NCBI GenBank assembly: GCA_963845185.1
Contig: CAWJRG010000009.1
Coordinates: 832,001 to 896,000, forward strand
Direction: 5' to 3'
DNA: 64,000 nt
DNA from: an uncultured bacterium
GTDB lineage: Bacteria; Oederibacteriota; PGYV01; CAWJRG01
In this document: positions 1-64,000 of the stretch, piece after piece
Layout of the letters: each line of letters starts with the position of its first letter
How positions within the stretch are numbered: the first letter of the stretch is position 1
The notes under the pieces: generated by a model
Told to the model about the DNA's origin: nothing
Seen by the model: the letters and a program-made list of their open reading frames with translations, nothing else
Databases searched by the model: none
Program-made: the position numbers and the translations under genes

Positions 1-610
1 TTAATTTCTCTTTGCCTCTTAATTTTTCCTTCATCTTTACCAGTGATTCAGCGCCGCTTTCTTCCTCGTCTATCTTTTCGCTCTCCTTTATTATCGCTTC
101 TATGTTTTCTTCTATCTTCTTTATCCTTTTTTCACACCGCTCCATTGTCCATGTGTTATTTATCGACGCGTTCGCCCTTATCTTGCTCCCGTCTACAAAT
201 AGCGTGTTTCCTTCTATCAATCCCAGTTTCATACACATCTTTGCGCTTTGTTTCATCACGTTTTTCAACATTTCCCGGTTGTCTTTTCGAAACCTTGCTA
301 TTGTTTTATGATCCGGCTTCAATCCTCCCAGCAGCCACATAAAAGACACATTATGATGCGTCGCTCTTTCCAGTTTTCTCGAACTTCGTGTCCCGTATGA
401 ATATCCGTATACCAGCAATTTTATCATAGCCTCAGGGTCGTATTCCAAATTTCCCATTTGCGTTTCATCTATTACTATCCCAAGTTCTTCCATTTTCAAC
501 GCCTTTACGAACGCGTCGTACGCCCTTACAGGATCATCTTCCCCTACATATTCTTCTATGCTCTGCGGAAACATTGTCAACTGACTTCGGTCTCCATATC
601 GGTATGCCAT
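1..610 (-). CDS. IS1182-family transposase, N-terminal part (runs off the window start)
   Basis: Manual translation from ATG at 610: MAYRYGDRSQLTMFPQSIEEYVGEDDPVRAYDAFV...YDPEAMIKLLVYGYSYGTRSSRKLERATHHNVSFMWLLGGLKPDHKTIARFRK...LFVDGSKIRANAS, typical DUF772/IS1182 motifs. Absent from the ORF track because it has no stop in the window. Confidence 0.9.
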   Translation of the reverse strand, partial: MAYRYGDRSQLTMFPQSIEEYVGEDDPVRAYDAFVKALKMEELGIVIDETQMGNLEYDPEAMIKLLVYGYSYGTRSSRKLERATHHNVSFMWLLGGLKPDHKTIARFRKDNREMLKNVMKQSAKMCMKLGLIEGNTLFVDGSKIRANASINNTWTMERCEKRIKKIEENIEAIIKESEKIDEEESGAESLVKMKEKLRGKEKL

Positions 611-707
611 TTTTGTCTCCTTTTCTGATGTGTTTTCTGGAGACATTATACCATTTTTTATCTGTCAAATATCGTTTCAGACTACAAAAACATTATGACA
701 CAGTCTG
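1..707 (-). mobile_element. IS1182-family insertion sequence, left portion
   Basis: Transposase plus a candidate left end reading CAGACTGTGTCATAA on the minus strand (~693-707). The right end lies outside the window. Confidence 0.7.
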
Positions 708-730
708 GAAGTAGGAGGATTCTAAAACTT

Positions 731-990
731 CCCCTTCCCCCTCGACGGGGGAAGGTCGGGATGAGGGTGAGGTAGCAGCTGATACTGTGTCACTTCACGC
801 CAACATCAGATCCCAAAACTTCTTTTTCTTATTCTATCTTTTATTTTAATTTACATAGCTATTGCCGCTTCTTCACCCTCTCCTTTTTTCCTCTCCCGTC
901 GAGGGAGAGGAGACCACCAACTTTGTTGGTGGTCAACAAGGTGGTGGGGCCTTCGCCCCCACGCCCCACCACCGACTAAAGTCAGTGGAT
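731..990. repeat. Cluster of REP-like palindromes (inverted pair of TCACCCTC...CTCTCCCGTCGAGGG elements plus CCACC-type hairpins)
   Basis: 731-770 and 873-910 are inverted copies of each other. Hairpins gaccaccaac-ttt-gttggtggtc and ggtggtggggc...gccccaccacc follow. A related copy lies at 56761-56800. Confidence 0.7.
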
Positions 991-1081
991 TCGCTAGGAT
1001 TGATAATTGATGTAATTATAACCCCCCTATTTACTGCATCGTCAATTGAATGGGCTATATCTCCATCCCACATAAACAAAT

Positions 1082-1108
1082 AAGCCCGGAGTTTTCAGCC
1101 CGGGCTTT
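1082..1108 (-). terminator. Intrinsic terminator-like hairpin after the RCC1 lipoprotein gene
   Basis: AAGCCCGG-agttttcag-CCGGGCTT stem-loop just downstream of the stop at 1139. Confidence 0.6.
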
Positions 1109-1138
1109 GTAAAATTATCTTTTTATGCAGTTACATAG

Positions 1139-2455
1139 TTAAAAATTAGCCTGCGTCCAGGTGGTCTTGTTGGCTTGACCACCGTCGCCAAGCTGGCCAT
1201 AATTATTATACCCGGTTGCCCATAACGTGCCGTCAGTCTTTAATGCAAAACTATCCCAGTATCCTGCTGCTATGGCGCTTACTCCTGTTAAAACCTCCAC
1301 ATATATACTGACATTGCTATATGTCCCGTTGCCAAGCTGGCCATTATTATTATACCCCGTTGCCCATAATGTGCCGTCAGTCTTTAATGCCAGGCTGCAA
1401 TCATATCCTGCGGCAATGGCGCTTACTCCTGTCAAAACCTGCACATATGTACTGACACTGTTATATGTCCCATTGCCAAGCTGGCCTTGAGTATTATACC
1501 CGGCTGCCCATAATGTGCCGTCAGTCTTTAATACCAGGCTATGTTCATATCCTGCCGACACGGCGCTTACTCCTGCCAACACCTGTTCAAATTTACCTAC
1601 GGGATTAAGAGTCCCATTGCCAAACTGACCGTCATTATTAATCCCGTCTGCCCATAATGTCCCGTCAGTCTTTATAGCAAAACCAAAATAATTTTCTCTC
1701 GATGCCGCTATGTCGCTTACTCCTGCCAGCACCTGCTCAAATGTATCTCTGTTATTGGAAGTCCCGTCGCCAAGCTGGTCATCACCATTACCCCCTGTTG
1801 CCCATAATGTCCCGTCAGTCTTTATAATAAAACTGTCTCCCAATCCTCCAGTAATGTCGCTTACTCCTGCTACTACCGTCACCTGCTCAAATGAATACGA
1901 ACTGGTAGTATTCCCATTGCCATACTCGCCGACCTGATTTAACCCCGTTGCCCACAAACTGCCGTCACTTTTTAAAGCCAGGCTATGATAATCTCCTGCC
2001 GATATTTTTATAACAACAACAGGGGTATTTGTCTCTGTTACAGTTACAGTTGATGTCGGCGTGATTGTTGCTGTATTAACATGAGTGTCTGTCAGTGTTG
2101 CTGTAGGCGTTATTGTAGCCGTGATTGTGGCTGTATCAAGTGGAGTGTCTGTCGCCGAAATTACAATCGTGTTTGTTGCCGTATTAAGCAGGGTATTTGT
2201 TGCTGTTATTACAGGCGTATTTGTTGCCGTGTTAAGTAAAGTTTCTGTCGATGTCATAACTGCTGTCTTTGTAGCCGTATTAAGAGGCGTATTTGTCGCA
2301 GTCCGTATTGCCGTGCCCGTGGCCGTCAAAGCCGCCGTGTTCACCGGTGCTGCGGCAGGAGGAGCAGTCGGCGACTTTACGCTTCTGCACCCGTTTAATG
2401 CCAAGACAAAAATAATTAATCCTGTAATAACCGTCAATGCAATCCTGTTTTTCAT
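1139..2455 (-). CDS. Lipoprotein with Thr/Pro-rich linker and RCC1-like beta-propeller repeats
   Basis: Lipobox LNGC, TATNTP repeats and repeated SLALKTDGTLWATGYNxxGQLG. Start moved to ATG 2455, which has GGAGG upstream; the ORF track gives 2476. Confidence 0.85.
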   Translation of the reverse strand: MKNRIALTVITGLIIFVLALNGCRSVKSPTAPPAAAPVNTAALTATGTAIRTATNTPLNTATKTAVMTSTETLLNTATNTPVITATNTLLNTATNTIVISATDTPLDTATITATITPTATLTDTHVNTATITPTSTVTVTETNTPVVVIKISAGDYHSLALKSDGSLWATGLNQVGEYGNGNTTSSYSFEQVTVVAGVSDITGGLGDSFIIKTDGTLWATGGNGDDQLGDGTSNNRDTFEQVLAGVSDIAASRENYFGFAIKTDGTLWADGINNDGQFGNGTLNPVGKFEQVLAGVSAVSAGYEHSLVLKTDGTLWAAGYNTQGQLGNGTYNSVSTYVQVLTGVSAIAAGYDCSLALKTDGTLWATGYNNNGQLGNGTYSNVSIYVEVLTGVSAIAAGYWDSFALKTDGTLWATGYNNYGQLGDGGQANKTTWTQANF

Positions 2456-2456
2456 A

Positions 2457-3434
2457 TTAAAATGCCTCCTTTGCAAATATCATGACGCCGTTACCGGATA
2501 CATTAATCCCGGCTTTTATGTCCGTAGGATACACCCAGTGCAGGTAGAAATAATCCGCCGCGGTATAGGCAAGCGCCGCGCCTGCCAGGCACGTGCCTAT
2601 GACAAGCGGTATTTTCTTGTCGTCCACTGTCTTTTTCATGGAAAGCAGCTGGTTATAGTTTGTGCCTTCGGCGTTGTTCAGCATGCTGTAACTTTTGTTG
2701 TAGTTATCCGCGGTTGTCCACTGGTCATTAACCGAATATGCCGCATAAGCAACCAGGGCAACATCAAGCGCGTCCAGGCCTATGCAACCCCAGCATATTC
2801 CCAGTTCCTTGCGCGCTTCTGCTTTTGGCTCTTCTTTTTTTTGTTCTGTTTCTCCGATTATGATTTTTTGTTCCATGGTTTTGCCTATAATTACCATTTC
2901 TATCCTTCTGTTCTTGCTTCTTCCTTCTTCCGTTGAGTTGTCGCTGATGAAATTGACTGGCCCGAGCCCCCTGATAGCCACATCCTTTTCATTCAAACCC
3001 TTGCCCTTGTATTTATCAAGTACATACGCCATGACCGAATCAGCCCTTTTTTCAGCCAATTTTATATTGTACTCTTGTGTGCCTTCGATGTCGGTATAGC
3101 CGTCTATTTTTATGAAAGGCTTTTCATTTTTATCAAGGAAATCCCCTATAATCTTTATTGCTTCATCCAGTTTCGCGTAAGACTCTTCAGGTATTTCAGC
3201 GCTGTTTTTCGCGAATGTCAGCCCGTAAAAGTTCAATACTTTTTCTTTTGCAGCGCCCTGTGCCGTTGCAGTAATGCCCTGGGCCGTTGTGGTAGTGCCC
3301 TGGGCAGTTATGGTATTATCCCGGGCTGTTGCAGTAATCCCGGAAGCCTGCGCAGCAGGCAAAACATCCCCGGCAAAAGCATAAGCAGAAAATACAGACA
3401 GGATGATGAACAAAGCAAATTTTTTCCCTCTCAT
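2457..3434 (-). CDS. OmpA-like peptidoglycan-binding domain protein with hydrophobic C-terminal extension
   Basis: Signal peptide; F..NSAEI, IDGYTD.EG..EYNIKLAEKRA.SV and EGRSKNRRIE motifs. Confidence 0.85.
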   Translation of the reverse strand: MRGKKFALFIILSVFSAYAFAGDVLPAAQASGITATARDNTITAQGTTTTAQGITATAQGAAKEKVLNFYGLTFAKNSAEIPEESYAKLDEAIKIIGDFLDKNEKPFIKIDGYTDIEGTQEYNIKLAEKRADSVMAYVLDKYKGKGLNEKDVAIRGLGPVNFISDNSTEEGRSKNRRIEMVIIGKTMEQKIIIGETEQKKEEPKAEARKELGICWGCIGLDALDVALVAYAAYSVNDQWTTADNYNKSYSMLNNAEGTNYNQLLSMKKTVDDKKIPLVIGTCLAGAALAYTAADYFYLHWVYPTDIKAGINVSGNGVMIFAKEAF

Positions 3435-3460
3435 GGAGACCTCCTATTTTTTGCACACCG

Positions 3461-3558
3461 CTTTATAGCGTTTGTTTTGTCAAGCTTAATAGCGTAGACA
3501 AAACATTACGCCATAAAGTACCCGCTCAAGTCTCGAGCTTGAAAGAGACAAGAGGTGT
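3461..3558 (-). repeat. Two-hairpin structured element, copy A (candidate cis-regulatory RNA or mobile repeat)
   Basis: Shares CGTAATGTTTTGTC...AGCTTGACAAAACAAAC and CACC..GTC...GAC..GAG.GGGT with 40101-40202 and 52691-52855. Confidence 0.75.
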
Positions 3559-3586
3559 TGATAATTTTTCCAAATTCTTAACTGCA

Positions 3587-3615
3587 ATTATATCTTTGCT
3601 TTATGGCTTTGTCAA
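3587..3615 (-). promoter_or_regulatory. Sigma70-type promoter
   Basis: TTGACA (3615-3610), 17-nt spacer, TATAAT (3592-3587) on the minus strand. Confidence 0.75.
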
Positions 3616-3652
3616 TTGCAGAAGGCGTAAATTTAATTGAAAATTGCCTTCG

Positions 3653-4342
3653 TTACCATATATATGGAATAATCTTATACCTGGTTTTATTGGTATATTC
3701 ACGGTATCCGGTCAGTTCATTTATCAATGTCCTGTCTTCCAGATATGTCCTTACCAGTAAAAACAGGATTGAAATAAATACCGGGATTATGCTCCAAAGA
3801 GAGCCAAAGAGCAGCGGAAATCCTATGTCCTGAATTAGATTGCCCAGATATGCCGGATGCCGGACAGCTTTATATAGCCCTGTATGCACAACTGTGTGCC
3901 CCCTGTCTGTTTGAATACGCACAAGGCTTGAAAAAAACTTATTTTGTTGTTGCGCTATTATAAATAAAAGCTGCCCGGCAACTGTAAGGACTAAACCCGC
4001 GAGATAAAAACTCCAATGAAAGTCAGGTGACCATTTAAAGCGTCCGGAATCAAGCCCGGCTGTAATATACATGATAATCAGCACCACCGCAGATATTGCT
4101 ACTATTTGTTTATCCCACTTTTTAACCCCTTGTCCGGGTTTTGAGCGCTCGTCCATGAGTTCAGGATCAGTGCGCAATAAAGATAAGCCTATCACCGTCA
4201 TCAAAACACCTGCCGCCGCGTACACCCATCCCTGCCAGTAATTTATCCGGCCTGCGCTGATGAATATTATTAAATAAAATACAAGCGTGCCTATAAATTG
4301 CTTGATAAAAAGTTGGCTTATTTTCATTGATTGCGCCCTCAT
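3653..4342 (-). CDS. Isoprenylcysteine carboxylmethyltransferase (ICMT/PEMT) family membrane protein
   Basis: Multiple TM helices; NKFFS..VRIQ.DRGH.V..TGLY..VRHPAY and EDRTL..EL.GY.EY motifs. Confidence 0.85.
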   Translation of the reverse strand: MRAQSMKISQLFIKQFIGTLVFYLIIFISAGRINYWQGWVYAAAGVLMTVIGLSLLRTDPELMDERSKPGQGVKKWDKQIVAISAVVLIIMYITAGLDSGRFKWSPDFHWSFYLAGLVLTVAGQLLFIIAQQQNKFFSSLVRIQTDRGHTVVHTGLYKAVRHPAYLGNLIQDIGFPLLFGSLWSIIPVFISILFLLVRTYLEDRTLINELTGYREYTNKTRYKIIPYIW

Positions 4343-4405
4343 TATTTTTAATTGTCAGCTCTCAATTGCCAGCCTTCAATGGAATTTCATTCATTAATAG
4401 TCTTT

Positions 4406-4972
4406 TTACTTCTTTTCCAGCAGCATTGAGAAGCTGAATACTGCCTTTGTTCCCGCAGACGCGCTAAAACCTGCTTTTACTGCCGATACTTTTTCCGCTT
4501 CAAAATCCTTTTTGGAAACATGCAGCAACGGCTCTATCACGAGCAATTTGCCGCCAAGCTTAAGCGCAAAATATATTTCGCTGAAAAATTTATCAGTATC
4601 AGGCACTTCATGCACCATGTAAAAAGCGAGCGCTGCGTCGAGACCCGGCACCAAGTTCAGGGTATCCTTTTCTGCTTTTATAAACGTGACGTTCTTGTTT
4701 TTGCAGTGTTTCTCCACTCTTTTTTTCGCCTTATCCAGCATTTCCTGCTGCAAGTCGACTGCGTATACTTTTCCAGAGGCTCCAGCTGCGTCTGACATCG
4801 CGGTAGTAAAAAAACCAGGTCCGCATCCGATATCTGCCACGGCCTTGCCTTCGCCTGCGAGGCTAACGAGTATTTTCTTCGGGTTATGTACAAGCCCGCG
4901 AAAAAACAAAAGCCCCCAGCTCCACGAAGCCGGGCATACGAATTTTTCATCCATTTTATCCTCCACATCCAT
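4406..4972 (-). CDS. Class I SAM-dependent methyltransferase
   Basis: VADIGCGPGFF motif I; VYAVDLQQEML. Confidence 0.85.
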   Translation of the reverse strand: MDVEDKMDEKFVCPASWSWGLLFFRGLVHNPKKILVSLAGEGKAVADIGCGPGFFTTAMSDAAGASGKVYAVDLQQEMLDKAKKRVEKHCKNKNVTFIKAEKDTLNLVPGLDAALAFYMVHEVPDTDKFFSEIYFALKLGGKLLVIEPLLHVSKKDFEAEKVSAVKAGFSASAGTKAVFSFSMLLEKK

Positions 4973-5013
4973 TCAGTAATTTGGATTTGGGATTCGAATA
5001 CCCAAAGCCATAC

Positions 5014-5424
5014 CTAAATTTTAAAACGGTCAATTATCCCAAATGTTTTCGCATGATATTCCGAAATTTCGAATGAAATCCCGGGCGTCTTGTTTATATT
5101 CATGCGGATTTTGTCTTGCCTTCTTTCAGCCGATATGTCCGACCACGGTATGAACAACGGCGGGTGAAACGGCCTGGACAGGAAATGCATGTGCACATGC
5201 AACCCATCGCTATCGGCCGTGCCGTAAACAAAGCCGTTGTAACTGAAGAAACGCATTCCTATTGTGGTAATCCGTATCGGCTTGTTTTCGCGTTTCTTGT
5301 CCGGCGGAGTCCTGTAAAGTTCAGTTAGCGTCTTCCACCCTCCGACTGTCGAGCTGACAAACATCGCGATAGGATAAAGAAGGATAACAAGGAAAAAAGA
5401 ATATCTTGCCCAAAAATCATGCAT
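5014..5424 (-). CDS. Hypothetical membrane-anchored protein, copy 1
   Basis: N-terminal TM helix and FHPPLFIPW motif; near-identical to 9402-9815. Confidence 0.75.
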   Translation of the reverse strand: MHDFWARYSFFLVILLYPIAMFVSSTVGGWKTLTELYRTPPDKKRENKPIRITTIGMRFFSYNGFVYGTADSDGLHVHMHFLSRPFHPPLFIPWSDISAERRQDKIRMNINKTPGISFEISEYHAKTFGIIDRFKI

Positions 5425-5491
5425 AGTAGTGCCTCCCTTGATTTCAATTTTTAATTAAAAAAAGGCCAAAAAGGCGCAAAGTAATTCCTCC

Positions 5492-6373
5492 CTATTGGTA
5501 AATCCCAAACGGCCATGGATTGGCCATCTCCTTTTGAATGTTTATATTACCAGTGCCTGCTTCATACTTTATTAAACCATAATCCTGTTCTGTCAGGTTT
5601 GTGCCTCCCATAGGGTCAAAATAAACAACATACTGCGTCGGCCTGCCGTTTGCATCGTAAGCATAGGTATCATACTGCTGTTCTGTCAGGTTGGTGCCGC
5701 CTGTCGGATCGTAATAATCAACATACTGCGTCAGCCTGTTGTTTGTGTCATAGGTATAGGTGGAATATTCCATTTCCGTAAAATTGCAGCCGGTGCAGGT
5801 GGTATAATAATAAGAATCCTGCGTCATGCTGTTATTTGTATTATAAGTATAGGTATCGTAATTCAGTTTTGTGCCGGAGGGATAATTATAATTGGTTTTT
5901 TGCGCAATATTGTTGTTTACATCATAAGTATAGGTAATATACCCGGTTTCTACGAAGTTGCCGGATATGTAAGAATAACGGGTAACCTGCGTCAGCCTGT
6001 TGCTTGTGTCGTATGTATAGGTATCATACCCCTGCTCTGTAAGGATGCCGCTGAATGTCGGGTCAGAATAATAAATGCGCTGCGTCATCCTGTTGCTTGT
6101 GTCGTATGTAAAGATCGAATAATCAAATTTCGTGAGTGCAGCTGTCGTTGTATTGGGCAAATAATAATCCAATTCTGTCAATAAATTGCTGCTGTTGTAG
6201 CTGTAAACCGTAGAGTAGATTTTTGTGTTTGTAGTGTCGTAACCGTCCTCTTCTGATATTCTTGATACTCCCGTGTTTGTAGACGGGCAAACAGGATGCG
6301 GCAGTTTCCTGCACGAGAAAAAAACAATAATAATAATCGTTGTAATCAAAATCAAACCTAATATTTTTTTCAT
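5492..6373 (-). CDS. Lipoprotein with YD/RHS-like repeats
   Basis: MKKILG...FFSC lipobox and repeated YTYDTSNRLTQ. Start moved to ATG 6373. Confidence 0.75.
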   Translation of the reverse strand: MKKILGLILITTIIIIVFFSCRKLPHPVCPSTNTGVSRISEEDGYDTTNTKIYSTVYSYNSSNLLTELDYYLPNTTTAALTKFDYSIFTYDTSNRMTQRIYYSDPTFSGILTEQGYDTYTYDTSNRLTQVTRYSYISGNFVETGYITYTYDVNNNIAQKTNYNYPSGTKLNYDTYTYNTNNSMTQDSYYYTTCTGCNFTEMEYSTYTYDTNNRLTQYVDYYDPTGGTNLTEQQYDTYAYDANGRPTQYVVYFDPMGGTNLTEQDYGLIKYEAGTGNINIQKEMANPWPFGIYQ

Positions 6374-6379
6374 GTCTGT

Positions 6380-6465
6380 CTCCGTTTTTAAATAATTTTC
6401 AATTTTCAATGAAAAACAAAATTTTTTCTTTTCTTTCAATTGAAAACTGATAATTCTTAATTAGT
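6380..6465. repeat. AT-rich heptamer-repeat palindromic intergenic element
   Basis: ctccgtttt-aaataattttcaattttcaat...attgaaaactgataatt; homologous to 11366-11455 and 60354-60442. Confidence 0.6.
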
Positions 6466-6470
6466 ATTTA

Positions 6471-7169
6471 TTAAATTAATTCTTTTCTATCTTTAAACAA
6501 TAAACCTAAATCTTTTTCATAAACGCGAAAACCAGTTCCATGGTTTCTAACAGAACCATTAGGCTTTAAATACATTCTTATATCTACAAAAGCAGATTTA
6601 TTTATAATGGCATCTATAAAATTATCATCCGAAGGATTTTTAAGTAGGTATGCTTTATTATAAAAAAATTCCTCAACGCCGGCCTTATTTTTTTTCACAT
6701 CTGCACAAACAACGATTAACTGGCTCATTTTTGACAAAAATTTTGCGACAATAAAGCTTATTTTCCAATTACCTATAAGTATATTTTTCCTGTCTTTAAG
6801 TTGAAGGTTTCCTTTATTATCTACATCTAATAACAAACCTTGCTTATTAGGTTTTCTATATGAAACTGTAACATACAAACAATGCCGTTTATTTTCATCA
6901 AAATAACCATATTTAGAAATAGCGTCTTTCGGATGAATCTGCCATACGGATTTATTAAAAGTAAAAAGTGTAATAAGGGATGATGAATTCTCTCTCATTG
7001 ATTTTAACTCTATCCTACCGCCAAGGTCAGGAACAGCTATATTGGTTTCTTTAAGATTCAATTCAGATTCAAAAGTATAGCCGATGCCGGTAGGACCTCT
7101 TCTTTTAGAAGGTATAAATCCTTTATCTTTCAAATTTTTTAATCTTTTTTTTAGTTCTACAAGGGTCAT
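6471..7169 (-). CDS. MvaI/BcnI-family restriction endonuclease
   Basis: GPTGIGYTFE..L...E.N...PD.....ELKS, ITLFT and RNHGTGFR motifs; 232 aa; adjacent to a methyltransferase. Confidence 0.85.
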   Translation of the reverse strand: MTLVELKKRLKNLKDKGFIPSKRRGPTGIGYTFESELNLKETNIAVPDLGGRIELKSMRENSSSLITLFTFNKSVWQIHPKDAISKYGYFDENKRHCLYVTVSYRKPNKQGLLLDVDNKGNLQLKDRKNILIGNWKISFIVAKFLSKMSQLIVVCADVKKNKAGVEEFFYNKAYLLKNPSDDNFIDAIINKSAFVDIRMYLKPNGSVRNHGTGFRVYEKDLGLLFKDRKELI

Positions 7170-7187
7170 TTCCTCTCCTTTTGGACT

Positions 7188-9080
7188 TTATTTGGGCTTT
7201 TTTAAAATCACTATACTTTCCTTTAACATGGTATCCTCTTTTTGTCCAGCAATATTTGTAGGTGAAGTTTTTAAAGGCATCCTTTTGCCTGGAATATTCC
7301 TTACAAATATATCCTCGCAGCTAAAGCCTATATTTTCGCAAAGTTCCGCTATAATAAAATCAGTTGGAATCCTTACCTGCTTAACAAGGCGGTTTCCAAT
7401 TACAATGCAAAAATATTTATTTACTTTAAGTATTTTATATGCATGCTTAAAACACTTTTCTAAATCAATATAAAAACTTAAAACTTCCCTAGCGCGTTTT
7501 TCATCTTTATTTAATATTTCTTTTAAAATCAAGTCTAAATATTTTGAATTAAGGACATTTTTAAATTCCTTAACTGCTTTTCCGCCGAGCAACTCGTTGT
7601 CCACATTGGAAGCTGTATTTGGGTCTTCAAAAATATCTATCCATTGACTTGATAATCTTGAAAACTGCCCATATGCCACGGTCGTCCTGCTGTCTCCGTA
7701 GGGAGGAGAAGTAATAATACAGTCAATTGAATTTTCCTTTATGCTATTGTCTTTTGAAGAGTCTCCATGTATTATTTTTGCCCAAGTATTTTTATCCACA
7801 TTTTTGTAAAATTCTTCCATTCCCAATATATTTGTTTCAACTTTTTTCTTAAAAATATTAATTACATCCGGATTATAATCTTTTAATTTTTCTTTAGATA
7901 TCTTTACAAGTTTGAATTCTCCGCTTTTTGTGTTGGATACATTCCTTACTATCTCGCTGAAGGCAACCATGAAAAATTTTCTGATATTTCCTTGTTCTAT
8001 TTCATTGATGGCTTTTTTAATTTTAGCTAATTTTAAAATCACGTTTTCTTTAAACCAAAAATCAAGATTAAAAAAATTTGGTTTAGTGATATTTTTATTG
8101 TTAATCTTTTCAATTCTATTAATCAAATTAAAATATTTTTTACTTAATATTGCAGGGTTTATTTCCGTTGCTTTTACTTTCGCTAAAAAAACAGCCAACG
8201 GATTCAAATCAATCCCATAAGCGTTTCTTCCCAACAATCTGCTTTCTACCAAAGCCGTACCCGAACCGCAAAAAATATCGCAAATAGTGTCACCTTTTTT
8301 ACTATAGTTTTGCAACAGCCTTCTTGCTACTTGCGGAATAAACATCGCCGGGTATGTATGCAATCCATGCGTATATGATTTCGTCTTTTCTCCCGAATAA
8401 TCCCATGAATAATCAATCCGCCTCTTATATTTACTTTTGAATGAAGAGCTTTTTTCGGTTTTTTGTTCTAAATTGCGTATTATTTTAACAACAATACCTC
8501 TTATTTCAATTTCTTTTGGATATATTGGGAAAAGTAAAGGATTTGCCGGTTGTAATCTTATTCTATCTTTTTCGCGGTAAATTTTTTTTAAAGTTGCTTT
8601 GTCCTCACCAATGATAGCTACAACAGATTGTCCATTTTCCGCGGTCTCCTGCTTGCGTATTACAACTATATCGCTATCGAAAATCCCCTCATCTATCATG
8701 CTATTGCCCTGCACCCGCAAAGCGAAATATTTCCCTGCTTTACCCAACTCATCTTTCGGAATCGAGATCGTTTCTTGAGAGTTTTCGATTGCGTCAATAG
8801 GTTCACCGGCAGCTATAGTACCCAAAAGAGGAACATCTACTATATCCTTCCCTTTTTGGGAATTTTTGACAATTTCAATACCTCTTGAAATATGGGAATG
8901 TTTTTTTATATAACCCTTTTTTTCTATTGCCATCAGATGGTCTTTAACTGCTGTTGGGGATTTAAAAGAAAATTTCTTACAAATTTCCGAGATGGTAGGA
9001 GGAAATCCATTAATATGGATGTTTCGAACAATGAAATCTAATATTTCTTTTTGTCTTTTTGTTAAAACATTATTTTTCAT
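7188..9080 (-). CDS. LexA repressor fused to an N4-cytosine DNA methyltransferase
   Basis: aa 1-~205: LexA wHTH (LTKRQKEIL, PPTISEI), IAAG cleavage site, GNSM serine, TLKK lysine. Remainder: HTYPAMFIP, DIFCGSGT (motif I) preceding IITSPPY (motif IV). Single uninterrupted ORF. Confidence 0.9.
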   Translation of the reverse strand: MKNNVLTKRQKEILDFIVRNIHINGFPPTISEICKKFSFKSPTAVKDHLMAIEKKGYIKKHSHISRGIEIVKNSQKGKDIVDVPLLGTIAAGEPIDAIENSQETISIPKDELGKAGKYFALRVQGNSMIDEGIFDSDIVVIRKQETAENGQSVVAIIGEDKATLKKIYREKDRIRLQPANPLLFPIYPKEIEIRGIVVKIIRNLEQKTEKSSSFKSKYKRRIDYSWDYSGEKTKSYTHGLHTYPAMFIPQVARRLLQNYSKKGDTICDIFCGSGTALVESRLLGRNAYGIDLNPLAVFLAKVKATEINPAILSKKYFNLINRIEKINNKNITKPNFFNLDFWFKENVILKLAKIKKAINEIEQGNIRKFFMVAFSEIVRNVSNTKSGEFKLVKISKEKLKDYNPDVINIFKKKVETNILGMEEFYKNVDKNTWAKIIHGDSSKDNSIKENSIDCIITSPPYGDSRTTVAYGQFSRLSSQWIDIFEDPNTASNVDNELLGGKAVKEFKNVLNSKYLDLILKEILNKDEKRAREVLSFYIDLEKCFKHAYKILKVNKYFCIVIGNRLVKQVRIPTDFIIAELCENIGFSCEDIFVRNIPGKRMPLKTSPTNIAGQKEDTMLKESIVILKKPK

Positions 9081-9107
9081 TTAATCAAGCCTCGTTCAAT
9101 TTTTTTG

Positions 9108-9136
9108 ATTATACTGTATAAAAATACAGTTGTCAA
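9108..9136 (-). promoter_or_regulatory. Consensus sigma70 promoter with a LexA-type operator in its spacer
   Basis: TTGACA (9136-9131), 17 nt, TATAAT (9113-9108); CTGT-ATAAAAAT-ACAG at 9114-9129. Confidence 0.85.
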
Positions 9137-9207
9137 GGTAATTTAATTTCCCAGTTGTTTTTCTCTTTCCTTTAAACATCAAAATTTCGTTTTTTAATTT
9201 TTAAGAT

Positions 9208-9387
9208 TTAATATGGTAACCGAGGTGTTATAGATATATTTCAGCCCAGCACGTCGGATAAAAGCGGGTTTATGAAGGAATATTTCGTGGATTCCTAGTT
9301 ATAGGCAGAGGCCTTGCCTGCTTCAAGCTCCGCCTTAAAGCGCGAAACGAGTTTTATGAGGTTTTGTTTTGCCTGTTGTTTGTCCAT
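9208..9387 (-). pseudogene. Decayed 5' fragment of a type I HsdR-N / type IIG-like restriction enzyme gene
   Basis: MDKQQAKQNLIKLVSRFKAELEAGKASAYN*ESTKYSFINPLLSDVLG*; resembles the nE..Tr..fI.Pll..LGW motif, with stops at the E and W positions. Confidence 0.6.
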
Positions 9388-9401
9388 ATAACCACCCTAT
9401 T

Positions 9402-9815
9402 TTAAATTTTAAATCTGTCAATTATCCCGAATGTTTTCGCATGGCTTTCCGAAATTTCAAATGAAATCCCGGGTGTCTTGTTTATATTCATGCGGATTTT
9501 ATCTTCCCTTCTTTCAGCCGATATGTCCGGCCACGGTATGAACAACGGCGGGTGAAACGGCCTGGATAAAAAATGCATGTGTACATGCAGTCCGTCGCTG
9601 TCTGCCGTGCCGTAAACAAAGCCATTGTAACTGAAGAAACGCATTCCTATTGTGGTAATCCGTATCGGCTTGTTTTCGCGTTTCTTGTCCGGCGGTGTCC
9701 TGTAAAGTTCAGTTAGCGTCTTCCACCCTCCCACTGTCGAGCTTACAAACATCGCGATGGGATAAAGAAGGATAACAAGGAAAAAAGAATATCTCGCCCA
9801 TAAATCATGCATCAT
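9402..9815 (-). CDS. Hypothetical membrane-anchored protein, copy 2
   Basis: Differs from 5014-5424 by three substitutions (S/P, Q/E, Y/S) and an extra initial Met. Confidence 0.75.
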   Translation of the reverse strand: MMHDLWARYSFFLVILLYPIAMFVSSTVGGWKTLTELYRTPPDKKRENKPIRITTIGMRFFSYNGFVYGTADSDGLHVHMHFLSRPFHPPLFIPWPDISAERREDKIRMNINKTPGISFEISESHAKTFGIIDRFKI

Positions 9816-9878
9816 ATTTACCTGTCTTTCATTTAAGAATTTGGAATTTCATGCATTCAAAATACATTGATAATTATC

Positions 9879-10874
9879 TTAATACGTCTTCGCAAAGCGG
9901 AAACCGGCATTGATGACCGCGCTATACGCGGAGTTGTTAGCGCGGTCGCCCACCTGCAGGAGGTACGCTACATAAAAGGCAGTGTTGAAGCTCCCGCCCC
10001 GCATCACACGGAGGGAGCCGCTTGCCGGCCCTGTGTAATTAATTTGTGCTGTAGTGGGATATGTCCCAAACCAGTCCCAGCACAATTCCCACGCATCACC
10101 CGACATATCATATATTCCAAGCGCGTTCGCGGCTAACGTGCCTACAGCCTGCGTACTAAAGCAATTTGAACTAAACCACGCTACAACCTCGGTTGCAGGT
10201 ATGTCGCTGACAGTATCTGTCGCGCCGCTGGCATAGTCATAAGGCGTCCAGTTTGTCCCGTCTATATAGCTTGCCGCGTACTGGTGTTCACCTTCTGTAG
10301 GAAGCCTGTATCCATCTGCGTTCCAGTTTACATACGGGTTATCATAACACCCTGCTGCCGTACAGGTAGTAGTGCCATACGCCCCGTTTACAGAACTATT
10401 AATAGCCGTGGTAAGCCCCGAGTCTGAATAATACACAGGGGTCAACCCTGTTTCCCGGCTGAATGCATTACACCACACAATAGCGTCGCGCCAGTTGACA
10501 GTTGTTACCGGCTGATATTCCGCAGAGGTCGGCGCGGCACCCGCCGTCCCATTGGAACCCTCTGCGCCTGCATTTTGAAAAGTATATCCGTTGGCAACGG
10601 CCCATTGATATACTGTATACCATAAATAATACGGCACCTTATACTTGCCCATCTTAAAAGCAGATATTGTGTGGCTGAAACTATTTGTTCCGTCGGTCTG
10701 CGTAAATGTCCCTCCCGGAACCGATACAAGATCCGTATAAAAAGCAATAGGCGTTGGTGCTGGAACAGCAGGTGTCTGCGTTACTGCAGGCACGGCAGGT
10801 GAATGCAATTTTTTGCAGCTGGCTATAATTAATATTGCGACGAGAATCAATACCAGGATTAAAAATTTTTTCAT
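9879..10874 (-). CDS. Lipoprotein with FGE-sulfatase/SUMF1 (C-type lectin fold) domain
   Basis: Lipobox IASC; PVTTVNWRDAIVWCN, GYRLPTEGE, NALGIYDMSG..WELCWDW, RVMRGGS and GFRFA motifs. Confidence 0.9.
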   Translation of the reverse strand: MKKFLILVLILVAILIIASCKKLHSPAVPAVTQTPAVPAPTPIAFYTDLVSVPGGTFTQTDGTNSFSHTISAFKMGKYKVPYYLWYTVYQWAVANGYTFQNAGAEGSNGTAGAAPTSAEYQPVTTVNWRDAIVWCNAFSRETGLTPVYYSDSGLTTAINSSVNGAYGTTTCTAAGCYDNPYVNWNADGYRLPTEGEHQYAASYIDGTNWTPYDYASGATDTVSDIPATEVVAWFSSNCFSTQAVGTLAANALGIYDMSGDAWELCWDWFGTYPTTAQINYTGPASGSLRVMRGGSFNTAFYVAYLLQVGDRANNSAYSAVINAGFRFAKTY

Positions 10875-10881
10875 AAAATCT

Positions 10882-11358
10882 TCACCTCAATTCATAATTG
10901 TACGGCTCCTGCTTTATATCAACGGTAAAATTTTTTGTTGTCTTTGCAACTTCGATACCCAATAAAATCTGCTCCGCCATTGCGGGAACCGCGCCACTTT
11001 TCGAACATGGCTGCCCCAGGGTCACAATGATATTGTTGCTGTTCGAGGGGTCATTGCCCACGCCTGCCAGGTACGCTCCGGTGCCGCCGATATACTCATC
11101 AATTATAAAATAGGTTTTATTTATAAAATCCCATGATGTTGGCGTTGTACCGCCCGGGCAATATACATCAAAATCCGCCAATGAATTGACAGTGAAAGTC
11201 CCTGTCGTGCAGTCCGGCGGTGATACCGAGTTATATGAAATGTCGTTTGGCCCTGTCACCTTGGTACATTGTTTCTGGCATGCGTTAAAAGCAAGGATAA
11301 GTGCCGCAGCGGCAAATAGAAGAAGATTCTTTATGACTGCCTTCCGGTATTTTTTCAC
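10882..11358 (-). CDS. Hypothetical lipoprotein (possible PrcB-C-like domain)
   Basis: Lipobox FNAC; loosely similar to 46370-47014 (DF.NK, Cys pattern). Confidence 0.6.
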   Translation of the reverse strand: MKKYRKAVIKNLLLFAAAALILAFNACQKQCTKVTGPNDISYNSVSPPDCTTGTFTVNSLADFDVYCPGGTTPTSWDFINKTYFIIDEYIGGTGAYLAGVGNDPSNSNNIIVTLGQPCSKSGAVPAMAEQILLGIEVAKTTKNFTVDIKQEPYNYELR

Positions 11359-11365
11359 TTACCGC

Positions 11366-11455
11366 CTCCGTTTTAAGTAATTTTCAATTCTCGATTTCCA
11401 ATTATCAATTAAATTTTTTCATTGAAAACTGACAATTATTAATTGACAATTGTTT
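11366..11455. repeat. AT-rich heptamer-repeat palindromic intergenic element
   Basis: aattttc/aattctc/gatttcc/aattatc units followed by inverted aactgac/aattgac units. Confidence 0.65.
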
Positions 11456-11458
11456 CAA

Positions 11459-12439
11459 CTATTGCGACCACCAGACGTCGTTTAAATACCCTCCGCTGCC
11501 GTCGCCGCAAAGCACCCACATCTCGTTGTTAAACACAACACTTGTGTGTCCCGCCCTTGCGCTGAACGCAGCCGGGTTTGCCGCTTCCATCCAGTTTGCC
11601 CCGTCCGTGGAATACCAGACATCATTCATATAGCCTGTGTTTTCATCACCTCCAATCACCCACATTGCCCCGCTGTATACTATGCTTGATTGGTCTCCTC
11701 TCGGACCGAAAGCTGCCGTGCCTGTTACCTGTACCCAGGAAACTCCGTTACTTGAGCTCCACACGTCGCTTAAATAACTGCCGTCAAACCCGGCTATCAC
11801 CCATATTTTATTTTTATATACCACGCTGCTGTGGTTTTCTCTCCCGCTGAAAAGCGCACCTGATGTAGCCGGGATCCACGTAACCCCGTTGCCTGAATAC
11901 CAGACATCGTTTAAACGGCCTGCCGTCTCCGCGCCACCTATCACCCACATCTGATTGTTAAAAACTACGCTGCTGTGGCCCACCCTGCTCGGAAAATTTG
12001 CCGTGCCCGTGACCTGCGTCCATGTATTGCCATCGCCCGAGCTCCACACATCGTTGTATATTGTTAGGCCGCTTGAGCCGGCTATTACCCACATTGCGTT
12101 ATTGTATACCACGCTGGTATGTCCGTACCTTGCGCTGAATGACGGTGTTGCCGCCTGCTGCCAGCCAGCGCCGTTTTGTGAATACCATACGTCCTTTAAA
12201 TCGCCGGAAACCCCTGTCCCGGCAATGATCCAGACATCATTGTTGAATACCACGCTTGTATGCGCTGACCTTGCGGCAAAAGGCGAGCCGTTCAGCGCTT
12301 TTGCCCAAATTATACCCGATACGGGCGTGTTTGTAGCTGTTGCTGCAGGCGCAGGCGACGAGGGCGAGGATTTTTTCGAGCAGTTGGATATGATTACAAT
12401 TGCGAAGAGAACTAAAATTGGAATTAAATTTTTTTTCAT
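11459..12439 (-). CDS. Lipoprotein with kelch-like beta-propeller
   Basis: Lipobox ISNC; six repeats of FSAR.GHTSVV.NN.MWVIAG...NDVW.S.DG..W. Confidence 0.9.
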   Translation of the reverse strand: MKKNLIPILVLFAIVIISNCSKKSSPSSPAPAATATNTPVSGIIWAKALNGSPFAARSAHTSVVFNNDVWIIAGTGVSGDLKDVWYSQNGAGWQQAATPSFSARYGHTSVVYNNAMWVIAGSSGLTIYNDVWSSGDGNTWTQVTGTANFPSRVGHSSVVFNNQMWVIGGAETAGRLNDVWYSGNGVTWIPATSGALFSGRENHSSVVYKNKIWVIAGFDGSYLSDVWSSSNGVSWVQVTGTAAFGPRGDQSSIVYSGAMWVIGGDENTGYMNDVWYSTDGANWMEAANPAAFSARAGHTSVVFNNEMWVLCGDGSGGYLNDVWWSQ

Positions 12440-12578
12440 AACGCCTCCATTTTCAAATGATTCTCAATTACCGGTTGTAATTTAACTTCACCGAAAATTA
12501 AAAATATTTTGCCGTATTTTAATATAAAAACAGGTTTATGGACTGTCACTGACTTTAAGACAACGGCTCTACTTTTAA

Positions 12579-13022
12579 TTATAATCCATTATCCTGGCAG
12601 GCCACCCAGTGTGAATCTATGGCCGAGGTATTGCCGCTTACAGTTATTGTATGCGTGGATCCCAGTGTTACTGAAAAAGCGCACCAGTTGACATAATAGC
12701 CGTTTGTACCGTTTACATTTACATTGTATGAATCTGTAGCCGGTATGCCGATACTTACATCCGCTGAAGTGCCTGCTGTTATTGAACAGCTCTGCGAATA
12801 ACTGCTTGAATCCGAATTGCGCACTAATTGCACTGAAACAATAGTTTTTGTTGCGCCCGAATCGCTGTTGGTGATGTTGAACATAACATAATTCGGAGTC
12901 TGCGTTGGTATAGGCCCCGGCGATGTGGATGATTTTTTTGTACAACCGAGGTTAAGCATGTTTAAAACAATAAAACAACATCCAACAAAAAAGACTGCTG
13001 AAAATTTTTTGTGAGTAGACAT
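12579..13022 (-). CDS. Hypothetical lipoprotein; 3' exon of the intron-split gene (original ATG at 14918)
   Basis: Lipobox NLGC and KKSSTSP linker. This ORF's ATG (13022) lies inside intron domain VI; splicing gives MKKFSAV... Confidence 0.8.
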   Translation of the reverse strand: MSTHKKFSAVFFVGCCFIVLNMLNLGCTKKSSTSPGPIPTQTPNYVMFNITNSDSGATKTIVSVQLVRNSDSSSYSQSCSITAGTSADVSIGIPATDSYNVNVNGTNGYYVNWCAFSVTLGSTHTITVSGNTSAIDSHWVACQDNGL

Positions 13023-14914
13023 CTTTTATAACCTCCTTTGGTTACTTAATGCCCCTCTCAGAACCGAACGTGACCGTTTCGGTCATTCGGCTCCACGGGA
13101 ATACTTCCTAATACGATGACAGCGAATAGGTTAAATGATATATCCTGGGTTCCGGCAATGGGTTGTATCTTAGAAAGCGGCAAAACTGTTCCCAGTTGTA
13201 ACTTCTTTTCTGGCTTCGCCTGTTTATCCATTTATAGGCGAGCGCACGATTTCTCCAGTAGAATTTTGTTATTTGGGGCATATTACCGCTTATCCCGTAA
13301 TAATTGTAGTGGCCCGTTAACTTTCTTCCTAATGCCTGCCACCACTGTTTTAATTCCACAAGATTTCTTACGCTCTTTAGCCAGAAGTTCGTCGCCTTCA
13401 TCTTCTGTTTGAATTTTGTACTTGCCGTCCTTCGGCCTAATTTGAAGCCGCCCTTTCTGGTTTTGTCGCAGTAATGAGTAAACCCGAGGAAATCAAAGGT
13501 CGGAATTTTCCCGCCTGTATCTTTGGACTTATACCAGGCGTGGCGCCCGAATACGATTATTCTCGATTTATCTTTGGCGATTTTGAGGCCAAACTTATCA
13601 AGCCTCTGTCTTAACATTTCGCCAAACTCCTTTGCTTCGCTGTCATATTGGAACAGCACAACAAAGTCATCGGCATAACGTATCAGACTGGCGTATCCTT
13701 TGAGCTGTCTCTTGACATGCCTTTCGAACCACAGGTCTAATATGTAGTGTAGGTAGATGTTCGCCAGTAATGGGCTTAGTATTCCGCCCTGCGGCGTCCC
13801 TTTATCCGTTTCGATAAACTTACCTTCTTCCATAATCCCTGCATTTAATATCCTGCCGATTAACCTTATCAGGTTTGTATCGGCAATCCTTTGCGTAAGG
13901 CATTTCATTAGCCATTTGTGGTTTATGGTATCGAAAAACTTCTCAATGTCCATATCCACTACTGCGTTGACTGGCTTTGTCATTACTTCCTTATCCAGAA
14001 TTTTCAATGCCTGATGACAATTTCTGTCAGGCCTGAACCCGTAAGATACTTCGCTGAAGTCTACCTCAAAGATTGACTCAAGAATTTTCTTTACCCCCAT
14101 CTGGATTATCTTATCCTCGACGGCAGGTATTCCCAGCGGCCTCTTGTCTCCGTTTGTCTTGGGGATGTAGACGCGCCTTGTTGGTTGCGGTATGTATCTC
14201 CACGCCTTCATCCTATTGATTAAATCCTTGATATTTGCCTCTTTGTTGACTTCATATTCCTCTATCCTTACTCCGTCAATGCCCGGGGCTTTGTCCTGTT
14301 TTAACTCCCCAAAGCACTCCATTAGAAACTCCTCATTGAGCAGGTGTATCAGCGATGTAAATCTCAATTTTGGATTTTCCTTTGCCCGCATTGTTATGGT
14401 CATAAGTTTTGTTGCCATTCCGTCTCCACCTCTGTGTGTGGCGGTTGTCTCCCTTATGTCCATACGCATTCCCTCTATCCCCTTTCTCCATCTACTTTCG
14501 TAGACTTCATCGATACTATGGGATAGTCAGACTGCCGGAACATCTTTTGCGGCTCCTTATCTTTTAGGATTTGTCGCCGCATACTCTCGTTTTGAGGGTG
14601 TCCCGGCTCTCCCGAGTTCATATCTGCTCCTTGACATCTTGACACGGACTTAGACCCCGTCGGATTCCCACTCTCTCGCCTTTTTATGATTGTGGGACTG
14701 CTGCCTGCTCTTTTATGAAAAATGTCGGCCTCCGACACGTTGGCGATTTCGGGGCTCAATACCTTCACTTGCGTTGTATCCCGATGTCTCCCGCCTTCCA
14801 GCTTCATTTAGCTCGTTGCCTCACTATTTGTGGAATTTGGTATTGGGCTGGCGGCTGACCTTTGCCCAGGCTGGACTTTCACCAGCGCGAACCGATACGC
14901 TTTTCTCGGCGCAC
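13010..14914 (-). mobile_element. Group II intron (IIB-like ribozyme, class E-like IEP), apparently complete
   Basis: 5' end GTGCG at 14914; domain V GGAGCCGAATGACCGAAACGGTCACGTTCGGTTC at 13094-13061; domain VI with bulged A (ATGTCT-A-CTC); RT ORF within domain IV. Confidence 0.93.
13108..14418 (-). CDS. ltrA: Group II intron reverse transcriptase/maturase without endonuclease domain
   Basis: KAPGIDG, RPLGIP..EDKIIQ, SYGFRP, GTPQGGILSPLLANIYLH, RYADD, FDFLGF and X-domain GHYNYY. Probable start MATKL at 14418; the ORF track gives 14469. Confidence 0.95.
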   Translation of the reverse strand: MATKLMTITMRAKENPKLRFTSLIHLLNEEFLMECFGELKQDKAPGIDGVRIEEYEVNKEANIKDLINRMKAWRYIPQPTRRVYIPKTNGDKRPLGIPAVEDKIIQMGVKKILESIFEVDFSEVSYGFRPDRNCHQALKILDKEVMTKPVNAVVDMDIEKFFDTINHKWLMKCLTQRIADTNLIRLIGRILNAGIMEEGKFIETDKGTPQGGILSPLLANIYLHYILDLWFERHVKRQLKGYASLIRYADDFVVLFQYDSEAKEFGEMLRQRLDKFGLKIAKDKSRIIVFGRHAWYKSKDTGGKIPTFDFLGFTHYCDKTRKGGFKLGRRTASTKFKQKMKATNFWLKSVRNLVELKQWWQALGRKLTGHYNYYGISGNMPQITKFYWRNRALAYKWINRRSQKRSYNWEQFCRFLRYNPLPEPRIYHLTYSLSSY

Positions 14915-15049
14915 TCATAACCGCCTCCTGATTTTTATAACGTTATACACAATATATCAGATAATTATTATTTTTCAATGTGTTTTTGTTGCCCCTTTGG
15001 ATACGCGTTATACGGGAAACGGGATGCGGGAATTGGGAAACGTAAGAGT

Positions 15050-15188
15050 AACCCTAAATCCCCCTAACCCCCTTTATTAAAGGGGGCAAAAATAATACCG
15101 AAAAGCAAACCTCCCTATCCCCTCCTTGTTAATGGAGGAATAAGACAAATCCCCTTGCAGTAGAGACGACCCGGCGGGTCGTCTCTAC
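15050..15188. repeat. Cluster of REP-like elements (CCCCCTTTATTAAAGGGGG type and GTAG-family REP)
   Basis: gtagagacgacccg-g-cgggtcgtctctac at 15160-15188, with copies at 56871-56897 and 63040-63067. CCCC-hairpin type also at 41900-41990 and 46270-46300. Confidence 0.75.
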
Positions 15189-15208
15189 GTTAATCAAGCT
15201 GTAAAAAT

Positions 15209-15244
15209 AAAAAAGTCCCCGGCTGCGCATGCAACCGGGGACTT
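15209..15244 (-). terminator. Intrinsic terminator of the por operon
   Basis: AAGTCCCCGG stem followed by a T-run on the minus strand, downstream of porB. Confidence 0.8.
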
Positions 15245-15264
15245 GTATATTCAGCAGCTTTAAC

Positions 15265-16197
15265 TTACGCTTTGTTTGTGCATTCCTCTTTCATCTGCAA
15301 TTTTGCCCACTGCGCATCTACGTATTTTTGTATTTCATCGACTATGGGCTTGTTTGCCGGGATCAAAAGGTGTTTGAACCTGGACTGCATCTTGAAGAAT
15401 TCTTCAACCGGCAGTTTTGTCTGCGGCTTATAGGTTATCTTATACTTGCCGTTTTCGACCTCATAATGCGGCCACATGCACGTATCAGCGGCCATCTTCG
15501 CTATCTTTACTGTCTTTGACGTATCGTATCCCCAGCCCAAAACGCATGGCGAGTACATGTTCACGAATTTCGGCCCTGTTATTGAAAATGCCTTCTCGAA
15601 TTTCTTTGTCGAGTCAGGCCAGAAGCCTATAGAGGTCTGCGCCACGTACGGTATATTATGCGCTACCATTATTTCCGTAAGGTCCTTTGGAAACTGTATT
15701 TTTCCTACAACTACTTTGCCTACCGGCGCTGTTGTTGTCTGCGCTGCCCTGGGGGTAGCGGATGAGCGCTGCACGCCTGTGTTCATATACGCGTCGTTGT
15801 TATAGCACACGTAAAGCATGTCGTGCCCGCGCTCCATGGCGCCGGACAATGACTGTATGCCTATGTCGTATGTACCGCCGTCGCCGCCGAAAGCCACAAA
15901 CTTGATGGTCTTGTCTATCCTGCCCTGTTTCTTCAGGGACTGGTAAGCTCCCTCTATGCCCGAGCAGGTCGCAGCTGAGTTTTCAAACGCGTTGTGCATA
16001 AAAGGCACCTTCCACGCCGAAAACGGGAATATGGTGGAAGTGACTTCCATACATCCGGTTGCGTTTACCACGATGACAGGGTCCTTGCATGAAGAAAGCA
16101 CCTGTTTTATCGCTATGGGAAATCCGCAGCCCGCGCATGCCCTGTGGCCGCCTGTAAACTTTGTTTCTACTGTTGCTGATTGTTTTGGTGTCGCCAT
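15265..16197 (-). CDS. porB: Pyruvate/2-oxoacid:ferredoxin oxidoreductase beta subunit
   Basis: GHRACAGC, GGDGGTYDIG TPP motif, YMNTGVQRS. Confidence 0.93.
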   Translation of the reverse strand: MATPKQSATVETKFTGGHRACAGCGFPIAIKQVLSSCKDPVIVVNATGCMEVTSTIFPFSAWKVPFMHNAFENSAATCSGIEGAYQSLKKQGRIDKTIKFVAFGGDGGTYDIGIQSLSGAMERGHDMLYVCYNNDAYMNTGVQRSSATPRAAQTTTAPVGKVVVGKIQFPKDLTEIMVAHNIPYVAQTSIGFWPDSTKKFEKAFSITGPKFVNMYSPCVLGWGYDTSKTVKIAKMAADTCMWPHYEVENGKYKITYKPQTKLPVEEFFKMQSRFKHLLIPANKPIVDEIQKYVDAQWAKLQMKEECTNKA

Positions 16198-16210
16198 GTT
16201 TTTGCCTCCT

Positions 16211-17395
16211 CTACTCTTTCAAGCCGATATACTGGACTAGTTCCGGCTGTTTTTTGCCTGCGGCAACGTCTTTCAGGTTCCTGTAGACATTCTTGATGTC
16301 CTCTATGAATATTTCCCTGCCGCCAAGTCCGTATATATAGCTTGCTAAAGGTATTTTTGACCCTGCATCAAACAGGCCTGCCTTGATTTCTGTGGAAAGC
16401 GGGCCTGCCTGGTTTGACAGGCTCTCTGCCCTGTCAAGCACTGCGACTGCCTTTGCCTTTGAAATCGCCGCGGCTATTTCCTCAGCAGGAAACGGCCTGA
16501 ATGCTCTGACTCTCACGAGCCCTGCTTTTACGCCTTCGTTCCTCAGCTCCTCTATCGCGGTTTTTGTTGTGCCTGCAGTGGAGCCTATGGATATTGTTAT
16601 ATAATCCGCGTCATCTGTCCTGTATTTCTCTATCAAACCGTATTCCTTGCCGAATGTCTTGCCGAACTCCCTGTCTATTTCTGTTATTACCCTTTTCGCG
16701 TTTTTCATGGCCTCGTGCTGGGCCTTTTTGAACTCAAGGTAATAGTCGGTCAAAACAAGCGAGCCGACCGTAATCGGGTGGTCGGTATCCATTAGGTTAT
16801 AAGCCGGGTTATACGGCCCTATGAACTTCTGGACCTCTGCGTCCGGGTACATATCCAGCCTTTCCATGCCGTGGCTGATTATAAAACCATCCGTGGTCAC
16901 GACAACAGGCGTCAGCACGTCCTTGTGCTCAGCTATCCTTATGGCCTGTATCATTGTATCGTATGCCTCCTGCGAGTTCTCGCAGTAAAGCTGTATCCAG
17001 CCTGAATCCCTCTCTGCCATTGTGTCCGAGTGGTCGCAGTGGATGTTTATCGGAGATGATAATGCCCTGTTTACGTCAGCGAGCACTATGGGCAGCCTTA
17101 ATCCTGCCACTATAAAAAGTATTTCATGCATGAGCGCTAGCCCCTGTGACGACGTGGCTGTCATTGTCCTTGCCCCTGCCGCGGCTGAGCCTGCGCACGC
17201 GCTCATGGCGCTGTGCTCTGACTCGACCGTAATCAGGTTTGTCTTTACCAGGCCGTCCGCCACAAACCCGGCAAAAATCTGCATTATTTCCGTGGCCGGC
17301 GTTATCGGGTAGGCAGCGCAGACATCAGGGTTTATCTGGCGCATGGCTTCTGCCATTGCCTCATTGCCTGTCCTTGCTACTATTGTTTTTTCCAT
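16211..17395 (-). CDS. porA: Pyruvate/2-oxoacid:ferredoxin oxidoreductase alpha subunit
   Basis: AAYPITP, VESEHSAMS, TATSSQGL, GLGGR. Confidence 0.93.
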   Translation of the reverse strand: MEKTIVARTGNEAMAEAMRQINPDVCAAYPITPATEIMQIFAGFVADGLVKTNLITVESEHSAMSACAGSAAAGARTMTATSSQGLALMHEILFIVAGLRLPIVLADVNRALSSPINIHCDHSDTMAERDSGWIQLYCENSQEAYDTMIQAIRIAEHKDVLTPVVVTTDGFIISHGMERLDMYPDAEVQKFIGPYNPAYNLMDTDHPITVGSLVLTDYYLEFKKAQHEAMKNAKRVITEIDREFGKTFGKEYGLIEKYRTDDADYITISIGSTAGTTKTAIEELRNEGVKAGLVRVRAFRPFPAEEIAAAISKAKAVAVLDRAESLSNQAGPLSTEIKAGLFDAGSKIPLASYIYGLGGREIFIEDIKNVYRNLKDVAAGKKQPELVQYIGLKE

Positions 17396-17410
17396 ATGTT
17401 TTTTCTCCTC

Positions 17411-17824
17411 CTACTTTATATTAAATTTTTCTTTAGCTTCTTTTAATCCTACAAATAATATCGAGGCCTTTTCGTCAAATTCCGGGTTGCCGTGTGCCGT
17501 AATTGCCTCTATTTTCGGGTTTGATGCCTGCAGGGCCTTGATGACCTTGCCGTTTACAGGGCATTCCTCGGGGCATATGCCGCAGCCTTTGCAGAAATCA
17601 TAGTCAAACTCAGCGCGCTCCTTGCCCTTTGCGCCGTCCTTTAACTTTATTGCGTTATCCGGGCAGTATGCCCAGCATGTCAGGCACTGTACGCAATTTT
17701 TCTGCTGCCAGATGGGTACATTGCTTCTCCAGTCGCCGGTATGAAAATATTCGGATGTGCCGCTTTCTACAACGCCGGCTATGCCTATATCCTTCCACGT
17801 CTTGATGTCGGGTTTTTTTGCCAT
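17411..17824 (-). CDS. porD: Oxidoreductase delta subunit (2x 4Fe-4S)
   Basis: TGDWR, CVQCLTCWAYCPD, CKGCGICPEECP. Confidence 0.9.
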   Translation of the reverse strand: MAKKPDIKTWKDIGIAGVVESGTSEYFHTGDWRSNVPIWQQKNCVQCLTCWAYCPDNAIKLKDGAKGKERAEFDYDFCKGCGICPEECPVNGKVIKALQASNPKIEAITAHGNPEFDEKASILFVGLKEAKEKFNIK

Positions 17825-18405
17825 TATTGTTTTACCTCCTCATATGCCGCCCTTATGGCTTTCAGGTTGCCTTCTATTACCTCGGGCTTGTTCCTGAATT
17901 TTTTTTCAAGTTTATGTTTTGTGTCCTCAATCAAAGCTTCCAGAGGCATCAAATTCGTCGCGCCTACCAGAGCCCCCATCATCGGGGTATTCGGTATAGG
18001 CCTGCCTATGTTTGTCTCAGCTATTTTTGATGCGTCCAGGGTAAAAAGCTTTTTCCCTTTCCATGCGATCCTTGCTTTTATCTCGTCTTTTTTGTATGGG
18101 GAGTTGATTATAAGCACCCCGGTTTCCTCGGACAGCCCTTTTGCAACATTTACCGAATCCATGAGCGTCTCGTCGAGCACGAGCACGACATCAGGATTTA
18201 ATACCGGTGAGTGGACCGATATCGGCTTTTCCGAAATCCTGTCGTATGACGCCACAGGCGCACCCATCCTTTCAGGGCCGTACTCAGGGAATGCTTGTAC
18301 GTATTTTCCCGCGCTGATTACTGCCTCTCCGAGAAGCAAAGCCGCTGTTTTAGCGCCCTGCCCTCCTCTTCCGTGCCATCTTATTTCCATCATATCTTTT
18401 GACAT
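17824..18405 (-). CDS. porC: Oxidoreductase gamma subunit
   Basis: EIRWHGRGGQGAKT, FPEYGPERMGAPV. Confidence 0.93.
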   Translation of the reverse strand: MSKDMMEIRWHGRGGQGAKTAALLLGEAVISAGKYVQAFPEYGPERMGAPVASYDRISEKPISVHSPVLNPDVVLVLDETLMDSVNVAKGLSEETGVLIINSPYKKDEIKARIAWKGKKLFTLDASKIAETNIGRPIPNTPMMGALVGATNLMPLEALIEDTKHKLEKKFRNKPEVIEGNLKAIRAAYEEVKQ

Positions 18406-18539
18406 CTAAAGCACCTCCTGGTTGCAAATACAGTCAAAATTTTATTGCTTTGGAAACGGTAAGACCCGTTGACATTTTAAAATGCTTTTGTTAGCCAAAA
18501 ATCATAAGGTATATTTACAGGAACCTGAAAACATCCTGT

Positions 18540-18557
18540 TTGCGATTGAATTCACAA
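18540..18557. promoter_or_regulatory. Possible Rex operator upstream of porC
   Basis: TTGCGAT-TGAA-TTCACAA versus the Rex consensus TTGTGAA-N4-TTCACAA. Confidence 0.45.
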
Positions 18558-18623
18558 GCGAAAATTATAATAACGCTAATCTGACAAAAGTCAAGGATTT
18601 TTTGGGCTGATGCTTTCGCTTAA

Positions 18624-21470
18624 TCATATATGCAAAGCATCGTGCAGCACTTCGGTTACAAAAGCGCGTATTGTTGCTTCAACATCAGACACTTTTTTGA
18701 CCGTATCGTGCAGCATGTCCGCAAAGGTTCTCTTATTGATGCGCTTTATCCTCTTGCCGTCCTTAAATGTATCCACATACTCAAGGGTGCCGTCGTCCCT
18801 GTACACTTTCATTTCTCCGTTTAATTTTCCGGCCTTGTATGCGCCTTCCTCGGACACGATCCCTGCCTCTGTATATAGCTTATACGGACCCTCAAGGTCC
18901 CCGTTTTTATAATTACCTTTTCCCCATATGTCCCCGGACTCATAATATGTCCTGTACGGGCCATTGAGCTTGCCTTTTACTGCAGATACGCGTTCTTTTA
19001 TTTTCCCCGAATCATAATATGTTTTGACGTCGCCAATGAGCTTGCCGTTTTTGCATTCGCCCTGCTCCAGTACATTGCCGGATTCATAATATTTGGTATA
19101 AACGCCTTCTGTCAGGCCGTTTGCCATGATGTCTTCCTCTTTTAATTTTCCCGATTCGTAATAAATATTGTACTGCCCGTCGAGCTTGCCGTTTTTGTAA
19201 AATCCTTTTTCCATAATTTTACCGGACTCGTAATATCTTTTATACGCGCCTTCTTCCTTGCCGTCCTTCATTAACCACTCTTCTTTTAATTTCCCGGAAT
19301 CGTAATAACTCTTCCCGGGCCATGGATCTGGCCGTCTTTGCTGTCTCCCTTTTCAAGGATTTTACCGGACTCGGAATATTTTACATAAAGCCCGGTTACT
19401 TTACCGTTTATCATCGTTCCTTGTTCCTGCAGCTTTCCGGAATCATAATTTACTTTATACGGGCCGTTTTCCTTGTCGTCTTTCATAGTGAACTCTTCTT
19501 TTATCCTGCCTGAGTCATAATAGGTCTTTACAATGCCTTCAAGCTTATCAGCCTTGTAATTGCCGCTTTCCTTCATTTTGCCGGACTCCGTGTATTTTGC
19601 GTAGGGACCCTTCGGATTTGCCGTCTTTTACGATGCCTTCTTCTTTTAATTTTCCCGATTCATAATACAGCCTGTATTGCCCGTTTTCCTTGTCGTTCTT
19701 CATTGTAAATTCTTGTTTTATCCTGCCCGAGTCGTAATAAGTATCGAGTATACCGTCTAGTTTGCCGTCTTTGTAACTGCCTTTTTCCTTTATTTTGCCC
19801 GATTCAGAGAATTTTGCATAAGGCCCCTCTGATTTGCCGTCTTTCATCGCGCCTTCTTCTTTTACTTTCCCCGATTCATAGTATAACTTGTATTGGCCGT
19901 TTTCCTTGTCATTTTTCATCGGCCATTCTTCCTTTATTTTCCCGCTTTCATAATACATCTTCCCGGGCCCGTTGAGTTTGCCGTCTTTATAAAAAGCCTG
20001 CATTTTTAATTTGCCATTTTCATAATAACCCTTAAACTCATTTTGTTCCTTGCCGTTTTTATAAAAGCCTTCAGACGCAAGACCCCCGTTTTCATAATGT
20101 TTCTTGTAAGGCCCTTCCTCCTTTCCTGCCTTCATTATCCATTCTTCTTTTACTTTCCCTGATTTATAATAACTTTTGAGCGGGCCTTCCAGCGCTCCGT
20201 CCTTGTATGTCCCTTTTTCATATATCCCGCCTGTTTTGTAATACTTCTTATACAGCCCCTGTTCCTTGCCCTCTTTCATGGCGCATTCATCCTGCAGCTC
20301 TCCTGTTTGATAGTAACTCCTGACCGGACCGTCCACATGCCCGTTTTTGCTGAAACCTTTTTCCAGAATTTCCCCTGATTCATAATATTTGGTGTATTCC
20401 CCTTCTGCCCTGCCGTCTTTCATCATTCCTTTTTCCTTTAACTTGCCTGACTCATAATAAATTTTATACGGACCGTTATCCTTGTCGTCTTTTAATAGCC
20501 CTGTATCTTTTAAATTCCCGGACTCGTAATAATCTTTTACCACGCCTTCGGCCTTCCCATTTTTGTAAGTCATGGTCGCCTGTATTTTCCCATTCTCAAA
20601 ATAGCCTTTGTATGACCCCTGTTCCAGCCCGTTTTTCATCGGCCATTCCCCTTTTAACTTGCCCGACTCATAATAAGTCCTGTAAATGCCTTCTAGCTTG
20701 TCGTTTATGTAAGTGCCGGCTGCCTGTATTTTCCCGTTTTCATAATAACTGTTATAAACGCCCTCAACCTTGTCATGTATTAATACGCGTTTGTCCCTGA
20801 TTTTCCCGGATTCATAATAGCCGGTAAAAGGACCCTCGCCTTTGCCGTCTTTCATGAACCACTCGTCTTTTACTTTGCCTGATTCGTAAAAATTATTTCC
20901 CTTGCCTTCCCTCTTGCCGTTTTTATATACGTCTATATATTTCAGTTTCCCGTCCTCGTAATATCCCCTCACTTCGCCTTCAATTTTGTCGTTTTTATAA
21001 AACGTCTTGTTTTTTATCCTGCCGTTCTCATAATAAGATATGTCCTCGCCTTCTACTTTGCCGTTTTTACTGACCCATTCTTCCTTTAATTTTCCCGACT
21101 CGTAATAATCTTTTTGCGGTCCCTCTGTTTTTTTGTTTTTAAAGACTCGTACGCCTTCTGTCTTGCCGGAACCGGCATAATGCCATGTATACGAGCCGTC
21201 CGCCGGCTCGCTGTCAATGTAATTATAATTTGCTGTTATGGTCGTCCCGTCTTCCTCAATGGTAGTCATTTTGATGCTGCCGTTTATTTTTTGTCCCTTT
21301 TTATCGATATCCAAAGTGTCTTTGGAATAAGTCCATTCGGCAATTTTTTCTCCGCTTTTATAAAAATACCTTTTACCGTCTTTTTGCTTGTTCCTGACGC
21401 TTGTTATTTCCGCGTTCAAAAAAGAAAAAATTGCCGCAACCGCCAGCAAAATAAAAATAATTTTTTTCAT
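18624..21470 (-). CDS. Secreted MORN-variant repeat protein (YwqK-like), split by two frameshifts in this sequence
   Basis: Dozens of YYESGKLKE...KDGK.EG repeats continuing across ORFs 19548-21470, 19286-19576 and 18624-19271. One extra G near 19609 and one missing G near 19315. Confidence 0.8.
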
Positions 21471-21531
21471 TCTTCACCCATTTTTAATTTAAATACAAAA
21501 TTAAGTCATAACTCCCGGAAATTCAGCGAAT

Positions 21532-21981
21532 TCATTCCTCAAATTTTACCGGCTCCCGGTATTCCCTAAATGGCTGGTCTGAAATATAGACCTCCTCGGT
21601 CTTATATCCTGCTTTTGAATCCCCTTTTAAGGCAATTTTATGGTATAAAATCCCTTTTTCCTGAAGGCTTTGAAAAAAAACCATTATGATTCTATTTTCC
21701 AGTTCCTGGTAGCTTATAGCCCTGAATCCAATGGTTTTTCCGAATTTTTTTTCCCACATTGATATTGCGACTTCCATATCCGACACATCATGGTCCTTCT
21801 GAAAAATCGCATCGGTCATTGCGTAAGCGTCGGCATATCTTTTATCAACATAAAGGGTTTTTAAGAATAAATCCGCTTCTGTTCTTGCTTTTTCAGGGTC
21901 GTGCAAAGAAAACTTGTCGCAGGAACATAAAAAAAATAAACCTATACCTATTAATAAAGCAATTTTTTTAGCTTTTCCCAT
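21532..21981 (-). CDS. Hypothetical lipoprotein
   Basis: Signal peptide with LCSC lipobox. Confidence 0.65.
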   Translation of the reverse strand: MGKAKKIALLIGIGLFFLCSCDKFSLHDPEKARTEADLFLKTLYVDKRYADAYAMTDAIFQKDHDVSDMEVAISMWEKKFGKTIGFRAISYQELENRIIMVFFQSLQEKGILYHKIALKGDSKAGYKTEEVYISDQPFREYREPVKFEE

Positions 21982-22053
21982 GTTTTTTTATTCCCTCGAT
22001 TATTCAGTTTTACAAGGATTCTTGAGGCAAATTAACTGTCCTTTGAAATCAAT

Positions 22054-22377
22054 TTAGAACTTCTTTAACTTATCCTTGTCCGGTGACAAAGCGTTGTGTT
22101 TGGCAATATAAGCGGCTTTAGCCATCTTATAAAATTCTGCCATGTATTTTTCTGGCACTGTTATCTTTTTAGAATCCGCAGCGTCACCGGGTATTTTAGC
22201 CTCGCTTATTGTCAGATAAATCTCACCGTCTTCGCGCTTCCTTGTCTCAAAATAATACCTCTTATTCACGGCATCCATGGCGCCAAAGAAAAGAAGGTCC
22301 TTATTTGTCTCAACAATCTTATGCTCGCTCGGCTGCGAAACAGTCTTTTTATTTACTTTTTGATATTTTTTAACCAT
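22054..22377 (-). CDS. PUR-alpha-like / DUF3276-like nucleic-acid-binding protein
   Basis: KRYYFE.RK..DG..YLTISEAK...KKITV motif. Confidence 0.6.
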   Translation of the reverse strand: MVKKYQKVNKKTVSQPSEHKIVETNKDLLFFGAMDAVNKRYYFETRKREDGEIYLTISEAKIPGDAADSKKITVPEKYMAEFYKMAKAAYIAKHNALSPDKDKLKKF

Positions 22378-22864
22378 AGTTTCAAATAACCTCCGTATTT
22401 GTTATTCCTCACCTTATATCCATATATTACAGTCAACTCAAAAATTTTGCAAGCAAAAAAGCAGGAAAAGGTCAATGCAAAATCAATCTTAATCAAAATA
22501 ACTTATTTTTAAACAATAATATATTTTATAATAATTTATTTATTATCAGTTTTTAACCTTATTTTTAAGGCTTTTATTGTAATAATACCGATCTATTCCG
22601 GATGAAATTGTAAATGTTAAAAAAGAGTCAATATTGATTGATGTAATAAATGAAATTTAGCTACAATCTAATTATTTCCCTTATTTTATTAGTATTTCTA
22701 TTGAGATGATTAATAATGATAAAATTCAATATAATTCAAGCCTGAAGTTTTAGTTTCCGTTTCCTGCTTTTTAATATTGTTATATGGCCTTTAATTGTTT
22801 TTTAAGATAAAAACTTTAACCTTTTCGGTCGTGATTTGGTCTTATATTTCATAATTTTATTCTT

Positions 22865-23533
22865 TTAAAATGCAGCTATATAAATGCATCTGCAAAATCC
22901 CCTTGACTCATCGTAAAGCTTAAAATTACAATTTTTACAAGGTAATGGCATTTTTTGAAGTGCCTCGTCTATCGTATACACCCTCCCAATCTGCTTTTTG
23001 CATATTTCACATGGTTCAGGTTCGCCTGGCTTAGCCCCAATGGAAATTTTGACCTTTTTGACTATTCCCGAGTTCTTAAGATTGGTTAATTCCAGCTTTT
23101 TAGCATATGATAACACGCCATAAGTATCTTTTTTTTCCATGTTAAGGAGCATTGCCATCTGAAAATAGACGTTTATATTCTTCTTCTGCAGATCATTGAG
23201 TATGACACGAAGCACTTCAATATCGTTAGGCTCTTTTCCATCAAGACCTATCATTGATTTCTTCTGATTATAAAAATCCGATTCCTTTACACCGTTGGAA
23301 CGAAGGGTTCTTAATATGCTTTTTACAAAACTACCATCCTTCCAGCCTCCGGAAATCATATCAACCTTGTCCCCTGTGGTCAGTATCTTATCTTTTGAGT
23401 ATCTTGACTGCCTCACATAAATAATATTTCCGCAATAAGGGCATGGAGAATCTTTGGCGGGTACTTTTAAGAGTGCTTTGCCGCAATAAGGACATGCATT
23501 TTTATTTTCATCGATATATTCCTGTTCAGCCAT
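22865..23533 (-). CDS. Hypothetical protein with N-terminal Zn ribbon and Cys-rich C-terminus
   Basis: CPYC...CPYC; C-terminal CEIC...G.VY...PLPC...CRC. Confidence 0.7.
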   Translation of the reverse strand: MAEQEYIDENKNACPYCGKALLKVPAKDSPCPYCGNIIYVRQSRYSKDKILTTGDKVDMISGGWKDGSFVKSILRTLRSNGVKESDFYNQKKSMIGLDGKEPNDIEVLRVILNDLQKKNINVYFQMAMLLNMEKKDTYGVLSYAKKLELTNLKNSGIVKKVKISIGAKPGEPEPCEICKKQIGRVYTIDEALQKMPLPCKNCNFKLYDESRGFCRCIYIAAF

Positions 23534-23545
23534 TTTTTACCTCCC

Positions 23546-23640
23546 TTGATTTCGTTTACTTTGCCAAGCCGAGAGTCAAATAGTCCTGTGGACTATTTGA
23601 CGGGTAGTTTCCGTAAGTTATTATAATATAAAAACTACCT
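23546..23640 (-). repeat. Partial copy D of the leader element, containing the GTCAAATAGTC/GGTAGTTT hairpin module
   Basis: Aligns with 52691-52795 and abuts the GGGAGG Shine-Dalgarno of the gene starting at 23533. Confidence 0.7.
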
Positions 23641-23676
23641 AAAAGCGGCACTATTCAAAAATTTATTATTCAAACT

Positions 23677-25116
23677 TTATTCTAAAATACCCTGTTTCTT
23701 TATATATTCATCTATTGCTTTTGCCGCTTTTCTTGCTGCGCCCATTGCGGCAATTACGGTTGCCGAGCCAGTTGTTATATCGCCTCCTGCAAAAACACCT
23801 GAAAGTGAAGTTGCTCCTTTTTCAGCGTCCACCTCAATATAGCCCCGCTTGTTCAGTTTCAATCCCGGCACATCATTGGTTAATAACCTGTTTGCCTTGG
23901 TACCGAGGGCAGGTATTATAGTGTCTGCCTCTATAATAAACTCGGAACCTGGTATGGGAACTGGTTTTTTCCTTCCTGATGAATCAGGTTCGGCAAGTTC
24001 CATTTTTATGCATTTTACGCCTTTTACCCAGCCGTCCTCATTACCTATGATCTCTACAGGGCAGGAAAGAAGCCTGAATTTTACGCCCTCTTCCTTTGCC
24101 CTTTCGATTTCTTCTATCCTTGCAGGCATCTCAGTTTCCGAACGGCGGTATACTATAAATGATTCCTGCACCCCTCTCAGCCTTATGGCCCATCTGGCAG
24201 CATCCATGGCCACATTGCCACCGCCTATCACAACCACCTTTTCCCCTATCCTGACCGGTGTGTCATAATCGGGGAAAAGATAACCTTTCATTGCGTTTAT
24301 TCTTGTAAGGAATTCATTAGCTGTATAAACACCTTTTAATGCTTCGCCGGGGATACCCATAAAAGCCGGCGTACCTGCCCCTACGCCCACAAAAACCGCC
24401 TTAAATCCAATTTTAAACAGGTCATCTATCGTGTATGATTTGCCAATAAGGACATTAAGCTGAATTTCTACTCCAATTTGTTTAAGATAATCGACTTCCC
24501 TTTGCACTATTTTCTTGGGTAGGCGGAACTCAGGTATGCCGTAAACAAGCACGCCCCCTGCAACATGCATTGCCTCGAATACGACAGGCTCATAACCCAA
24601 CTTTGCAAGGTCCCCTGCTATTGTAAGCCCAGCAGGGCCGGCTCCTGCCACAGCTATCTTTATTGGACCGCCATCTTTGTCTTTTTTCTTTGCAGTACTA
24701 ACCAGTTTCATATGCTCTGCTTCACAGTCAGCCGCGAACCTTTCAAGCGCTCCTATATTAATCGGATTTTTTGTTTTCTGCATAACACATGATTTTTCGC
24801 ACTGGTCTTCCTGGGGGCATACCCTGCCGCATACTGCAGGCAGGCTATTATCGTTTTTTATGGTATTAATGGCACCTCTATAGTCTTTAATCGCAATCTG
24901 CCGTATAAATTCTTTTATATTTATATTTACAGGACAACCCTCTATACAGGTAGGTTTTTTACATTGAAGGCATCTTTGCGCTTCGGCAACAGCCTCTTCT
25001 TCATTATACCCAAAAGGTACCTCATCAAAATTTTTTACCCGGATGGCCGCATCCTGCTGCCTTACCTTTATCCTCTGGCTCTTGCCTTTTACTGCAGGTT
25101 TGTCAGACTTGGTCAT
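23677..25116 (-). CDS. NfnB/SudA-type NADPH flavoprotein (glutamate synthase beta-like)
   Basis: EAQRCLQC...C.EGCP, GRVCPQE.QCE, GAGPAG, YGIPEFRLPK, GGGNVAMD, FAGGD. Confidence 0.9.
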   Translation of the reverse strand: MTKSDKPAVKGKSQRIKVRQQDAAIRVKNFDEVPFGYNEEEAVAEAQRCLQCKKPTCIEGCPVNINIKEFIRQIAIKDYRGAINTIKNDNSLPAVCGRVCPQEDQCEKSCVMQKTKNPINIGALERFAADCEAEHMKLVSTAKKKDKDGGPIKIAVAGAGPAGLTIAGDLAKLGYEPVVFEAMHVAGGVLVYGIPEFRLPKKIVQREVDYLKQIGVEIQLNVLIGKSYTIDDLFKIGFKAVFVGVGAGTPAFMGIPGEALKGVYTANEFLTRINAMKGYLFPDYDTPVRIGEKVVVIGGGNVAMDAARWAIRLRGVQESFIVYRRSETEMPARIEEIERAKEEGVKFRLLSCPVEIIGNEDGWVKGVKCIKMELAEPDSSGRKKPVPIPGSEFIIEADTIIPALGTKANRLLTNDVPGLKLNKRGYIEVDAEKGATSLSGVFAGGDITTGSATVIAAMGAARKAAKAIDEYIKKQGILE

Positions 25117-25976
25117 TGCTGTGCCTTTCTCACGGCCTTATCTATCATGCAGCTGTGGTCAATGGAACGTTTTTCCTCTTCTTTGTATGCTGCGAGCCTG
25201 CTTATAAGCATGTCAAAATCAACCTTGTGCCCATCAAAGTCAGGCCCGTCAACGCATGAAAACTTTACTTCGCCGCCTACAGTCACCCTGCATCCGCCGC
25301 ACATGCCGCTGGCGTCAATCATAAGCGCGTTTAAGCTAACAACGGTCTTAATGCCGTAATTTCTCGTAAGTTCAGACACTGCCTTCATCATTGCCACCGG
25401 ACCAACTGCAACAACAATATCCATCTTTTCACCCGAATTAATAGTATTGCGAAGTACATCAGTGACAAACCCGCGCTCACCGTAAGACCCGTCATTTGTG
25501 GCAATAATAACCTTGTCCGACACCGTCTTCATTTCATTCTCGAGTATTATATTCTCTTTTGAGCGGTATCCCATTATTGATGTTATCTTATTGCCTGCTT
25601 CCCTTAAAGCCCTTGCTATTGGAAAAATTGCCGGTACCCCTACCCCGCCGCCTATTATTGTGGCATTGCCGTATTTTTCAATATGGAAATGCCTGCCCAA
25701 AGGTCCTGCAATGGCAAAAATCGAATCATTGACATTGAGTTTGCCGAGTTTTATTGTTGACGCTCCGATTTCCTGAAAAATCATGTAAACAATCCCTTTG
25801 TCCCTGTCCCAGTCATATATGGTAAGCGGTACCCTCTCGCCTTTTTCGTCGGTAATTACCACTATGAAATTGCCTGCTTTGGCGTTATATGTAACATGCG
25901 GAGCTGATATTCCCATTAATTTTATGCCAGGCGCCAGCTCTTTTTTTTCTAATATTTTGTACATGTTTTTCCTCAA
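25113..25976 (-). CDS. NfnA/SudB-type FAD/2Fe-2S subunit
   Basis: GERVPLTI, GPLG, GGGVG, MIDASGMCGGCRV...CVDGPDF. Confidence 0.9.
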   Translation of the reverse strand: MRKNMYKILEKKELAPGIKLMGISAPHVTYNAKAGNFIVVITDEKGERVPLTIYDWDRDKGIVYMIFQEIGASTIKLGKLNVNDSIFAIAGPLGRHFHIEKYGNATIIGGGVGVPAIFPIARALREAGNKITSIMGYRSKENIILENEMKTVSDKVIIATNDGSYGERGFVTDVLRNTINSGEKMDIVVAVGPVAMMKAVSELTRNYGIKTVVSLNALMIDASGMCGGCRVTVGGEVKFSCVDGPDFDGHKVDFDMLISRLAAYKEEEKRSIDHSCMIDKAVRKAQQ

Positions 25977-26039
25977 ACAATGGTTTTAATATTTTTGAAT
26001 GTTTTCTTGCTGCAAAGATTCTTCTTGTGAAAAACTAAA

Positions 26040-27356
26040 TCATGTTTTGTTGACCGGGTCACATTGGTTCCCGCCGGAGTCGGATTCATTTTTTATTTCA
26101 ATTCTTAATTTTATAATTCTTTTTTCATCTGCTTTCAAAACAGTAAAAAGTATTTTTCCGAACCTGTAATGCTCTCCTTCTTTTGGAACTCTGCCGCAAA
26201 TGGCTGAAACAAAACCACCTATTGTATTTATATCGTCTTCACGCGGTATATCCATTTTATAATTGCTGATTAATTTTTCAATATCCATATCACCGTCGAC
26301 AATGTAAATGCCTTTTTCAACAAATTCAACTTTTTTATCTAAAACATCATATTCATCCTGTATATCACCCACTATCTTTTCTATTATATCCTCGAGTGTA
26401 ACAAGGCCTGAAGTTCCGCCGAACTCATCAACTATAATTGCCATATGAATCTTGCCCTTTTTAAATTCCTTTAGTAATTCGCCGCTCTTTTTTGTTTCCG
26501 GCACAAAATATGGTATCCTGACAAGGTCCTGCAAAATGACAAGGCTCCTGTTTTTTATCATATACAGCATGTCTTTGGCGTAAAGTATGCCCACAATATG
26601 GTCAAGATCTTCTTTATAAACCGGCAGCCTTGAATAACCATCCTGCACGACTTTATCTATTATTCTGTTGTGTTCCCACGATATGTCAATGCCCACTATT
26701 TCGGTCCGTGGTATCATGATATCCTTTACGTGCATGTCCTTAAATTCCAGTATGCTTGTCATCATGGTTTTTGACTGTTCATCAATGTAGCCTGCATCCG
26801 CGCTCACATCAATGACCGTGCTTATATCTTTTGCCGAAATTATGGGTATGCTTTCTGCCGCCTGTCCACCGACGATTTTGATTATTACATTGCTTATTTT
26901 AATAAAAAATCCTGCGAGTGGTCTTATAAGTTTATAAAAAAACACAACCGGTTTTATCAAGAGAAGGCCCATTTTTTCAGTATTATGTATGGCAAAAACC
27001 TTAGGCGTAATTTCTCCGAAAACTATTAGTATGACAGTTATTATTGCCGCAACAACCGTTGCCGTAAACGTTGGATTTAGGTGAAAATAACCCGCTATTT
27101 TTAGAGATAAAAATGCTCCTATGGTAGAAGCCGATATTGCAACGACATTAATATAAATAAGCAGCGTGGCGAGCAGTTTATTCGGCTCCTGCAGCCAAAT
27201 GGAAAGGTATTTGGACAACGGATGATTGTTTTTTATATGCGATATTACCCTTAGCCTGCTCATCCCGGTAAGGGATGTTTCCGCGAGTGCGAGAAATGCC
27301 GCTATAAAAAAAAGTAAAACAACCGCTATTGCTTCTGCAATGGTTATAGCCTGCAT
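26040..27356 (-). CDS. HlyC/CorC (CNNM) family transporter, DUF21-CBS-CorC
   Basis: AETSL, FGEITPK, GYSRLPVY, VDEFGGTSGLVTLEDIIE. Confidence 0.9.
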   Translation of the reverse strand: MQAITIAEAIAVVLLFFIAAFLALAETSLTGMSRLRVISHIKNNHPLSKYLSIWLQEPNKLLATLLIYINVVAISASTIGAFLSLKIAGYFHLNPTFTATVVAAIITVILIVFGEITPKVFAIHNTEKMGLLLIKPVVFFYKLIRPLAGFFIKISNVIIKIVGGQAAESIPIISAKDISTVIDVSADAGYIDEQSKTMMTSILEFKDMHVKDIMIPRTEIVGIDISWEHNRIIDKVVQDGYSRLPVYKEDLDHIVGILYAKDMLYMIKNRSLVILQDLVRIPYFVPETKKSGELLKEFKKGKIHMAIIVDEFGGTSGLVTLEDIIEKIVGDIQDEYDVLDKKVEFVEKGIYIVDGDMDIEKLISNYKMDIPREDDINTIGGFVSAICGRVPKEGEHYRFGKILFTVLKADEKRIIKLRIEIKNESDSGGNQCDPVNKT

Positions 27357-27814
27357 TAAATTTTACCGCTCTTGATAAAAATATTTTTATACTTTATTTC
27401 TTTTACCTGCATTATTTTTTTATCCTTTTGTTTTTCGTGGTCGTATCCCATGATATGAAGCGTTCCATGTACTATGAGCCGTGCAATCTCTTCGTCAAGA
27501 CTCATGCCGTATTTTTCAGCGTCTTTTTTCGCGCGGTTAACTGAAATATAAATATCGCCGCCGGCAAAACCTTTTTTATTTTGTGTGAACGGAAAGGAAA
27601 TCACGTCGGTCGTGTAATTTTTCATCATGAAATCTAGGTTGATTCGTCTTAATTCCTCATCGCCGGTAAAAATAATGTTGGTTCCTGTATTATACCTGCC
27701 TTCGGCTTTAAAGATTCTTATAACGCCATTTATTATGTTAAGACCTGTCCTTATTTTTTTCTTAAAAAAAATTTCGGTTTTGCAGTCATCATTCTTGTTT
27801 TTCGTATTTTTCAT
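27356..27814 (-). CDS. ybeY: rRNA maturation RNase YbeY
   Basis: TDVISF, GDIYIS, HGTLHIMGYDH. Confidence 0.93.
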   Translation of the reverse strand: MKNTKNKNDDCKTEIFFKKKIRTGLNIINGVIRIFKAEGRYNTGTNIIFTGDEELRRINLDFMMKNYTTDVISFPFTQNKKGFAGGDIYISVNRAKKDAEKYGMSLDEEIARLIVHGTLHIMGYDHEKQKDKKIMQVKEIKYKNIFIKSGKI

Positions 27815-28769
27815 ATGCTTCCAGTATTTTTTTTACAATTTCAGCTCGAGCCACGTCTTCAGATGTGAAATTGACAGTCGCCATGCCTTCTATTTCCTTG
27901 AATATTTCCTGCGCATGTATAAGCCCTGACTTTTTACCTGGCGTAAGGTCTATCTGGGTTATGTCACCTGTTATAACTGCTTTTGAATCGTTGCCTAGTC
28001 TTGTTAAGAACATTTTCATCTGGTCTATTGTTGTATTTTGGGCCTCATCAAGTATTATAAATGCCCTATTCAAAGTCCTGCCTCTCATATAGGCAAGCGG
28101 GGCTATTTCAATTACCTCATTTTCGACCAGTTCCTGGAATATTCTGGGGTCAATCATATCAAATATCGCATCAAATAATGGCCTCAAATAAGGGTCTATT
28201 TTTTGTTTTACATCCCCGGGTAAAAACCCAAGTTTTTCGCCAGCCTCCACGACAGGCCTAACAAGTACTATTCTTTCAACCTTTTTTTCCCTTAAAAAAT
28301 AAAGGCCTGCCGCTACAGCAAGATATGTCTTGCCCGTACCGGCAGGCCCTATAGCAAAAATAATCTGGTTGTCAAAAATTTCCTTTATATAAAGATTCTG
28401 ATTTTTCGTCTTCGGCCTTATCTGTTCCCTTTTCGAGGAAACCAAAAGCCCGATCATGTCTCCTGTATTTTCCATGTTAATTTTAGCCGGTTCTTCTTCA
28501 CTATTTTTTACACTGTTGATTATTTGCCTTATAAAAAACTTCGAAATTACTTTTCCTTCATGCTCGATGTAATACTTTAAACTTCTCAAAACCCTTTCGG
28601 CATAATCAATCTTTTCTTTTTCGCCCCTAATAAGCACTTTGTCGTTCTGCCCGATAATATCAATCTTGAGTTCTTTTTCAATAAACCTTAAATTCTCATC
28701 ACCTATGCCGTAAAGGTTTACGATACCATCCTTGTCGAGATCTATATCAAAACGTTTTTTTCTCTCCAC
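27789..28769 (-). CDS. phoH: PhoH-family ATPase
   Basis: GPAGTGKTYLA, RPVVEAGEKLGFLPG, APLAYMRGRTL, LDEAQN. Confidence 0.93.
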   Translation of the reverse strand: MERKKRFDIDLDKDGIVNLYGIGDENLRFIEKELKIDIIGQNDKVLIRGEKEKIDYAERVLRSLKYYIEHEGKVISKFFIRQIINSVKNSEEEPAKINMENTGDMIGLLVSSKREQIRPKTKNQNLYIKEIFDNQIIFAIGPAGTGKTYLAVAAGLYFLREKKVERIVLVRPVVEAGEKLGFLPGDVKQKIDPYLRPLFDAIFDMIDPRIFQELVENEVIEIAPLAYMRGRTLNRAFIILDEAQNTTIDQMKMFLTRLGNDSKAVITGDITQIDLTPGKKSGLIHAQEIFKEIEGMATVNFTSEDVARAEIVKKILEAYEKYEKQE

Positions 28770-28786
28770 ACAAATATTTTTTTAAA

Positions 28787-29227
28787 CTAATATTTTAACG
28801 GCAAGCTTTTCCTTGGAGTTGAATGAGGCTTATACGGTGGAGTATCTTTTGCTTTCTGTTTTGCATCGTCTACCTGATCTTGCCCATAGTCTTTTTTGAC
28901 GTCAAGTTCCTGGCCAACGTCTATAATATCCGGGTCCTTTATCTGGTCCCTGTTTGCCTTAAAAAGCAAGGGCCACTCAAATGGGTCTGCATAAATATCG
29001 TTTATAGTAGATATCCCCCATAAAGTGTCTCCTTTTTTTACAACATACTTCACTGCTTTTTGTTCTTCAGGTGTTGGTGCGACAGTCGCCTCTTCTGTTG
29101 GCACCGGCAATGTTCCGTTCGCTTCCTCGCCCGTATTTGGTTTAACATTGGGTCTGGATGCACATCCCGTACTTAAAAAAATAGCAATCACGAACACTAT
29201 CACCATCAATAACTTCAATACTTTCAT
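28787..29227 (-). CDS. LysM-domain lipoprotein
   Basis: STGC lipobox; YVVKKGDTLWGIS...ANRDQIKDPDII..GQEL. Confidence 0.9.
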   Translation of the reverse strand: MKVLKLLMVIVFVIAIFLSTGCASRPNVKPNTGEEANGTLPVPTEEATVAPTPEEQKAVKYVVKKGDTLWGISTINDIYADPFEWPLLFKANRDQIKDPDIIDVGQELDVKKDYGQDQVDDAKQKAKDTPPYKPHSTPRKSLPLKY

Positions 29228-29243
29228 GCAACTATACCTCCTT

Positions 29244-29621
29244 TTAAAATTTTTTCGACAGTATCATCATGCCGTCATTAAATGAAAGCAAAATGTCCGG
29301 TTCTTCATATGCCGATTTTCTGTTTTTCTTCTGCATTGTGTTGTTCTTATCATCAATATACTCATACACGTCGTATGTTCCGTATAAAAGCCCCAGACCG
29401 GCTCCTATTAAAGCTCCCCAGCACGCGCCTGCTCCAAAAACAGCCGGATTCGCTGTATTTCCGCCGTTTATATATGATGGTGCCGAAAAGGCCACGCCAA
29501 CCATTGATGATATCAAGGATCCGACAAGCATATCTTCGCCCAGTTTGTCGGCTATTTCACCGGCAAAAAGGCTTCCTGTGAACATACCTGCTATAATAAC
29601 TGTAATAAGAATTTTTTTCAT
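29244..29621 (-). CDS. Hypothetical secreted/membrane protein (glycine-zipper-like)
   Basis: Signal peptide; GxxxG helices. Confidence 0.65.
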   Translation of the reverse strand: MKKILITVIIAGMFTGSLFAGEIADKLGEDMLVGSLISSMVGVAFSAPSYINGGNTANPAVFGAGACWGALIGAGLGLLYGTYDVYEYIDDKNNTMQKKNRKSAYEEPDILLSFNDGMMILSKKF

Positions 29622-29630
29622 AATAACTCC

Positions 29631-30455
29631 TTAATATTTTATGCTATATGTTAAAAGTGTGGCGTCCGGAGTAAATTCAAGATGCAGTGCATGGTTTTCT
29701 CTTATTTCTGCGCCCCTGTACTGGGATGGTATTACCATTTCAACAATAGCTGCAACAAATCCAAGCGCAGTACCTATTGATGCGCCATAACCAACACCTT
29801 CAAGTATATTTTCTCCTGCTTTGGTTTTAATATAAGATATTACTCCGCCGCACGTGCCCAACATACTTCCTATTACACAACCACCAAGTATATCAATTCC
29901 ATAATCCGATGAAAAATAATATTTATCGACATTTAACTCGACAAGCGACAAAACAGTCGAGCCTATTACCCCTGCACCCAAACCAATAAAAGCACCGTTT
30001 AAAAGTGGCGCTATATCCCTGTTACGAAAATCCGCATAACCAAGCAGGCCGCAACCTGTCCCGATAATTGCCCCCTCAAAAACACCGCCTGCCACATTAA
30101 GCGCAATAAGTGTTCCCGGGTCGTCCTTTGATAACCTGACTTTTTCATATTTTTTTTCAAGTTTTAGATCTGTCGGCCTTTCCTCTACTATAGGTATCGC
30201 CCCTCCCTGCAAATAACTATTTACTTTTGCCCTTATTTTATCAATCGCTGTTCCGGAAACAGAGGCCGAATAATTAACTTCCTGAGGCAATGGCGGTAAA
30301 GAATTTGAAGTTGCAGGCGTTGGAGCCACGGATGTTTGCGTATTCGCTGCAGATTCCGCTATTATTGTCGGAACCGTTTTAATTTTTACATCAGTGGCAT
30401 ATGAAACCCCTGTACATATTATAAAAATACCTATCAAGATTATAGCTTTTTTCAT
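29631..30455 (-). CDS. Hypothetical secreted/membrane protein (glycine-zipper-like)
   Basis: Signal peptide; several GxxxGxxxG helices. Confidence 0.65.
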   Translation of the reverse strand: MKKAIILIGIFIICTGVSYATDVKIKTVPTIIAESAANTQTSVAPTPATSNSLPPLPQEVNYSASVSGTAIDKIRAKVNSYLQGGAIPIVEERPTDLKLEKKYEKVRLSKDDPGTLIALNVAGGVFEGAIIGTGCGLLGYADFRNRDIAPLLNGAFIGLGAGVIGSTVLSLVELNVDKYYFSSDYGIDILGGCVIGSMLGTCGGVISYIKTKAGENILEGVGYGASIGTALGFVAAIVEMVIPSQYRGAEIRENHALHLEFTPDATLLTYSIKY

Positions 30456-30581
30456 TGTAGTTAACCTATCACCTTTTTGAATTAAATTTCTTGTTAAATT
30501 TTAGCAATCATTATAAGCATTGTCAAGGCTTTTTTCCACTTTGCATTGATTTAAATGCCACACAAAGTAAAAGTCTTTGAA

Positions 30582-32348
30582 TTACCTGCTTAAATCTATT
30601 TTTATTCCCAGCTCTTTAAGTTGTTTTTCTTCCACTTCCGAAGGAGCATCGGTAAGCAGGCAAAGCGCTTTCTGCGTTTTAGGAAAAGCTATTACATCCC
30701 TTATTGACTGCGAGCCGGTTATTATCATTATCAATCTGTCGAGACCGAAAGCTATGCCGCCGTGCGGCGGTGCACCATATTTTAATGCTTCAATCAAAAA
30801 CCCGAACTTTTTGTTAGCGTCAGTTTCGGAAATATTTAAAATAGAGAATATTTTTTGTTGCAAAACGCTTTTATGCATCCTTATGCTGCCACCGCCTATT
30901 TCCGTGCCGTTTAAGACGCAATCATAAGCTCGCGCTTTTACTTTTAACGGATCCGACTCAAGCAGTATCTCATCCTGTTCCTGTGGTGCGGTAAAAGGAT
31001 GGTGATTTGCTTCCAACCTCTTTTCTTCATGATTATACATAAGCAGAGGGAAATCCGTTACCCATAGAAAATTAAGTTTCTTTTCATCAATAAGTTTATA
31101 TGTTTTTCCTATATGCAACCTTACCCTGCTAAATATATCGTTTACCTTTTCTTTTTTATCTGCCATAAAAAAAATAATATCGCCTTTTTCGGCATGCATT
31201 AACTCGCTTAGCTTCGCAAGTCTCGGCTCATCAAGAAATTTTACAATCGGTGACTCTGGTTTATCTGCGTACTTAATCCAGGCCATTCCTCCGGCGCCGC
31301 ACTTTATGGCAAAACCCACAAGATCGTCTATATCCTTGCGCGAGAGTTTTTCCCCTGCGCCCTTAAAATTTATTGCCTTGACAATCCCTCCGCCTTGTAT
31401 TGCTTCGCTGAATATCTTAAAACCTGAACCCGCAAACACTTCCGTAACTGTTTTCAGTTTTAATTCAAATCTTGTATCCGGCTTGTCACATCCGTAATAT
31501 TCCATGGCATCGTCATATTTAATGCGTGGAAAAGGTATGTCTATTTTTGTTTCCACAACGCCTTCGAAAACACATTTAATAAGATTTTCGCTGTGAAAGT
31601 AAATATCTCCCTCGTCAATAAAAGACATCTCTATATCAACCTGTGTAAACTCGGGCTGCCTATCTGCCCGCAAATCTTCATCCCTGAAACATCTGACTAT
31701 TTGGTAATACCTGTCAAGGCCGGCTACCATTAAAATCTGTTTCAGCATCTGCGGCGATTGCGGCAGCGCGTAAAAAGTGCCCTGGTTTACCCTGCTGGGC
31801 ACGAGATAGTCTCGGGCGCCTTCAGGAGTGCTTTTCATTAAAAACGGCGTCTCTACTTCGGTAAATCCGTTCGTATCCATGTAACTTCTTATCAGCATGC
31901 AGGCTTTATGTCTTAATATCAAATTTTTTTGCATTTTTGGCCTACGCAGGTCAATATAACGGTATTTAAGCCTTATGTCTTCACTGACTTCAGCCTCATC
32001 ATCAACCAAAAAAGGCGGTGTAAGCGCCTCGTTTAAAATTTCTGTGATTTCAGCAACTATCTCAATATAGCCAGTATTCAACTTGGGATTTTCTGTGCCC
32101 TGCGGCCTTTTCCTGACTTTGCCCTGCACGCATAAAACATATTCGCTTCTATATTTATGGGCATTGCTATGTTCTTTCTGGTTTAACTCCGGATCATACA
32201 CTACCTGAACAAGTCCTGTTTTATCCCTGATATCAAGGAATACAACTCCACCGTGGTCACGCCTTGAATTTATCCAGCCGTTTATTACGACAATTTTTCC
32301 AATTTCCTTTTCTGTGATTATTCCACAGTAATGAGTGCGTTTTTGCAT
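30582..32348 (-). CDS. aspS: Aspartate--tRNA ligase (RRDHGG suggests the non-discriminating type)
   Basis: RTHYCG, STPEGARDYLVPSR, LPQSPQ, FRDEDLRADRQPEFTQ, PPHGGIAFGLDR. Confidence 0.97.
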   Translation of the reverse strand: MQKRTHYCGIITEKEIGKIVVINGWINSRRDHGGVVFLDIRDKTGLVQVVYDPELNQKEHSNAHKYRSEYVLCVQGKVRKRPQGTENPKLNTGYIEIVAEITEILNEALTPPFLVDDEAEVSEDIRLKYRYIDLRRPKMQKNLILRHKACMLIRSYMDTNGFTEVETPFLMKSTPEGARDYLVPSRVNQGTFYALPQSPQMLKQILMVAGLDRYYQIVRCFRDEDLRADRQPEFTQVDIEMSFIDEGDIYFHSENLIKCVFEGVVETKIDIPFPRIKYDDAMEYYGCDKPDTRFELKLKTVTEVFAGSGFKIFSEAIQGGGIVKAINFKGAGEKLSRKDIDDLVGFAIKCGAGGMAWIKYADKPESPIVKFLDEPRLAKLSELMHAEKGDIIFFMADKKEKVNDIFSRVRLHIGKTYKLIDEKKLNFLWVTDFPLLMYNHEEKRLEANHHPFTAPQEQDEILLESDPLKVKARAYDCVLNGTEIGGGSIRMHKSVLQQKIFSILNISETDANKKFGFLIEALKYGAPPHGGIAFGLDRLIMIITGSQSIRDVIAFPKTQKALCLLTDAPSEVEEKQLKELGIKIDLSR

Positions 32349-32448
32349 TTTTGCCGCCCTTATTTTTTAGATTTTAAATTTTAGAATTTGGATTGGGATT
32401 AAAAAATTTGCAAACCAGAATTCTTAATAACTACAGGTAAAAAATTCC

Positions 32449-32964
32449 TTAGAACCTGTAATTGTAAGTTAAAAACATCGTACTGTTATTATATGATTCC
32501 TGCTGCATTTTAAACTCAAGCCCATGCTCGATATTGTATTGCCGGGCTGCACCACCGGCCATAGATATATCCGACAGCCACGAAGCAACAAAAAGCACGC
32601 CTGCGACAATCATTACAGTCTCGCCGGCCCTCTGCACTGTATTATTGTTGCCGCCCATAGTTGTTAAATTTGACGGTGATGAATATTCGATATAACCAAT
32701 GCCAAGAGTTACCAGAGATGCAAACTCAGTGCCGAATAATAACAGTCCTGTCTTGTAATCTTCCGAATAAAACTGACCCCATCCGTGAACTAGCAATCCC
32801 GGCCCTATAGCAATAACAGTTGCCATTATTGGGTCTTTTGGTTCAATCACGGTCTCGTCTATCACAACATTTGTTGTCCCCTGCGCATATAAATACGGTG
32901 CAAAAAGCAAAGAACCTAAAATCATAATAAGCATTAAACATATAAATATGTTGCATTTTCTCAT
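32449..32964 (-). CDS. Hypothetical membrane protein
   Basis: Signal peptide; K.P..A...PG...HG.GQFY motif and TM helices. Confidence 0.65.
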   Translation of the reverse strand: MRKCNIFICLMLIMILGSLLFAPYLYAQGTTNVVIDETVIEPKDPIMATVIAIGPGLLVHGWGQFYSEDYKTGLLLFGTEFASLVTLGIGYIEYSSPSNLTTMGGNNNTVQRAGETVMIVAGVLFVASWLSDISMAGGAARQYNIEHGLEFKMQQESYNNSTMFLTYNYRF

Positions 32965-33099
32965 AGAATTACACCTCTGAATTTAAGAATTTCGTAAATT
33001 ATCATATAAAAAGATTAAAAAGTCAATTAAATTTTGCCGACAAAAATATCGTTCTAAAACAATAAATAATCATATTTTAAGAGATTTAAATATTTTCCG

Positions 33100-33600
33100 T
33101 TACTTTGGTGATGCAATAATTTTATCTACAATATCGTCAGGGGTGAGTTTTATGTCTATTACCACAGCATTTTTCGGTTCTTCAAGTATATCAAACTGGC
33201 TGGCAAGAAGAGACGGGTTGATAAAATGACCCTTGCGTTTTTTTATACGCTTCTTAATCAACTCCAAGGTGCCTTTTAAATATATAAGTTTTATTCCCTT
33301 TCTATTTCCTATCAATACTTTGCGGTATTTTTCTTTGAGAGCTGAACATGCTACCACACTATTCCATTTGCATGCCAGGTCCAGGTCGATTATTGAACGG
33401 ATTGCGAAAAGCCAAGATTTCCTGTCTTTATCTGTAAGAGGTAAACCTTTGCGCATTTTTTTACGGCTGCTATCAGAGTGATAATCATCACCGTCACGGA
33501 ATACACAATTAAGCCTTTTAGCAAGCTTCTTGCCTATTGCTGTCTTGCCTGAACCAAGCACACCCATTAAAATATAAATCATTGTCTGGATTCTCCTCAA
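33100..33600 (-). CDS. Gluconokinase (GntK/IdnK type)
   Basis: MGVLGSGKT, DGDDYH, PLTDKDR..WL, ACSALK..YR, LLASQF..LEEP. Confidence 0.9.
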   Translation of the reverse strand: MRRIQTMIYILMGVLGSGKTAIGKKLAKRLNCVFRDGDDYHSDSSRKKMRKGLPLTDKDRKSWLFAIRSIIDLDLACKWNSVVACSALKEKYRKVLIGNRKGIKLIYLKGTLELIKKRIKKRKGHFINPSLLASQFDILEEPKNAVVIDIKLTPDDIVDKIIASPK

Positions 33601-33622
33601 ATATCACAAGCAACTTATTAAC

Positions 33623-36205
33623 CTATCTTATTATAGCAATTTTTCCTTTTTTAGTGTTGCCTTTTTTATCACTGATTATATAGATGTAGATCCCAGATAC
33701 TGTCTTATTCTTTTGATTTGTCAAGTTCCAGAAAAGTGTACCGCTTGGCGTATCCTGTTCAACCTTGTAAACAAGCTCCCCTGACACATTAAAAACTTTT
33801 AGCAGCGTATGGCTTTCAAGATTAGTAAAAGTTATACCTGTGTGACCTTTCCTCAGGTCGCAAGGCGATGGGTATGCTTTGACATTATCCAGGTTTGCAG
33901 CAGCACTTGTTCCAGTTGCTCCTCCGCCGCTTCCTGAATAAAAATAACCTGATAAGAAAACAAGCGCCGCATTTTCAGATGTTTCCCCTTCATTTGACGC
34001 GTAAGAACCGGCTGACGAGCACAAATCCAGCCAGCATTTTGCCGGCGGCGTTCCTTCATTTATTATAGTTATAAGAGGTAAGTCGTTTCCAGCTCCGTTT
34101 GCGTACCTATTTGGTCCGCCTGAAGCCCATCCTGGGAATAAAATGCCGTAATCCTCATAGATCCAATGGTAAGGATGGCTAGCGTAGTTTGTTCCGTGCA
34201 TGGTTACAAAAGACTTGTTCAGGCTGTTATTTCCCATCATATAGCCCATCTGGTTTAATGCAGCATCTTTGTATGACTGGTTTCCTGTTACAATATACCC
34301 CATAATCAGGTTGTTTGCCCTATGCATCAATCCTTCGTTTGATTCCCAGTAATAATCCCATTGAGTGCTTGCCACTCCGTATCCTGAACTGCTTGCTCTC
34401 GTCAAATAATTATCGCAAAGAGACTGTATGCTTGAAATTGCCTTGTTTTTCAGCGGCGACGGAGTTCTTGCGTCCTCCCACATAGAAAAATACCCTAAAA
34501 ACTCCGGTGCAGACCAGCTCATTTCAGTAAGCGGATTCGTGGTTGTGTCGGAATCAAACTGGCTGCTTATCGTTGTATCGCCTGTCAGCCTGAACATTTC
34601 AGCTTCTGCCCACTGTACTTCCTGCCATGAATACGGATCAATGTAATACGGGTCTGTTTGACCGATATTCTTGTTTGCCATAAGCCATGTAAATGATCTT
34701 TGTGCTGTACGCGAGCATGTATTTGCGAATGCCGGATCAATGTTTTGAAATACCCTTGCAGCCTGTGCGCAAGCCGCTACTAAAACAGCTGCGTCAATTG
34801 ATGACGGCGGCTGGGTCAAAGTAACGGATTGGTAACAAGCGTACCTTGTATATGGATCAAGATTTGGCTTGATCCCGAAAATAAAATTTGGTTGGGTGTC
34901 CACTTTATGATAAACCGTGCCGTCGGAATTTTGCAGTTTTAAAAGCCAGTTTAAACCCCATCTTGCCTCGTTTAGAAGGTCTGATATGTTGTTCCCGCTT
35001 TCAGGTATGTTATTCTTTAAATTCTTCATATTGTTAGTTTGCAATTCATAAAGCCACATCATGTAACTCACGCTCAATGCTTCTTCTACCGACCATTTTC
35101 CAACGTCACCAGCATTGTGCCATCCTCCTGTAAAATCCCTTGATTGCCCTGTATCTTTACATATAGCATCCGTTGTATGACAAGCCAGGCGGTTTAGCCC
35201 GGTAACGCTGTCATTTATTGAAATGCCGCATCTTATTAAATAAAAACACCTTAAAGCATCCTTAAATACCTGGTCATAGACGTTTTCAGAAATATTAAAA
35301 TAATAGCTTTTATGGCCGTTGACATAAATACAATATCTGCCGGTCATAGCGAGTGATGAAAAATCGCCCTGTAGAACAAATTCCCCTGTCGTTGCTGTAT
35401 CGCTGACGGGCGTAGCTGAAATTTTGCCCGAATAGGCCGTATTTCCCAGCGTATCCAAAACGCTGAAATTATCGTTTGTTGAAGCGGTCTGCGTCACAAC
35501 ATAAAAATATTTTTTAGCGTCAGGTAAATACCCTTCCTGGTTAACTTTCGGATCAGGAATTATAACATTGGGCGTTATTGTAACCGCAGCTTCACTTTGC
35601 AGATAAAACTCTATGTCATCCACATAAAGCTGCCCTGTTGTGCCTGCAAAGCCGCTTGCAACCCACTGGATAGCATAAACTGTCGTGGGATCCCATGCCT
35701 CAGGTGTCCCCCATGCCTGCGCGAGGCTCATGAAAGGTATTTCAAATAATTTCCAGCTTGAATCAGGCGTAAAAACAGATGAATAATGATTTCCCTGCGC
35801 GGCTGTTTTTGTCGTGCCAAGGCCGCAATTATATGTGCCTGTTCCTGTGCATTTAGCGTAAAACCTTATTCCATAGTAACTGCTCACGTCAATTCCGATG
35901 GTGCTGTAATCCGCCCTGGTAAAAGTAAGCAAGCCTGTGTATGGGTACGCCACGCCCGGCAATAATGTATATGCCATGCTTGCGCAGTATGCCGAGCCTG
36001 AATTTCCGCCAGGTGTCATAAAAAATGTACCCGCCGGTGCCGCAGGCGGTGTGACAGATGAATATCCGTCGGCAAATGTTTGCCAAGCTCCGCCGAGAGC
36101 ATTAATATTGTCTCCGTCATCGCAGTTGTCTACAAGCAAGGCTGCGTGTAAGTCAAACGTTATCAGAAGCGCCGCGATAACTATATATATTTTCTTCATT
36201 AACAT
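33623..36205 (-). CDS. Secreted GH9 glycoside hydrolase with N-terminal CBM11/CIA30-like domain and C-terminal sorting-like domain
   Basis: VNQEGYLP (CelD-N), DFTGGWHNAGD.GK, LL.EARWGL.WLLK.Q, SYASNE...ENA; C-terminal AYPSP...FNVSGELV...SGIYIY...GKIAIIR. Confidence 0.88.
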   Translation of the reverse strand: MLMKKIYIVIAALLITFDLHAALLVDNCDDGDNINALGGAWQTFADGYSSVTPPAAPAGTFFMTPGGNSGSAYCASMAYTLLPGVAYPYTGLLTFTRADYSTIGIDVSSYYGIRFYAKCTGTGTYNCGLGTTKTAAQGNHYSSVFTPDSSWKLFEIPFMSLAQAWGTPEAWDPTTVYAIQWVASGFAGTTGQLYVDDIEFYLQSEAAVTITPNVIIPDPKVNQEGYLPDAKKYFYVVTQTASTNDNFSVLDTLGNTAYSGKISATPVSDTATTGEFVLQGDFSSLAMTGRYCIYVNGHKSYYFNISENVYDQVFKDALRCFYLIRCGISINDSVTGLNRLACHTTDAICKDTGQSRDFTGGWHNAGDVGKWSVEEALSVSYMMWLYELQTNNMKNLKNNIPESGNNISDLLNEARWGLNWLLKLQNSDGTVYHKVDTQPNFIFGIKPNLDPYTRYACYQSVTLTQPPSSIDAAVLVAACAQAARVFQNIDPAFANTCSRTAQRSFTWLMANKNIGQTDPYYIDPYSWQEVQWAEAEMFRLTGDTTISSQFDSDTTTNPLTEMSWSAPEFLGYFSMWEDARTPSPLKNKAISSIQSLCDNYLTRASSSGYGVASTQWDYYWESNEGLMHRANNLIMGYIVTGNQSYKDAALNQMGYMMGNNSLNKSFVTMHGTNYASHPYHWIYEDYGILFPGWASGGPNRYANGAGNDLPLITIINEGTPPAKCWLDLCSSAGSYASNEGETSENAALVFLSGYFYSGSGGGATGTSAAANLDNVKAYPSPCDLRKGHTGITFTNLESHTLLKVFNVSGELVYKVEQDTPSGTLFWNLTNQKNKTVSGIYIYIISDKKGNTKKGKIAIIR

Positions 36206-36286
36206 GACTCCTTTTTGTTATTTTCTCATTATCAGCATTACATACTGTTCTCAAATTATAACGTGGAAAATTCAAAACCGTTGCAA

Positions 36287-37366
36287 TTATTTGTTCTTTC
36301 TTTTTCCACCCACATTAAAATCAACATATTTATATATATTTTCAGCCATTGCTTTATTTAAATGTTTTCTCGTAATCCCCGAATAATCCTTTTGATTTCT
36401 ATGCATCCTTTCAATTTCCTGCCTAAATTCATAATATGTCACGGCTATGTCGCCTTTTAACCTTTCAATGTCGTTTGCTTTATTTTTTTCAGTTAGTATG
36501 GCAAGTATCCCGCCAAAGGCTTCCAGAGGGTAAAACCTGGCCACATTATCAGCTGCGTAAAAATAATATACATCGTAATATTCTTTGGTTACTTCCCTGA
36601 ATATTCTTACTGCCCTGTCATCATTGTTTTGTGAGCGGTACAGCTCTCCCAGTTCAAGCAGCAAAGAAGCGCAAAGTACTCTGTTTTTTGTATTTTTAAT
36701 TATCCACCTTATCTCGTTTTCCATTCTTCCGACAAATGCTTTTTCTGAAATCAGGCAGTAAACTATGTTGTCTGCTGCCGGTTCCTCGTAATTAACGCAA
36801 TCGCCATAGCAGCGCCTGGTTATCCCGTCAAAATTTTTTATAAGTAACTTTGAAATGTTAATTGATTTTTCGTAATTAGGATTATTGTCTATCATGCAGT
36901 CCCCATAGCCGGAAAAATTATTCGAAAAAATCCACATTTCATAACAAAGCGCCTCAGCGCCAGCTGGCCCGCCGTAGTTCTGCGAGGAAAGTGAAGTAAA
37001 GGCTCCAAGGAATCTGTCGTTTTTATACCTCATGAACATTTCGTCAAAACACATGAGGGCTTCTTTTATCCTGCCGTTTTTTAAGTATATCCTGCCGAGC
37101 ATGTCAAGCGCGCCAGGCGCAGCCTTATATCTGTATTCAAGAGCATAAACTTTTATTGTTATAAGCCTGTCGGGTTTAACTCTTAGTATTTTGAAAAGTA
37201 GTGGAGTTGCCTTATCAAATTCGTTTTTAAGGTAATAATATCTTGCGCTTGCGTATGTTGCATCTTCGAATCTAATCTCTTTGCTGATACGCTCAACTGT
37301 TTTTTCATAGGCATGCAACGATATTACCAGTAACAGCGCTGCAATTAACATAACATTTCTGCGCAA
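36287..37366 (-). CDS. Secreted TPR-like protein
   Basis: Signal peptide; LG.IY...G...EA...F and LGELY.....D.A...F repeats. Confidence 0.65.
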   Translation of the reverse strand: MRRNVMLIAALLLVISLHAYEKTVERISKEIRFEDATYASARYYYLKNEFDKATPLLFKILRVKPDRLITIKVYALEYRYKAAPGALDMLGRIYLKNGRIKEALMCFDEMFMRYKNDRFLGAFTSLSSQNYGGPAGAEALCYEMWIFSNNFSGYGDCMIDNNPNYEKSINISKLLIKNFDGITRRCYGDCVNYEEPAADNIVYCLISEKAFVGRMENEIRWIIKNTKNRVLCASLLLELGELYRSQNNDDRAVRIFREVTKEYYDVYYFYAADNVARFYPLEAFGGILAILTEKNKANDIERLKGDIAVTYYEFRQEIERMHRNQKDYSGITRKHLNKAMAENIYKYVDFNVGGKRKNK

Positions 37367-37656
37367 ATCATACTCCTGTTTAAGGGCAGCATAATATTCT
37401 GTCCTAAAATCATTGCAATTATGATTAATTTTACCAGATTACGCATGCGAATAGCAATTAATTTTAAAAGGAGTATTGTGTTTCATAAAGTTGTAACATT
37501 TGGCGTATAAAATTTCTTACTTTATTGATCTAATGCTTTACAAAATTAACAATATTTTAAGACCGGATTGGGATTTAACTTTCTTGCTATTGATGTCAGG
37601 CTTTTATATTAGGATATTAAATTTTGCAGAATTCTTTGATGATTGTCCGGAAAGCG

Positions 37657-38946
37657 TTATTTTAAATCTTCCATTGAAATATCAAGGAGTATTTTGTCTT
37701 TAATTTCTTCAATTACAGCCGTGTCAAGCGACTGCTTTGCCGTCTCGGCGTCTGTCATGGCCTGTATTACGTCCACATTAGTCACCAGGCCGTTCTTATA
37801 ATCCTGTTGCTGCGCTTTCAGGCTCTGTGAAGCTTTCGTGTATGATTCCTTTAATGATTGCAGTATCCTTGCAGACGCGGCATAATCCCTCACCCTCGTC
37901 TTTATCTCGTATCTCACCGACGCGATTAAAGCCAGGAGTTGCTGCCGTATGGATTCGTACTGTGAAAACCCGGCAATAGAATCAAAAAACCTCGTGCCCC
38001 ATTCAAAAATCGGCCATTGAGCCGTTAGCATAGCCTGCCAGCCGTGATCGGTATAAGCCGACGTTCCAAGGTATGGTGTGCCTTCGAGTAACTTGCTCAC
38101 ATTAAGGTCCACCTGCGGAAGGAATGTCCCAAGGCCTGCCTCAATCTTTCTATTCTGTTCTTCCAGATCTACTTCTATAGCCTTTACGTCCGAGCGCGCT
38201 TCAGCCGTGGAAGTCACATTTACATCCGCCGCATGGAATTCCTGTTCCTGCTGCTGCTCAATCAAAACCAGGCCGTCCACTCCCATTACATATGCTAAAT
38301 TATCCGCCGCGTCGTCTGCAGCAGCCTTTGCCTGCTCAAGCTGAGAGGCAATCTTGGCTGCGCCTGATTGGGCAGCGTATACTTCGCTCCGCCTTGACTT
38401 GCCTAGGTTCATCCATCCTGTCAATTCACCGACACGGTCATTAAAAAGTTTTAATTCATCCTGAGTATCGTTTACAATAGTCAGCGCCTGCGCGTATCCG
38501 TAATAAGCCTGTGCCGTGCTTTGTGCAACCTGGCGCCATGTTGATTTTAACAGCATTTCCTGCCTTAATACTTCCCTGTCCAGCGCGCTCACGGTATTTA
38601 ACTTGGAAAACCCGTGAAAAACAGGCTGTTGTATGGTTAAAAAAGTTTCCCATCCGCCGTATTCAAGTTTACCGTTGCCAGGGCTCTCACCATTGCCGAG
38701 TTCATAATCATAAGCGCGCTCGTGCAAAAGCCCAACCTGGGGCAGCAAATTTCCGATTGCTGCGAGTTTTGCCATTTTTGCCTGTTTCACATTTTCGGCC
38801 TGAATTTTATAATCATAGCTGTTCTGTAAAGCTATTTCAAGGCAATCACTGAAAGAAAGGGGTTTATTATTGTCCTCTGCCAGCGCGTATAACGCCGGTA
38901 TTAAAAAAACTGCTGTAATTAAAAAAATAAGTTTTAAAATACGCAT
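37657..38946 (-). CDS. TolC-family outer membrane efflux protein
   Basis: LS..DC..IALQN, two LP.V.L motifs, QP.F.G, W..PIFEWG, Y.NG..T..DV..A. Confidence 0.88.
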   Translation of the reverse strand: MRILKLIFLITAVFLIPALYALAEDNNKPLSFSDCLEIALQNSYDYKIQAENVKQAKMAKLAAIGNLLPQVGLLHERAYDYELGNGESPGNGKLEYGGWETFLTIQQPVFHGFSKLNTVSALDREVLRQEMLLKSTWRQVAQSTAQAYYGYAQALTIVNDTQDELKLFNDRVGELTGWMNLGKSRRSEVYAAQSGAAKIASQLEQAKAAADDAADNLAYVMGVDGLVLIEQQQEQEFHAADVNVTSTAEARSDVKAIEVDLEEQNRKIEAGLGTFLPQVDLNVSKLLEGTPYLGTSAYTDHGWQAMLTAQWPIFEWGTRFFDSIAGFSQYESIRQQLLALIASVRYEIKTRVRDYAASARILQSLKESYTKASQSLKAQQQDYKNGLVTNVDVIQAMTDAETAKQSLDTAVIEEIKDKILLDISMEDLK

Positions 38947-39132
38947 TTATCTTTTACCGCCTTTGTCGCTATATGGAAATAAAATGTTTATTTTTACAAG
39001 TATAAATTTTATCACATAAACTTAAAATATGGAATAGAATGTTGGACAATTAAATTTGTATTCAATACCCTGCGCTCCGATACAAGAAGATATAATTTGT
39101 GAAGGTATAACGCACAATAAAATCTGATATTA

Positions 39133-39630
39133 TTATTTCCCTTTATCTTCTTCCTTCATAAAATTTTTGTGCTTTTCATGACTTTCTATTATTGTAATCA
39201 GCTTATCAAACTGCTCTTTTGTAAGTATCTTTTTTGTTTTGAGCATGTTATCAAGCCTTAGTTTCAGCATTTTCGAGCCTGAGGCAGATAATTTGTCTGC
39301 AAGCGAGTCGATTTTGCTTTCATCCGGATTGTCTTTCCTCATTTCATCCTTGATATCTATGGATACAAGCTCAATCTCGCTTCTTATTTTTACCGCGTCT
39401 TTTGCCGAAACGCTTTCTAAATCCTGTAGTTCTTTTATCTCCTCACTTGTCAATTTAAGCTCATCCACAAGCCCCATTACCATTTCCGGGTTTCCAATCC
39501 CAAAACCTCCCATATGCATCCCCTGTCCCATGTCTCCGGGTTTTGCCGTCCCGGGCGGCGGTGCCGCGAATGTAATTGAAGCTGTTAACAAAAACAACGC
39601 CACAATGAAATAAAACTTTTTCATGCGCAA
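39133..39630 (-). CDS. Spy/CpxP-like periplasmic protein
   Basis: Signal peptide; ELKLT.EE and ILTKEQ (LTxxQ) motifs. Confidence 0.75.
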   Translation of the reverse strand: MRMKKFYFIVALFLLTASITFAAPPPGTAKPGDMGQGMHMGGFGIGNPEMVMGLVDELKLTSEEIKELQDLESVSAKDAVKIRSEIELVSIDIKDEMRKDNPDESKIDSLADKLSASGSKMLKLRLDNMLKTKKILTKEQFDKLITIIESHEKHKNFMKEEDKGK

Positions 39631-39648
39631 ACTTACCTCCTTTTATAT

Positions 39649-40089
39649 TTAGTTGTTTATATCAATATCATCCATATAATCAGTTGCTATTATAGACGCT
39701 GAATTTGCCTCGTCCTGGCTCGAATAAATTTCATATGTGTCGTTTAGAAAATCATAAACCTGTTTTTGCCTGTTATAATTAAGTAAAAATCCGGCTATAA
39801 AAACCAGGATAATAGCCGATACCGCTGCAGATAAAACAGCGACAGGCCTTAAAAAACCAAAAATGCCGCCTTTCGCCGCACGGAGAGCCCTTTCAATGTT
39901 TCGTTTAATTGATGCCGACGGGTTTTCAATTGACTCTTTGAAAAGCCCGTTAATTTTCAATAAGGCTTTGTAATCATGCAGGCATGCTCCGCACGAATCC
40001 AGGTGCACTCTAACTGACTCCATGGTTGCAGTGTCGAGCCTGCCGCATGAAAATTCATATAAAAATTCTTTAGCTTCATTGCATTTCAT
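39649..40089 (-). CDS. Zinc-finger (HxxxCxxC) anti-sigma factor
   Basis: MKC...HLDSCGAC plus a TM helix; downstream of the ECF sigma gene. Confidence 0.85.
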   Translation of the reverse strand: MKCNEAKEFLYEFSCGRLDTATMESVRVHLDSCGACLHDYKALLKINGLFKESIENPSASIKRNIERALRAAKGGIFGFLRPVAVLSAAVSAIILVFIAGFLLNYNRQKQVYDFLNDTYEIYSSQDEANSASIIATDYMDDIDINN

Positions 40090-40100
40090 TTCAATACTCC

Positions 40101-40202
40101 TAAGATATCGTTTGTTTTGTCAAGCTTTTCTGCGCAGACAAAACATTACGAGATCTTGTACCCGCTCTAGTCCGAGGCCGCTAGGTCGAGGACAAGTGGT
40201 GC
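40101..40202 (-). repeat. Two-hairpin structured element, copy B
   Basis: Fills the sigma/anti-sigma intergenic space and ends immediately before AGGAG. Confidence 0.75.
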
Positions 40203-40663
40203 TACTTTCTTGCCGCCTTGATCATCAAACTCATTCCGCGGTTTATCCTTGATTTTACCGTTCCTTCGCTTATATTCAGCATGACAGCTATTTCTTTGTA
40301 TGATAGCCCTGTTATCTGTGAAAGTATAACAGGTATTTTCTGGTCGTCAGGCAGCAGCGATAAAAACGAATCAAGCTCAGTCGTGTCCCTCGGCCTGTAA
40401 GAAACCGGTTTGTCCACTTTATCAATTTTTCTTGTTTCAGCCGATTTTTTCCTCATCATGTCTATGCTCTCGTTGACAGCCATTCTATAAAGGTAAGTTT
40501 TTATCGAAGAATCGCCTCTGAAAGCATCCATATTATTAAAGAGCTTGATAAATACATTCTGTGTTATGTCCTCGGCGTCTTCCCTGTTGCCCATAACACG
40601 CAACGCCACGTTAAAAACATATTTGCCGTTTTCCCTGTATATTTCAATCTGGTTTTTATTCAC
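40202..40663 (-). CDS. ECF RNA polymerase sigma factor
   Basis: DAEDITQNVF, F.GDS...TYLYRMA.N, GLSYKEIA.ML.ISEGTVKSRI.RG. Confidence 0.92.
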   Translation of the reverse strand: MNKNQIEIYRENGKYVFNVALRVMGNREDAEDITQNVFIKLFNNMDAFRGDSSIKTYLYRMAVNESIDMMRKKSAETRKIDKVDKPVSYRPRDTTELDSFLSLLPDDQKIPVILSQITGLSYKEIAVMLNISEGTVKSRINRGMSLMIKAARK

Positions 40664-40676
40664 TTATTTTCACCAA

Positions 40677-40706
40677 TTAGACGTAAGTAAATGTCTTGAA
40701 AGTTCC
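40677..40706 (-). promoter_or_regulatory. ECF-type autoregulatory promoter
   Basis: GGAACT...CGTCTAA on the minus strand directly upstream of the sigma gene. Confidence 0.7.
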
Positions 40707-40736
40707 TTGTAAAACAGGTCAAAAACCTGCCGGTGC

Positions 40737-41831
40737 TTAAACATTGAACTTAAAATATACAATATCCGCGTCCTGCATTATATAATCCCTGCCCTCGCTG
40801 CGCATAAGCCCGGCTTCCTTTACCTTTAGCTCTGTCTTCAGTTCAAAAAAATCGCTGTATTTCATAATTTCCGCCTTTATAAAACCGCGCTGGATATCGG
40901 AATGTATTTCGCCTGCCGCTTCTTCGGCACTGGTGCCTTTTCTTATGGGCCATGCGCGCGACTCTTTTTCACCGCCCGTAAAAAATGTAATCAGGTTGAG
41001 CAAATGGTACGCGTGCCTTATAAAATCATCAAATCCCCTGTAATCAAACCCGAGCTCTTTTATAAATTCCTTTTTTTCCTCAGGCGTTAGGTCTGCCATT
41101 TCCGCCTCGATTTTTGCCGATATAACTGCGTGTTCTGTGTTCTGGCTTTCCGTAAATTTAATAAGCTCGGGGTTATCCTTGTCAAAACTTTGTATTTTGT
41201 CCTCGTCGGTATTAAAAACATAAAGCATTGGCTTCATTGTAAGGAACTCGTACTGTTTTATTTCTGCTCTTTCGTCCTTGGTCAATTCAAGCGTAAACCC
41301 CATTTTGCCTTTTTCAAGCCAGGTTTTTATTTTAGCGAGAACAGTAAGTTTCTTTATCGCGTCTTTGTCGTTCCCGCGCGCCATTCTCTCCAGTTTTTCA
41401 GTTATATTTGCTATATTTTCAAGGTCTGCCAGCATTAATTCTGTATTTATTGTTTCTATATCGCCCATCGGGTTTAATTTTCCGACTGACCTTGCCACGT
41501 TCGGGTCTGTAAAAACCCTCACTATCTGCGCTACTGCGTCAACCTGCCTGATGTTTGCTAGAAACTTGTTGCCTAGCCCCTCGCCCTTGCTCGCGCCTTT
41601 TACAAGCCCGGCTATATCTACAAACTTGACCGTAGCCGGCGTTCTTTTGGTGGAGCCGTTATTGTAAGCGTTAAATATAAAATCAAGCCTATCATCAGGC
41701 ACATTTACGACTCCCACGTTCGGGTCTATGGTGCAAAACTCGTAATTTGCGACCTGCGCCCCTGCTTTTGTCAGTACGTTGAATATTGTAGATTTGCCCA
41801 CATTAGGCAGGCCGACTATTCCTATTTCCAT
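40737..41831 (-). CDS. ychF: Redox-regulated ATPase YchF
   Basis: GIVGLPNVGKST, FCTIDPN, DIAGLVKGASKGEGLGNKFL, GFIKAE. Start moved to ATG 41831. Confidence 0.96.
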   Translation of the reverse strand: MEIGIVGLPNVGKSTIFNVLTKAGAQVANYEFCTIDPNVGVVNVPDDRLDFIFNAYNNGSTKRTPATVKFVDIAGLVKGASKGEGLGNKFLANIRQVDAVAQIVRVFTDPNVARSVGKLNPMGDIETINTELMLADLENIANITEKLERMARGNDKDAIKKLTVLAKIKTWLEKGKMGFTLELTKDERAEIKQYEFLTMKPMLYVFNTDEDKIQSFDKDNPELIKFTESQNTEHAVISAKIEAEMADLTPEEKKEFIKELGFDYRGFDDFIRHAYHLLNLITFFTGGEKESRAWPIRKGTSAEEAAGEIHSDIQRGFIKAEIMKYSDFFELKTELKVKEAGLMRSEGRDYIMQDADIVYFKFNV

Positions 41832-42044
41832 ATATGCTCCCTTCAATATTGTTTAACACTACCACATTTATAAATCATATTTCTCTTAATTTTATAAAAT
41901 CCCCTATTATCCCCCTTTATTAAGGGTGAATGCAAACATCCCGCCCGATGGCTTTGCCATTCTCTCCCCATTAACAAGGGGAGTTGGAATGGGTTTGCTC
42001 TTCCTATATAATTGTCAAGCCTATTGCATATTTAAGAGCTAAAC

Positions 42045-42076
42045 AAAAAAGGCCGGCGAGTTGCCGGCCTTTTTTT
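42045..42076. terminator. Bidirectional intrinsic terminator after hppA
   Basis: AAAAAAGGCCGGC-gagtt-GCCGGCCTTTTTTT. Confidence 0.85.
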
Positions 42077-42089
42077 ATATCACAAAAAT

Positions 42090-44480
42090 CTATTTCTTTG
42101 CTTTTGATACTTTCAGCGCGACCTCATCTGCTATTGCATCGACTGTTTTGTCTTCCCTCTTGGAGAAAACCAGGCCGCCGACCACTGTTCCGAGACAAGC
42201 CACCACTATAACAATAACCACCCAGTTGTATCCCGGGAAAGTTATGATTATAGGTGCGATAATAAGCGCCACAAGGTTCATGACTTTGATAAGCGGGTTT
42301 AAAGCCGGTCCCGCAGTGTCCTTAAACGGGTCTCCGACCGTGTCTCCGATAACCGATGCTTTGTGCCTTTCCGTGCCTTTTAATCCCATCCGCTCAACGG
42401 TCTTTTTTGCGTTATCCCACGCTCCGCCTGTGTTTGAAAGGTATACAGCCATAAGCTGGCCCACGAGAATAACTCCCACCAGGTATCCTGCAAGGCCTTC
42501 TGCCTTGAAAAGGAATCCGATTGCCACAGGCATCAATATTGCCAGCAGCGCAGGGCTGACAAGCTCTTTTAACGCTGCTCTTGTGCAGATATCAACGACT
42601 CTCGCAGATTCCGGTTTTGCCCTTCCGGACATAAGCCCTTTTATCTCTTTGAATTGCCTTCTGACTTCGTTAACGACAAGGAAAGCCGCCCTTCCGACTG
42701 CCCTGATTAAAATCGAGGAGAAAAGAAACGGCATGGCGCCTCCAATGAGAAGGCCGACAAAAACATTAGGCATTGATATGTCGAAAAACGAGATGCCTGT
42801 CGCCAGTTTGTATGACGAAAAAAGCGATACAGCCGCGATTACAGCCGTTGCTATTGCGAAACCTTTTGTTATTGCTTTTGTAGAGTTCCCTACTGCGTCA
42901 AGCTCATCAAGCACCTTCCTGCCCTTGTCCGACAGTTTCGCCATTTCGCCTATGCCCTGGGCGTTATCTGAAACCGGCCCGTAAGTATCCTCGGAAACAA
43001 TGATGCCTGTTACGGTCAACATGCCAAGTCCTATAAGCGAAACTCCGTAAAGAATCTGCTCGACAATAACAGCCCCGTTTCCTATTGGCGCAAGCGTAAA
43101 AATCAGTATTGAAGTGGCTATCGCAGCCGCTATTGAAATTATTGCCCAAACCGAGCTTTCCATTCCTTCAGCCGTACCGGCAAGGATTGTAGTTGCAGGC
43201 CCGGTGAGCGTTGCCTTGACTATTTCTTTTACAGGTTTGTCTTCTGTTGTGGTGAAATGTTCTGTCAATTTTGATATAAGGAACGAAAGGAAAATACCTA
43301 CCGTGGTAATACCAAAAAGCTTCCATCCAAGGATAGTCGCCGCGTTTGCGGGCACTCCTGTAAATTTATCAGCGCTTTCCGATATGTATTTGCCTATTGC
43401 AGGCACAAGGTAATAGGCTGTCGCTATTGCAAAGCCTATTATCGAAATTATCGACGCCACAAAAAATCCTCTCTGTATAGGCTTCATTGCGTGCTCTTCT
43501 TCCGACCTTGACCTTACCATGTATGTGCCGATTATTGACGCTACGACTCCAATGGCACGTACAAAAAGCGGGAAAATAACCCCGAGGTTCCCGAAAACCG
43601 TCGCGCCGAGAATCATGGCCGCGACAAGCGTTACCTCGTATGACTCGAATATGTCTGCTGCCATACCTGCACAGTCGCCTACATTATCGCCCACGTTATC
43701 CGCGATTGTGGCCGCGTTGCGCGGGTCGTCTTCCGGTATATTTTTTTCCACTTTGCCTACAAGGTCAGCCCCGACATCCGCTGCCTTTGTGTATATTCCG
43801 CCGCCTACCCTCATAAATAGCGCGAGCAGGCATCCGCCGAACCCGAAGCCTATCAGTATGTCTGAAATCGCGCTCGGTACCTTCTGAAATATTAAAAATA
43901 TTGACGTTGCGCCCAGCAATCCGAGGCCAATTGTAAACATGCCTGCGATTGTTCCTGTCCTGAAAGCCAGCGTCAGCGAATCTTTTTTGCCTGTTTCAAC
44001 AGCCGCGGCTGCCACGCGCACATTGCCGGCAACTGCAAGGGTCATGCCTATCATGCCTGTCAGGGCAGACGCAAGCGCGCCCAGTAAAAAAGCTATTGCC
44101 CTGCCGAATTTAATCATGTTAATCTGCGCAGGCGTAATAAGCTGGCCGTCGGAATTAAGCATCCTCGTGTCGACTTTTGTGGTGAAAAACAATACCACCA
44201 TCAGTACAACCACCAGGACTGCGATGGTTTTAAACTGCCTGGCGAGATAGGCTTTTGCGCCCTTTGATATCTCGTCGTTGATTGCAATCATTGTCTTGGT
44301 GCCTTTGCTCTTGGAAAGTATTTCAAACATAAGATAAACTCCGTAAAGCAGGGCCACAATAGCCATGCCCCATACAGACCACAGTGCAATCGTCTCAAAG
44401 TTGGACAGCGGCGCGAGCTTGATGTGCTCGGCTACTTTTTGTGCAACCTGAGGTACTGCTTGTGCCACAGTTTCATTCAT
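42090..44480 (-). CDS. hppA: Membrane cation-translocating pyrophosphatase (GNSTKA signature suggests the K+-independent H+-PPase type)
   Basis: GGGIYTKAADVGADLVGKVE, DNVGDNVGD, GGAWDNAKK, GDTVGDPFKDT. Confidence 0.95.
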   Translation of the reverse strand: MNETVAQAVPQVAQKVAEHIKLAPLSNFETIALWSVWGMAIVALLYGVYLMFEILSKSKGTKTMIAINDEISKGAKAYLARQFKTIAVLVVVLMVVLFFTTKVDTRMLNSDGQLITPAQINMIKFGRAIAFLLGALASALTGMIGMTLAVAGNVRVAAAAVETGKKDSLTLAFRTGTIAGMFTIGLGLLGATSIFLIFQKVPSAISDILIGFGFGGCLLALFMRVGGGIYTKAADVGADLVGKVEKNIPEDDPRNAATIADNVGDNVGDCAGMAADIFESYEVTLVAAMILGATVFGNLGVIFPLFVRAIGVVASIIGTYMVRSRSEEEHAMKPIQRGFFVASIISIIGFAIATAYYLVPAIGKYISESADKFTGVPANAATILGWKLFGITTVGIFLSFLISKLTEHFTTTEDKPVKEIVKATLTGPATTILAGTAEGMESSVWAIISIAAAIATSILIFTLAPIGNGAVIVEQILYGVSLIGLGMLTVTGIIVSEDTYGPVSDNAQGIGEMAKLSDKGRKVLDELDAVGNSTKAITKGFAIATAVIAAVSLFSSYKLATGISFFDISMPNVFVGLLIGGAMPFLFSSILIRAVGRAAFLVVNEVRRQFKEIKGLMSGRAKPESARVVDICTRAALKELVSPALLAILMPVAIGFLFKAEGLAGYLVGVILVGQLMAVYLSNTGGAWDNAKKTVERMGLKGTERHKASVIGDTVGDPFKDTAGPALNPLIKVMNLVALIIAPIIITFPGYNWVVIVIVVACLGTVVGGLVFSKREDKTVDAIADEVALKVSKAKK

Positions 44481-44633
44481 TCTGCTTACCTCCTGTTATT
44501 GGGATTTGAGTATTTTGGTAAAAAATTTCCACCATTTTTGCATATTTATCCGGGTTTGTAAAGTTTTTTTTGGATGTAAATTATCAAAGGTAAAATTATT
44601 CCCCTTTTTCAAAAATATTGCGTTTTGCGTCTT

Positions 44634-46130
44634 TTAATTTACGCTTTCCACCAGCACTGCCCTGAAGTGAAAGCCGTAAATGGAAAGTGTCATGGCGTCA
44701 ACCATTAAATTAGGTTTCCTGAAGAGTGTCCAGAAAAACATTTGCCAGAAATAAAATTTTCCCTCGCCCTTTATCCCGAGTTTCCAAATTGACTTGGCCG
44801 AAGCCTGAATCCAAAGCTTAAAATTAAGCTTCCTTACTTTTGCCGTACCCTTATATTCTTTTAAAAAAATAATTATTCTTTTGTAATAATTCTTTGGCGC
44901 GAAAATAGTATTCAAAATATGTTTATACCCCTCAATCAGCTTTTCTTTATTCATCTTGGGAATGAAATTCATGGTAAAATCCGTATTGTCTCCTGTCGTC
45001 CTTTTTATTATCCTGCCCGCCTCCTGCAGCCTTTTATACAGCGATGTCTCAGGCAGCGCTGTAAGTATGCCCACCATTGCCGTCACAATCCCGCTCTTTT
45101 GTATGAATTTAACCATGTTATCAAAAGTCTTTGACGTGTCAGTGTCAAAACCAACTATGAACCCTGCCTGCACCTGCAGCCCGTTTCTCTGCAGCACTTT
45201 TACTTTTTCCACCATATCCTTTTTGGTGTTCTGCAGCTTTCCGCAGGATTTCAGCGCCTCTTCGTCCGGTGTTTCAATGCCGACAAAAACCGAGTTAAAA
45301 TTCGCTTTTCTCATGAGCTCCATAAGCTCGTCGTCATCCGCAAGGTTTATGGATGCTTCAGTGTATAAAGTAAACGGGTATCTTTTGTTTTTCATCCATA
45401 CGATAATCTCATTTAATATATCTTTAACTTTTGCCCTGTTGCCTATGAAATTATCATCCACCACAAATAAGCTTCCTCGCCAGCCAGTAGAATACATAGC
45501 GTCAAATTCCCTTATTATCTGGCCTGGTTCCTTTACCCTGGGAACCCTGCCGTTCATTATGATGATATCACAGAAATCGCAGTTAAACGGGCATCCCCTT
45601 GAAATCTGTATGCAGAGCGACACGTATTCTTTTACGTTTATCAGCGACCAGTCAGGCACGGGTGTTTTTGAAATATCGGGTTTTTCATTGGAAAAATACA
45701 TTGGCTTTATGCTGCCGGACTTCAAATCACTGAGGAACATCGGTATTGTAACCTCGCCCTCGTTCAGCACAAAAGTATCTACGTTGTAAAAATCAGTGTG
45801 CGCGCCTGTAAAAAGCGGCCCGCCTGCCACGACAAACTTGCCGAATGATTTAGCCTTGTTTATCGCTTCCTGCGCTGACTTTTTCTGGACAATCATGCCG
45901 CTCACAAAAACATAATCCGCCCATTTTAAATCCTCATCTTTCAGTTTGTGCGCATTCATGTCAACAAGCCTTTTTTCCCACTCAGGCGGCAGCAAAGCAG
46001 ACACCGTTAACAAACCAAGCGGCGGTACGCCTGCCTTTTTGCTCACAAATGGCAAAGCGTATTTAAAACTCCAGAATGTTGCCGGATATTCCGGATATAC
46101 AAGCAAAATTTTCATCATTAAACTCCTCAA
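44634..46130 (-). CDS. B12-binding radical SAM protein (DUF4070-like C-terminus)
   Basis: PPLGLLTV, VAGGP, SRGCPFNCDFC, VDDNFIGN, GFIVGFD. Confidence 0.9.
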   Translation of the reverse strand: MRSLMMKILLVYPEYPATFWSFKYALPFVSKKAGVPPLGLLTVSALLPPEWEKRLVDMNAHKLKDEDLKWADYVFVSGMIVQKKSAQEAINKAKSFGKFVVAGGPLFTGAHTDFYNVDTFVLNEGEVTIPMFLSDLKSGSIKPMYFSNEKPDISKTPVPDWSLINVKEYVSLCIQISRGCPFNCDFCDIIIMNGRVPRVKEPGQIIREFDAMYSTGWRGSLFVVDDNFIGNRAKVKDILNEIIVWMKNKRYPFTLYTEASINLADDDELMELMRKANFNSVFVGIETPDEEALKSCGKLQNTKKDMVEKVKVLQRNGLQVQAGFIVGFDTDTSKTFDNMVKFIQKSGIVTAMVGILTALPETSLYKRLQEAGRIIKRTTGDNTDFTMNFIPKMNKEKLIEGYKHILNTIFAPKNYYKRIIIFLKEYKGTAKVRKLNFKLWIQASAKSIWKLGIKGEGKFYFWQMFFWTLFRKPNLMVDAMTLSIYGFHFRAVLVESVN

Positions 46131-46369
46131 ATTAGCGTTTGTTTTGGATTTTTTTTATTGGAAGAATCAGTGTTCTTAGAATAAAGTTCTTTAATCCGTA
46201 TTTCTGGTATTACTATACGCTTTAAAGCACAAATAGTCAAGGATTTTGGCGGCGAATGGCTTTGTTTTTTCCTCCCCCTTAACAATGGGAAACGAGGGGG
46301 TTTTGTTAGCAAAAGTAAAGTTTCTGCTGAATAGGTAATATGTTCTAGTTTTTAAAGATTTAGAAAGCT

Positions 46370-47014
46370 TTATGGGACGACAGGCGTAGGTGTTGCGGTG
46401 CTTACTGAATACAATACTGGTGAGGATGCAGGCGTCGGCGCAAAAGGCCCTATAGTTGTGGTGGTTGTCCCTGTACAATTGTCCACAAATATATACTTAC
46501 CAACAATAGGTAAATTAGTTTTATTCATAACATACCATCCAGTAACAGGTTGCATTATGGCAAAACATGTTGGTTCGCCAGGGCACCATGAATTAGTTGT
46601 TGTAATATTTATATACACATTATTACAATCGGTTGTTATATTGGTCAATCCCCTCGCATCAGACATGCAACCTCCGGTTATCATAACGCCTATGATAATT
46701 TGTTTATTAAAATCCACAGGAACAGGGGTCGGCGTTGGAGAACCTGCAGGAGCATAACCTGTATAATTTGCCAGATAAAATGCTTCTGTTGTAATAATAT
46801 AATCTCCAGCAGGTAAAGCAAGACCAGAAACAGTACCATAATTCAGGCTGCTATAATTTACATTACCCGGTACGCACGTTGTAGGAGTGAAAACAGGCGT
46901 AGATGTTGGAACAGGTACAGGCGCTATTACCGTGCTGGAAGGCCTATTGCAATTTGAAATAAAGATAATCATTAAAATCAGTATTAATACTGTTATCGCA
47001 CTTTGTTTTTTCAT
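46370..47014 (-). CDS. Hypothetical lipoprotein (possible PrcB-C-like domain)
   Basis: ISNC lipobox, Pro/Thr linkers, VDFNKQIIIGV. Confidence 0.65.
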   Translation of the reverse strand: MKKQSAITVLILILMIIFISNCNRPSSTVIAPVPVPTSTPVFTPTTCVPGNVNYSSLNYGTVSGLALPAGDYIITTEAFYLANYTGYAPAGSPTPTPVPVDFNKQIIIGVMITGGCMSDARGLTNITTDCNNVYINITTTNSWCPGEPTCFAIMQPVTGWYVMNKTNLPIVGKYIFVDNCTGTTTTTIGPFAPTPASSPVLYSVSTATPTPVVP

Positions 47015-47139
47015 GTTTTAAACACTTCCTATTTTATATATTATACCACATTTATCCTATGTTTGTTAGACAATTTATATGTATAAAAGTTCTGTTAAAT
47101 CGACTATGCTTTTATTACGGTTTGTCCTAATCTACCTAA

Positions 47140-47177
47140 CAAAAAAGCCCCAAACGCTTAAACCTCGGGGCTTTTTT
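47140..47177. terminator. Intrinsic terminator
   Basis: AAAAAAGCCCC...GGGGCTTTTTT. Confidence 0.75.
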
Positions 47178-47219
47178 ATGAAAGCAAATATATTTCAACT
47201 CTAAAACATTGCTTATTGT

Positions 47220-47906
47220 TTATGGCGTGTTAATAATGATTTGCCCGTCCGCTCCATTACCACCTGAATAATTGCAATTGTAACCACTACCTCCGGCACC
47301 AACAGTCACATTGTAAATATGTCCTGACGTAACACTGATTTGGATTTGACCATATCCACCACCACCACCACCGCCGCCGCCATTAGAAGACGTATTGTAA
47401 CCGCCTGCACCACCACCTCCGCCACCAGGTGCTGTGCCGTTAGTCCCATTATAACCAGCAACGCCACCAATACCTCCTGCTCCGCCATTGTTAGCACCGG
47501 CACCACCATTGCCACCTGTTGAACCATTATAGGGCATTCCGCTTCCACCAGTTATATTACCACTGCTTCCAACACCGCCGGAACCACCACAACAGTTACC
47601 ACTAGATGCCGTAATTATAGCAGTACCAGTACTGGCATCATTAAATGAAGAGGTATTTCCATTACTATAACCTCCAGCACAAGCACCACCGCCACCACCT
47701 GCACCCCAGATTTGTATTGTGATGCTGTTTATATTATTTGGCACAGTAAATTGATAAGTGCCCGACGCTGTGTAAGAACCAAGATTTCCTTGAATTTGAG
47801 TAGGCACTGCTGTAGGCTTAGAAGAAGAAGTACTATTTGTAAGTTTACACCCATTCAGAATTAAAATTGCTGTAAAAACTAATACCGGAACTAAAACCTT
47901 TTTCAT
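47220..47906 (-). CDS. Glycine-rich domain lipoprotein
   Basis: LNGC lipobox; FTVP...WGAGGGGG...VTVGAGG...GADG.III. Start moved to ATG 47906. Confidence 0.8.
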   Translation of the reverse strand: MKKVLVPVLVFTAILILNGCKLTNSTSSSKPTAVPTQIQGNLGSYTASGTYQFTVPNNINSITIQIWGAGGGGGACAGGYSNGNTSSFNDASTGTAIITASSGNCCGGSGGVGSSGNITGGSGMPYNGSTGGNGGAGANNGGAGGIGGVAGYNGTNGTAPGGGGGGAGGYNTSSNGGGGGGGGGYGQIQISVTSGHIYNVTVGAGGSGYNCNYSGGNGADGQIIINTP

Positions 47907-48083
47907 AAACTTTTCCTCCTTTTTTATTAGTTTTAATACCATTTATTTCCTAAATTTTTATGTTGAAATTATACTTTATTCTATTATATTTGTTAAGTAT
48001 TTTGTTTGGTTTTTTGATTCTTTTAAATAATCCAAATTAGGGTAATAAACAGAAGGCAAAGCAATATTAAGCTAATGTTAGAT

Positions 48084-48911
48084 TTAAAACAGCATTTTCT
48101 GTTTTTTTAATAAATCCCTTAATCTTTGAGCATTTTTAACTGCTTTACCTGCATGGCAGTTATTTAATAATATATAAAGCACTTTTGACTTTTCCGCCAA
48201 TTTGGTTATTTCAGGCAAAAAAGACTCGAGTTCCTCGTCTGAATACAGGTAATCATAGCGTACTGAAACCGGCGCGTTAAACCACTCCTTGTTCCTGCCG
48301 TGAAGCCTGAAATAGCCAATGTCCGACGTCACTTCGTTATTAAAAGGCATAAGCCGTGGAAGCTGCGGCTCGTCAACAGCGCAAAAGCCCAGCTTATTCT
48401 CCCTGAGAAATGCGAATGTCCCGTCTTTTGCCCATGCGCTGTTACGGAATTCTATCACAAGCGGTATATCCTCAAAAGCTTTCCTGCATTTGATAATGTA
48501 ATCTTTGGACTCTGCCGATGGATAAAAAAATACCGGAAACTGTAAGAGCACTGCTCCAAGCTTGCCTGCTTCGGCAAACGGCCTAACAGCCAGCTTGAAT
48601 TTTTCTATATCCGCTAATGCTCTGTCTATGGACGGTTTTTTTCCTTCGAGCCTCGAATCAAACGGGTCATGAGTAAACCCGCGGAACCCTTTGACCACAA
48701 AAGTAAACCCGCGGGTTGTTTTTTGCTCCATGGCAAGCGCTGATTTTTCCGATATTATAGTATAGTAAGTTGCATTTACTTTAAGCGTATTAAAGCCAAG
48801 CTCTTTGTTGTAGTAAATGAGTTCTTCCTTCTGCGGCAGTCCCTTCGGGTAAATAATTCCCCTCCAGTCAGGAAATGAAAAACCCGATGTGCCAAGCTTT
48901 ATTTCACCCAT
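48084..48911 (-). CDS. DUF72 (YecE-like) protein
   Basis: IKLGTSGFS..DW.G..YP, LG.VLLQFP, EFRN..W, YFRLHGRN, RYDYLYS..EL. Confidence 0.92.
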   Translation of the reverse strand: MGEIKLGTSGFSFPDWRGIIYPKGLPQKEELIYYNKELGFNTLKVNATYYTIISEKSALAMEQKTTRGFTFVVKGFRGFTHDPFDSRLEGKKPSIDRALADIEKFKLAVRPFAEAGKLGAVLLQFPVFFYPSAESKDYIIKCRKAFEDIPLVIEFRNSAWAKDGTFAFLRENKLGFCAVDEPQLPRLMPFNNEVTSDIGYFRLHGRNKEWFNAPVSVRYDYLYSDEELESFLPEITKLAEKSKVLYILLNNCHAGKAVKNAQRLRDLLKKQKMLF

Positions 48912-48969
48912 ACATTGCTCCTTTGATTTAATGGTGCCAGGCCGAAGATTGCGCGATGACTTATATGGA

Positions 48970-50505
48970 TTACTTTAAGACAATAAATTTATCAACTCTA
49001 TTAATATTTGTTGTCTTCCCTTTTTGCTTATATGCTAAAAAATATATGCCGTTTGCAAAATTTTGCACATTAATTTCAATGGTATTTATACCTGCGCTCT
49101 GGTTCTGGCCTGATTTTTCTATTAACCTGTATGCCATTGTATAAATTTTTACTTCTACATTCGCATCTTCCGTAAGGTTATATGCATATTTTAATTTATC
49201 TTTTGCCGGATTTGGATATATCCTCGGTAATTCAGTGGCTGTCAAAACAGTAGCCGGCGCCTGGGTTTGTGTAGCTGTTGCGCATACGGGCTGCGCAGTC
49301 CCTGTGAGCCATGCCAGCACGTCTGCGCCGTGGCACGAGGTGGGCGTATAGCTCCAGTCCTTTATAAGTGTAGGCCCCGAATACGGATTCAGGTCCCATG
49401 CCGTTGCGTTGTACATGTAATTCGCGTTATTGCCGCCGTTAAACCATGAAATAAGGCTGGACTCAAAAGGGTTGCACCCGCTGTCGTCGTCACCGCAGCA
49501 GTTGCCTTCATTGTTTGTCCCTCCCATTAAAGACCCGAATTCACCTGCTATAACGCAATACCCCGCGTTCACTGCCACCCCTACATATTGGTCCCAGCTT
49601 GCCGCGTCATTGTTCCCCGGGTTGCCGTAATATATATGCGCGTCATACGCTATGCCAAAGCCTGTCAAAGTGTTCCCTGTGTTCCTGTCTGTTAATGGAT
49701 TCGACGGTATTCCTGTCAGGTCATGGCACCAGACCAGGCCTGCGGCAATGCAAATATTTTTCGCGCCTGTATCGCGGATAGTCTCTACCATAGTCTGGTA
49801 TCCCGGGCTGACAAAACTTCCGGTCCAGCCGCCGCTCTGCCATGTGGTCCACGGCATATAAGTCGGCTCATTATAAAGTCCGAAAAGTACAGCCGGGTTA
49901 TTGCCGAATGTAACTGCAAGGCTCTGCCAGAAAGCCAGGGCATTCATGTCACACATGGCTGGTCCGGCAGCCTGCACAGAAGTGGAAGTGCCCCATGTGC
50001 CCATGCCTGACCAGTGCAGGTCGAGGTTCACGTAGCAGTTAAGTGTCGACGCGGTGTTTACCATATTTGTAACAAGTGCCCTGTAATTACTCTGGTTTGT
50101 CATATCCTGTATGGTAGAGGAAGATGTTACGCCGTTACTGTAGCCAAACCAGAAATCCTGGTTCAGCGGTATCCTTACGATATTGGCTTTCCATGTGTTT
50201 ACTGCCACGGTTATTGACTGCGTCATGTCCCCGCTCGGCCCACTTGCCAGGCCTTTGCCGTCTGCTTCCCATTCCAGCCCGTCCACGTTCACGCCCACGA
50301 GCCTCACCGGGCAGCCCGTGGCTGCGTTTACAAAATATTGCCCGGATACCGCAAGCTGCGGCGGCGCTGCAAACAGGCATCCGGTATTTAATAATACACA
50401 TGACAATATTATGAAAGCTATCATCAGAAACTTTGGCGTTGGATTAATGTATTTCTCCATACTGTTCTCCTGGCTTCTTAAATGTATTTCATCAATATTA
50501 TACAA
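48970..50505 (-). CDS. Secreted GH5 cellulase-family hydrolase with C-terminal sorting-like domain
   Basis: GVN..GLEW, N.VRIPL, LDLHW, LYNEP, AGEFG; C-terminal IYPNPA...ANGIYF...KF.V.K. Confidence 0.88.
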   Translation of the reverse strand: MYNIDEIHLRSQENSMEKYINPTPKFLMIAFIILSCVLLNTGCLFAAPPQLAVSGQYFVNAATGCPVRLVGVNVDGLEWEADGKGLASGPSGDMTQSITVAVNTWKANIVRIPLNQDFWFGYSNGVTSSSTIQDMTNQSNYRALVTNMVNTASTLNCYVNLDLHWSGMGTWGTSTSVQAAGPAMCDMNALAFWQSLAVTFGNNPAVLFGLYNEPTYMPWTTWQSGGWTGSFVSPGYQTMVETIRDTGAKNICIAAGLVWCHDLTGIPSNPLTDRNTGNTLTGFGIAYDAHIYYGNPGNNDAASWDQYVGVAVNAGYCVIAGEFGSLMGGTNNEGNCCGDDDSGCNPFESSLISWFNGGNNANYMYNATAWDLNPYSGPTLIKDWSYTPTSCHGADVLAWLTGTAQPVCATATQTQAPATVLTATELPRIYPNPAKDKLKYAYNLTEDANVEVKIYTMAYRLIEKSGQNQSAGINTIEINVQNFANGIYFLAYKQKGKTTNINRVDKFIVLK

Positions 50506-50553
50506 TTAAAAACAAAAAATTTGAATTTTATTTGTTAAACCCGATACTAAGAT

Positions 50554-51840
50554 TCAGTGTTTCATCAGCCTTGTGCTTATTATTCCGCACCGCTCCAGTA
50601 TGCCGTGATGTTCCGCTATTATCAAGGCCGCAGGCTTTACTGTAAAATCGCCGTACCTTAAATTAATCCCGTCCACGGTTGAAAGCACCATCTGCTTTTT
50701 CTGCAAATCGCCGAAAAGGTACTGCTGCCCGTCCACTGCTGACAGGTTTGTCACGCTCACGCCCAAAAGCCTCACTGCTTTTTTCAGCGGAAGCACTGCC
50801 TGGAAAATATTCCACGCGTGCCCGTATATCTCCGTGCCTGAATTAAAAAAATGCTTCAGCGTCATGCGCCTTGCGAACATGTCAAAATCCCCGAACCTGA
50901 CAAACAGGAACACTGTCCTTGCCGTCATCCTGTATTCGCGGAGCCTTGTGCCTGTCTTTTCCGAGAGCATTAGTAAATATGACTTGATGACGCTGTGGTC
51001 ATAAGTATCCGCAGACAGCGTGTGGCTGTGGCCGACCGACTTCACCGCTGAACGGAAATCATATTTTTTTACGCCTGAAACATCCCTGCCAAGGCCTATG
51101 TTCTTATAAACCCTGCCCATTACGCCGAAATGCCCTGTCAGCATCGATACCGGCGCTTCACCAAGCTCTTTTGCCGTTGTTATCCCCAGGCTCCTGAACT
51201 TTTCAGATAGCTGCCTTCCTATGCCGGCACCCTGCAGTTTCTCCACAGGCAGCTTAGCCATGAAAGCAGGCACATCCTCCTCGCCCACCATTGTAAGCCC
51301 GTCGGGCTTTTTCAGCTTTGCCGCTAATTTTGCCACGACCTTATTAGGCGCTATGCCTATGGAGCATTTCAGCCCTGTTTCCTCTTTCATGCGCTCCTTG
51401 ATTTTTTCCGCGATTTCCACTGCGCCCCCGAAAAGATTTTCCGTGTCTGTCACGTCCACGAAGCACTCGTCTATGGAAAAAACCTCGACCTTGTCCGTAA
51501 ATTCAAGGAGTATCTTATGTATCTTTAATGACGTGTCAATGTACTTGTCTATGTTGCCTATGACAGGTATGACAGACGGGCAAAGTTTTTTCACCTCGGG
51601 TATGGTCATGCCTGTCTTTATGCCGAATGCCCGCGCCTCGTATGACGCTGTCACCGCTATTGTCCTGCCCTGGCCGCAGACGACTATGGGCTTGCCGCGC
51701 AGCGATGGATTGCACTGCTGCTCAACAGACGCGAAGTACGCGTTCATGTCCACAAGCATTATAACCCGCCTGGACTTTAGCCTGTCAGATCCTGAGCTTG
51801 CATTGCCATGAGCCTGCCGAATGGCCGAAGGATCGTGCAT
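50554..51840 (-). CDS. dinB: DNA polymerase IV (Y family)
   Basis: VDMNAYFASVEQ, ASYEARAFGI, SIDECF, SIGIAPNK..AKLA, VRLLGV. Confidence 0.95.
   Translation of the reverse strand: MHDPSAIRQAHGNASSGSDRLKSRRVIMLVDMNAYFASVEQQCNPSLRGKPIVVCGQGRTIAVTASYEARAFGIKTGMTIPEVKKLCPSVIPVIGNIDKYIDTSLKIHKILLEFTDKVEVFSIDECFVDVTDTENLFGGAVEIAEKIKERMKEETGLKCSIGIAPNKVVAKLAAKLKKPDGLTMVGEEDVPAFMAKLPVEKLQGAGIGRQLSEKFRSLGITTAKELGEAPVSMLTGHFGVMGRVYKNIGLGRDVSGVKKYDFRSAVKSVGHSHTLSADTYDHSVIKSYLLMLSEKTGTRLREYRMTARTVFLFVRFGDFDMFARRMTLKHFFNSGTEIYGHAWNIFQAVLPLKKAVRLLGVSVTNLSAVDGQQYLFGDLQKKQMVLSTVDGINLRYGDFTVKPAALIIAEHHGILERCGIISTRLMKH
51788..51834. repeat. Nested REP-like palindromes within the dinB 5' coding region
   Basis: atcctgagcttg[cattgccatgagcctgccgaatgg]ccgaaggat. 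Confidence 0.65.
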
Positions 51841-51846
51841 TATGTC

Positions 51847-52098
51847 CTATCCCTCACTTTCCACTTTTTCCAGCACCCAATCCAGGGTCTTCTGGTTAAA
51901 GGAAAGCTCGTAATACCCTCCTTCGCCCACTGCGGAAAAATGCACCAGCAAAGCATTGCCCTCCAGGGTGTTCCAGGTATACGTCACGTCCTTTACGTCT
52001 ATTTTCCTGTTTTTCCACTGGAACCATTTCGGGACTATCCTGTTTTTCACGAATACCGCGCCTACGTTTATCTTATCTCCTATCTCAGTTACGCTCAT
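51847..52098 (-). CDS. Small conserved hypothetical protein of the lexA-dinB cassette
   Basis: P.WF.W.NR...V..V...W......HF.......YEL.F.....W.L; translationally coupled to lexA. Confidence 0.75.
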   Translation of the reverse strand: MSVTEIGDKINVGAVFVKNRIVPKWFQWKNRKIDVKDVTYTWNTLEGNALLVHFSAVGEGGYYELSFNQKTLDWVLEKVESEG

Positions 52099-52679
52099 TT
52101 TATTTTCCTTATTACCCCTGCCACTTTCCCCAGCACTTTTACATCCTTTGACACTATCGGGCTGTATTTCGGGTTCTCTGCGACAAGCTTTATCCCGTCC
52201 GGGGTAAAGTAATACCGCTTTATGGTGGCTTCGTTTTCCAGTAGGGCCGCTATTATTTCCCCGTCAACCGCTGTTTTCTGTTTCCTGATTACTACCATGT
52301 CGCCGTCAAATATGCCGGCTCCTGTCATGGAGTCTCCTGTCACGCGCAGGGCAAACATGTTCTTAAGGCCAAACATGTCGGTAATGCTGTCTATATGCTC
52401 CTCGATATTTTCAATTGCGTCTATCGGCTTGCCGGCGCTTATCCTGCCCACTACAGGTATGCCTACTGCCGGTTTTAAGAGCTCTATGCCGCGGGCTGTA
52501 TTTTTCCTTATCCTTACGTATCCGGCCTCGATTAGCCTGTTCAAATGGTGAACCACCGGCGCGTTAGAAGTAAACCCGCAGTCCCTTGCCAGTTCCCTCA
52601 TAGTTGGCGGCAGCTTGTGTTCCCTTGCCAGGTTATTCAAGACATCCAGTACCTTAAGTGTCTTCTTTCCAAGTTCCAT
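52095..52679 (-). CDS. lexA: LexA repressor
   Basis: PPTMREL, RGIEL, GRISAG.P, GDSM, ATIKR. Start ATG 52679 has GGGAGG upstream; the ORF track extends into the repeat. Confidence 0.93.
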   Translation of the reverse strand: MELGKKTLKVLDVLNNLAREHKLPPTMRELARDCGFTSNAPVVHHLNRLIEAGYVRIRKNTARGIELLKPAVGIPVVGRISAGKPIDAIENIEEHIDSITDMFGLKNMFALRVTGDSMTGAGIFDGDMVVIRKQKTAVDGEIIAALLENEATIKRYYFTPDGIKLVAENPKYSPIVSKDVKVLGKVAGVIRKIK

Positions 52680-52690
52680 ACTTGCCTCCC

Positions 52691-52855
52691 TTGATATTGT
52701 TTGTTTTGTCAAGCTTACCGGCGCAAGTTAAATAGTCTTGTAGACTATTTGACGGGTAGTCTCCATAAAGTTAGTAAATATAAAAACTACCCTAAACATT
52801 ACGAGATCAAGCACCCAATCAAGTCCGGGACTTTTAAGCCGAGGACGAGAGGTGC
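52691..52855 (-). repeat. Two-hairpin structured element, copy C, with an internal ~70-nt hairpin module
   Basis: Same flanks as copies A and B; the insert (about 52727-52795) matches 23574-23640. Confidence 0.75.
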
Positions 52856-52870
52856 CTGTTTACTTCATTA

Positions 52871-52899
52871 AAATTAGTACAAATGTTCTAATTTGTCAA
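52871..52899 (-). promoter_or_regulatory. lexA-dinB promoter with a palindromic GAAC-N4-GTAC operator
   Basis: Minus strand TTGACA-AATTAGAACATTTGTAC-TAATTT; imperfect palindrome at 52871-52894. Confidence 0.8.
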
Positions 52900-52971
52900 G
52901 ATAAAAATATAACTCCAAAATATGTGTTTTTTATAGGGTAATTCAGAAGGATTTAAAACTTAAACAAAAAT

Positions 52972-53520
52972 CTACTTTCTTTTCTTCCCTGCTATTATTT
53001 GCCTTGCTCTGGCGGAATAGGACGGCACAGGCGACTTCAGCGCTGTTTCGAGCAGTTTGGCAGCCATGCCGCGCAGCTTGGGCTCAATATCAGCCATGGC
53101 AGTTATGCCCTCCAGGTAAGCTGCGCGCGGCCCGCGGCCTTCTTCCTTTTCCAGCCATTTGTTCATTATTGCCGCGCATTCCCGCGCGTCTTTTCTTGAG
53201 GGTTTTACATAAATAAGCATGTCTGCCAAAAAATACCTGATCCTTTTATAAGTATTGTTCTTTATTGCGGCAATTATTTTATCCTGCCTCTCTTTAACAA
53301 GCAGCGGGTTTTTCCTCGCCGCCCTTGCGCACGCCTCTGCGCATCGCTCCGCAGCCAGGCCGCTGGATAAAAGTGCTTTTTCAAGCACTGCGTCAAACAG
53401 CATTTGCCCCGAGTGCGCTATTTCACTGCCCGCGTATTTAGCGCTCATCCTGAATTTCGAATCAATGCCCGACAGTTCTGTTATTATGTCTGCGCCTGCA
53501 ATATTATTTTTTGATTTCAT
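52972..53520 (-). CDS. Hypothetical all-alpha (HEAT-like) protein
   Basis: Ala-rich helical ORF co-directional with its neighbours. Confidence 0.6.
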   Translation of the reverse strand: MKSKNNIAGADIITELSGIDSKFRMSAKYAGSEIAHSGQMLFDAVLEKALLSSGLAAERCAEACARAARKNPLLVKERQDKIIAAIKNNTYKRIRYFLADMLIYVKPSRKDARECAAIMNKWLEKEEGRGPRAAYLEGITAMADIEPKLRGMAAKLLETALKSPVPSYSARARQIIAGKKRK

Positions 53521-53530
53521 GGCACCCGGT

Positions 53531-54505
53531 TTATCTTTTCACTCCATTTATCAGTTCCTCAATGCTTCCGTTAAATTCCAGGCCGCTGTTCCTGCCCTCG
53601 CCCGAAAAAATTTCCCTGCCGCCTTCAAGCAAACGCACGCGTATCTTTGACTGCAGGGTTTCATTTACCCGCGATTTCATTTCCCCGTATTTCGGCGCTG
53701 CCAGTTCAGCGCCTTTTATTCTGTCCCCGCTTATCTCAAGTGTATGCTTCTTGTCCGATATAACCAGCTCTATGCCAGTATTGTTTGCGATTATTTTTTC
53801 CACCCGCACGCCGGTGTATGTGGCAAACCTGTATATTTTTCCCCTGAGGTACAGGCCGGCAATAAACCCTGTAAAAAAACTTCCAAGCCACGGTATCTTT
53901 GCCACTGAAACGAAAAGCGAGGCTTCAGGCTCGCTAAAGTGGTTGGTCTGCAGCCATATCCACGATGACGGCATGGACTCGCCCCAGTCCTTTTCCGCAA
54001 ACCCTTTGCCGTTGTTAAAATCCATGCGCTGCCCGTTTATCTCAAACCACCCTTTTATCCTGTGGTTAAAGCTTAAAACACCGTGGTAGCATTCCATAAA
54101 AGGCACAAATCCGTACCAACCCATGACACCCGGGGACAATAAGCTGACAGGCCAGGGTATAATGTTCTCAAATGACAGGTCAGCCTTTACGCTGTTACCT
54201 TCCTGCTCTATATCAAGCTTCAGGCTTTTGCCGGAAAAACTGCTGTTGGCAATGCCGATATTAAAGGTTTTCGCTTCAGCCCTGAAATCTTCTTTTGCGA
54301 ACCTGAAATAAAAAGACCGGTTATGGTTTCCGTCAAGCACCTGTATGAATGAATGCTCTGTGTCCCTGTCTCCTGTAATAGAAATTCCGGGAATGACCGA
54401 TATTGCGTTCTTTTCCGGGAAATCAACGTTCTTAAAATACCATCCTTCAAAATATTTTTTTGTCTTACCCCTGCCCTGAAATATCTCCGGCTTATATAAA
54501 TTCAT
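53531..54505 (-). CDS. Tocopherol cyclase family protein
   Basis: YFEGWYFK, MG.Y..VPFMECYHG, G..EKDWG.S.P..W.W.Q.N.F. Confidence 0.88.
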   Translation of the reverse strand: MNLYKPEIFQGRGKTKKYFEGWYFKNVDFPEKNAISVIPGISITGDRDTEHSFIQVLDGNHNRSFYFRFAKEDFRAEAKTFNIGIANSSFSGKSLKLDIEQEGNSVKADLSFENIIPWPVSLLSPGVMGWYGFVPFMECYHGVLSFNHRIKGWFEINGQRMDFNNGKGFAEKDWGESMPSSWIWLQTNHFSEPEASLFVSVAKIPWLGSFFTGFIAGLYLRGKIYRFATYTGVRVEKIIANNTGIELVISDKKHTLEISGDRIKGAELAAPKYGEMKSRVNETLQSKIRVRLLEGGREIFSGEGRNSGLEFNGSIEELINGVKR

Positions 54506-54542
54506 CTCATCTCCTGAAATAATAAATTATTCCTCGCCAAAC

Positions 54543-54572
54543 AAAAAAGCCCTGAGCTTGCGGCTCCGGGCT
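54543..54572 (-). terminator. Intrinsic terminator
   Basis: AGCCCGGAGC...GCTCAGGGCTTTTTT on the minus strand. Confidence 0.75.
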
Positions 54573-54601
54573 GTAATTATAATACAATTACCGCGCTGTT
54601 T

Positions 54602-56515
54602 CTAATTTGTACCCTCTTTTAACGAGAATACTTCGCATGCCTCATCACCGTAAACTTTTGTGAAATATTTAACCATGATATCCTTAAATTTCGGGCTGTT
54701 GGTTATGCCAACCACATCCTCGTATCCACCTGTCTGGAGCCTCTTTAATTCATCCCAGTTAAAAAGAATGTATTTGATGTTGCGCTTCTTAAAAACGTCC
54801 AGTATTTCATTGTCATTCATCGCTTCAAAACCTTCAAAGATAGACCTGTGGTTAAAAACCGTGTAAGCCAGCACCGGCCTTTCTATATAAAAAGTCCTGG
54901 CTTCACCCAGGACAAATATCCCTGCGCCGCGTTCAGTTTTTTTGTTTATAAAATCAGCTGCCGGATAATACGATATATACCTTTTAATATATTCATTCCT
55001 TGGTATCGCGAATACCTGAAAAGGCCTCAAATAATACTCGCAAAAGTAAAAAGAAGAAACTGCCTCGACAGCTATAAGCAGGCCGAAAACCAGGTATTTC
55101 AGCTTTGAATTTATATTTGCAAATGCCTGGCCAGCCACAACAGCCATGATAAAAACAACAGGCAGGAGAAAACGCATTACCTCACCTGTAAAAAACCATG
55201 TTATATAATAAAAAACCATAAACAAGGCTGCCAGCCCTGTCTTTTTCATGTCCGTAAGCGGCAGCACTATTAAAGCAATAAGGAAAAGCGGAGACACCTC
55301 ATCCCCTCCGAACATGTTGCTGTTATATACGACGACAAAAGGGCTGATTATCAAGTTTAAAAGAGTATGCGGCATGCCAAAGCCGTTTACATGCGACACA
55401 TATGCTACAGCGTCGGCCTTAAGCCCTGCTTCCATGTCGAACATGCCTGTAAAAAAAGGATAAAAAGGGTCTCCTGTATAAAAGTAATTTTTTATGATGT
55501 ACGGCAATACGATGCATGCCGGGACCAGCAGGTACATTATTGCATTCCTGGCTCCAATCCTTTTCTTTGCCAGCATATAAATAAAAACAGCCGCGCCGAA
55601 AGCATATACAACAATGCCCGTATATTTTATGGACATTATCATCCCGGCAATTATACCGGCTAGCAAGCCGTCGCCGGCGTTAAACCCGGAATCAATGCCT
55701 TTTACCAGGATGTAAAAAAGCAGAGCTGTAAAAAACATCAGCGGCAGTTCGGCGCCTATCCTCGACGCGTTAAGCATAAAAATCGGGCAAATCGCCAGCA
55801 AAAGCACGGATACTTTTTTATTTACCTTTAATTCATCAGCCAAACCCGCCAGCGCTGCAATTGACATGATTGCCATGAAAAAATAAAGGAGCTTGACGCA
55901 CAGTTCATTGGATATTAAAAGAACAAACAAGCAGTTCATCTGCATCAGCTGCGGATAAAAAGAAAATATATTTTCCTTCATGTTTATTATGCCGCCCGCC
56001 TGTATGTACTGCTCAGGCACTGCAAGGTGGTAAACAAGGGTGTCATAATAAATTGGCGGAGTCAGGCATGCGAAAAACAGGTAAATAAAAACAAATCCGG
56101 CTACTGCGTAAAAGGCGGCGCTTGTCAGGTTTGTCTGCGCTCCCTGCAGCCCTTTCAGGAAGGCGCTTATGTCAAATATAATTTTCTTTATTTCCTTGTA
56201 GGAAAAAACCGCCATTGCGGCCAGCACTGCCAATGCAAAAAAAATATTGTAAAGCCCGACCGTGCCTGCCAGGAAAAAAAGCGTGCCCACCGCGCCTATG
56301 GAAAGCGCGAATGCCACCGGATATTTTACTGCTGGAGCGCTTATCTTCAGGATTTTCTGCATTTTAATCCCGAAGGCAAGGTACACCGCAAACAGTATGG
56401 CGGCAAGGGCAAAATTAGGCAAATAATAAATAAAATCCTTTGGCGGGTATATGCCCCAGAATATGCAGCATGCGGCAAATACAGCTGTTAATATAAATAT
56501 CTGAAGATATTTCAT
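54602..56515 (-). CDS. Polytopic membrane protein, GT-C glycosyltransferase-like
   Basis: Many TM helices; PP..YD.LVYHL..P, K.TG, KN...TGDP.YP, RFLLP. Start moved to ATG 56515. Confidence 0.75.
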   Translation of the reverse strand: MKYLQIFILTAVFAACCIFWGIYPPKDFIYYLPNFALAAILFAVYLAFGIKMQKILKISAPAVKYPVAFALSIGAVGTLFFLAGTVGLYNIFFALAVLAAMAVFSYKEIKKIIFDISAFLKGLQGAQTNLTSAAFYAVAGFVFIYLFFACLTPPIYYDTLVYHLAVPEQYIQAGGIINMKENIFSFYPQLMQMNCLFVLLISNELCVKLLYFFMAIMSIAALAGLADELKVNKKVSVLLLAICPIFMLNASRIGAELPLMFFTALLFYILVKGIDSGFNAGDGLLAGIIAGMIMSIKYTGIVVYAFGAAVFIYMLAKKRIGARNAIMYLLVPACIVLPYIIKNYFYTGDPFYPFFTGMFDMEAGLKADAVAYVSHVNGFGMPHTLLNLIISPFVVVYNSNMFGGDEVSPLFLIALIVLPLTDMKKTGLAALFMVFYYITWFFTGEVMRFLLPVVFIMAVVAGQAFANINSKLKYLVFGLLIAVEAVSSFYFCEYYLRPFQVFAIPRNEYIKRYISYYPAADFINKKTERGAGIFVLGEARTFYIERPVLAYTVFNHRSIFEGFEAMNDNEILDVFKKRNIKYILFNWDELKRLQTGGYEDVVGITNSPKFKDIMVKYFTKVYGDEACEVFSLKEGTN

Positions 56516-56650
56516 ATATTCCTCACTTTCCAGACTTATTTTCACTAATAAGCATATAACAACCCGGGATTGTTTTCAAGACAGGAATTTTTACGTTAGT
56601 GTACATTATTGTGTGTAATTTCAAAAACAAACAGACTCTCGCCCCTTGAG

Positions 56651-57010
56651 GAGTTAAATAATCCGGTGGATTATTTAACGGGTAGAAGTCATCTGGATAT
56701 TTCGATGAATGCTTTTCTACCCAGAGTAAGAGAGGGGAGGCGGAGGAAATATAGGAATTATCACCCTCACCCTGTCCCTCTCCCGTCAAGGGAGAAGGGG
56801 TTTATCTTTCTAATTATAATAGAATTGAAATTATACACTAATAACGAAAATATCTTTTTTACCGTTATTGGCAGAGACGGCCCGGGGTCGCCTCTACTGT
56901 GGAGCCCCCGCCTTCACAGGCAGGCCACTTTTAAAAAAATCTCATATGCTCCCTCCCCGGAGCGCTATCAATTCCCACCTCTACTGGTGGGGTCTTTCGC
57001 GGAGTGGGAT
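56651..57010. repeat. Mosaic of at least four REP-like palindrome families
   Basis: gttaaataatcc-ggt-ggattatttaacgggtag (56653-56685), tcaccctcaccctgtccctctccc (56761-), a GTAG-type REP (56871-56897) and a cccacc...ggtggg hairpin (56974-). Confidence 0.7.
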
Positions 57011-57025
57011 TAAAATCCGGAAGCG

Positions 57026-57646
57026 TTACCCGTGAAGGAAGTAATTAACCTTATACGTATCCCCCAGTTTAAACGGCGTGCCGTGGCCGGGATAGACCAT
57101 GCAGTCCCTGCTGAACGAATTAAAAATTTTAAGTGAATTCCTGAGTTTCTTGCTGTCGCCGCCGGGCAAGTCAGTCCTGCCGACAGTATCCTCAAACAAA
57201 GTATCCCCGGTAAAAATATTATCCCCTATTTTTATAATGCAGCCCCCGGGCGTATGGCCAGGGGTATGGTAAATATCAATATCTTTGAACATTGAGCCTT
57301 GAACGTTGAGCTTTAAATTATATCTATCCCCCGAGAAAAAATTTATTCCTGTTATGCTTAAATCCCCGCCAGCCAAAGCAGCGAGGTTCTTTTTCGGGTC
57401 TGAAAGGATTGGTTTCTCGTCGGCATGCGCGTAAATTATTTCTTTCAGGAAATTATGGAGCGACATTATGTGGTCGCCGTGGCCGTGCGTGAGCAGGATT
57501 CCTACTATCGTAGATTGTTGAGTGTTGATTGTTGATTGGATGGATTCATAAGGCGCGCCCGGGTCTATAATCAAAGCTTCTTTTCCGTCAATGACTATAT
57601 ATGTATTTTCCTCAAATTCATTTTCAACAATGGTATGGATTTTCAT
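57026..57646 (-). CDS. MBL-fold metallo-hydrolase (glyoxalase II-like)
   Basis: THGHGDH, TPGHTPG, FTGDTLF...GRTDLPGGD, YPGHG. Confidence 0.93.
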   Translation of the reverse strand: MKIHTIVENEFEENTYIVIDGKEALIIDPGAPYESIQSTINTQQSTIVGILLTHGHGDHIMSLHNFLKEIIYAHADEKPILSDPKKNLAALAGGDLSITGINFFSGDRYNLKLNVQGSMFKDIDIYHTPGHTPGGCIIKIGDNIFTGDTLFEDTVGRTDLPGGDSKKLRNSLKIFNSFSRDCMVYPGHGTPFKLGDTYKVNYFLHG

Positions 57647-57655
57647 GTGATTTGT

Positions 57656-58654
57656 TTAATTTCCCTGATATAATGTTGCCCATGTATCATCAATCCCCCA
57701 TAAAGTCTGGCATCCAGACCCGCATGATGAATACCCTTCACCGTCGTCTATGTAACCTCTACCATTATACACGCAAAATGCGGGCGCGTATCTCGGCGAA
57801 AAATATCCACCCTTGAATTTTAATTTCCAATTAATGCCGTCATTTGAAACCCATGCGTCATTCATATATGAATTGGCATTTCCGTTATAGCCGGCTATAA
57901 CCCAGATCTGGTTGTTCAGGACAAAGCACGCGAAATTTTCCCTTGCGCTGAAAGCTGTATTTGAGACTGCGCAGGCCCAGTTTGCCCCGTCGCTCGAGGA
58001 CCAGACGTCGTTCATTGCCTGCCCTGAATTTCCGGCTATCATCCACAGCTTGTTGTTGAAATTAACTCCTCCATGGCCAGTCCTTGTGCCGTATGCCGCG
58101 GCGTTTGTGGCAGTGTTCCATGTAATACCGTCCGGCGACCACCAGACGCCTGCCCCGCCCATGACCCACATGTCGTTATTATACACGACGCATGTATGGC
58201 CCGACACGTTAAAAGGGGCTGTGCTTGTATCCACGGCCCATGTTATGCCTTCGGTTGAGGAATAAACATTGCTGCCGATAATCACCCACATGCTGTTGTT
58301 AAATACCACGCATGTATGGCTGCTTATTGCGCCCATTGTCGTATTTGTGGCGGCCGTATACCAGGTCCCGCCATCCGTTGAACTCAATACATCGCTATAT
58401 ACAGTAGATGACCAACCCCCAAGCATACCGGCTATTATCCATAATTTCCCATTGTAGGAACACATAGTATGATAGCATCTACATAAATGAATCGTATCAA
58501 ATTCCCCCGAATCCGACTCCCCCATGTTGCCAAACCAATATGTCTGGTCAAATAAAGGGATAAGCTCTTTAAAAGACGACGTAGGGGTATGCTTTGAGCA
58601 TCCATAAACAAAGAAAATCAACACAATGCCCATGAAAACGCTCCTTAATTTCAT
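57656..58654 (-). CDS. Kelch-like beta-propeller lipoprotein
   Basis: VYGC lipobox; H.CVV.NN.MWV and NDVWSS.DG..W repeats; paralogue of 11459-12439. Confidence 0.85.
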   Translation of the reverse strand: MKLRSVFMGIVLIFFVYGCSKHTPTSSFKELIPLFDQTYWFGNMGESDSGEFDTIHLCRCYHTMCSYNGKLWIIAGMLGGWSSTVYSDVLSSTDGGTWYTAATNTTMGAISSHTCVVFNNSMWVIIGSNVYSSTEGITWAVDTSTAPFNVSGHTCVVYNNDMWVMGGAGVWWSPDGITWNTATNAAAYGTRTGHGGVNFNNKLWMIAGNSGQAMNDVWSSSDGANWACAVSNTAFSARENFACFVLNNQIWVIAGYNGNANSYMNDAWVSNDGINWKLKFKGGYFSPRYAPAFCVYNGRGYIDDGEGYSSCGSGCQTLWGIDDTWATLYQGN

Positions 58655-58668
58655 ATATTTCTCCTTTT

Positions 58669-59421
58669 TTATGGCGCGCCAAAAATAATATCAGCCAGGA
58701 TATAAAATCCGGAAAAATCAAACGGAATATCCTTATAAGCATACGGGCCCTGGCTTGATACATAACGATAACCTGTCTTAAGAGTGAAATTTGGCCAGTT
58801 TATATTTATTATATCGCAGCCTATCTCAACTTTTCCGCTTATGTTTAATCCAGAGCCGGGCGTAACGACCTCTGAGTACTGCGCCCCGTCCGAATAATAC
58901 GTAACCAGGGTGGTATCGCCCGTCCTAAAAAAAACACCGAAGTCCACTCCCAAATACGGGTTAAATCCGGAAGCGTGCTTGTATTCAGAAAAATATTTTC
59001 TAAAACCGGGCGCCAAATAATACAGGTCGAGGTTATTGATAATATTATATGCTGACTGCTTATTATTGTAATAGATGGAACTTTCATATTTTGTATTAAG
59101 TATCCCGGTACTTATATAAAAAGCCATTATGTTATTTGGATTTTCCCCAAAAATCCAGGCTATCGTCGCGTCATATGGCAAGAGTATATTTATATTCTTT
59201 AATGTCCCGGCAAGCCCCATGGCCTCATATGTCTGATTCAACTCGTTTATCTTGTTGTTAAAATCATACATGGAAGCATAATAAAAACCCGCCCCGGCTT
59301 CAAGCCTGAATTCATACAAATCAATTTTTGCTTCAAGGCTGAAAGCAAATAATAAAAAGAAGGTTAGTATGGAATAAAGTTTGACAAGAGTCCCTGCCTT
59401 GAATTTTAAATTCCGCCCCAT
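58669..59421 (-). CDS. Putative outer-membrane beta-barrel protein
   Basis: Signal peptide, alternating aromatic strands, FNPYLG, GYRYV, DFSGF.I...I.F end. Confidence 0.65.
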   Translation of the reverse strand: MGRNLKFKAGTLVKLYSILTFFLLFAFSLEAKIDLYEFRLEAGAGFYYASMYDFNNKINELNQTYEAMGLAGTLKNINILLPYDATIAWIFGENPNNIMAFYISTGILNTKYESSIYYNNKQSAYNIINNLDLYYLAPGFRKYFSEYKHASGFNPYLGVDFGVFFRTGDTTLVTYYSDGAQYSEVVTPGSGLNISGKVEIGCDIININWPNFTLKTGYRYVSSQGPYAYKDIPFDFSGFYILADIIFGAP

Positions 59422-59587
59422 ATTTTCTCCCGTTTTTTAGTTTTATATTTTTCCTCCTGTTATCTTAATTACTGTATTAAATTATACTTTATTAAAGTTG
59501 TTTTTTCAAGATTGTTATAGTAATAGTTTTTTTCATAATCATTTTCAACAATGGTAAAAATCCGCATATGGATTTTTTTGACTGAAA

Positions 59588-60346
59588 TTATTGTATTGAA
59601 ACCGAATCTATATAAATCGTACCTTTAAAAGGTCCAGGCTCCGTGCAGTTAGGCGGTGAAGTCGCCGTGCACAGGCCCAAGCCGATCTTAATGCCCCAGA
59701 CAAAATAGTTATCTGGGCTTTCGCCATTCTGCGCAAATGTCTTGCCGTTAGAGGCTGGGTCGGATGTACTTGAACATAACATTTCATCTACAGGGGCGGA
59801 TATTTTGTTCCATATACCGGGCGTACTGCCTGACGGAGTGCTGAGATTCTCCCATCCATTGGTACCCGGCCCCTGATACCAGTGATAACTTCCGGAAACC
59901 TGGATAAAAAAACTTCCGCCGTCAGGCTGGCTTGAATTAAACATGTTTGCAGGCGCCCAGACATAGGCTGTAATGGTTTTGTGGCTAAGAATCATACCCG
60001 GTGCCGTAATGGCAATGACACCGCCGCCATGGTTTGAGTCCGGGGTTGGGCCCGAGTAAAAATTGCAATCAAGCTTAAGCGAACTATAGCCTGCGTAAGC
60101 CACATCAGCTGATATGGTTTCCGATGTAAACCCAATATTATCAGTTATCGCACTAATGCTAAACCCGTCATTAGCACCTAAACCATCGTATGGTTCAAAC
60201 GGGTAAGTTGCTTTATCCACAGTGAGCCCGGAGCCTGATTCAACTGCCGAAGTCGGATAGGATTTTATCTCTCCGCATCCGAAAATTGCAGCTATAGCCA
60301 GCAGCGCTATTGCCATAAAAGCCAGAACAATTTTAAAATTTGCCAT
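59588..60346 (-). CDS. Hypothetical lipoprotein (possible carbohydrate-binding jelly-roll)
   Basis: IFGC lipobox; YPFE...G.SSLKL...GTIYIDSV end. Confidence 0.65.
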   Translation of the reverse strand: MANFKIVLAFMAIALLAIAAIFGCGEIKSYPTSAVESGSGLTVDKATYPFEPYDGLGANDGFSISAITDNIGFTSETISADVAYAGYSSLKLDCNFYSGPTPDSNHGGGVIAITAPGMILSHKTITAYVWAPANMFNSSQPDGGSFFIQVSGSYHWYQGPGTNGWENLSTPSGSTPGIWNKISAPVDEMLCSSTSDPASNGKTFAQNGESPDNYFVWGIKIGLGLCTATSPPNCTEPGPFKGTIYIDSVSIQ

Positions 60347-60353
60347 GTTTTTA

Positions 60354-60442
60354 CCTCCGTTTTAAATAATTTTTAATTGTCAATTCTCAATTATCAATTA
60401 ACTTCCGTAATTGAAAATTGAAAACTTTTAATTGATAATTGT
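60354..60442. repeat. AT-rich heptamer-repeat palindromic intergenic element
   Basis: aattgtc/aattctc/aattatc then inverted aattgaa/aattgat; same flank as 11366-11455. Confidence 0.65.
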
Positions 60443-60444
60443 TA

Positions 60445-63015
60445 CTAGTATCCTTTCTTATTTATTTCATCCGCGTATTTGATGAATGTATTTACTATGT
60501 CAATGTCGTTCGCTGTAAATTCATTTCCGTCGCCCCATGGATAATCAGGGTCCACGAGGAACCAGTAATCAGCTCCGTTGCCGCCGAGCGTATAAAAATC
60601 ATTCAGCATAAAATTTATCCAATCCGCCCTCGGATACTCATCCTGCCCTTTTGCAATACCGAACTCTTCCATTACAATGGGTTTCTTCAGGACCTCGTGG
60701 CTGTCCTTTATCCATCTTTTAAGTAAAAAATCAACCGTACTTTTTGAATAATGGTTCCACTCCGACGCCGGGTATATATGGAAAGTCGTAAAATCTATGT
60801 CCTTTGACTGCTGGCAAAGTATAAAATCCGTGCCTGAATAATGCTGGCCGTTGTTAAGGTAATACCCCTCGAGACCTGCCGTCACCATGTGGTTTTTGTC
60901 CAGTGATTTTACATAGGCAGCCATTTCACTAATCCACGCTGCCATTGTTTTTGCGCTGGTGTCATCCCTGTCCCATGGTTCGTTGCACAAATCCCACGCG
61001 AATATTGTCGGGTCGTCCTTGTATAAAATGCCGTTGACAGTGTTTTTCCTTAAAACAAGTTTTTGCACGCTCTGCCTGTAGTATTCCTTTGCCTTGTCGT
61101 TTGTCCAGAAACCGTCCTTTGCAACGCCCGCCCATTTCGCCAGGATTTTCGCGCCGCCGTTATAATCCCAGTTATCCACGAAACACAGCGTTATGCGCAT
61201 GCCGTGTTTTTTAGCCGAATCAAGCATGCTGTCAATATTTTTATATGCCTGCTCGTCGAAAAAATCCGGGCCTATCCTCAAATACCTGTGCTCTTTAGTA
61301 TACAATTCCTTGTTTATGGTGTCCATGCTTTCGCCTTCCTGCATGGTGAAAACCCTCATATTTTTTAACCCTATTTTTTTCGCTTCAGAAAATATGTAAC
61401 CGGTAATGTCGTGATTATATTTCTTCGCGTAATCCATGTATTTGGAATACCTTAAATAATAATTTTCAGAACCAAGGAATTTATAAACTTTGTTTCCGTC
61501 GTAAAAATCCGCGCCCTTTGCCTTTATGAAATTAGAGCTTGTGCTGAACGGCCTTGCAGTCATACCGACGAGCTTTTTTGTTTTAAAGCTGAAAACCTGC
61601 GATATCCCGGCTTCCGCCTGGTCGCTTGCCTTTATAATAAACATGTATTTCGTCTCAGGTTTTAGGCCCTCGAGTTTAATGCCCGCTTTTTTGTCTTTCA
61701 GCGTTATTTTATCAGTGAAAGCCCTCAACGGCAGCTCTTCGCCGTAAAAAATGCATGCTTCGGCCCCTGGTTTTGCCGCGAAATCGATAATTGCCCCATC
61801 CTTGCCTTCTTTTATTTTTACGTCCGATATGGTAATGGACGAGGTTTCCTGGTTCATTATACCGCCTGATTTGGCAGCTTCTTTAAAAGCCTGAATCGTT
61901 TTTTCATCCCCAATATCAAAAACGCCGGGCTTTTTCGCGTAATCTCCCATGCCTGAGTTGTTGTAAATAAGAGCAGTGCCGAAATCAAAAAATACTTTCG
62001 ATATCTCAAAAGCATCCATGGCCGAGCCGTTATAATCGCTGAAACCCATTATAACCGGCTTATTGACATTTTTATAAAACATGCTGTTAAAGCCGATAAC
62101 CGCCTGTATTGTTGCTTTCAAGTCGCCCTTTTCTTCAAGTGACGCGTTATAATAGGCAAAATCAATGTCAGGAATTAAAAACAGGTCAAAGGAATTTATC
62201 CTGTCAGCCGAATTTATTGGCTGTTTCACGCTTATGGTTACAAAATGGTTTTTGTCAATTGATTTTATGTAGGAAGACATCTCGCCGGCCCATGCGTAAA
62301 GCATAGAACCGTCCGCGTCGTTTTCATCCTCGGTCCCGTTGCACAAATCCCACGCAAGAACAGCCGGGTCATCAGAGTATTTTATTCCGGTTACGGTATT
62401 TTGCCTGGATATAATCCTGGCAGCGAACATTTTATAATATTCCCTGCTTATTTTATCCTGGAACAGCACGTTGTCGTTTGACCCGCCCGTCCACTGCCTG
62501 TATGCTTTCTTGCCACCGTAATCCGGGTTGTTGTCGCATAATGCCACAATCAATTTTATGCTGTTTTTTGCCGCGGCTGACACGATATAATCCAGCTTCT
62601 TAAATGCCTCTTCGTTATATTTCCCGAAGCCGGTTTCAAAAGCGTATGGTTTGTCTCCCCTGTATGACGCGAGGATTTTTACTATTTTTACATCCGCCTG
62701 CTTGAAAGCAGCAAAAGCCGAGTCTATCTGCTTTTCGTCGAGTGTTGCCATATAAGACGCGCTTACACCGGTCATTTTGACGACTTGCTTGTCCATCATC
62801 AAATTACTGCCTTTAATGCTGAAATCGTTTGCTGAAGATGCCGGCTTTTTTATGTGCTTTGCCTCTGCTTTTACCGCAGCAGGCGCTGTTGCCGCCTGTG
62901 TTATTGCAGGCGTTGCAGCCTGCTGCTGGCTGGTTTGCGCAGCAGCAGGATTAAATATCAAAAACAAGACAAAAGACAGTATTAAAATAACTTTTTTCAT
63001 TTCTTTCATAATCAT
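60445..63015 (-). CDS. Secreted protein with tandem GH5 (mannanase-like) domains separated by an Fn3-like domain
   Basis: C-terminal domain: R.NTVNG..YKDDPTIFAWDLCNEP and KPIVMEEFG. N-terminal copy: YSDDPAVLAWDLCNGT. Linker: L.GLKP.TKY. Confidence 0.85.
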   Translation of the reverse strand: MIMKEMKKVILILSFVLFLIFNPAAAQTSQQQAATPAITQAATAPAAVKAEAKHIKKPASSANDFSIKGSNLMMDKQVVKMTGVSASYMATLDEKQIDSAFAAFKQADVKIVKILASYRGDKPYAFETGFGKYNEEAFKKLDYIVSAAAKNSIKLIVALCDNNPDYGGKKAYRQWTGGSNDNVLFQDKISREYYKMFAARIISRQNTVTGIKYSDDPAVLAWDLCNGTEDENDADGSMLYAWAGEMSSYIKSIDKNHFVTISVKQPINSADRINSFDLFLIPDIDFAYYNASLEEKGDLKATIQAVIGFNSMFYKNVNKPVIMGFSDYNGSAMDAFEISKVFFDFGTALIYNNSGMGDYAKKPGVFDIGDEKTIQAFKEAAKSGGIMNQETSSITISDVKIKEGKDGAIIDFAAKPGAEACIFYGEELPLRAFTDKITLKDKKAGIKLEGLKPETKYMFIIKASDQAEAGISQVFSFKTKKLVGMTARPFSTSSNFIKAKGADFYDGNKVYKFLGSENYYLRYSKYMDYAKKYNHDITGYIFSEAKKIGLKNMRVFTMQEGESMDTINKELYTKEHRYLRIGPDFFDEQAYKNIDSMLDSAKKHGMRITLCFVDNWDYNGGAKILAKWAGVAKDGFWTNDKAKEYYRQSVQKLVLRKNTVNGILYKDDPTIFAWDLCNEPWDRDDTSAKTMAAWISEMAAYVKSLDKNHMVTAGLEGYYLNNGQHYSGTDFILCQQSKDIDFTTFHIYPASEWNHYSKSTVDFLLKRWIKDSHEVLKKPIVMEEFGIAKGQDEYPRADWINFMLNDFYTLGGNGADYWFLVDPDYPWGDGNEFTANDIDIVNTFIKYADEINKKGY

Positions 63016-63088
63016 CCTCCTAATATTTATTACCTACCGGTAGAGACACGCCATGACGTGTCTCTACATAAATAATATGCAGTATTGT

Positions 63089-64000
63089 TTAAAAATATCC
63101 TCTAAGCGTAACCATTGCCCTGTTAATCGTATCGTCTGTCAGGTCGTCGAGCCAGTAACCCGTGAACGGCTTTACCCCGTAAATTAAATCCAGAACAATG
63201 CTTCCCCAGATCACATGTTCGAGGTCCAGGTAAAAATCCGTGTGAGGAATGTCGGTCTTGTAACTCGTGCCCATCACTTTATAATCCAGTGTTATTTTTG
63301 TGTTTTTGCTGAATTTATAACCTATCTCCGTGTATCCCGTCATCCTGTTGATGTTGCTATTTGAATACGTGCCGTTTGCCACCGAATATTCAGGATTATC
63401 AAACAACTTTTCCCACCTGCCCAGCAGGCTGATGGTAAAATAATTTGTAACAAGTAGTTTGGTCGAGAGGTTGAGCGTATAGGAAGGCACGCGGGTATCC
63501 ACGGTCTGGCTCGGCCCGATCTTGTTGCCCTCATAATCATACCTGAAATAAATATCGTAATTATAGATTGCCAGCGACTGGTCATTTTTCAGCTCCAGCC
63601 TGGCCGCGTGCCTTTGATAAGCCGACCCCACTGCCGAGGCGCTTGTCAAATCTTCATCGTATTGAAACATCATCTGCGTGTTGCGTATGAAAGCGTACCA
63701 TCCGGCCGACAACGCCTTGATTATCGAGAAAGGCGGCACCTCATCCATTATATACGTGAGGGTTGCGAGTTCGGCTTCTTCTCCTGATTTATAGTCCCTG
63801 TTTATATAATCGTCCGGGAACCAATAGTCCAGTTTTCTATAATTCACGTCAAATGTCAGCGGCCCGCTGTTTACATCGCCGGTAACATAAACAAAAGGTT
63901 TCGGCGAATTACTTATATTTTGGCTGACCGCGTCCGACGCCGCATAGACTCCCCCCTGCTGGGGGTTGTAAAGCATGTAAACCGGCTGGTAATCGTCATA
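63089..64000 (-). CDS. C-terminal part of a putative outer-membrane beta-barrel protein (runs off the window end)
   Basis: Frame open to 64000; amphipathic strands ending ...VTLRGYF. Confidence 0.6.
   Translation of the reverse strand, partial: YDDYQPVYMLYNPQQGGVYAASDAVSQNISNSPKPFVYVTGDVNSGPLTFDVNYRKLDYWFPDDYINRDYKSGEEAELATLTYIMDEVPPFSIIKALSAGWYAFIRNTQMMFQYDEDLTSASAVGSAYQRHAARLELKNDQSLAIYNYDIYFRYDYEGNKIGPSQTVDTRVPSYTLNLSTKLLVTNYFTISLLGRWEKLFDNPEYSVANGTYSNSNINRMTGYTEIGYKFSKNTKITLDYKVMGTSYKTDIPHTDFYLDLEHVIWGSIVLDLIYGVKPFTGYWLDDLTDDTINRAMVTLRGYF

Follow-up and report, generated by a model that had tools for sequence, protein, structure and literature searches.

The locus studied here is a 2.7-kb cassette within a window of 64,000 nt, by which we mean the whole stretch of DNA that was analysed. 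The cassette consists of a gene that fuses LexA to a DNA methyltransferase, a nuclease gene behind it and, in front of it, a consensus promoter whose spacer is filled by a predicted operator; a fragment of another gene lies directly upstream. The features are given below in the direction of transcription. The subgroup named there comprises the members of the fusion family that share the palindromic operator of this cassette.

9242-9401, minus strand: dead 5' piece of a different gene, interrupted by an in-frame stop and adjoining the cassette on its upstream side
9131-9136, minus strand: -35 hexamer TTGACA, kept in 6 of 6 aligned subgroup loci
9113-9130, palindrome, no strand assigned: predicted operator ACTGTA-N6-TACAGT (core 9114-9129), filling the promoter spacer
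9108-9113, minus strand: -10 hexamer TATAAT, kept in the aligned subgroup loci
7188-9080, minus strand: LexA-methyltransferase fusion gene, a 630-aa ORF without internal stop
8871-9068, minus strand: winged-helix DNA-binding head (aa 5-70) with the E. coli-like helix FKSPTAVKDHL
8805-8810, minus strand: scissile bond Ala91-Gly92, aligned with solved LexAs
8586-8702, minus strand: S24 peptidase dyad Ser127 (8700-8702) and Lys165 (8586-8588), aligned with solved LexAs
8424-8471, minus strand: variable linker joining the LexA part to the methylase (aa 204-219), where identity within the family is low
7194-8423, minus strand: N4-cytosine-type DNA methyltransferase, with FCGSG at aa 270-274 and then SPPY at aa 458-461
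7170-7187, minus strand: 18-nt gap between fusion and nuclease genes, with a GGAG ribosome-binding site at 7175-7178 and no terminator-like site
6471-7169, minus strand: MvaI-type restriction endonuclease of 232 aa, co-directional with the fusion (MvaI_BcnI, E 1e-36)

The fusion protein carries the Pfam domains LexA_DNA_bind (aa 5-67) and Peptidase_S24 (aa 84-198), followed by N6_N4_Mtase. It scores 206 bits against the TIGR00498 lexA model, whose cut-off is 111, and the PADLOC type II methyltransferase model spans aa 219-629 with an E value of 8e-139. The structure model has a mean pLDDT of 79, falling below 50 in the linker (aa 204-215), and together with a fold search it yields a LexA fold and a separate methyltransferase fold. 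The methylase motifs FCGSG and SPPY are unchanged in 74 full-length loci. Congruently with these results and with the residue alignment, the earlier note on this DNA had described a single 630-aa ORF joining a complete LexA to an m4C-type methyltransferase. All three domains are present in 119 of the 120 best homologues (65-100% identity, the window's own protein included), and these homologues exclude the stop or frameshift between the domains that the note had allowed for.

The fusion also retains a predicted pocket for RecA Phe203. At the positions of the LexA pocket residues named in the available part of 10.1101/2023.10.30.564768, it has by sequence L86, I89, F119, L121, V154 and A162; nearly all loci of the family have hydrophobic residues at five of these six positions, and at the remaining one 83 of 84 have Ala. 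Glu189 of E. coli LexA, which contacts RecA, is Arg or Lys in the fusion.

The promoter, TTGACA-17-TATAAT (9136-9108), is the sole 12/12 match among 19 promoter-like sites in positions 5000-10000, and its spacer contains CTGTATTTTTATACAG. The CTGT-N8-ACAG box at 9114-9129 is the only copy within the window, a pattern that is weak by itself (26 of 100 shuffles yield one, and 43 copies occur genome-wide); the exact ACTGTA-N6-TACAGT occurs once in the 3.5-Mb genome. CTGTA-N6-TACAG is kept in all 10 subgroup loci, about 6 of them independent, and when six subgroup loci are aligned, conservation over the ~200 upstream bases is confined to the 29-bp promoter-operator. Within the predicted operator the arms are fixed and the middle differs between loci. 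That the predicted operator sits in the spacer and is conserved across the subgroup makes it more than a chance match. The perfect promoter with this box in its spacer, like the nuclease gene that begins 18 nt after the fusion stop with its own GGAG, stands as the earlier note had it.

We searched genomes for relatives of the fusion and found at least 562 related stretches, from which 80 loci were kept, mostly from Patescibacteria but also from Omnitrophota, Elusimicrobia, WOR-3 and others. The 84-locus set referred to throughout comprises loci in which both a complete LexA and a methylase are present, the window included, loci that were cut in LexA, headless or unfused being left out. The Ala-Gly bond, the Ser and the Lys are invariant in all 84, where only 26 of the 200 LexA columns are invariant, and the cleavage and catalytic motifs are intact in 48 of 48 distant fusion representatives. 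A peptidase-domain search of 50%-identity representatives gave 150 matches, among which the 50 with an N-terminal peptidase and a long tail were scanned. A DNA methylase partner was recognised in 42 of these long relatives (28 N6_N4, 6 Eco57I/N6, 5 D12 and 3 C5), and in the remaining eight, all shorter than 380 aa, no further family was recognised. No LexA partner other than a DNA methylase, a nuclease alone included, appeared among the 50 long relatives, and the fact that the partner is never another family points to selection for coupling LexA to a methylase. Five near-identical records of the subgroup carry an in-frame deletion that removes the DNA-binding head, which shows that repression is dispensable there. 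In plasmid and phage collections, none of 515 and none of 167 matching records, respectively, covers 80% of the full-length fusion, and it was not found in viral contigs; these searches thus returned no cultured carrier. The fusion genes are often annotated merely as lexA, so that the design is easily overlooked.

A survey of the LexA-methylase architecture and its upstream operators across genomes, which the earlier note had proposed, reveals a recurrent family, most of whose operators fall into classes. Strict patterns divided the promoters of the 84 loci into 65 with direct repeats of 11-bp period (46 TTCTA, 11 TTCGG, 6 TTCGA and 2 other), 10 with the palindrome CTGTA-N6-TACAG and 9 that fit none. 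The 10 palindrome loci include duplicates and represent ~6 lineages, most of them having been retrieved using the window's nuclease as query. In 52 of 54 loci, a hexamer resembling a -10 element directly adjoins the direct repeats. The operator class follows the recognition helix: FKSPTAV-x-DHL, which resembles the helix of E. coli and Pseudomonas LexA, is found in all 10 palindrome loci, and direct-repeat loci have STxH helices in which the next residue tracks the repeat. The SPTA helix pairs with the palindrome in 10/10 loci, H-[QE]-H with TTCGG repeats in 11/11, and H-[YHF] with TTCTA in 46/46 and with TTCGA in 6/6. This agreement between helix and operator is one among kin. Changes of operator class number 6 on the head tree, 9 on the peptidase tree and 8 on the methylase tree, a difference too small to speak for co-evolution.

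The subgroup also differs in the orientation of its nuclease gene, which is co-directional with the fusion in 9 of 10 loci, the tenth being cut off. In the other 74 loci the nuclease is convergent in 56, co-directional in none and without a match in 18. In most of the family, the convergent nuclease is not part of the LexA-controlled transcript, which leaves the methylase as the presumed conserved output of the circuit.

Identity with the direct-repeat members is only 31% for the window's head but 69-70% for its peptidase and methylase. Compared with the stand-alone LexAs P0242-P0245, its head reaches 65-72% identity and its peptidase only 39-43%; among P0242-P0245 themselves, comparable head identities accompany 50-64% peptidase identity. 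In the best trees the subgroup head groups with stand-alone LexAs, and the peptidase and methylase nest among direct-repeat members. Moreover, the subgroup's helix is absent from 48 of 48 distant fusion representatives. On these identities and best trees, the head and operator of the subgroup probably replaced the direct-repeat head of an ancestral fusion, which falls short of proof; topologies lacking a swap withstood AU testing (p 0.35, 0.46 and 0.11). A head donor with its promoter DNA was absent among the 19 matching genomes of 201 searched in the phylum of genome G061 and was not found in viral contigs. Within the family, LexA heads and the palindromic or direct-repeat operators that match them vary naturally on a single scaffold, so that a change of LexA binding geometry can be tested directly.

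We also studied the nuclease and its likely target. Its catalytic set, E34, D48, E54 and K56, corresponds to Glu36, Asp50, Glu55 and Lys57 of MvaI, and the MvaI base readers Thr68, Thr102, Asp207, Arg209, His225 and Arg230 are kept. It departs from MvaI at Asn28 (Pro), His223 (Arg) and Asp224 (Asn), and has Thr at the position of BcnI His77. The available part of PMC1874612, which gives the catalytic and base-reading residues of MvaI, associates that enzyme with CCWGG and N4-methylcytosine, and the part of PMC3089477 at hand associates BcnI with CCSGG and with His77 at the central base. In a sample of 563 kb flanking 80 family loci, depletion among the 32 pseudo-palindromic 5-mers is strongest for CCWGG (O/E 0.64, versus 0.92 for CCSGG), and a small control from relatives' loci (51 kb) gave 1.0, that is, no depletion. 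The host genome shows a mild CCWGG depletion (0.80, third of 32), confounded by a second MvaI-family system on contig C4. Together, the nuclease residues and the site depletion favour CCWGG over CCSGG, and CCWGG is the likely, though not proven, target predicted for both methylase and nuclease. Of the CCWGG/CCSGG-like targets named in the earlier note, the first is the more likely. The fold at the junction between the two genes is weak (-5.2 kcal/mol), and inspection of eight loci by eye revealed no conserved antisense promoter or hairpin that could delay the nuclease.

The host has its own lexA at positions 52095-52679 of the window, followed by a small gene and one for a DinB-like protein, and the promoter spacer of this lexA carries a different box, GAACATTTGTAC. 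At the host recA, neither the fusion operator nor a LexA box was seen. Given the separate lexA and the absence of the fusion's operator at recA, the circuit of the fusion is, as far as sequence tells, a private one that would borrow RecA but not the SOS repressor of the host. The host RecA has the Phe of the docking loop (VMFGNPETT), and ClpX is encoded by the host.

In composition, the cassette has a GC content per 200 bp that is mostly 23-38%, with two segments at 41-45%, compared with 42% for the genome, and no full-length fusion turned up in 60 relatives of the host genome. The dead fragment upstream is 83% identical to positions 929353-929511 of contig C9 (C9:929353-929511), which precede an 868-aa ORF; we take it to be a putative remnant of a type IIG R-M system. 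The AT-rich cassette and its position behind a dead gene fragment indicate that it is horizontally acquired. An integron cassette array was considered for the run of co-oriented genes, but no attC-like repeat stood out.

Our preferred reading, to which we give a probability of roughly 0.6, is that of a horizontally acquired type II R-M cassette, predicted to target CCWGG, in which the LexA head represses its own promoter and cleaves itself on RecA. Dimers of the fusion would bind ACTGTA-N6-TACAGT and cap their own level. When ssDNA loads RecA, the Ala91-Gly92 bond would be cut and the DNA-binding head released; the consensus promoter would then fire and supply more methylase as repair and recombination make unmethylated sites. 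In the subgroup only, the nuclease is on the same transcript and would rise too, co-induction being confined there because it is convergent in all 56 other loci with a nuclease match. The autorepression and RecA-type cleavage predicted earlier are well supported, if indirectly, by an operator that tracks the helix, invariant catalytic residues, a hydrophobic pocket and the Phe of the host RecA. The further proposal of the earlier note, that DNA damage boosts both enzymes, holds as a possibility for the subgroup and fails for those 56 loci. Even the boosted methylase could fall instead, as the C-terminal fragment of E. coli LexA is degraded (10.1101/2020.07.14.201889, cited here and below from part of its text). 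Safe establishment in a new host, also proposed, would not be automatic: the consensus promoter would have both genes read at once, and only the gene order would delay the nuclease.

If cleavage exposed a degradation signal, and loss of the peptidase-methylase fragment were combined with overproduction of the co-transcribed nuclease, newly synthesised unmethylated DNA of the host or of an invader would be cut and the damaged or infected cell would die. Consistent with this, E. coli efficiently breaks down the C-terminal LexA fragment with PAmCherry attached once cleavage has occurred (10.1101/2020.07.14.201889), the host has ClpX, and the nuclease is co-directional behind a terminator-free gap. 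Such a kill switch would also explain why LexA and methylase were recurrently fused instead of being merely co-transcribed. However, degradation of the E. coli fragment need not transfer to the fusion, and the convergent nuclease found in every one of the 56 other loci that have a nuclease match would not be co-induced. In addition, existing methylation protects DNA until replication. We consider this outcome unlikely, and hold just as doubtful the broader view of the LexA head as a portable, re-targetable RecA switch, placed on at least four methylase Pfam families, with the subgroup, after gaining a new DNA-binding head and a co-transcribed nuclease, as an SOS-triggered suicide device. If that view were true, damage would destroy the methylase and overproduce the nuclease from what is otherwise an ordinary restriction system.

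Cleavage could, on the other hand, be absent or immaterial, the LexA head serving as a dimerising repressor that steadies the methylase in the manner of M.Ecl18kI. Methylases that repress themselves are known, with an N-terminal HTH and an operator over their own promoter but without damage input (PMC3874152 section 17); furthermore, a tail of 420 aa might make it harder for the protein to enter the RecA groove, and the host recA has no LexA box. Against this, the scissile bond and the dyad are invariant throughout the 84-locus set and all 48 distant representatives, and the RecA pocket is retained. Likewise, E. coli LexA with a C-terminal fusion still represses and is still cleaved in vivo (10.1101/2020.07.14.201889); the methylase tail is thus not necessarily an obstacle to cleavage. 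Overall, we find autorepression without a role for cleavage improbable.

Far less probable is a role of the fusion as a global SOS repressor, beside or instead of its private one. The fusion exceeds the lexA equivalog cut-off and is the sole LexA head found in the related, incomplete genome G062. Nevertheless, a lexA distinct from the fusion, with its own and different box, is present in the host, the exact operator occurs once in 3.5 Mb and not at recA, and CTGTA-N6-TACAG is found once in G061 and twice in G062; we rejected a global SOS regulator for this host, where boxes at recA were not found and the lexA is separate. Finally, the idea that two genes were joined by chance read-through or in assembly is refuted by the same single ORF in 119 of the 120 best homologues, across many genomes, and its probability is negligible.

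To our knowledge, type II R-M systems are controlled in ways (C proteins, autorepressing methylases and antisense RNA) that do not involve DNA-damage sensing. No paper describing a LexA-methylase fusion or LexA control of R-M was found in a search judged mainly by title that did not cover REBASE or the Patescibacteria SOS literature. In the part of a review of R-M regulation at our disposal, the LexA passages concern toxin-antitoxin systems only, and no such fusion was seen in the available parts of PMC12255303 and PMC3765255. A RecA-cleavable repressor inside a methylase would represent a new control mode, in which self-protection, and here restriction too, is linked to ssDNA. The design is recurrent and not a single case, with this LexA clade placed on methylases of four Pfam families.

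When compared with known systems, the cassette resembles the Ecl18kI type of R-M in having a DNA-binding domain at the N-terminus of the methylase and an operator that overlaps its own promoter. However, the place of the N-terminal HTH of the Ecl18kI type is taken in the cassette by an entire LexA, self-cleaving peptidase included. The genes of the Ecl18kI type are divergent with competing promoters, whereas those of the cassette are co-directional and those of the bulk of the family convergent. Furthermore, the methylase of the cassette is of the N4 type, unlike M.Ecl18kI, which is a C5 enzyme.

The likeness to E. coli-type LexA lies in the domain layout, the Ala-Gly bond, the Ser/Lys dyad and a similar recognition helix (PDB 3JSO, 8TRG), as well as in the form of the operator that lies within its own promoter, the E. 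coli LexA box being CTGT-N8-ACAG (PMC8565304, in the part available). The fusion departs from E. coli LexA in being joined to a methylase, in its control of a single cassette and in the presence, beside it, of a host lexA with another box; it is not an SOS master regulator with boxes at recA and repair genes. The nuclease shares with MvaI (PDB 2OA9) the four catalytic residues and six base readers, and the available parts of the MvaI and BcnI literature (PMC1874612, PMC3089477) make no mention of a LexA fusion.

Sensing of ssDNA through cleavage of a repressor, with induction of a defence operon, is described for CapH-CapP (10.1101/2022.04.27.489752, from the part of the text available). There, CapP is a separate ssDNA-activated metallopeptidase, whereas the fusion would cut itself on RecA, within the defence enzyme; no metallopeptidase and HTH genes like those of CapH-CapP flank the cassette, its peptidase being of the S24 type and in the same chain. 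With type I restriction alleviation, the cassette would share an answer to unmethylated sites after repair or recombination; according to the part of PMC11109961 at hand, alleviation consists in the destruction of the nuclease subunit by ClpXP, whereas the cassette would raise methylase synthesis. Taken together, the cassette would work like an autorepressing-methylase system crossed with the damage sensing of LexA or CapH-CapP, and is a member of neither.

The cassette, comprising the LexA-methyltransferase fusion gene and the MvaI-type nuclease gene, lies within a run of co-oriented genes. Its surroundings in the window are as follows:

1139-13022, minus strand: co-oriented gene run, many of its genes lipoprotein-like, with the cassette inside it
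5015-5424: 136-aa gene, first copy, without a Pfam match
9242-9401: dead gene fragment, 5' part of a large gene, directly upstream of the cassette promoter
9403-9812: 136-aa gene, second copy, without a Pfam match
13108-14469, minus strand: reverse transcriptase gene

The domains encoded in the run include RCC1-like, Kelch, FGE-sulfatase and OmpA, and its intergenic stretches carry AT-rich motifs that resemble one another. The two copies of the 136-aa gene are 93% identical and enclose the cassette together with one lipoprotein-like gene; this pair could be the trace of a duplication or offer a route for the block to loop out. The dead fragment, a putative remnant of a type IIG restriction-modification gene, shows 83% identity to a second site on the same contig (G000 C9:926558-929511), where the first open frame of at least 120 aa begins ~300 bases further on.

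Stand-alone lexA genes occur in the host and at other scanned loci. The host gene is located in the window:

52095-52888, minus strand: host lexA, followed by a gene of 83 aa and another for a DinB-like polymerase

The spacer of its promoter contains GAACATTTGTAC, and no box of the GAACATTTGTAC type was found at the host recA. Stand-alone lexA genes encoding an SPSGA helix (L121, L124, L126, L128 and L131) share GGTGAACAA[AG]TGTATAC near their promoters, upstream of lexA, a candidate LexA box for this group. Similarly, a [CT]TA-N3-4-[AG]TTAG-like spacer motif, recognized by eye upstream of lexA and common to the genes with a KPS/KPT helix (L117-L120 and L122), is a candidate LexA box for theirs.

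Among the fusions, one variant has the DNA-binding domain of the LexA head deleted in frame, while retaining the cleavage site, the dyad, the methylase and the nuclease:

L081:10-1707: headless fusion (five near-identical records; P0013 and P0361-P0364)

Two direct-repeat-type fusions (L036 and L080) lie on contigs with archaea in their titles, which either transfer or misbinning could explain.

Finally, the host genome contains another system of the MvaI family:

G000 C4:10096-11874: second pair of methylase and MvaI-family nuclease, the methylase unfused

The nuclease of this pair is 27% identical to that of the cassette.

Follow-up and report, generated by a model that had tools for sequence, protein, structure and literature searches.

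A group II intron lineage that probably targets translation-initiation sites and carries a putative spare start in domain VI

A group II intron interrupts a lipoprotein gene within the window (the whole 64,000-nucleotide stretch of DNA that was analysed), and we consider it probable that this intron is an endonuclease-less, active retroelement of a widespread lineage, which homes to translation-initiation regions and carries a spare start in phase with the gene it enters. The broader proposal, to which we give an even chance, is that a widespread clade, found in MAGs labelled with more than 10 phyla, uses the initiation region (Shine-Dalgarno sequence [SD], start codon, and A at +4) as a generic homing site, and that a ribosome-binding site and start codon in domain VI are phased with the splice site such that the host gene would be expressed whether spliced or not.

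Results

Identity and boundaries of the intron

The intron is confirmed as a group II intron with an intact reverse transcriptase (RT)/maturase by the following features.

14914-13010, minus strand: group II intron of 1905 nt that begins with GUGCG and ends with CUCACA, matching RF02005 and RF00029
14879-14645, minus strand: ribozyme core, domains I-IV; Rfam RF02005 (group-II-D1D4-6), 100.4 bits against a gathering score of 49
14529, minus strand: candidate gamma nucleotide U in J2/3 (CAGUC-N-GACUA), partner of the last intron base
14469-13108, minus strand: intron RT/maturase ORF, 453 aa; TIGR04416, 366 bits against a cutoff of 300; Pfam RVT_1, 1e-40
13095-13009, minus strand: domains V/VI match; Rfam RF00029, 49.1 bits against a gathering score of 40
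13093-13061, minus strand: domain V, from the RF00029 alignment

The conserved 5′ end GUGYG is present as GUGCG (14914–14910), and the 13 pairs of domain V are 100% paired in the intron alignment, with compensatory changes at 6 of them. The RT/maturase ORF is placed in domain IV, a feature of mobile group II introns; no HNH or other endonuclease domain was detected in the 453-aa intron protein, for which RVT_1 and TIGR04416 were the only matches.

Because the 3′ splice site lies inside a run of A residues, its position needed proof. The intron ends in ...ACA, so that the final base is A and not the usual pyrimidine, and its J2/3 partner is U instead of G. In the alignment, U in J2/3 goes with a 3′-terminal A (9 rows, 4 distinct introns) and G with a 3′-terminal C (12 rows), with zero exceptions, a pattern that reads as covariation of the γ–γ′ type. 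Furthermore, the ORFs downstream of all seven copies in this genome are in frame with the exon ATG only if the intron ends in ...CUCACA. The reading frame of these seven ORFs and the J2/3 covariation together place the last intron base at 13010 and the start of the 3′ exon at 13009, which upholds the exon boundary given in the original prediction; the motifs on which that prediction was built (exon ATG-A, GTGCG, AAGGAGG, ATG, and the hairpin arms) were also all found where it had placed them.

The interrupted gene and its products

On the minus strand, 14930–14915 reads CAGGAGGCGGTTATGA and is followed by GTGCG from 14914. The 5′ exon is GGAGGCGGTT-ATG-A, and the remainder of the lipoprotein gene lies on the other side of the intron. 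The elements of the host gene, with the intron segments proposed to recognize them, are as follows.

14928-14924, minus strand: host gene Shine-Dalgarno GGAGG in the 5′ exon, 5-6 nt ahead of ATGA in 7/7 genome copies
14925-14921, minus strand: candidate IBS2, GGCGG, which shares the two final G of the SD and is complementary to intron 14748-14742
14920-14915, minus strand: IBS1, UUAUGA, made up of bases that include the start codon ATG (14918-14916) and the first base of codon 2
14748-14742, minus strand: candidate EBS2, AAUCGCC, a single-stranded segment 5′ of the EBS1 hairpin
14718-14713, minus strand: EBS1, UCAUAA, located in the loop at the tip of a hairpin in domain I and forming six base pairs with IBS1
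13009-12579, minus strand: 3′ exon, rest of the host lipoprotein gene, with an in-frame ORF of 142 codons (15 and 18 in the other frames)

The 5′ splice site falls directly after 14915. Splicing is predicted to join ...GGTTATGA to AAAAATTTTCAG, which would restore SD-AUG-AAA... and yield MKKFSAV...LNLGC; the unspliced reading would be MSTHKKFSAV.... An intron-less allele, which the original prediction had named as a check, was not found, as two DNA runs gave short, low-depth intron contigs and no joint across the intron; an intron-less paralogue was found, and it begins at the homologous Lys-Lys position. Host N-termini at intron sites are genuine on comparison with protein families, as Pfam profiles begin at residues 5–9 in the host proteins CoaE, sulfatase, and IS110 transposase. 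In relatives L074 and L044 the host genes encode cytoplasmic proteins (CoaE and one of the acetyl-CoA hydrolase/transferase family, AcetylCoA_hydro). An empty site was also looked for in the case of the IS110 host (locus L053), which is present as a single copy in that genome.

Distribution of copies within the genome

The genome holds seven copies of the intron, six near-identical and full-length and one ORF-less. The six full copies, at six different genes, differ at just 6 positions, which suggests that the intron is retromobile. All seven copies have GGAGG-N5-6-ATGA upstream and an in-frame signal-peptide ORF downstream, and this ORF is long in 7/7.

WWATGAA occurs at 4705 sites in the genome, and at 173 of these GGAGG lies no more than 14 nt upstream; all seven intron copies are at such sites, and chance placement is thereby excluded. 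A stricter pattern, GGAGGYG-N1-2-WWATGAA, has 14 sites, 6 of which are occupied; the remaining 8 open ORFs of at least 106 codons, most of them beginning with MKK. Two perfect GGCGGTTATGAA sites without an upstream GGA stand empty. The dinucleotide CG directly 3′ of GGAGG is found at 5 of 7 occupied sites vs. 28 of 445 intact gene starts.

Recognition of the start codon by EBS1

The pairing of EBS1 with IBS1 (UCAUAA/UUAUGA here) is maintained with other sequences elsewhere in the lineage: TCATTAA/TTAATGA in L037, CATAAGAGT/GCTCTTATG in L052, TGCCGCTCTG/CAGGGCGGCA in L049, TCCGTG/CACGGA in L050, and TAAAGA/TCTTTA in L033. EBS1 covaries in this way with the 5′ exon among relatives of quite different targets, which indicates that EBS1 reads the host start codon via base pairing, UCAU(AA) with (UU)AUGA. 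The assignment of EBS2/IBS2 is tentative: the candidate segment can be paired with exon positions −13 to −7 in L047, L050, L037, L009, and L033, not in L020, L025, and L027, and the pairing is weak or absent in several relatives. CCGCC occurs at just one conserved place, intron position 59, and was ruled out there as an anti-Shine-Dalgarno element; it is kept regardless of the exon and is therefore structural.

A preference for initiation sites could in principle arise after insertion, if the intron entered any (WW)AUGA followed by A and selection left copies at true gene starts. EBS1 spans just 4–7 nt, no segment complementary to the whole GGAGG (a CCUCC-like anti-Shine-Dalgarno element) was found in the intron, and L028 sits at an ATGA that is unconvincing as a gene start, all of which would suit such a scenario. 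However, the six copies are so nearly identical that there has been little time for purifying selection, 0 copies lie at intergenic or mid-gene sense sites despite the thousands of WWATGAA sites available, the 3′ CG and the 5–6 nt spacing are enriched beyond gene starts generally, and 6 of the 14 best-fitting sites are occupied. We regard indiscriminate insertion as scarcely credible, and targeting of the initiation region itself, with EBS1 reading the start codon, as the preferred reading.

Breadth of the lineage

The intron proteins of relatives are about 50–84% identical, and the titles of their records name more than 10 phyla. The original prediction held that other copies would be flanked by an SD, a spacer, and ATGA; beyond the seven copies in this genome, start-type junctions were found at 6 of 6 sites in an Aerophobetes genome (G061) and at 29 of 45 scorable 5′ junctions among relatives, which follow [ATG]TG+N, a start codon with one further base. 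Of the 16 relatives having enough flank, 14 have a long in-frame ORF. Among the 29, L009 (TTGA) is doubtful as a start-type member and more likely belongs to a group targeting GGGGTCAG, and two others are poor gene starts: L028, without an SD and with a 7-codon ORF, and L036, with a 27-codon ORF.

A wider RF02005 search found such introns in 24 of 99 genomes of the phylum; 26 new loci were scanned, the 5′ junction was found in 16, and 2 of these are start-type. Many stretches recovered by a metagenome 14-mer scan are without a recognisable 5′ end of the intron family, and an nhmmer scan gave 51 matches in total over all collected loci, those from the 14-mer scan being a part of these loci.

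A Shine-Dalgarno sequence and AUG in domain VI

Domain VI contains a second SD-AUG motif, arranged as follows.

13057-13010, minus strand: domain VI, with the bulged branch-point A at 13016; RF00029
13045-13040 and 13033-13028, minus strand: distal hairpin of domain VI, GUAACC/GGUUAU, which shows the SD in its loop and 3′ arm
13038-13032, minus strand: intron-borne Shine-Dalgarno AAGGAGG, followed by a 9-nt spacer (13031-13023)
13022-13020, minus strand: AUG carried by the intron, 13 nt ahead of the 3′ splice site; its partner in the domain VI helix is CAU

The domain VI fold has an energy of −15.5 kcal/mol (z = −5.1), and its helix is invariant across 16 introns. Five of the six pairs in the SD hairpin are changed on both sides, with 89% of cells paired (compensatory examples are TAACC/GGTTA, CAATC/GATTG, and TTTAC/GTAAA). 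Domain VI is readable in 15 of the 29 start-type relatives, and in 15 of 15 an SD core lies 5–9 nt ahead of an in-register AUG, as the original prediction of a conserved, in-frame SD and AUG had anticipated. All start-type introns have 13 or 16 nt between the AUG and the 3′ splice site; the 13-nt distance (3n+1) is the phase of the exon ATG plus one base. The ORF-less copy has GUG in place of this AUG, a change that preserves both a start codon and the pairing. The motif is retained across intron proteins that are just 50% identical, and also in L024, L025, and L031, whose domain VI is of a second and far longer type.

Relatives with other targets differ in this region. Non-start L010, L033, L038, L049, and L147 are without the SD-AUG motif, and in non-start L039 and L050 the AUG is kept and the SD is degraded. 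On a quick tree, target type and the domain VI SD give 3–4 phylogenetically independent contrasts, all in the same direction (sign test, p = 0.25). The AUG may be conserved for the helix alone, since non-start L039, L050, and L034 keep it in register. Structure and spacing also count against initiation in domain VI: folding of the intron places the AUG and two of the G residues of the SD in base pairs, so that binding of the 30S subunit would be hindered, and a spacing of 9 nt between SD and AUG is among the longer ones in this genome (26 of 445 gene starts).

The motif might instead serve the intron, by recruiting ribosomes that protect or fold its RNA or by timing the branching reaction, with translation of the 3′ exon incidental. 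The location of the AUG inside an invariant helix, the conserved and covarying hairpin around the SD, and the AUG kept by non-start L039 and L050 are all compatible with such a role, and association of the Ll.LtrB group II intron with ribosomes, which protects the RNA, has been reported (PMC3851717; mentioned in the available part of PMC12584367). A role of this kind would require neither a particular phase nor a particular target, yet the AUG is always at a distance from the splice site that gives the sole phase matching the exon ATG plus one base, and strong SD cores are found in every readable start-type intron and in none of the clearly retargeted relatives. We consider a purely intron-serving function unlikely, although it deserves more weight than the other alternatives. 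Alternatively, the motif could have no function in translation today and be a passive remnant or imitation of the target, either an SD-AUG captured at the origin of the lineage or a decoy for EBS1. In this intron the exon sequence GGAGGCGGUUAUGA does resemble domain VI GGAGGUUAUAAAAGAUG; on the other hand, the motif has persisted at 50% protein identity and in the longer domain VI type, the surrounding hairpin has undergone compensatory change, the motif has decayed in retargeted relatives, and the AUGU of domain VI is a poor partner for the UCAU of EBS1. A passive origin of this sort strikes us as very unlikely. The three sequence-level checks named with the original prediction all came out as it had foreseen, and its interpretation is supported; domain VI may, on comparative grounds, also replace the initiation site that insertion disrupts.

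Discussion

Proposed mechanism

In the mechanism that we favour, the EBS1 loop UCAUAA base-pairs with the start codon and the bases adjacent to it (UUAUGA), a neighbouring CGCC segment would probably pair with GGCG overlapping the 3′ end of the SD, and the A with which the 3′ exon begins may find a partner in the base 5′ of EBS1; pairing with the start region would direct insertion between bases 1 and 2 of codon 2. The anatomy of the intron, the spread of its copies, the EBS1/IBS1 pairing, and the conservation are results of the analysis, and recognition of the full SD is a putative part of the mechanism. Domain VI would supply its own GGAGG and AUG upstream of the 3′ splice site, and as this AUG is in phase with the exon AUG plus one base, unspliced transcripts could still yield the host protein, with M-S-T-H/R replacing the first Met. 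We infer from the comparison of relatives that ribosomes would initiate in domain VI on unspliced RNA, which would make insertion nearly silent; a built-in, in-phase start thus appears to neutralise the damage of insertion, and the element would be able to spread over many gene starts.

Comparison with known group II introns

Neither this lineage nor a start site within domain VI was found described in a full-text literature search. The sole precedent found is the proteobacterial IIB1 lineage, two of whose four defining features are absent here. According to the available part of one description (PMC12584367), members of that lineage (Avi.groEL and EcKTE56.groEL) are inserted in or beside initiation and termination codons, the groEL members recreate the signal that they split (UAA to UAG), and the lineage is characterized as follows: domain I carries at its base, close to the 5′ end, a large insertion of 300–700 nt; the RT is of CL1 type and bears a C-terminal endonuclease domain; and the hosts are proteobacterial and of the housekeeping kind. 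The present intron is similar in its insertion after ATG+A, in 7/7 copies, with no stop-codon members seen. It differs in having no 300–700 nt insertion (the RF02005 match begins 35 nt from the 5′ end of an intron of 1905 nt in total), in the endonuclease domain, which was not detected in its protein, and in its hosts, which span many phyla and many kinds of genes. Measured against the IIB1 lineage as that citing description portrays it, the SD and AUG in domain VI also set this intron apart.

Group IIC introns target generic signals, namely terminator hairpins and attC sites. They read a DNA hairpin together with a very short IBS1 and sit outside coding frames. According to the available part of one report, outward-facing promoters in IIC-attC introns allow downstream cassettes to be expressed again (PMC3001079). 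The present intron resembles the IIC and IIC-attC introns in that a generic genetic signal is the target and the element brings a spare expression signal; unlike IIC introns it uses ordinary EBS1/IBS1 pairing with the start codon, and unlike in IIC-attC introns the spare signal is an in-phase translational start and not a promoter.

The class E introns Co.ca.I1, Fa.pr.I2, Mo.th.I1, and C.be.I3 encode endonuclease-less proteins. In reference alignments (PMC7306698) these four have a similar domain V and domain VI base (GAGCCG...CGGTTCTGTGAGGGG...GTCTACTCGAC) and a similar 5′-end architecture (GTGCGCC...GGTG.AA.TCC...AAGG..AGC), and they differ in their short domain VI and in having no AUG at −13. 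None of the reference alignments of that source contains the string ATGTCTACTC or either of the 5′ motifs AGCCACCAG and AGGTTAGC. The 3′ end of the present intron resembles this class E subset and also CL1, whose introns likewise end in CTACTCGAC, so that the resemblance to class E does not fix the class; the PDB relatives of the intron protein score alike across classes.

Significance

Bacterial group II introns are thought to persist by avoiding genes. This lineage does the reverse, aiming at a short signal that is common to nearly all bacterial genes. In the available part of a 2015 review, the target specificities listed number just three, namely homing sites, terminators, and attC sites (PMC4424553). 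If the proposal is true, initiation regions would join specific homing sites, terminators, and attC sites as a fourth class of target, the intron would be the first retroelement known to equip the gene that it splits with a spare start of translation, and one stretch of RNA would be contested by the ribosome and the branch-point helix. Confirmation would reveal a new route by which a retroelement can cut its cost and spread, with 6 of the 14 best-fitting sites already taken; since ribosome binding would overlap the branch-site helix, splicing and translation could be studied on one RNA, and vectors could be conceived that target genes at their starts and leave them active. Gene callers will give such genes false MSTH or MSTR N-termini and overlook the intron.

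Intron Anatomy and Splice Sites

The intron (window 14914–13010, minus strand, 1905 nt) and its 5′ exon comprise the following features:

14930–14915, minus: 5′ exon, CAGGAGGCGGTT-ATG-A, followed by GTGCG
14879–14645, minus: group II ribozyme core (Rfam RF02005, group-II-D1D4-6; 100.4 bits, gathering score 49)
14469–13108, minus: RT/maturase ORF, 453 aa (TIGR04416, NCBIfam group II RT/maturase, 366 bits, cutoff 300; Pfam RVT_1)
13095–13009, minus: domains V/VI (Rfam RF00029; 49.1 bits, gathering score 40)
13038–13032, minus: AAGGAGG in domain VI, with a 9-nt spacer to the ATG at 13022–13020

The Shine-Dalgarno (SD) sequence, spacer and ATG that the original prediction had read in domain VI are all present in the sequence. 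Pfam and NCBIfam profiles detected no endonuclease domain in the 453-aa intron protein.

Because the intron's 3′ end is a run of A, the boundary needed proof, and two independent results, reading frame and the J2/3 base, place the last intron base at 13010. An ending of ...CUCACA is the only choice that puts all seven downstream ORFs of the copies in this genome in the exon-ATG frame (64 to 332 codons; the other two frames stop at 2–76 codons). The J2/3 base (CAGUC-N-GACUA, window 14529) is U in four distinct A-ending introns (the window's intron and its relatives L020, L021, and L022) and G in 12 introns ending in C; J2/3 and the last intron base may be read as the γ-γ′ pair of group II introns, a covariation that would amount to a single evolutionary event, not many. 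Since the 3′ end is at 13010, splicing should join 14915 to 13009, and the predicted spliced start, ATG AAA AAA TTT TCA GCA, would encode MKKFSAV...LNLGC, a lipoprotein signal peptide resembling those of neighboring genes. Upstream of the host-gene start (window 15170–15200 and 15020–15140, minus strand), a G+C-rich inverted repeat, gagacgacccgccgggtcgtctc, which resembles a terminator for the pyruvate:ferredoxin oxidoreductase operon (15265–18405), is followed by short G-rich and C-rich direct repeats.

Copies in the Genome and Choice of Site

The genome holds six full intron copies and one ORF-less copy, with 5′ flanks, each followed by GTGCG, of tattGGAGGCAATTATGA, atcaGGAGGCGGTTATGA, gaggGAGGCGGATTATGA, ttaaGGAGGCGGAATATGA, aaacGGAGGTGGTTATGA, caagGGAGGCGGTTATGA, and caagGGAGGCGTAAATGA. 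The N-terminus encoded by each of the seven 3′ exons is that of a signal peptide or lipoprotein. Only six positions vary among the full copies (four homopolymer indels and two substitutions), and this near-identity indicates recent spread. An intron-less paralogue (window 9879–10874), 58% identical to the host of one copy (L005), starts with M-K-K at exactly the position predicted for the spliced product.

The location of the copies at gene starts is real and far beyond chance. WWATGAA occurs 4705 times in the genome (42% G+C), with GGAGG at most 14 nt upstream in only 173 cases, and 6 of the 14 GGAGGYG-N1-2-WWATGAA sites carry the intron; the eight empty ones precede ORFs of at least 106 codons, mostly beginning MKK. 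Two perfect GGCGGTTATGAA sites that lack a preceding GGA are unoccupied. A spacing of 5–6 nt is found at 176 of 445 intact GGAGG-Nx-ATGA gene starts vs. all seven occupied sites, and CG follows GGAGG at 28/445 vs. 5/7. These preferences for spacing, CG, and GGA show that the element reads more than ATGA. The start of the next downstream gene (a Kelch-repeat lipoprotein, 11459–12439), GGAGGCGTTATGAAAAAAAA at 12436–12448 (minus strand), is a near-perfect but empty look-alike of the target; its spacer is shorter by one base than those of occupied sites.

The ORF-less copy (locus L007/L008, C1:269108–269894 of this genome, 787 nt), inserted at GGAGGCGTAAATGA before a 245-codon signal-peptide ORF, is 89% identical to a full copy over the 5′ 646 nt and 98% over the 3′ 134 nt, and presumably relies on RT supplied by the full copies. 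Its domain VI has GUG in place of AUG, a change that preserves the base pair as well as a start codon; the 245-codon host ORF is in phase. A 189-nt contig from freshwater-sediment DNA (run X1, record 5) matches window 14897–14929; it joins the first 18 intron bases to AGGAGGCGGTTATGA and a flank unlike any of the genome's seven sites, and so represents one more such site, the eighth, from a related population.

Recognition of the Start Codon

A hairpin of domain I has in its terminal loop UCAUAA (14718–14713), the complement of UUAUGA, the final six bases of the exon, and the loop sequence covaries with the exon among relatives with quite different targets:

Loop and exon sequences in relatives of the intron (locus; loop, EBS1; exon, IBS1)
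L037; TCATTAA; TTAATGA
L052; CATAAGAGT; GCTCTTATG
L049; TGCCGCTCTG; CAGGGCGGCA
L050; TCCGTG; CACGGA
L033; TAAAGA; TCTTTA

This identifies the loop as EBS1; recognition of the start codon is by ordinary EBS1-IBS1 pairing, with UCAU as its core. A second UCAUAA lies in the next domain I hairpin loop (14684–14689, minus strand); the ORF-less copy also has one, and the closest relatives L020 and L022 have none. Just upstream of the EBS1 hairpin, the single-stranded segment AAUCGCC (14748–14742) is a candidate EBS2: its potential partner, GGCGG(UU), includes the final two G of the exon SD, and such pairing is consistent with the CG enrichment and with some relatives, though not with L020, L025, or L027. 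No segment complementary to the whole GGAGG was found in the intron sequence. One possibility is that the upstream GGA is sensed through contacts of the intron protein; another is that the preference arises from selection after insertion. For EcI5, distal 5′-exon positions are described as important in a passage of PMC8643678.

Start-Type Insertion among Relatives

A search with the intron protein, one genome per species, yielded 54 loci, and a 14-mer scan of metagenome contigs added more. The closest relatives (80–82% identical) come from MAGs labeled Omnitrophota or Omnitrophica and one labeled Proteobacteria; further labels, all fallible, are Aerophobetes, Aminicenantes, Syntrophaceae, Clostridia, Brocadia, Actinomycetota, Dehalococcoidia, Chloroflexi, Verrucomicrobiota, Nitrospirae, and an ANME-1 archaeon. 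Use of an HMM built on intron bases 1–75 located 45 5′ junctions, 29 of which follow ATG, GTG, or TTG plus one base (start-type; 3/64 expected by chance), although one of the 29, L009, probably belongs to a GGGGTCAG-targeting group instead. A purine-rich SD-like core lies 4–13 nt upstream in 23 of the 25 start-type junctions with enough flank. The SD-N-ATGA flanks expected at other copies and homologues were borne out at all seven local copies and at 29 of the 45 junctions of relatives. In one Aerophobetes genome, [AG]TGA precedes all six RF02005 copies.

An in-phase ORF of at least 88 codons follows 14 of the 16 start-type introns with at least 250 nt of 3′ flank (exceptions: L028, 7 codons; L036, 27 codons) and is short in all eight non-start relatives. 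Pfam profiles start at residues 5–9 of the unspliced reading in the dephospho-CoA kinase, sulfatase, and IS110 transposase hosts; other hosts encode an aldo/keto reductase, a thioesterase, an acetyl-CoA hydrolase/transferase, and a DsbC-like protein. Judged by sequence, these are genuine gene starts. A quick maximum-likelihood tree built from 47 intron proteins has start-type introns throughout the clade of at least 50% identity, and non-start lines branch inside it.

A Candidate Start Site in Domain VI

SD and AUG are kept in all 15 start-type relatives with readable domain VI, as predicted, with the AUG 13 nt from the 3′ splice site except in L074 (16 nt) and L031 (AUGs at both 16 and 13 nt). 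Its phase is always 3n+1, equal to the exon's ATG plus one base, and the predicted frame with the 3′ exon agrees with the long ORFs of all seven local copies and of 14 of the 16 relatives. The SD core, 5–9 nt before the AUG, is GGAGG in 10 of the 15, AGGAG in 3, GAGG in 1, and AGGA in 1; a second type of domain VI, ~70 nt longer (L024, L025, and L031), carries the same terminal module, AAAGGAGG-N-AUG. From these features we infer, with good support, that unspliced RNA could be translated from the domain VI start. A search for RNA runs containing this sequence found none.

In an alignment of 16 introns, the distal hairpin presenting the SD has compensatory changes at 5/6 pairs (89% of cells paired), with arms such as TAACC/GGTTA, CAATC/GATTG, and TTTAC/GTAAA; GGAGG itself is unchanged, and the AUG-CAU pairing in the domain VI helix is invariant. 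The fold is stable (−15.5 kcal/mol, z = −5.1), and in the folded intron the AUG and half of the SD are base-paired. The AUG could be conserved for the helix alone. Non-start introns L010, L033, L038, L049, and L147 lack both AUG and SD at the equivalent place, L033 and L038 retaining the helix with other bases; L039 and L050 retain the AUG, with the SD decayed to AGGAAAC, 10–11 nt away, and L034 has an AUG at −16 with GGUG. Target type and domain VI SD provide only 3–4 phylogenetically independent contrasts, all in one direction but too few for a sign test to become significant (p = 0.25).

Proposed Mechanism

The RNP would locate SD-spacer-AUGA|A via EBS1, probably EBS2, and the base adjoining EBS1, and insert behind the first base of codon 2. 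EBS-IBS pairing in the precursor would hide the host's own start, which splicing would bring back; an exon AUG used on unspliced RNA would be read 37 codons into domain I, so some sequestering of the exon start is expected. Should splicing fail, initiation in domain VI could let ribosomes produce the host protein with its first Met replaced by M-S-T-H (M-S-T-R in most relatives), an extension that would keep the short, positively charged N-region of signal peptides. If functional, the domain VI start most likely acts on unfolded or misfolded RNA, the very case that calls for a spare start. Given the start-site location, no ribosome would arrive from upstream to unfold the ribozyme.

Five start-type copies (L023, L026, L088, L150, and L197) begin GCGUG, GUAUG, GGGCG, GAGCG, or AUGUG, not GUGYG, and may, if these are not sequencing errors, be natural splicing-impaired copies; in L026 the in-phase host ORF is still open after 96 codons, where the contig ends, a state that would be compatible with initiation in domain VI.

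Comparison with Known Introns

The nearest precedent is the monophyletic IIB1 family of Michel et al. (2007), whose introns, according to PMC12584367, contain an insertion of 300–700 nt close to the 5′ end and encode an RT of CL1 type that includes an endonuclease domain; its groEL members change UAA to UAG by insertion, and the way this lineage colonizes start/stop codons is there called unknown. The window's intron differs in two defining features, having no 5′ insertion and no detected endonuclease domain, and its lineage occupies other phyla and many kinds of gene. A passage of a 2015 review gives only three target specificities (PMC4424553), and full-text literature searches found no description of a ribosome-binding site in domain VI. 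The label "class E-like" may apply; the string ATGTCTACTC is absent from the class-sorted reference alignments supplied with PMC7306698, in which the 3′ end CTACTCGAC is common to CL1 and a subset of class E.

Other Targets in the RF02005 Family

The RF02005 family is wider than the start-site habit: within the window's phylum, 24 of the 99 genomes have such introns, and among 26 new loci scanned, 5′ junctions were found in 16, of which 2 are start-type. The related non-start introns L201, L202, L033, and L009 lie 6–15 nt downstream of GGGGTCA(G/A)(A/G), a different, repeated target, in which GUCAG pairs with UUGAC, the candidate EBS2 in L009 and L033. L046, a start-type intron on a Nitrospirae MAG contig, seems to contain another group II intron, which differs from it and encodes a separate RT; the apparent insertion point is in the RT ORF of the outer intron, close to the YADD region, and the pair would make a twintron. 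Other RF02005-type introns in the phylum (genome G099 and others; L228–L234, L243, and L244) give up to 15 matches per genome. The two G099 copies inspected follow a common TTGTCCACGA(C/T)G motif, as do copies in several further genomes; this constitutes a second multi-copy homing habit within the ribozyme family.
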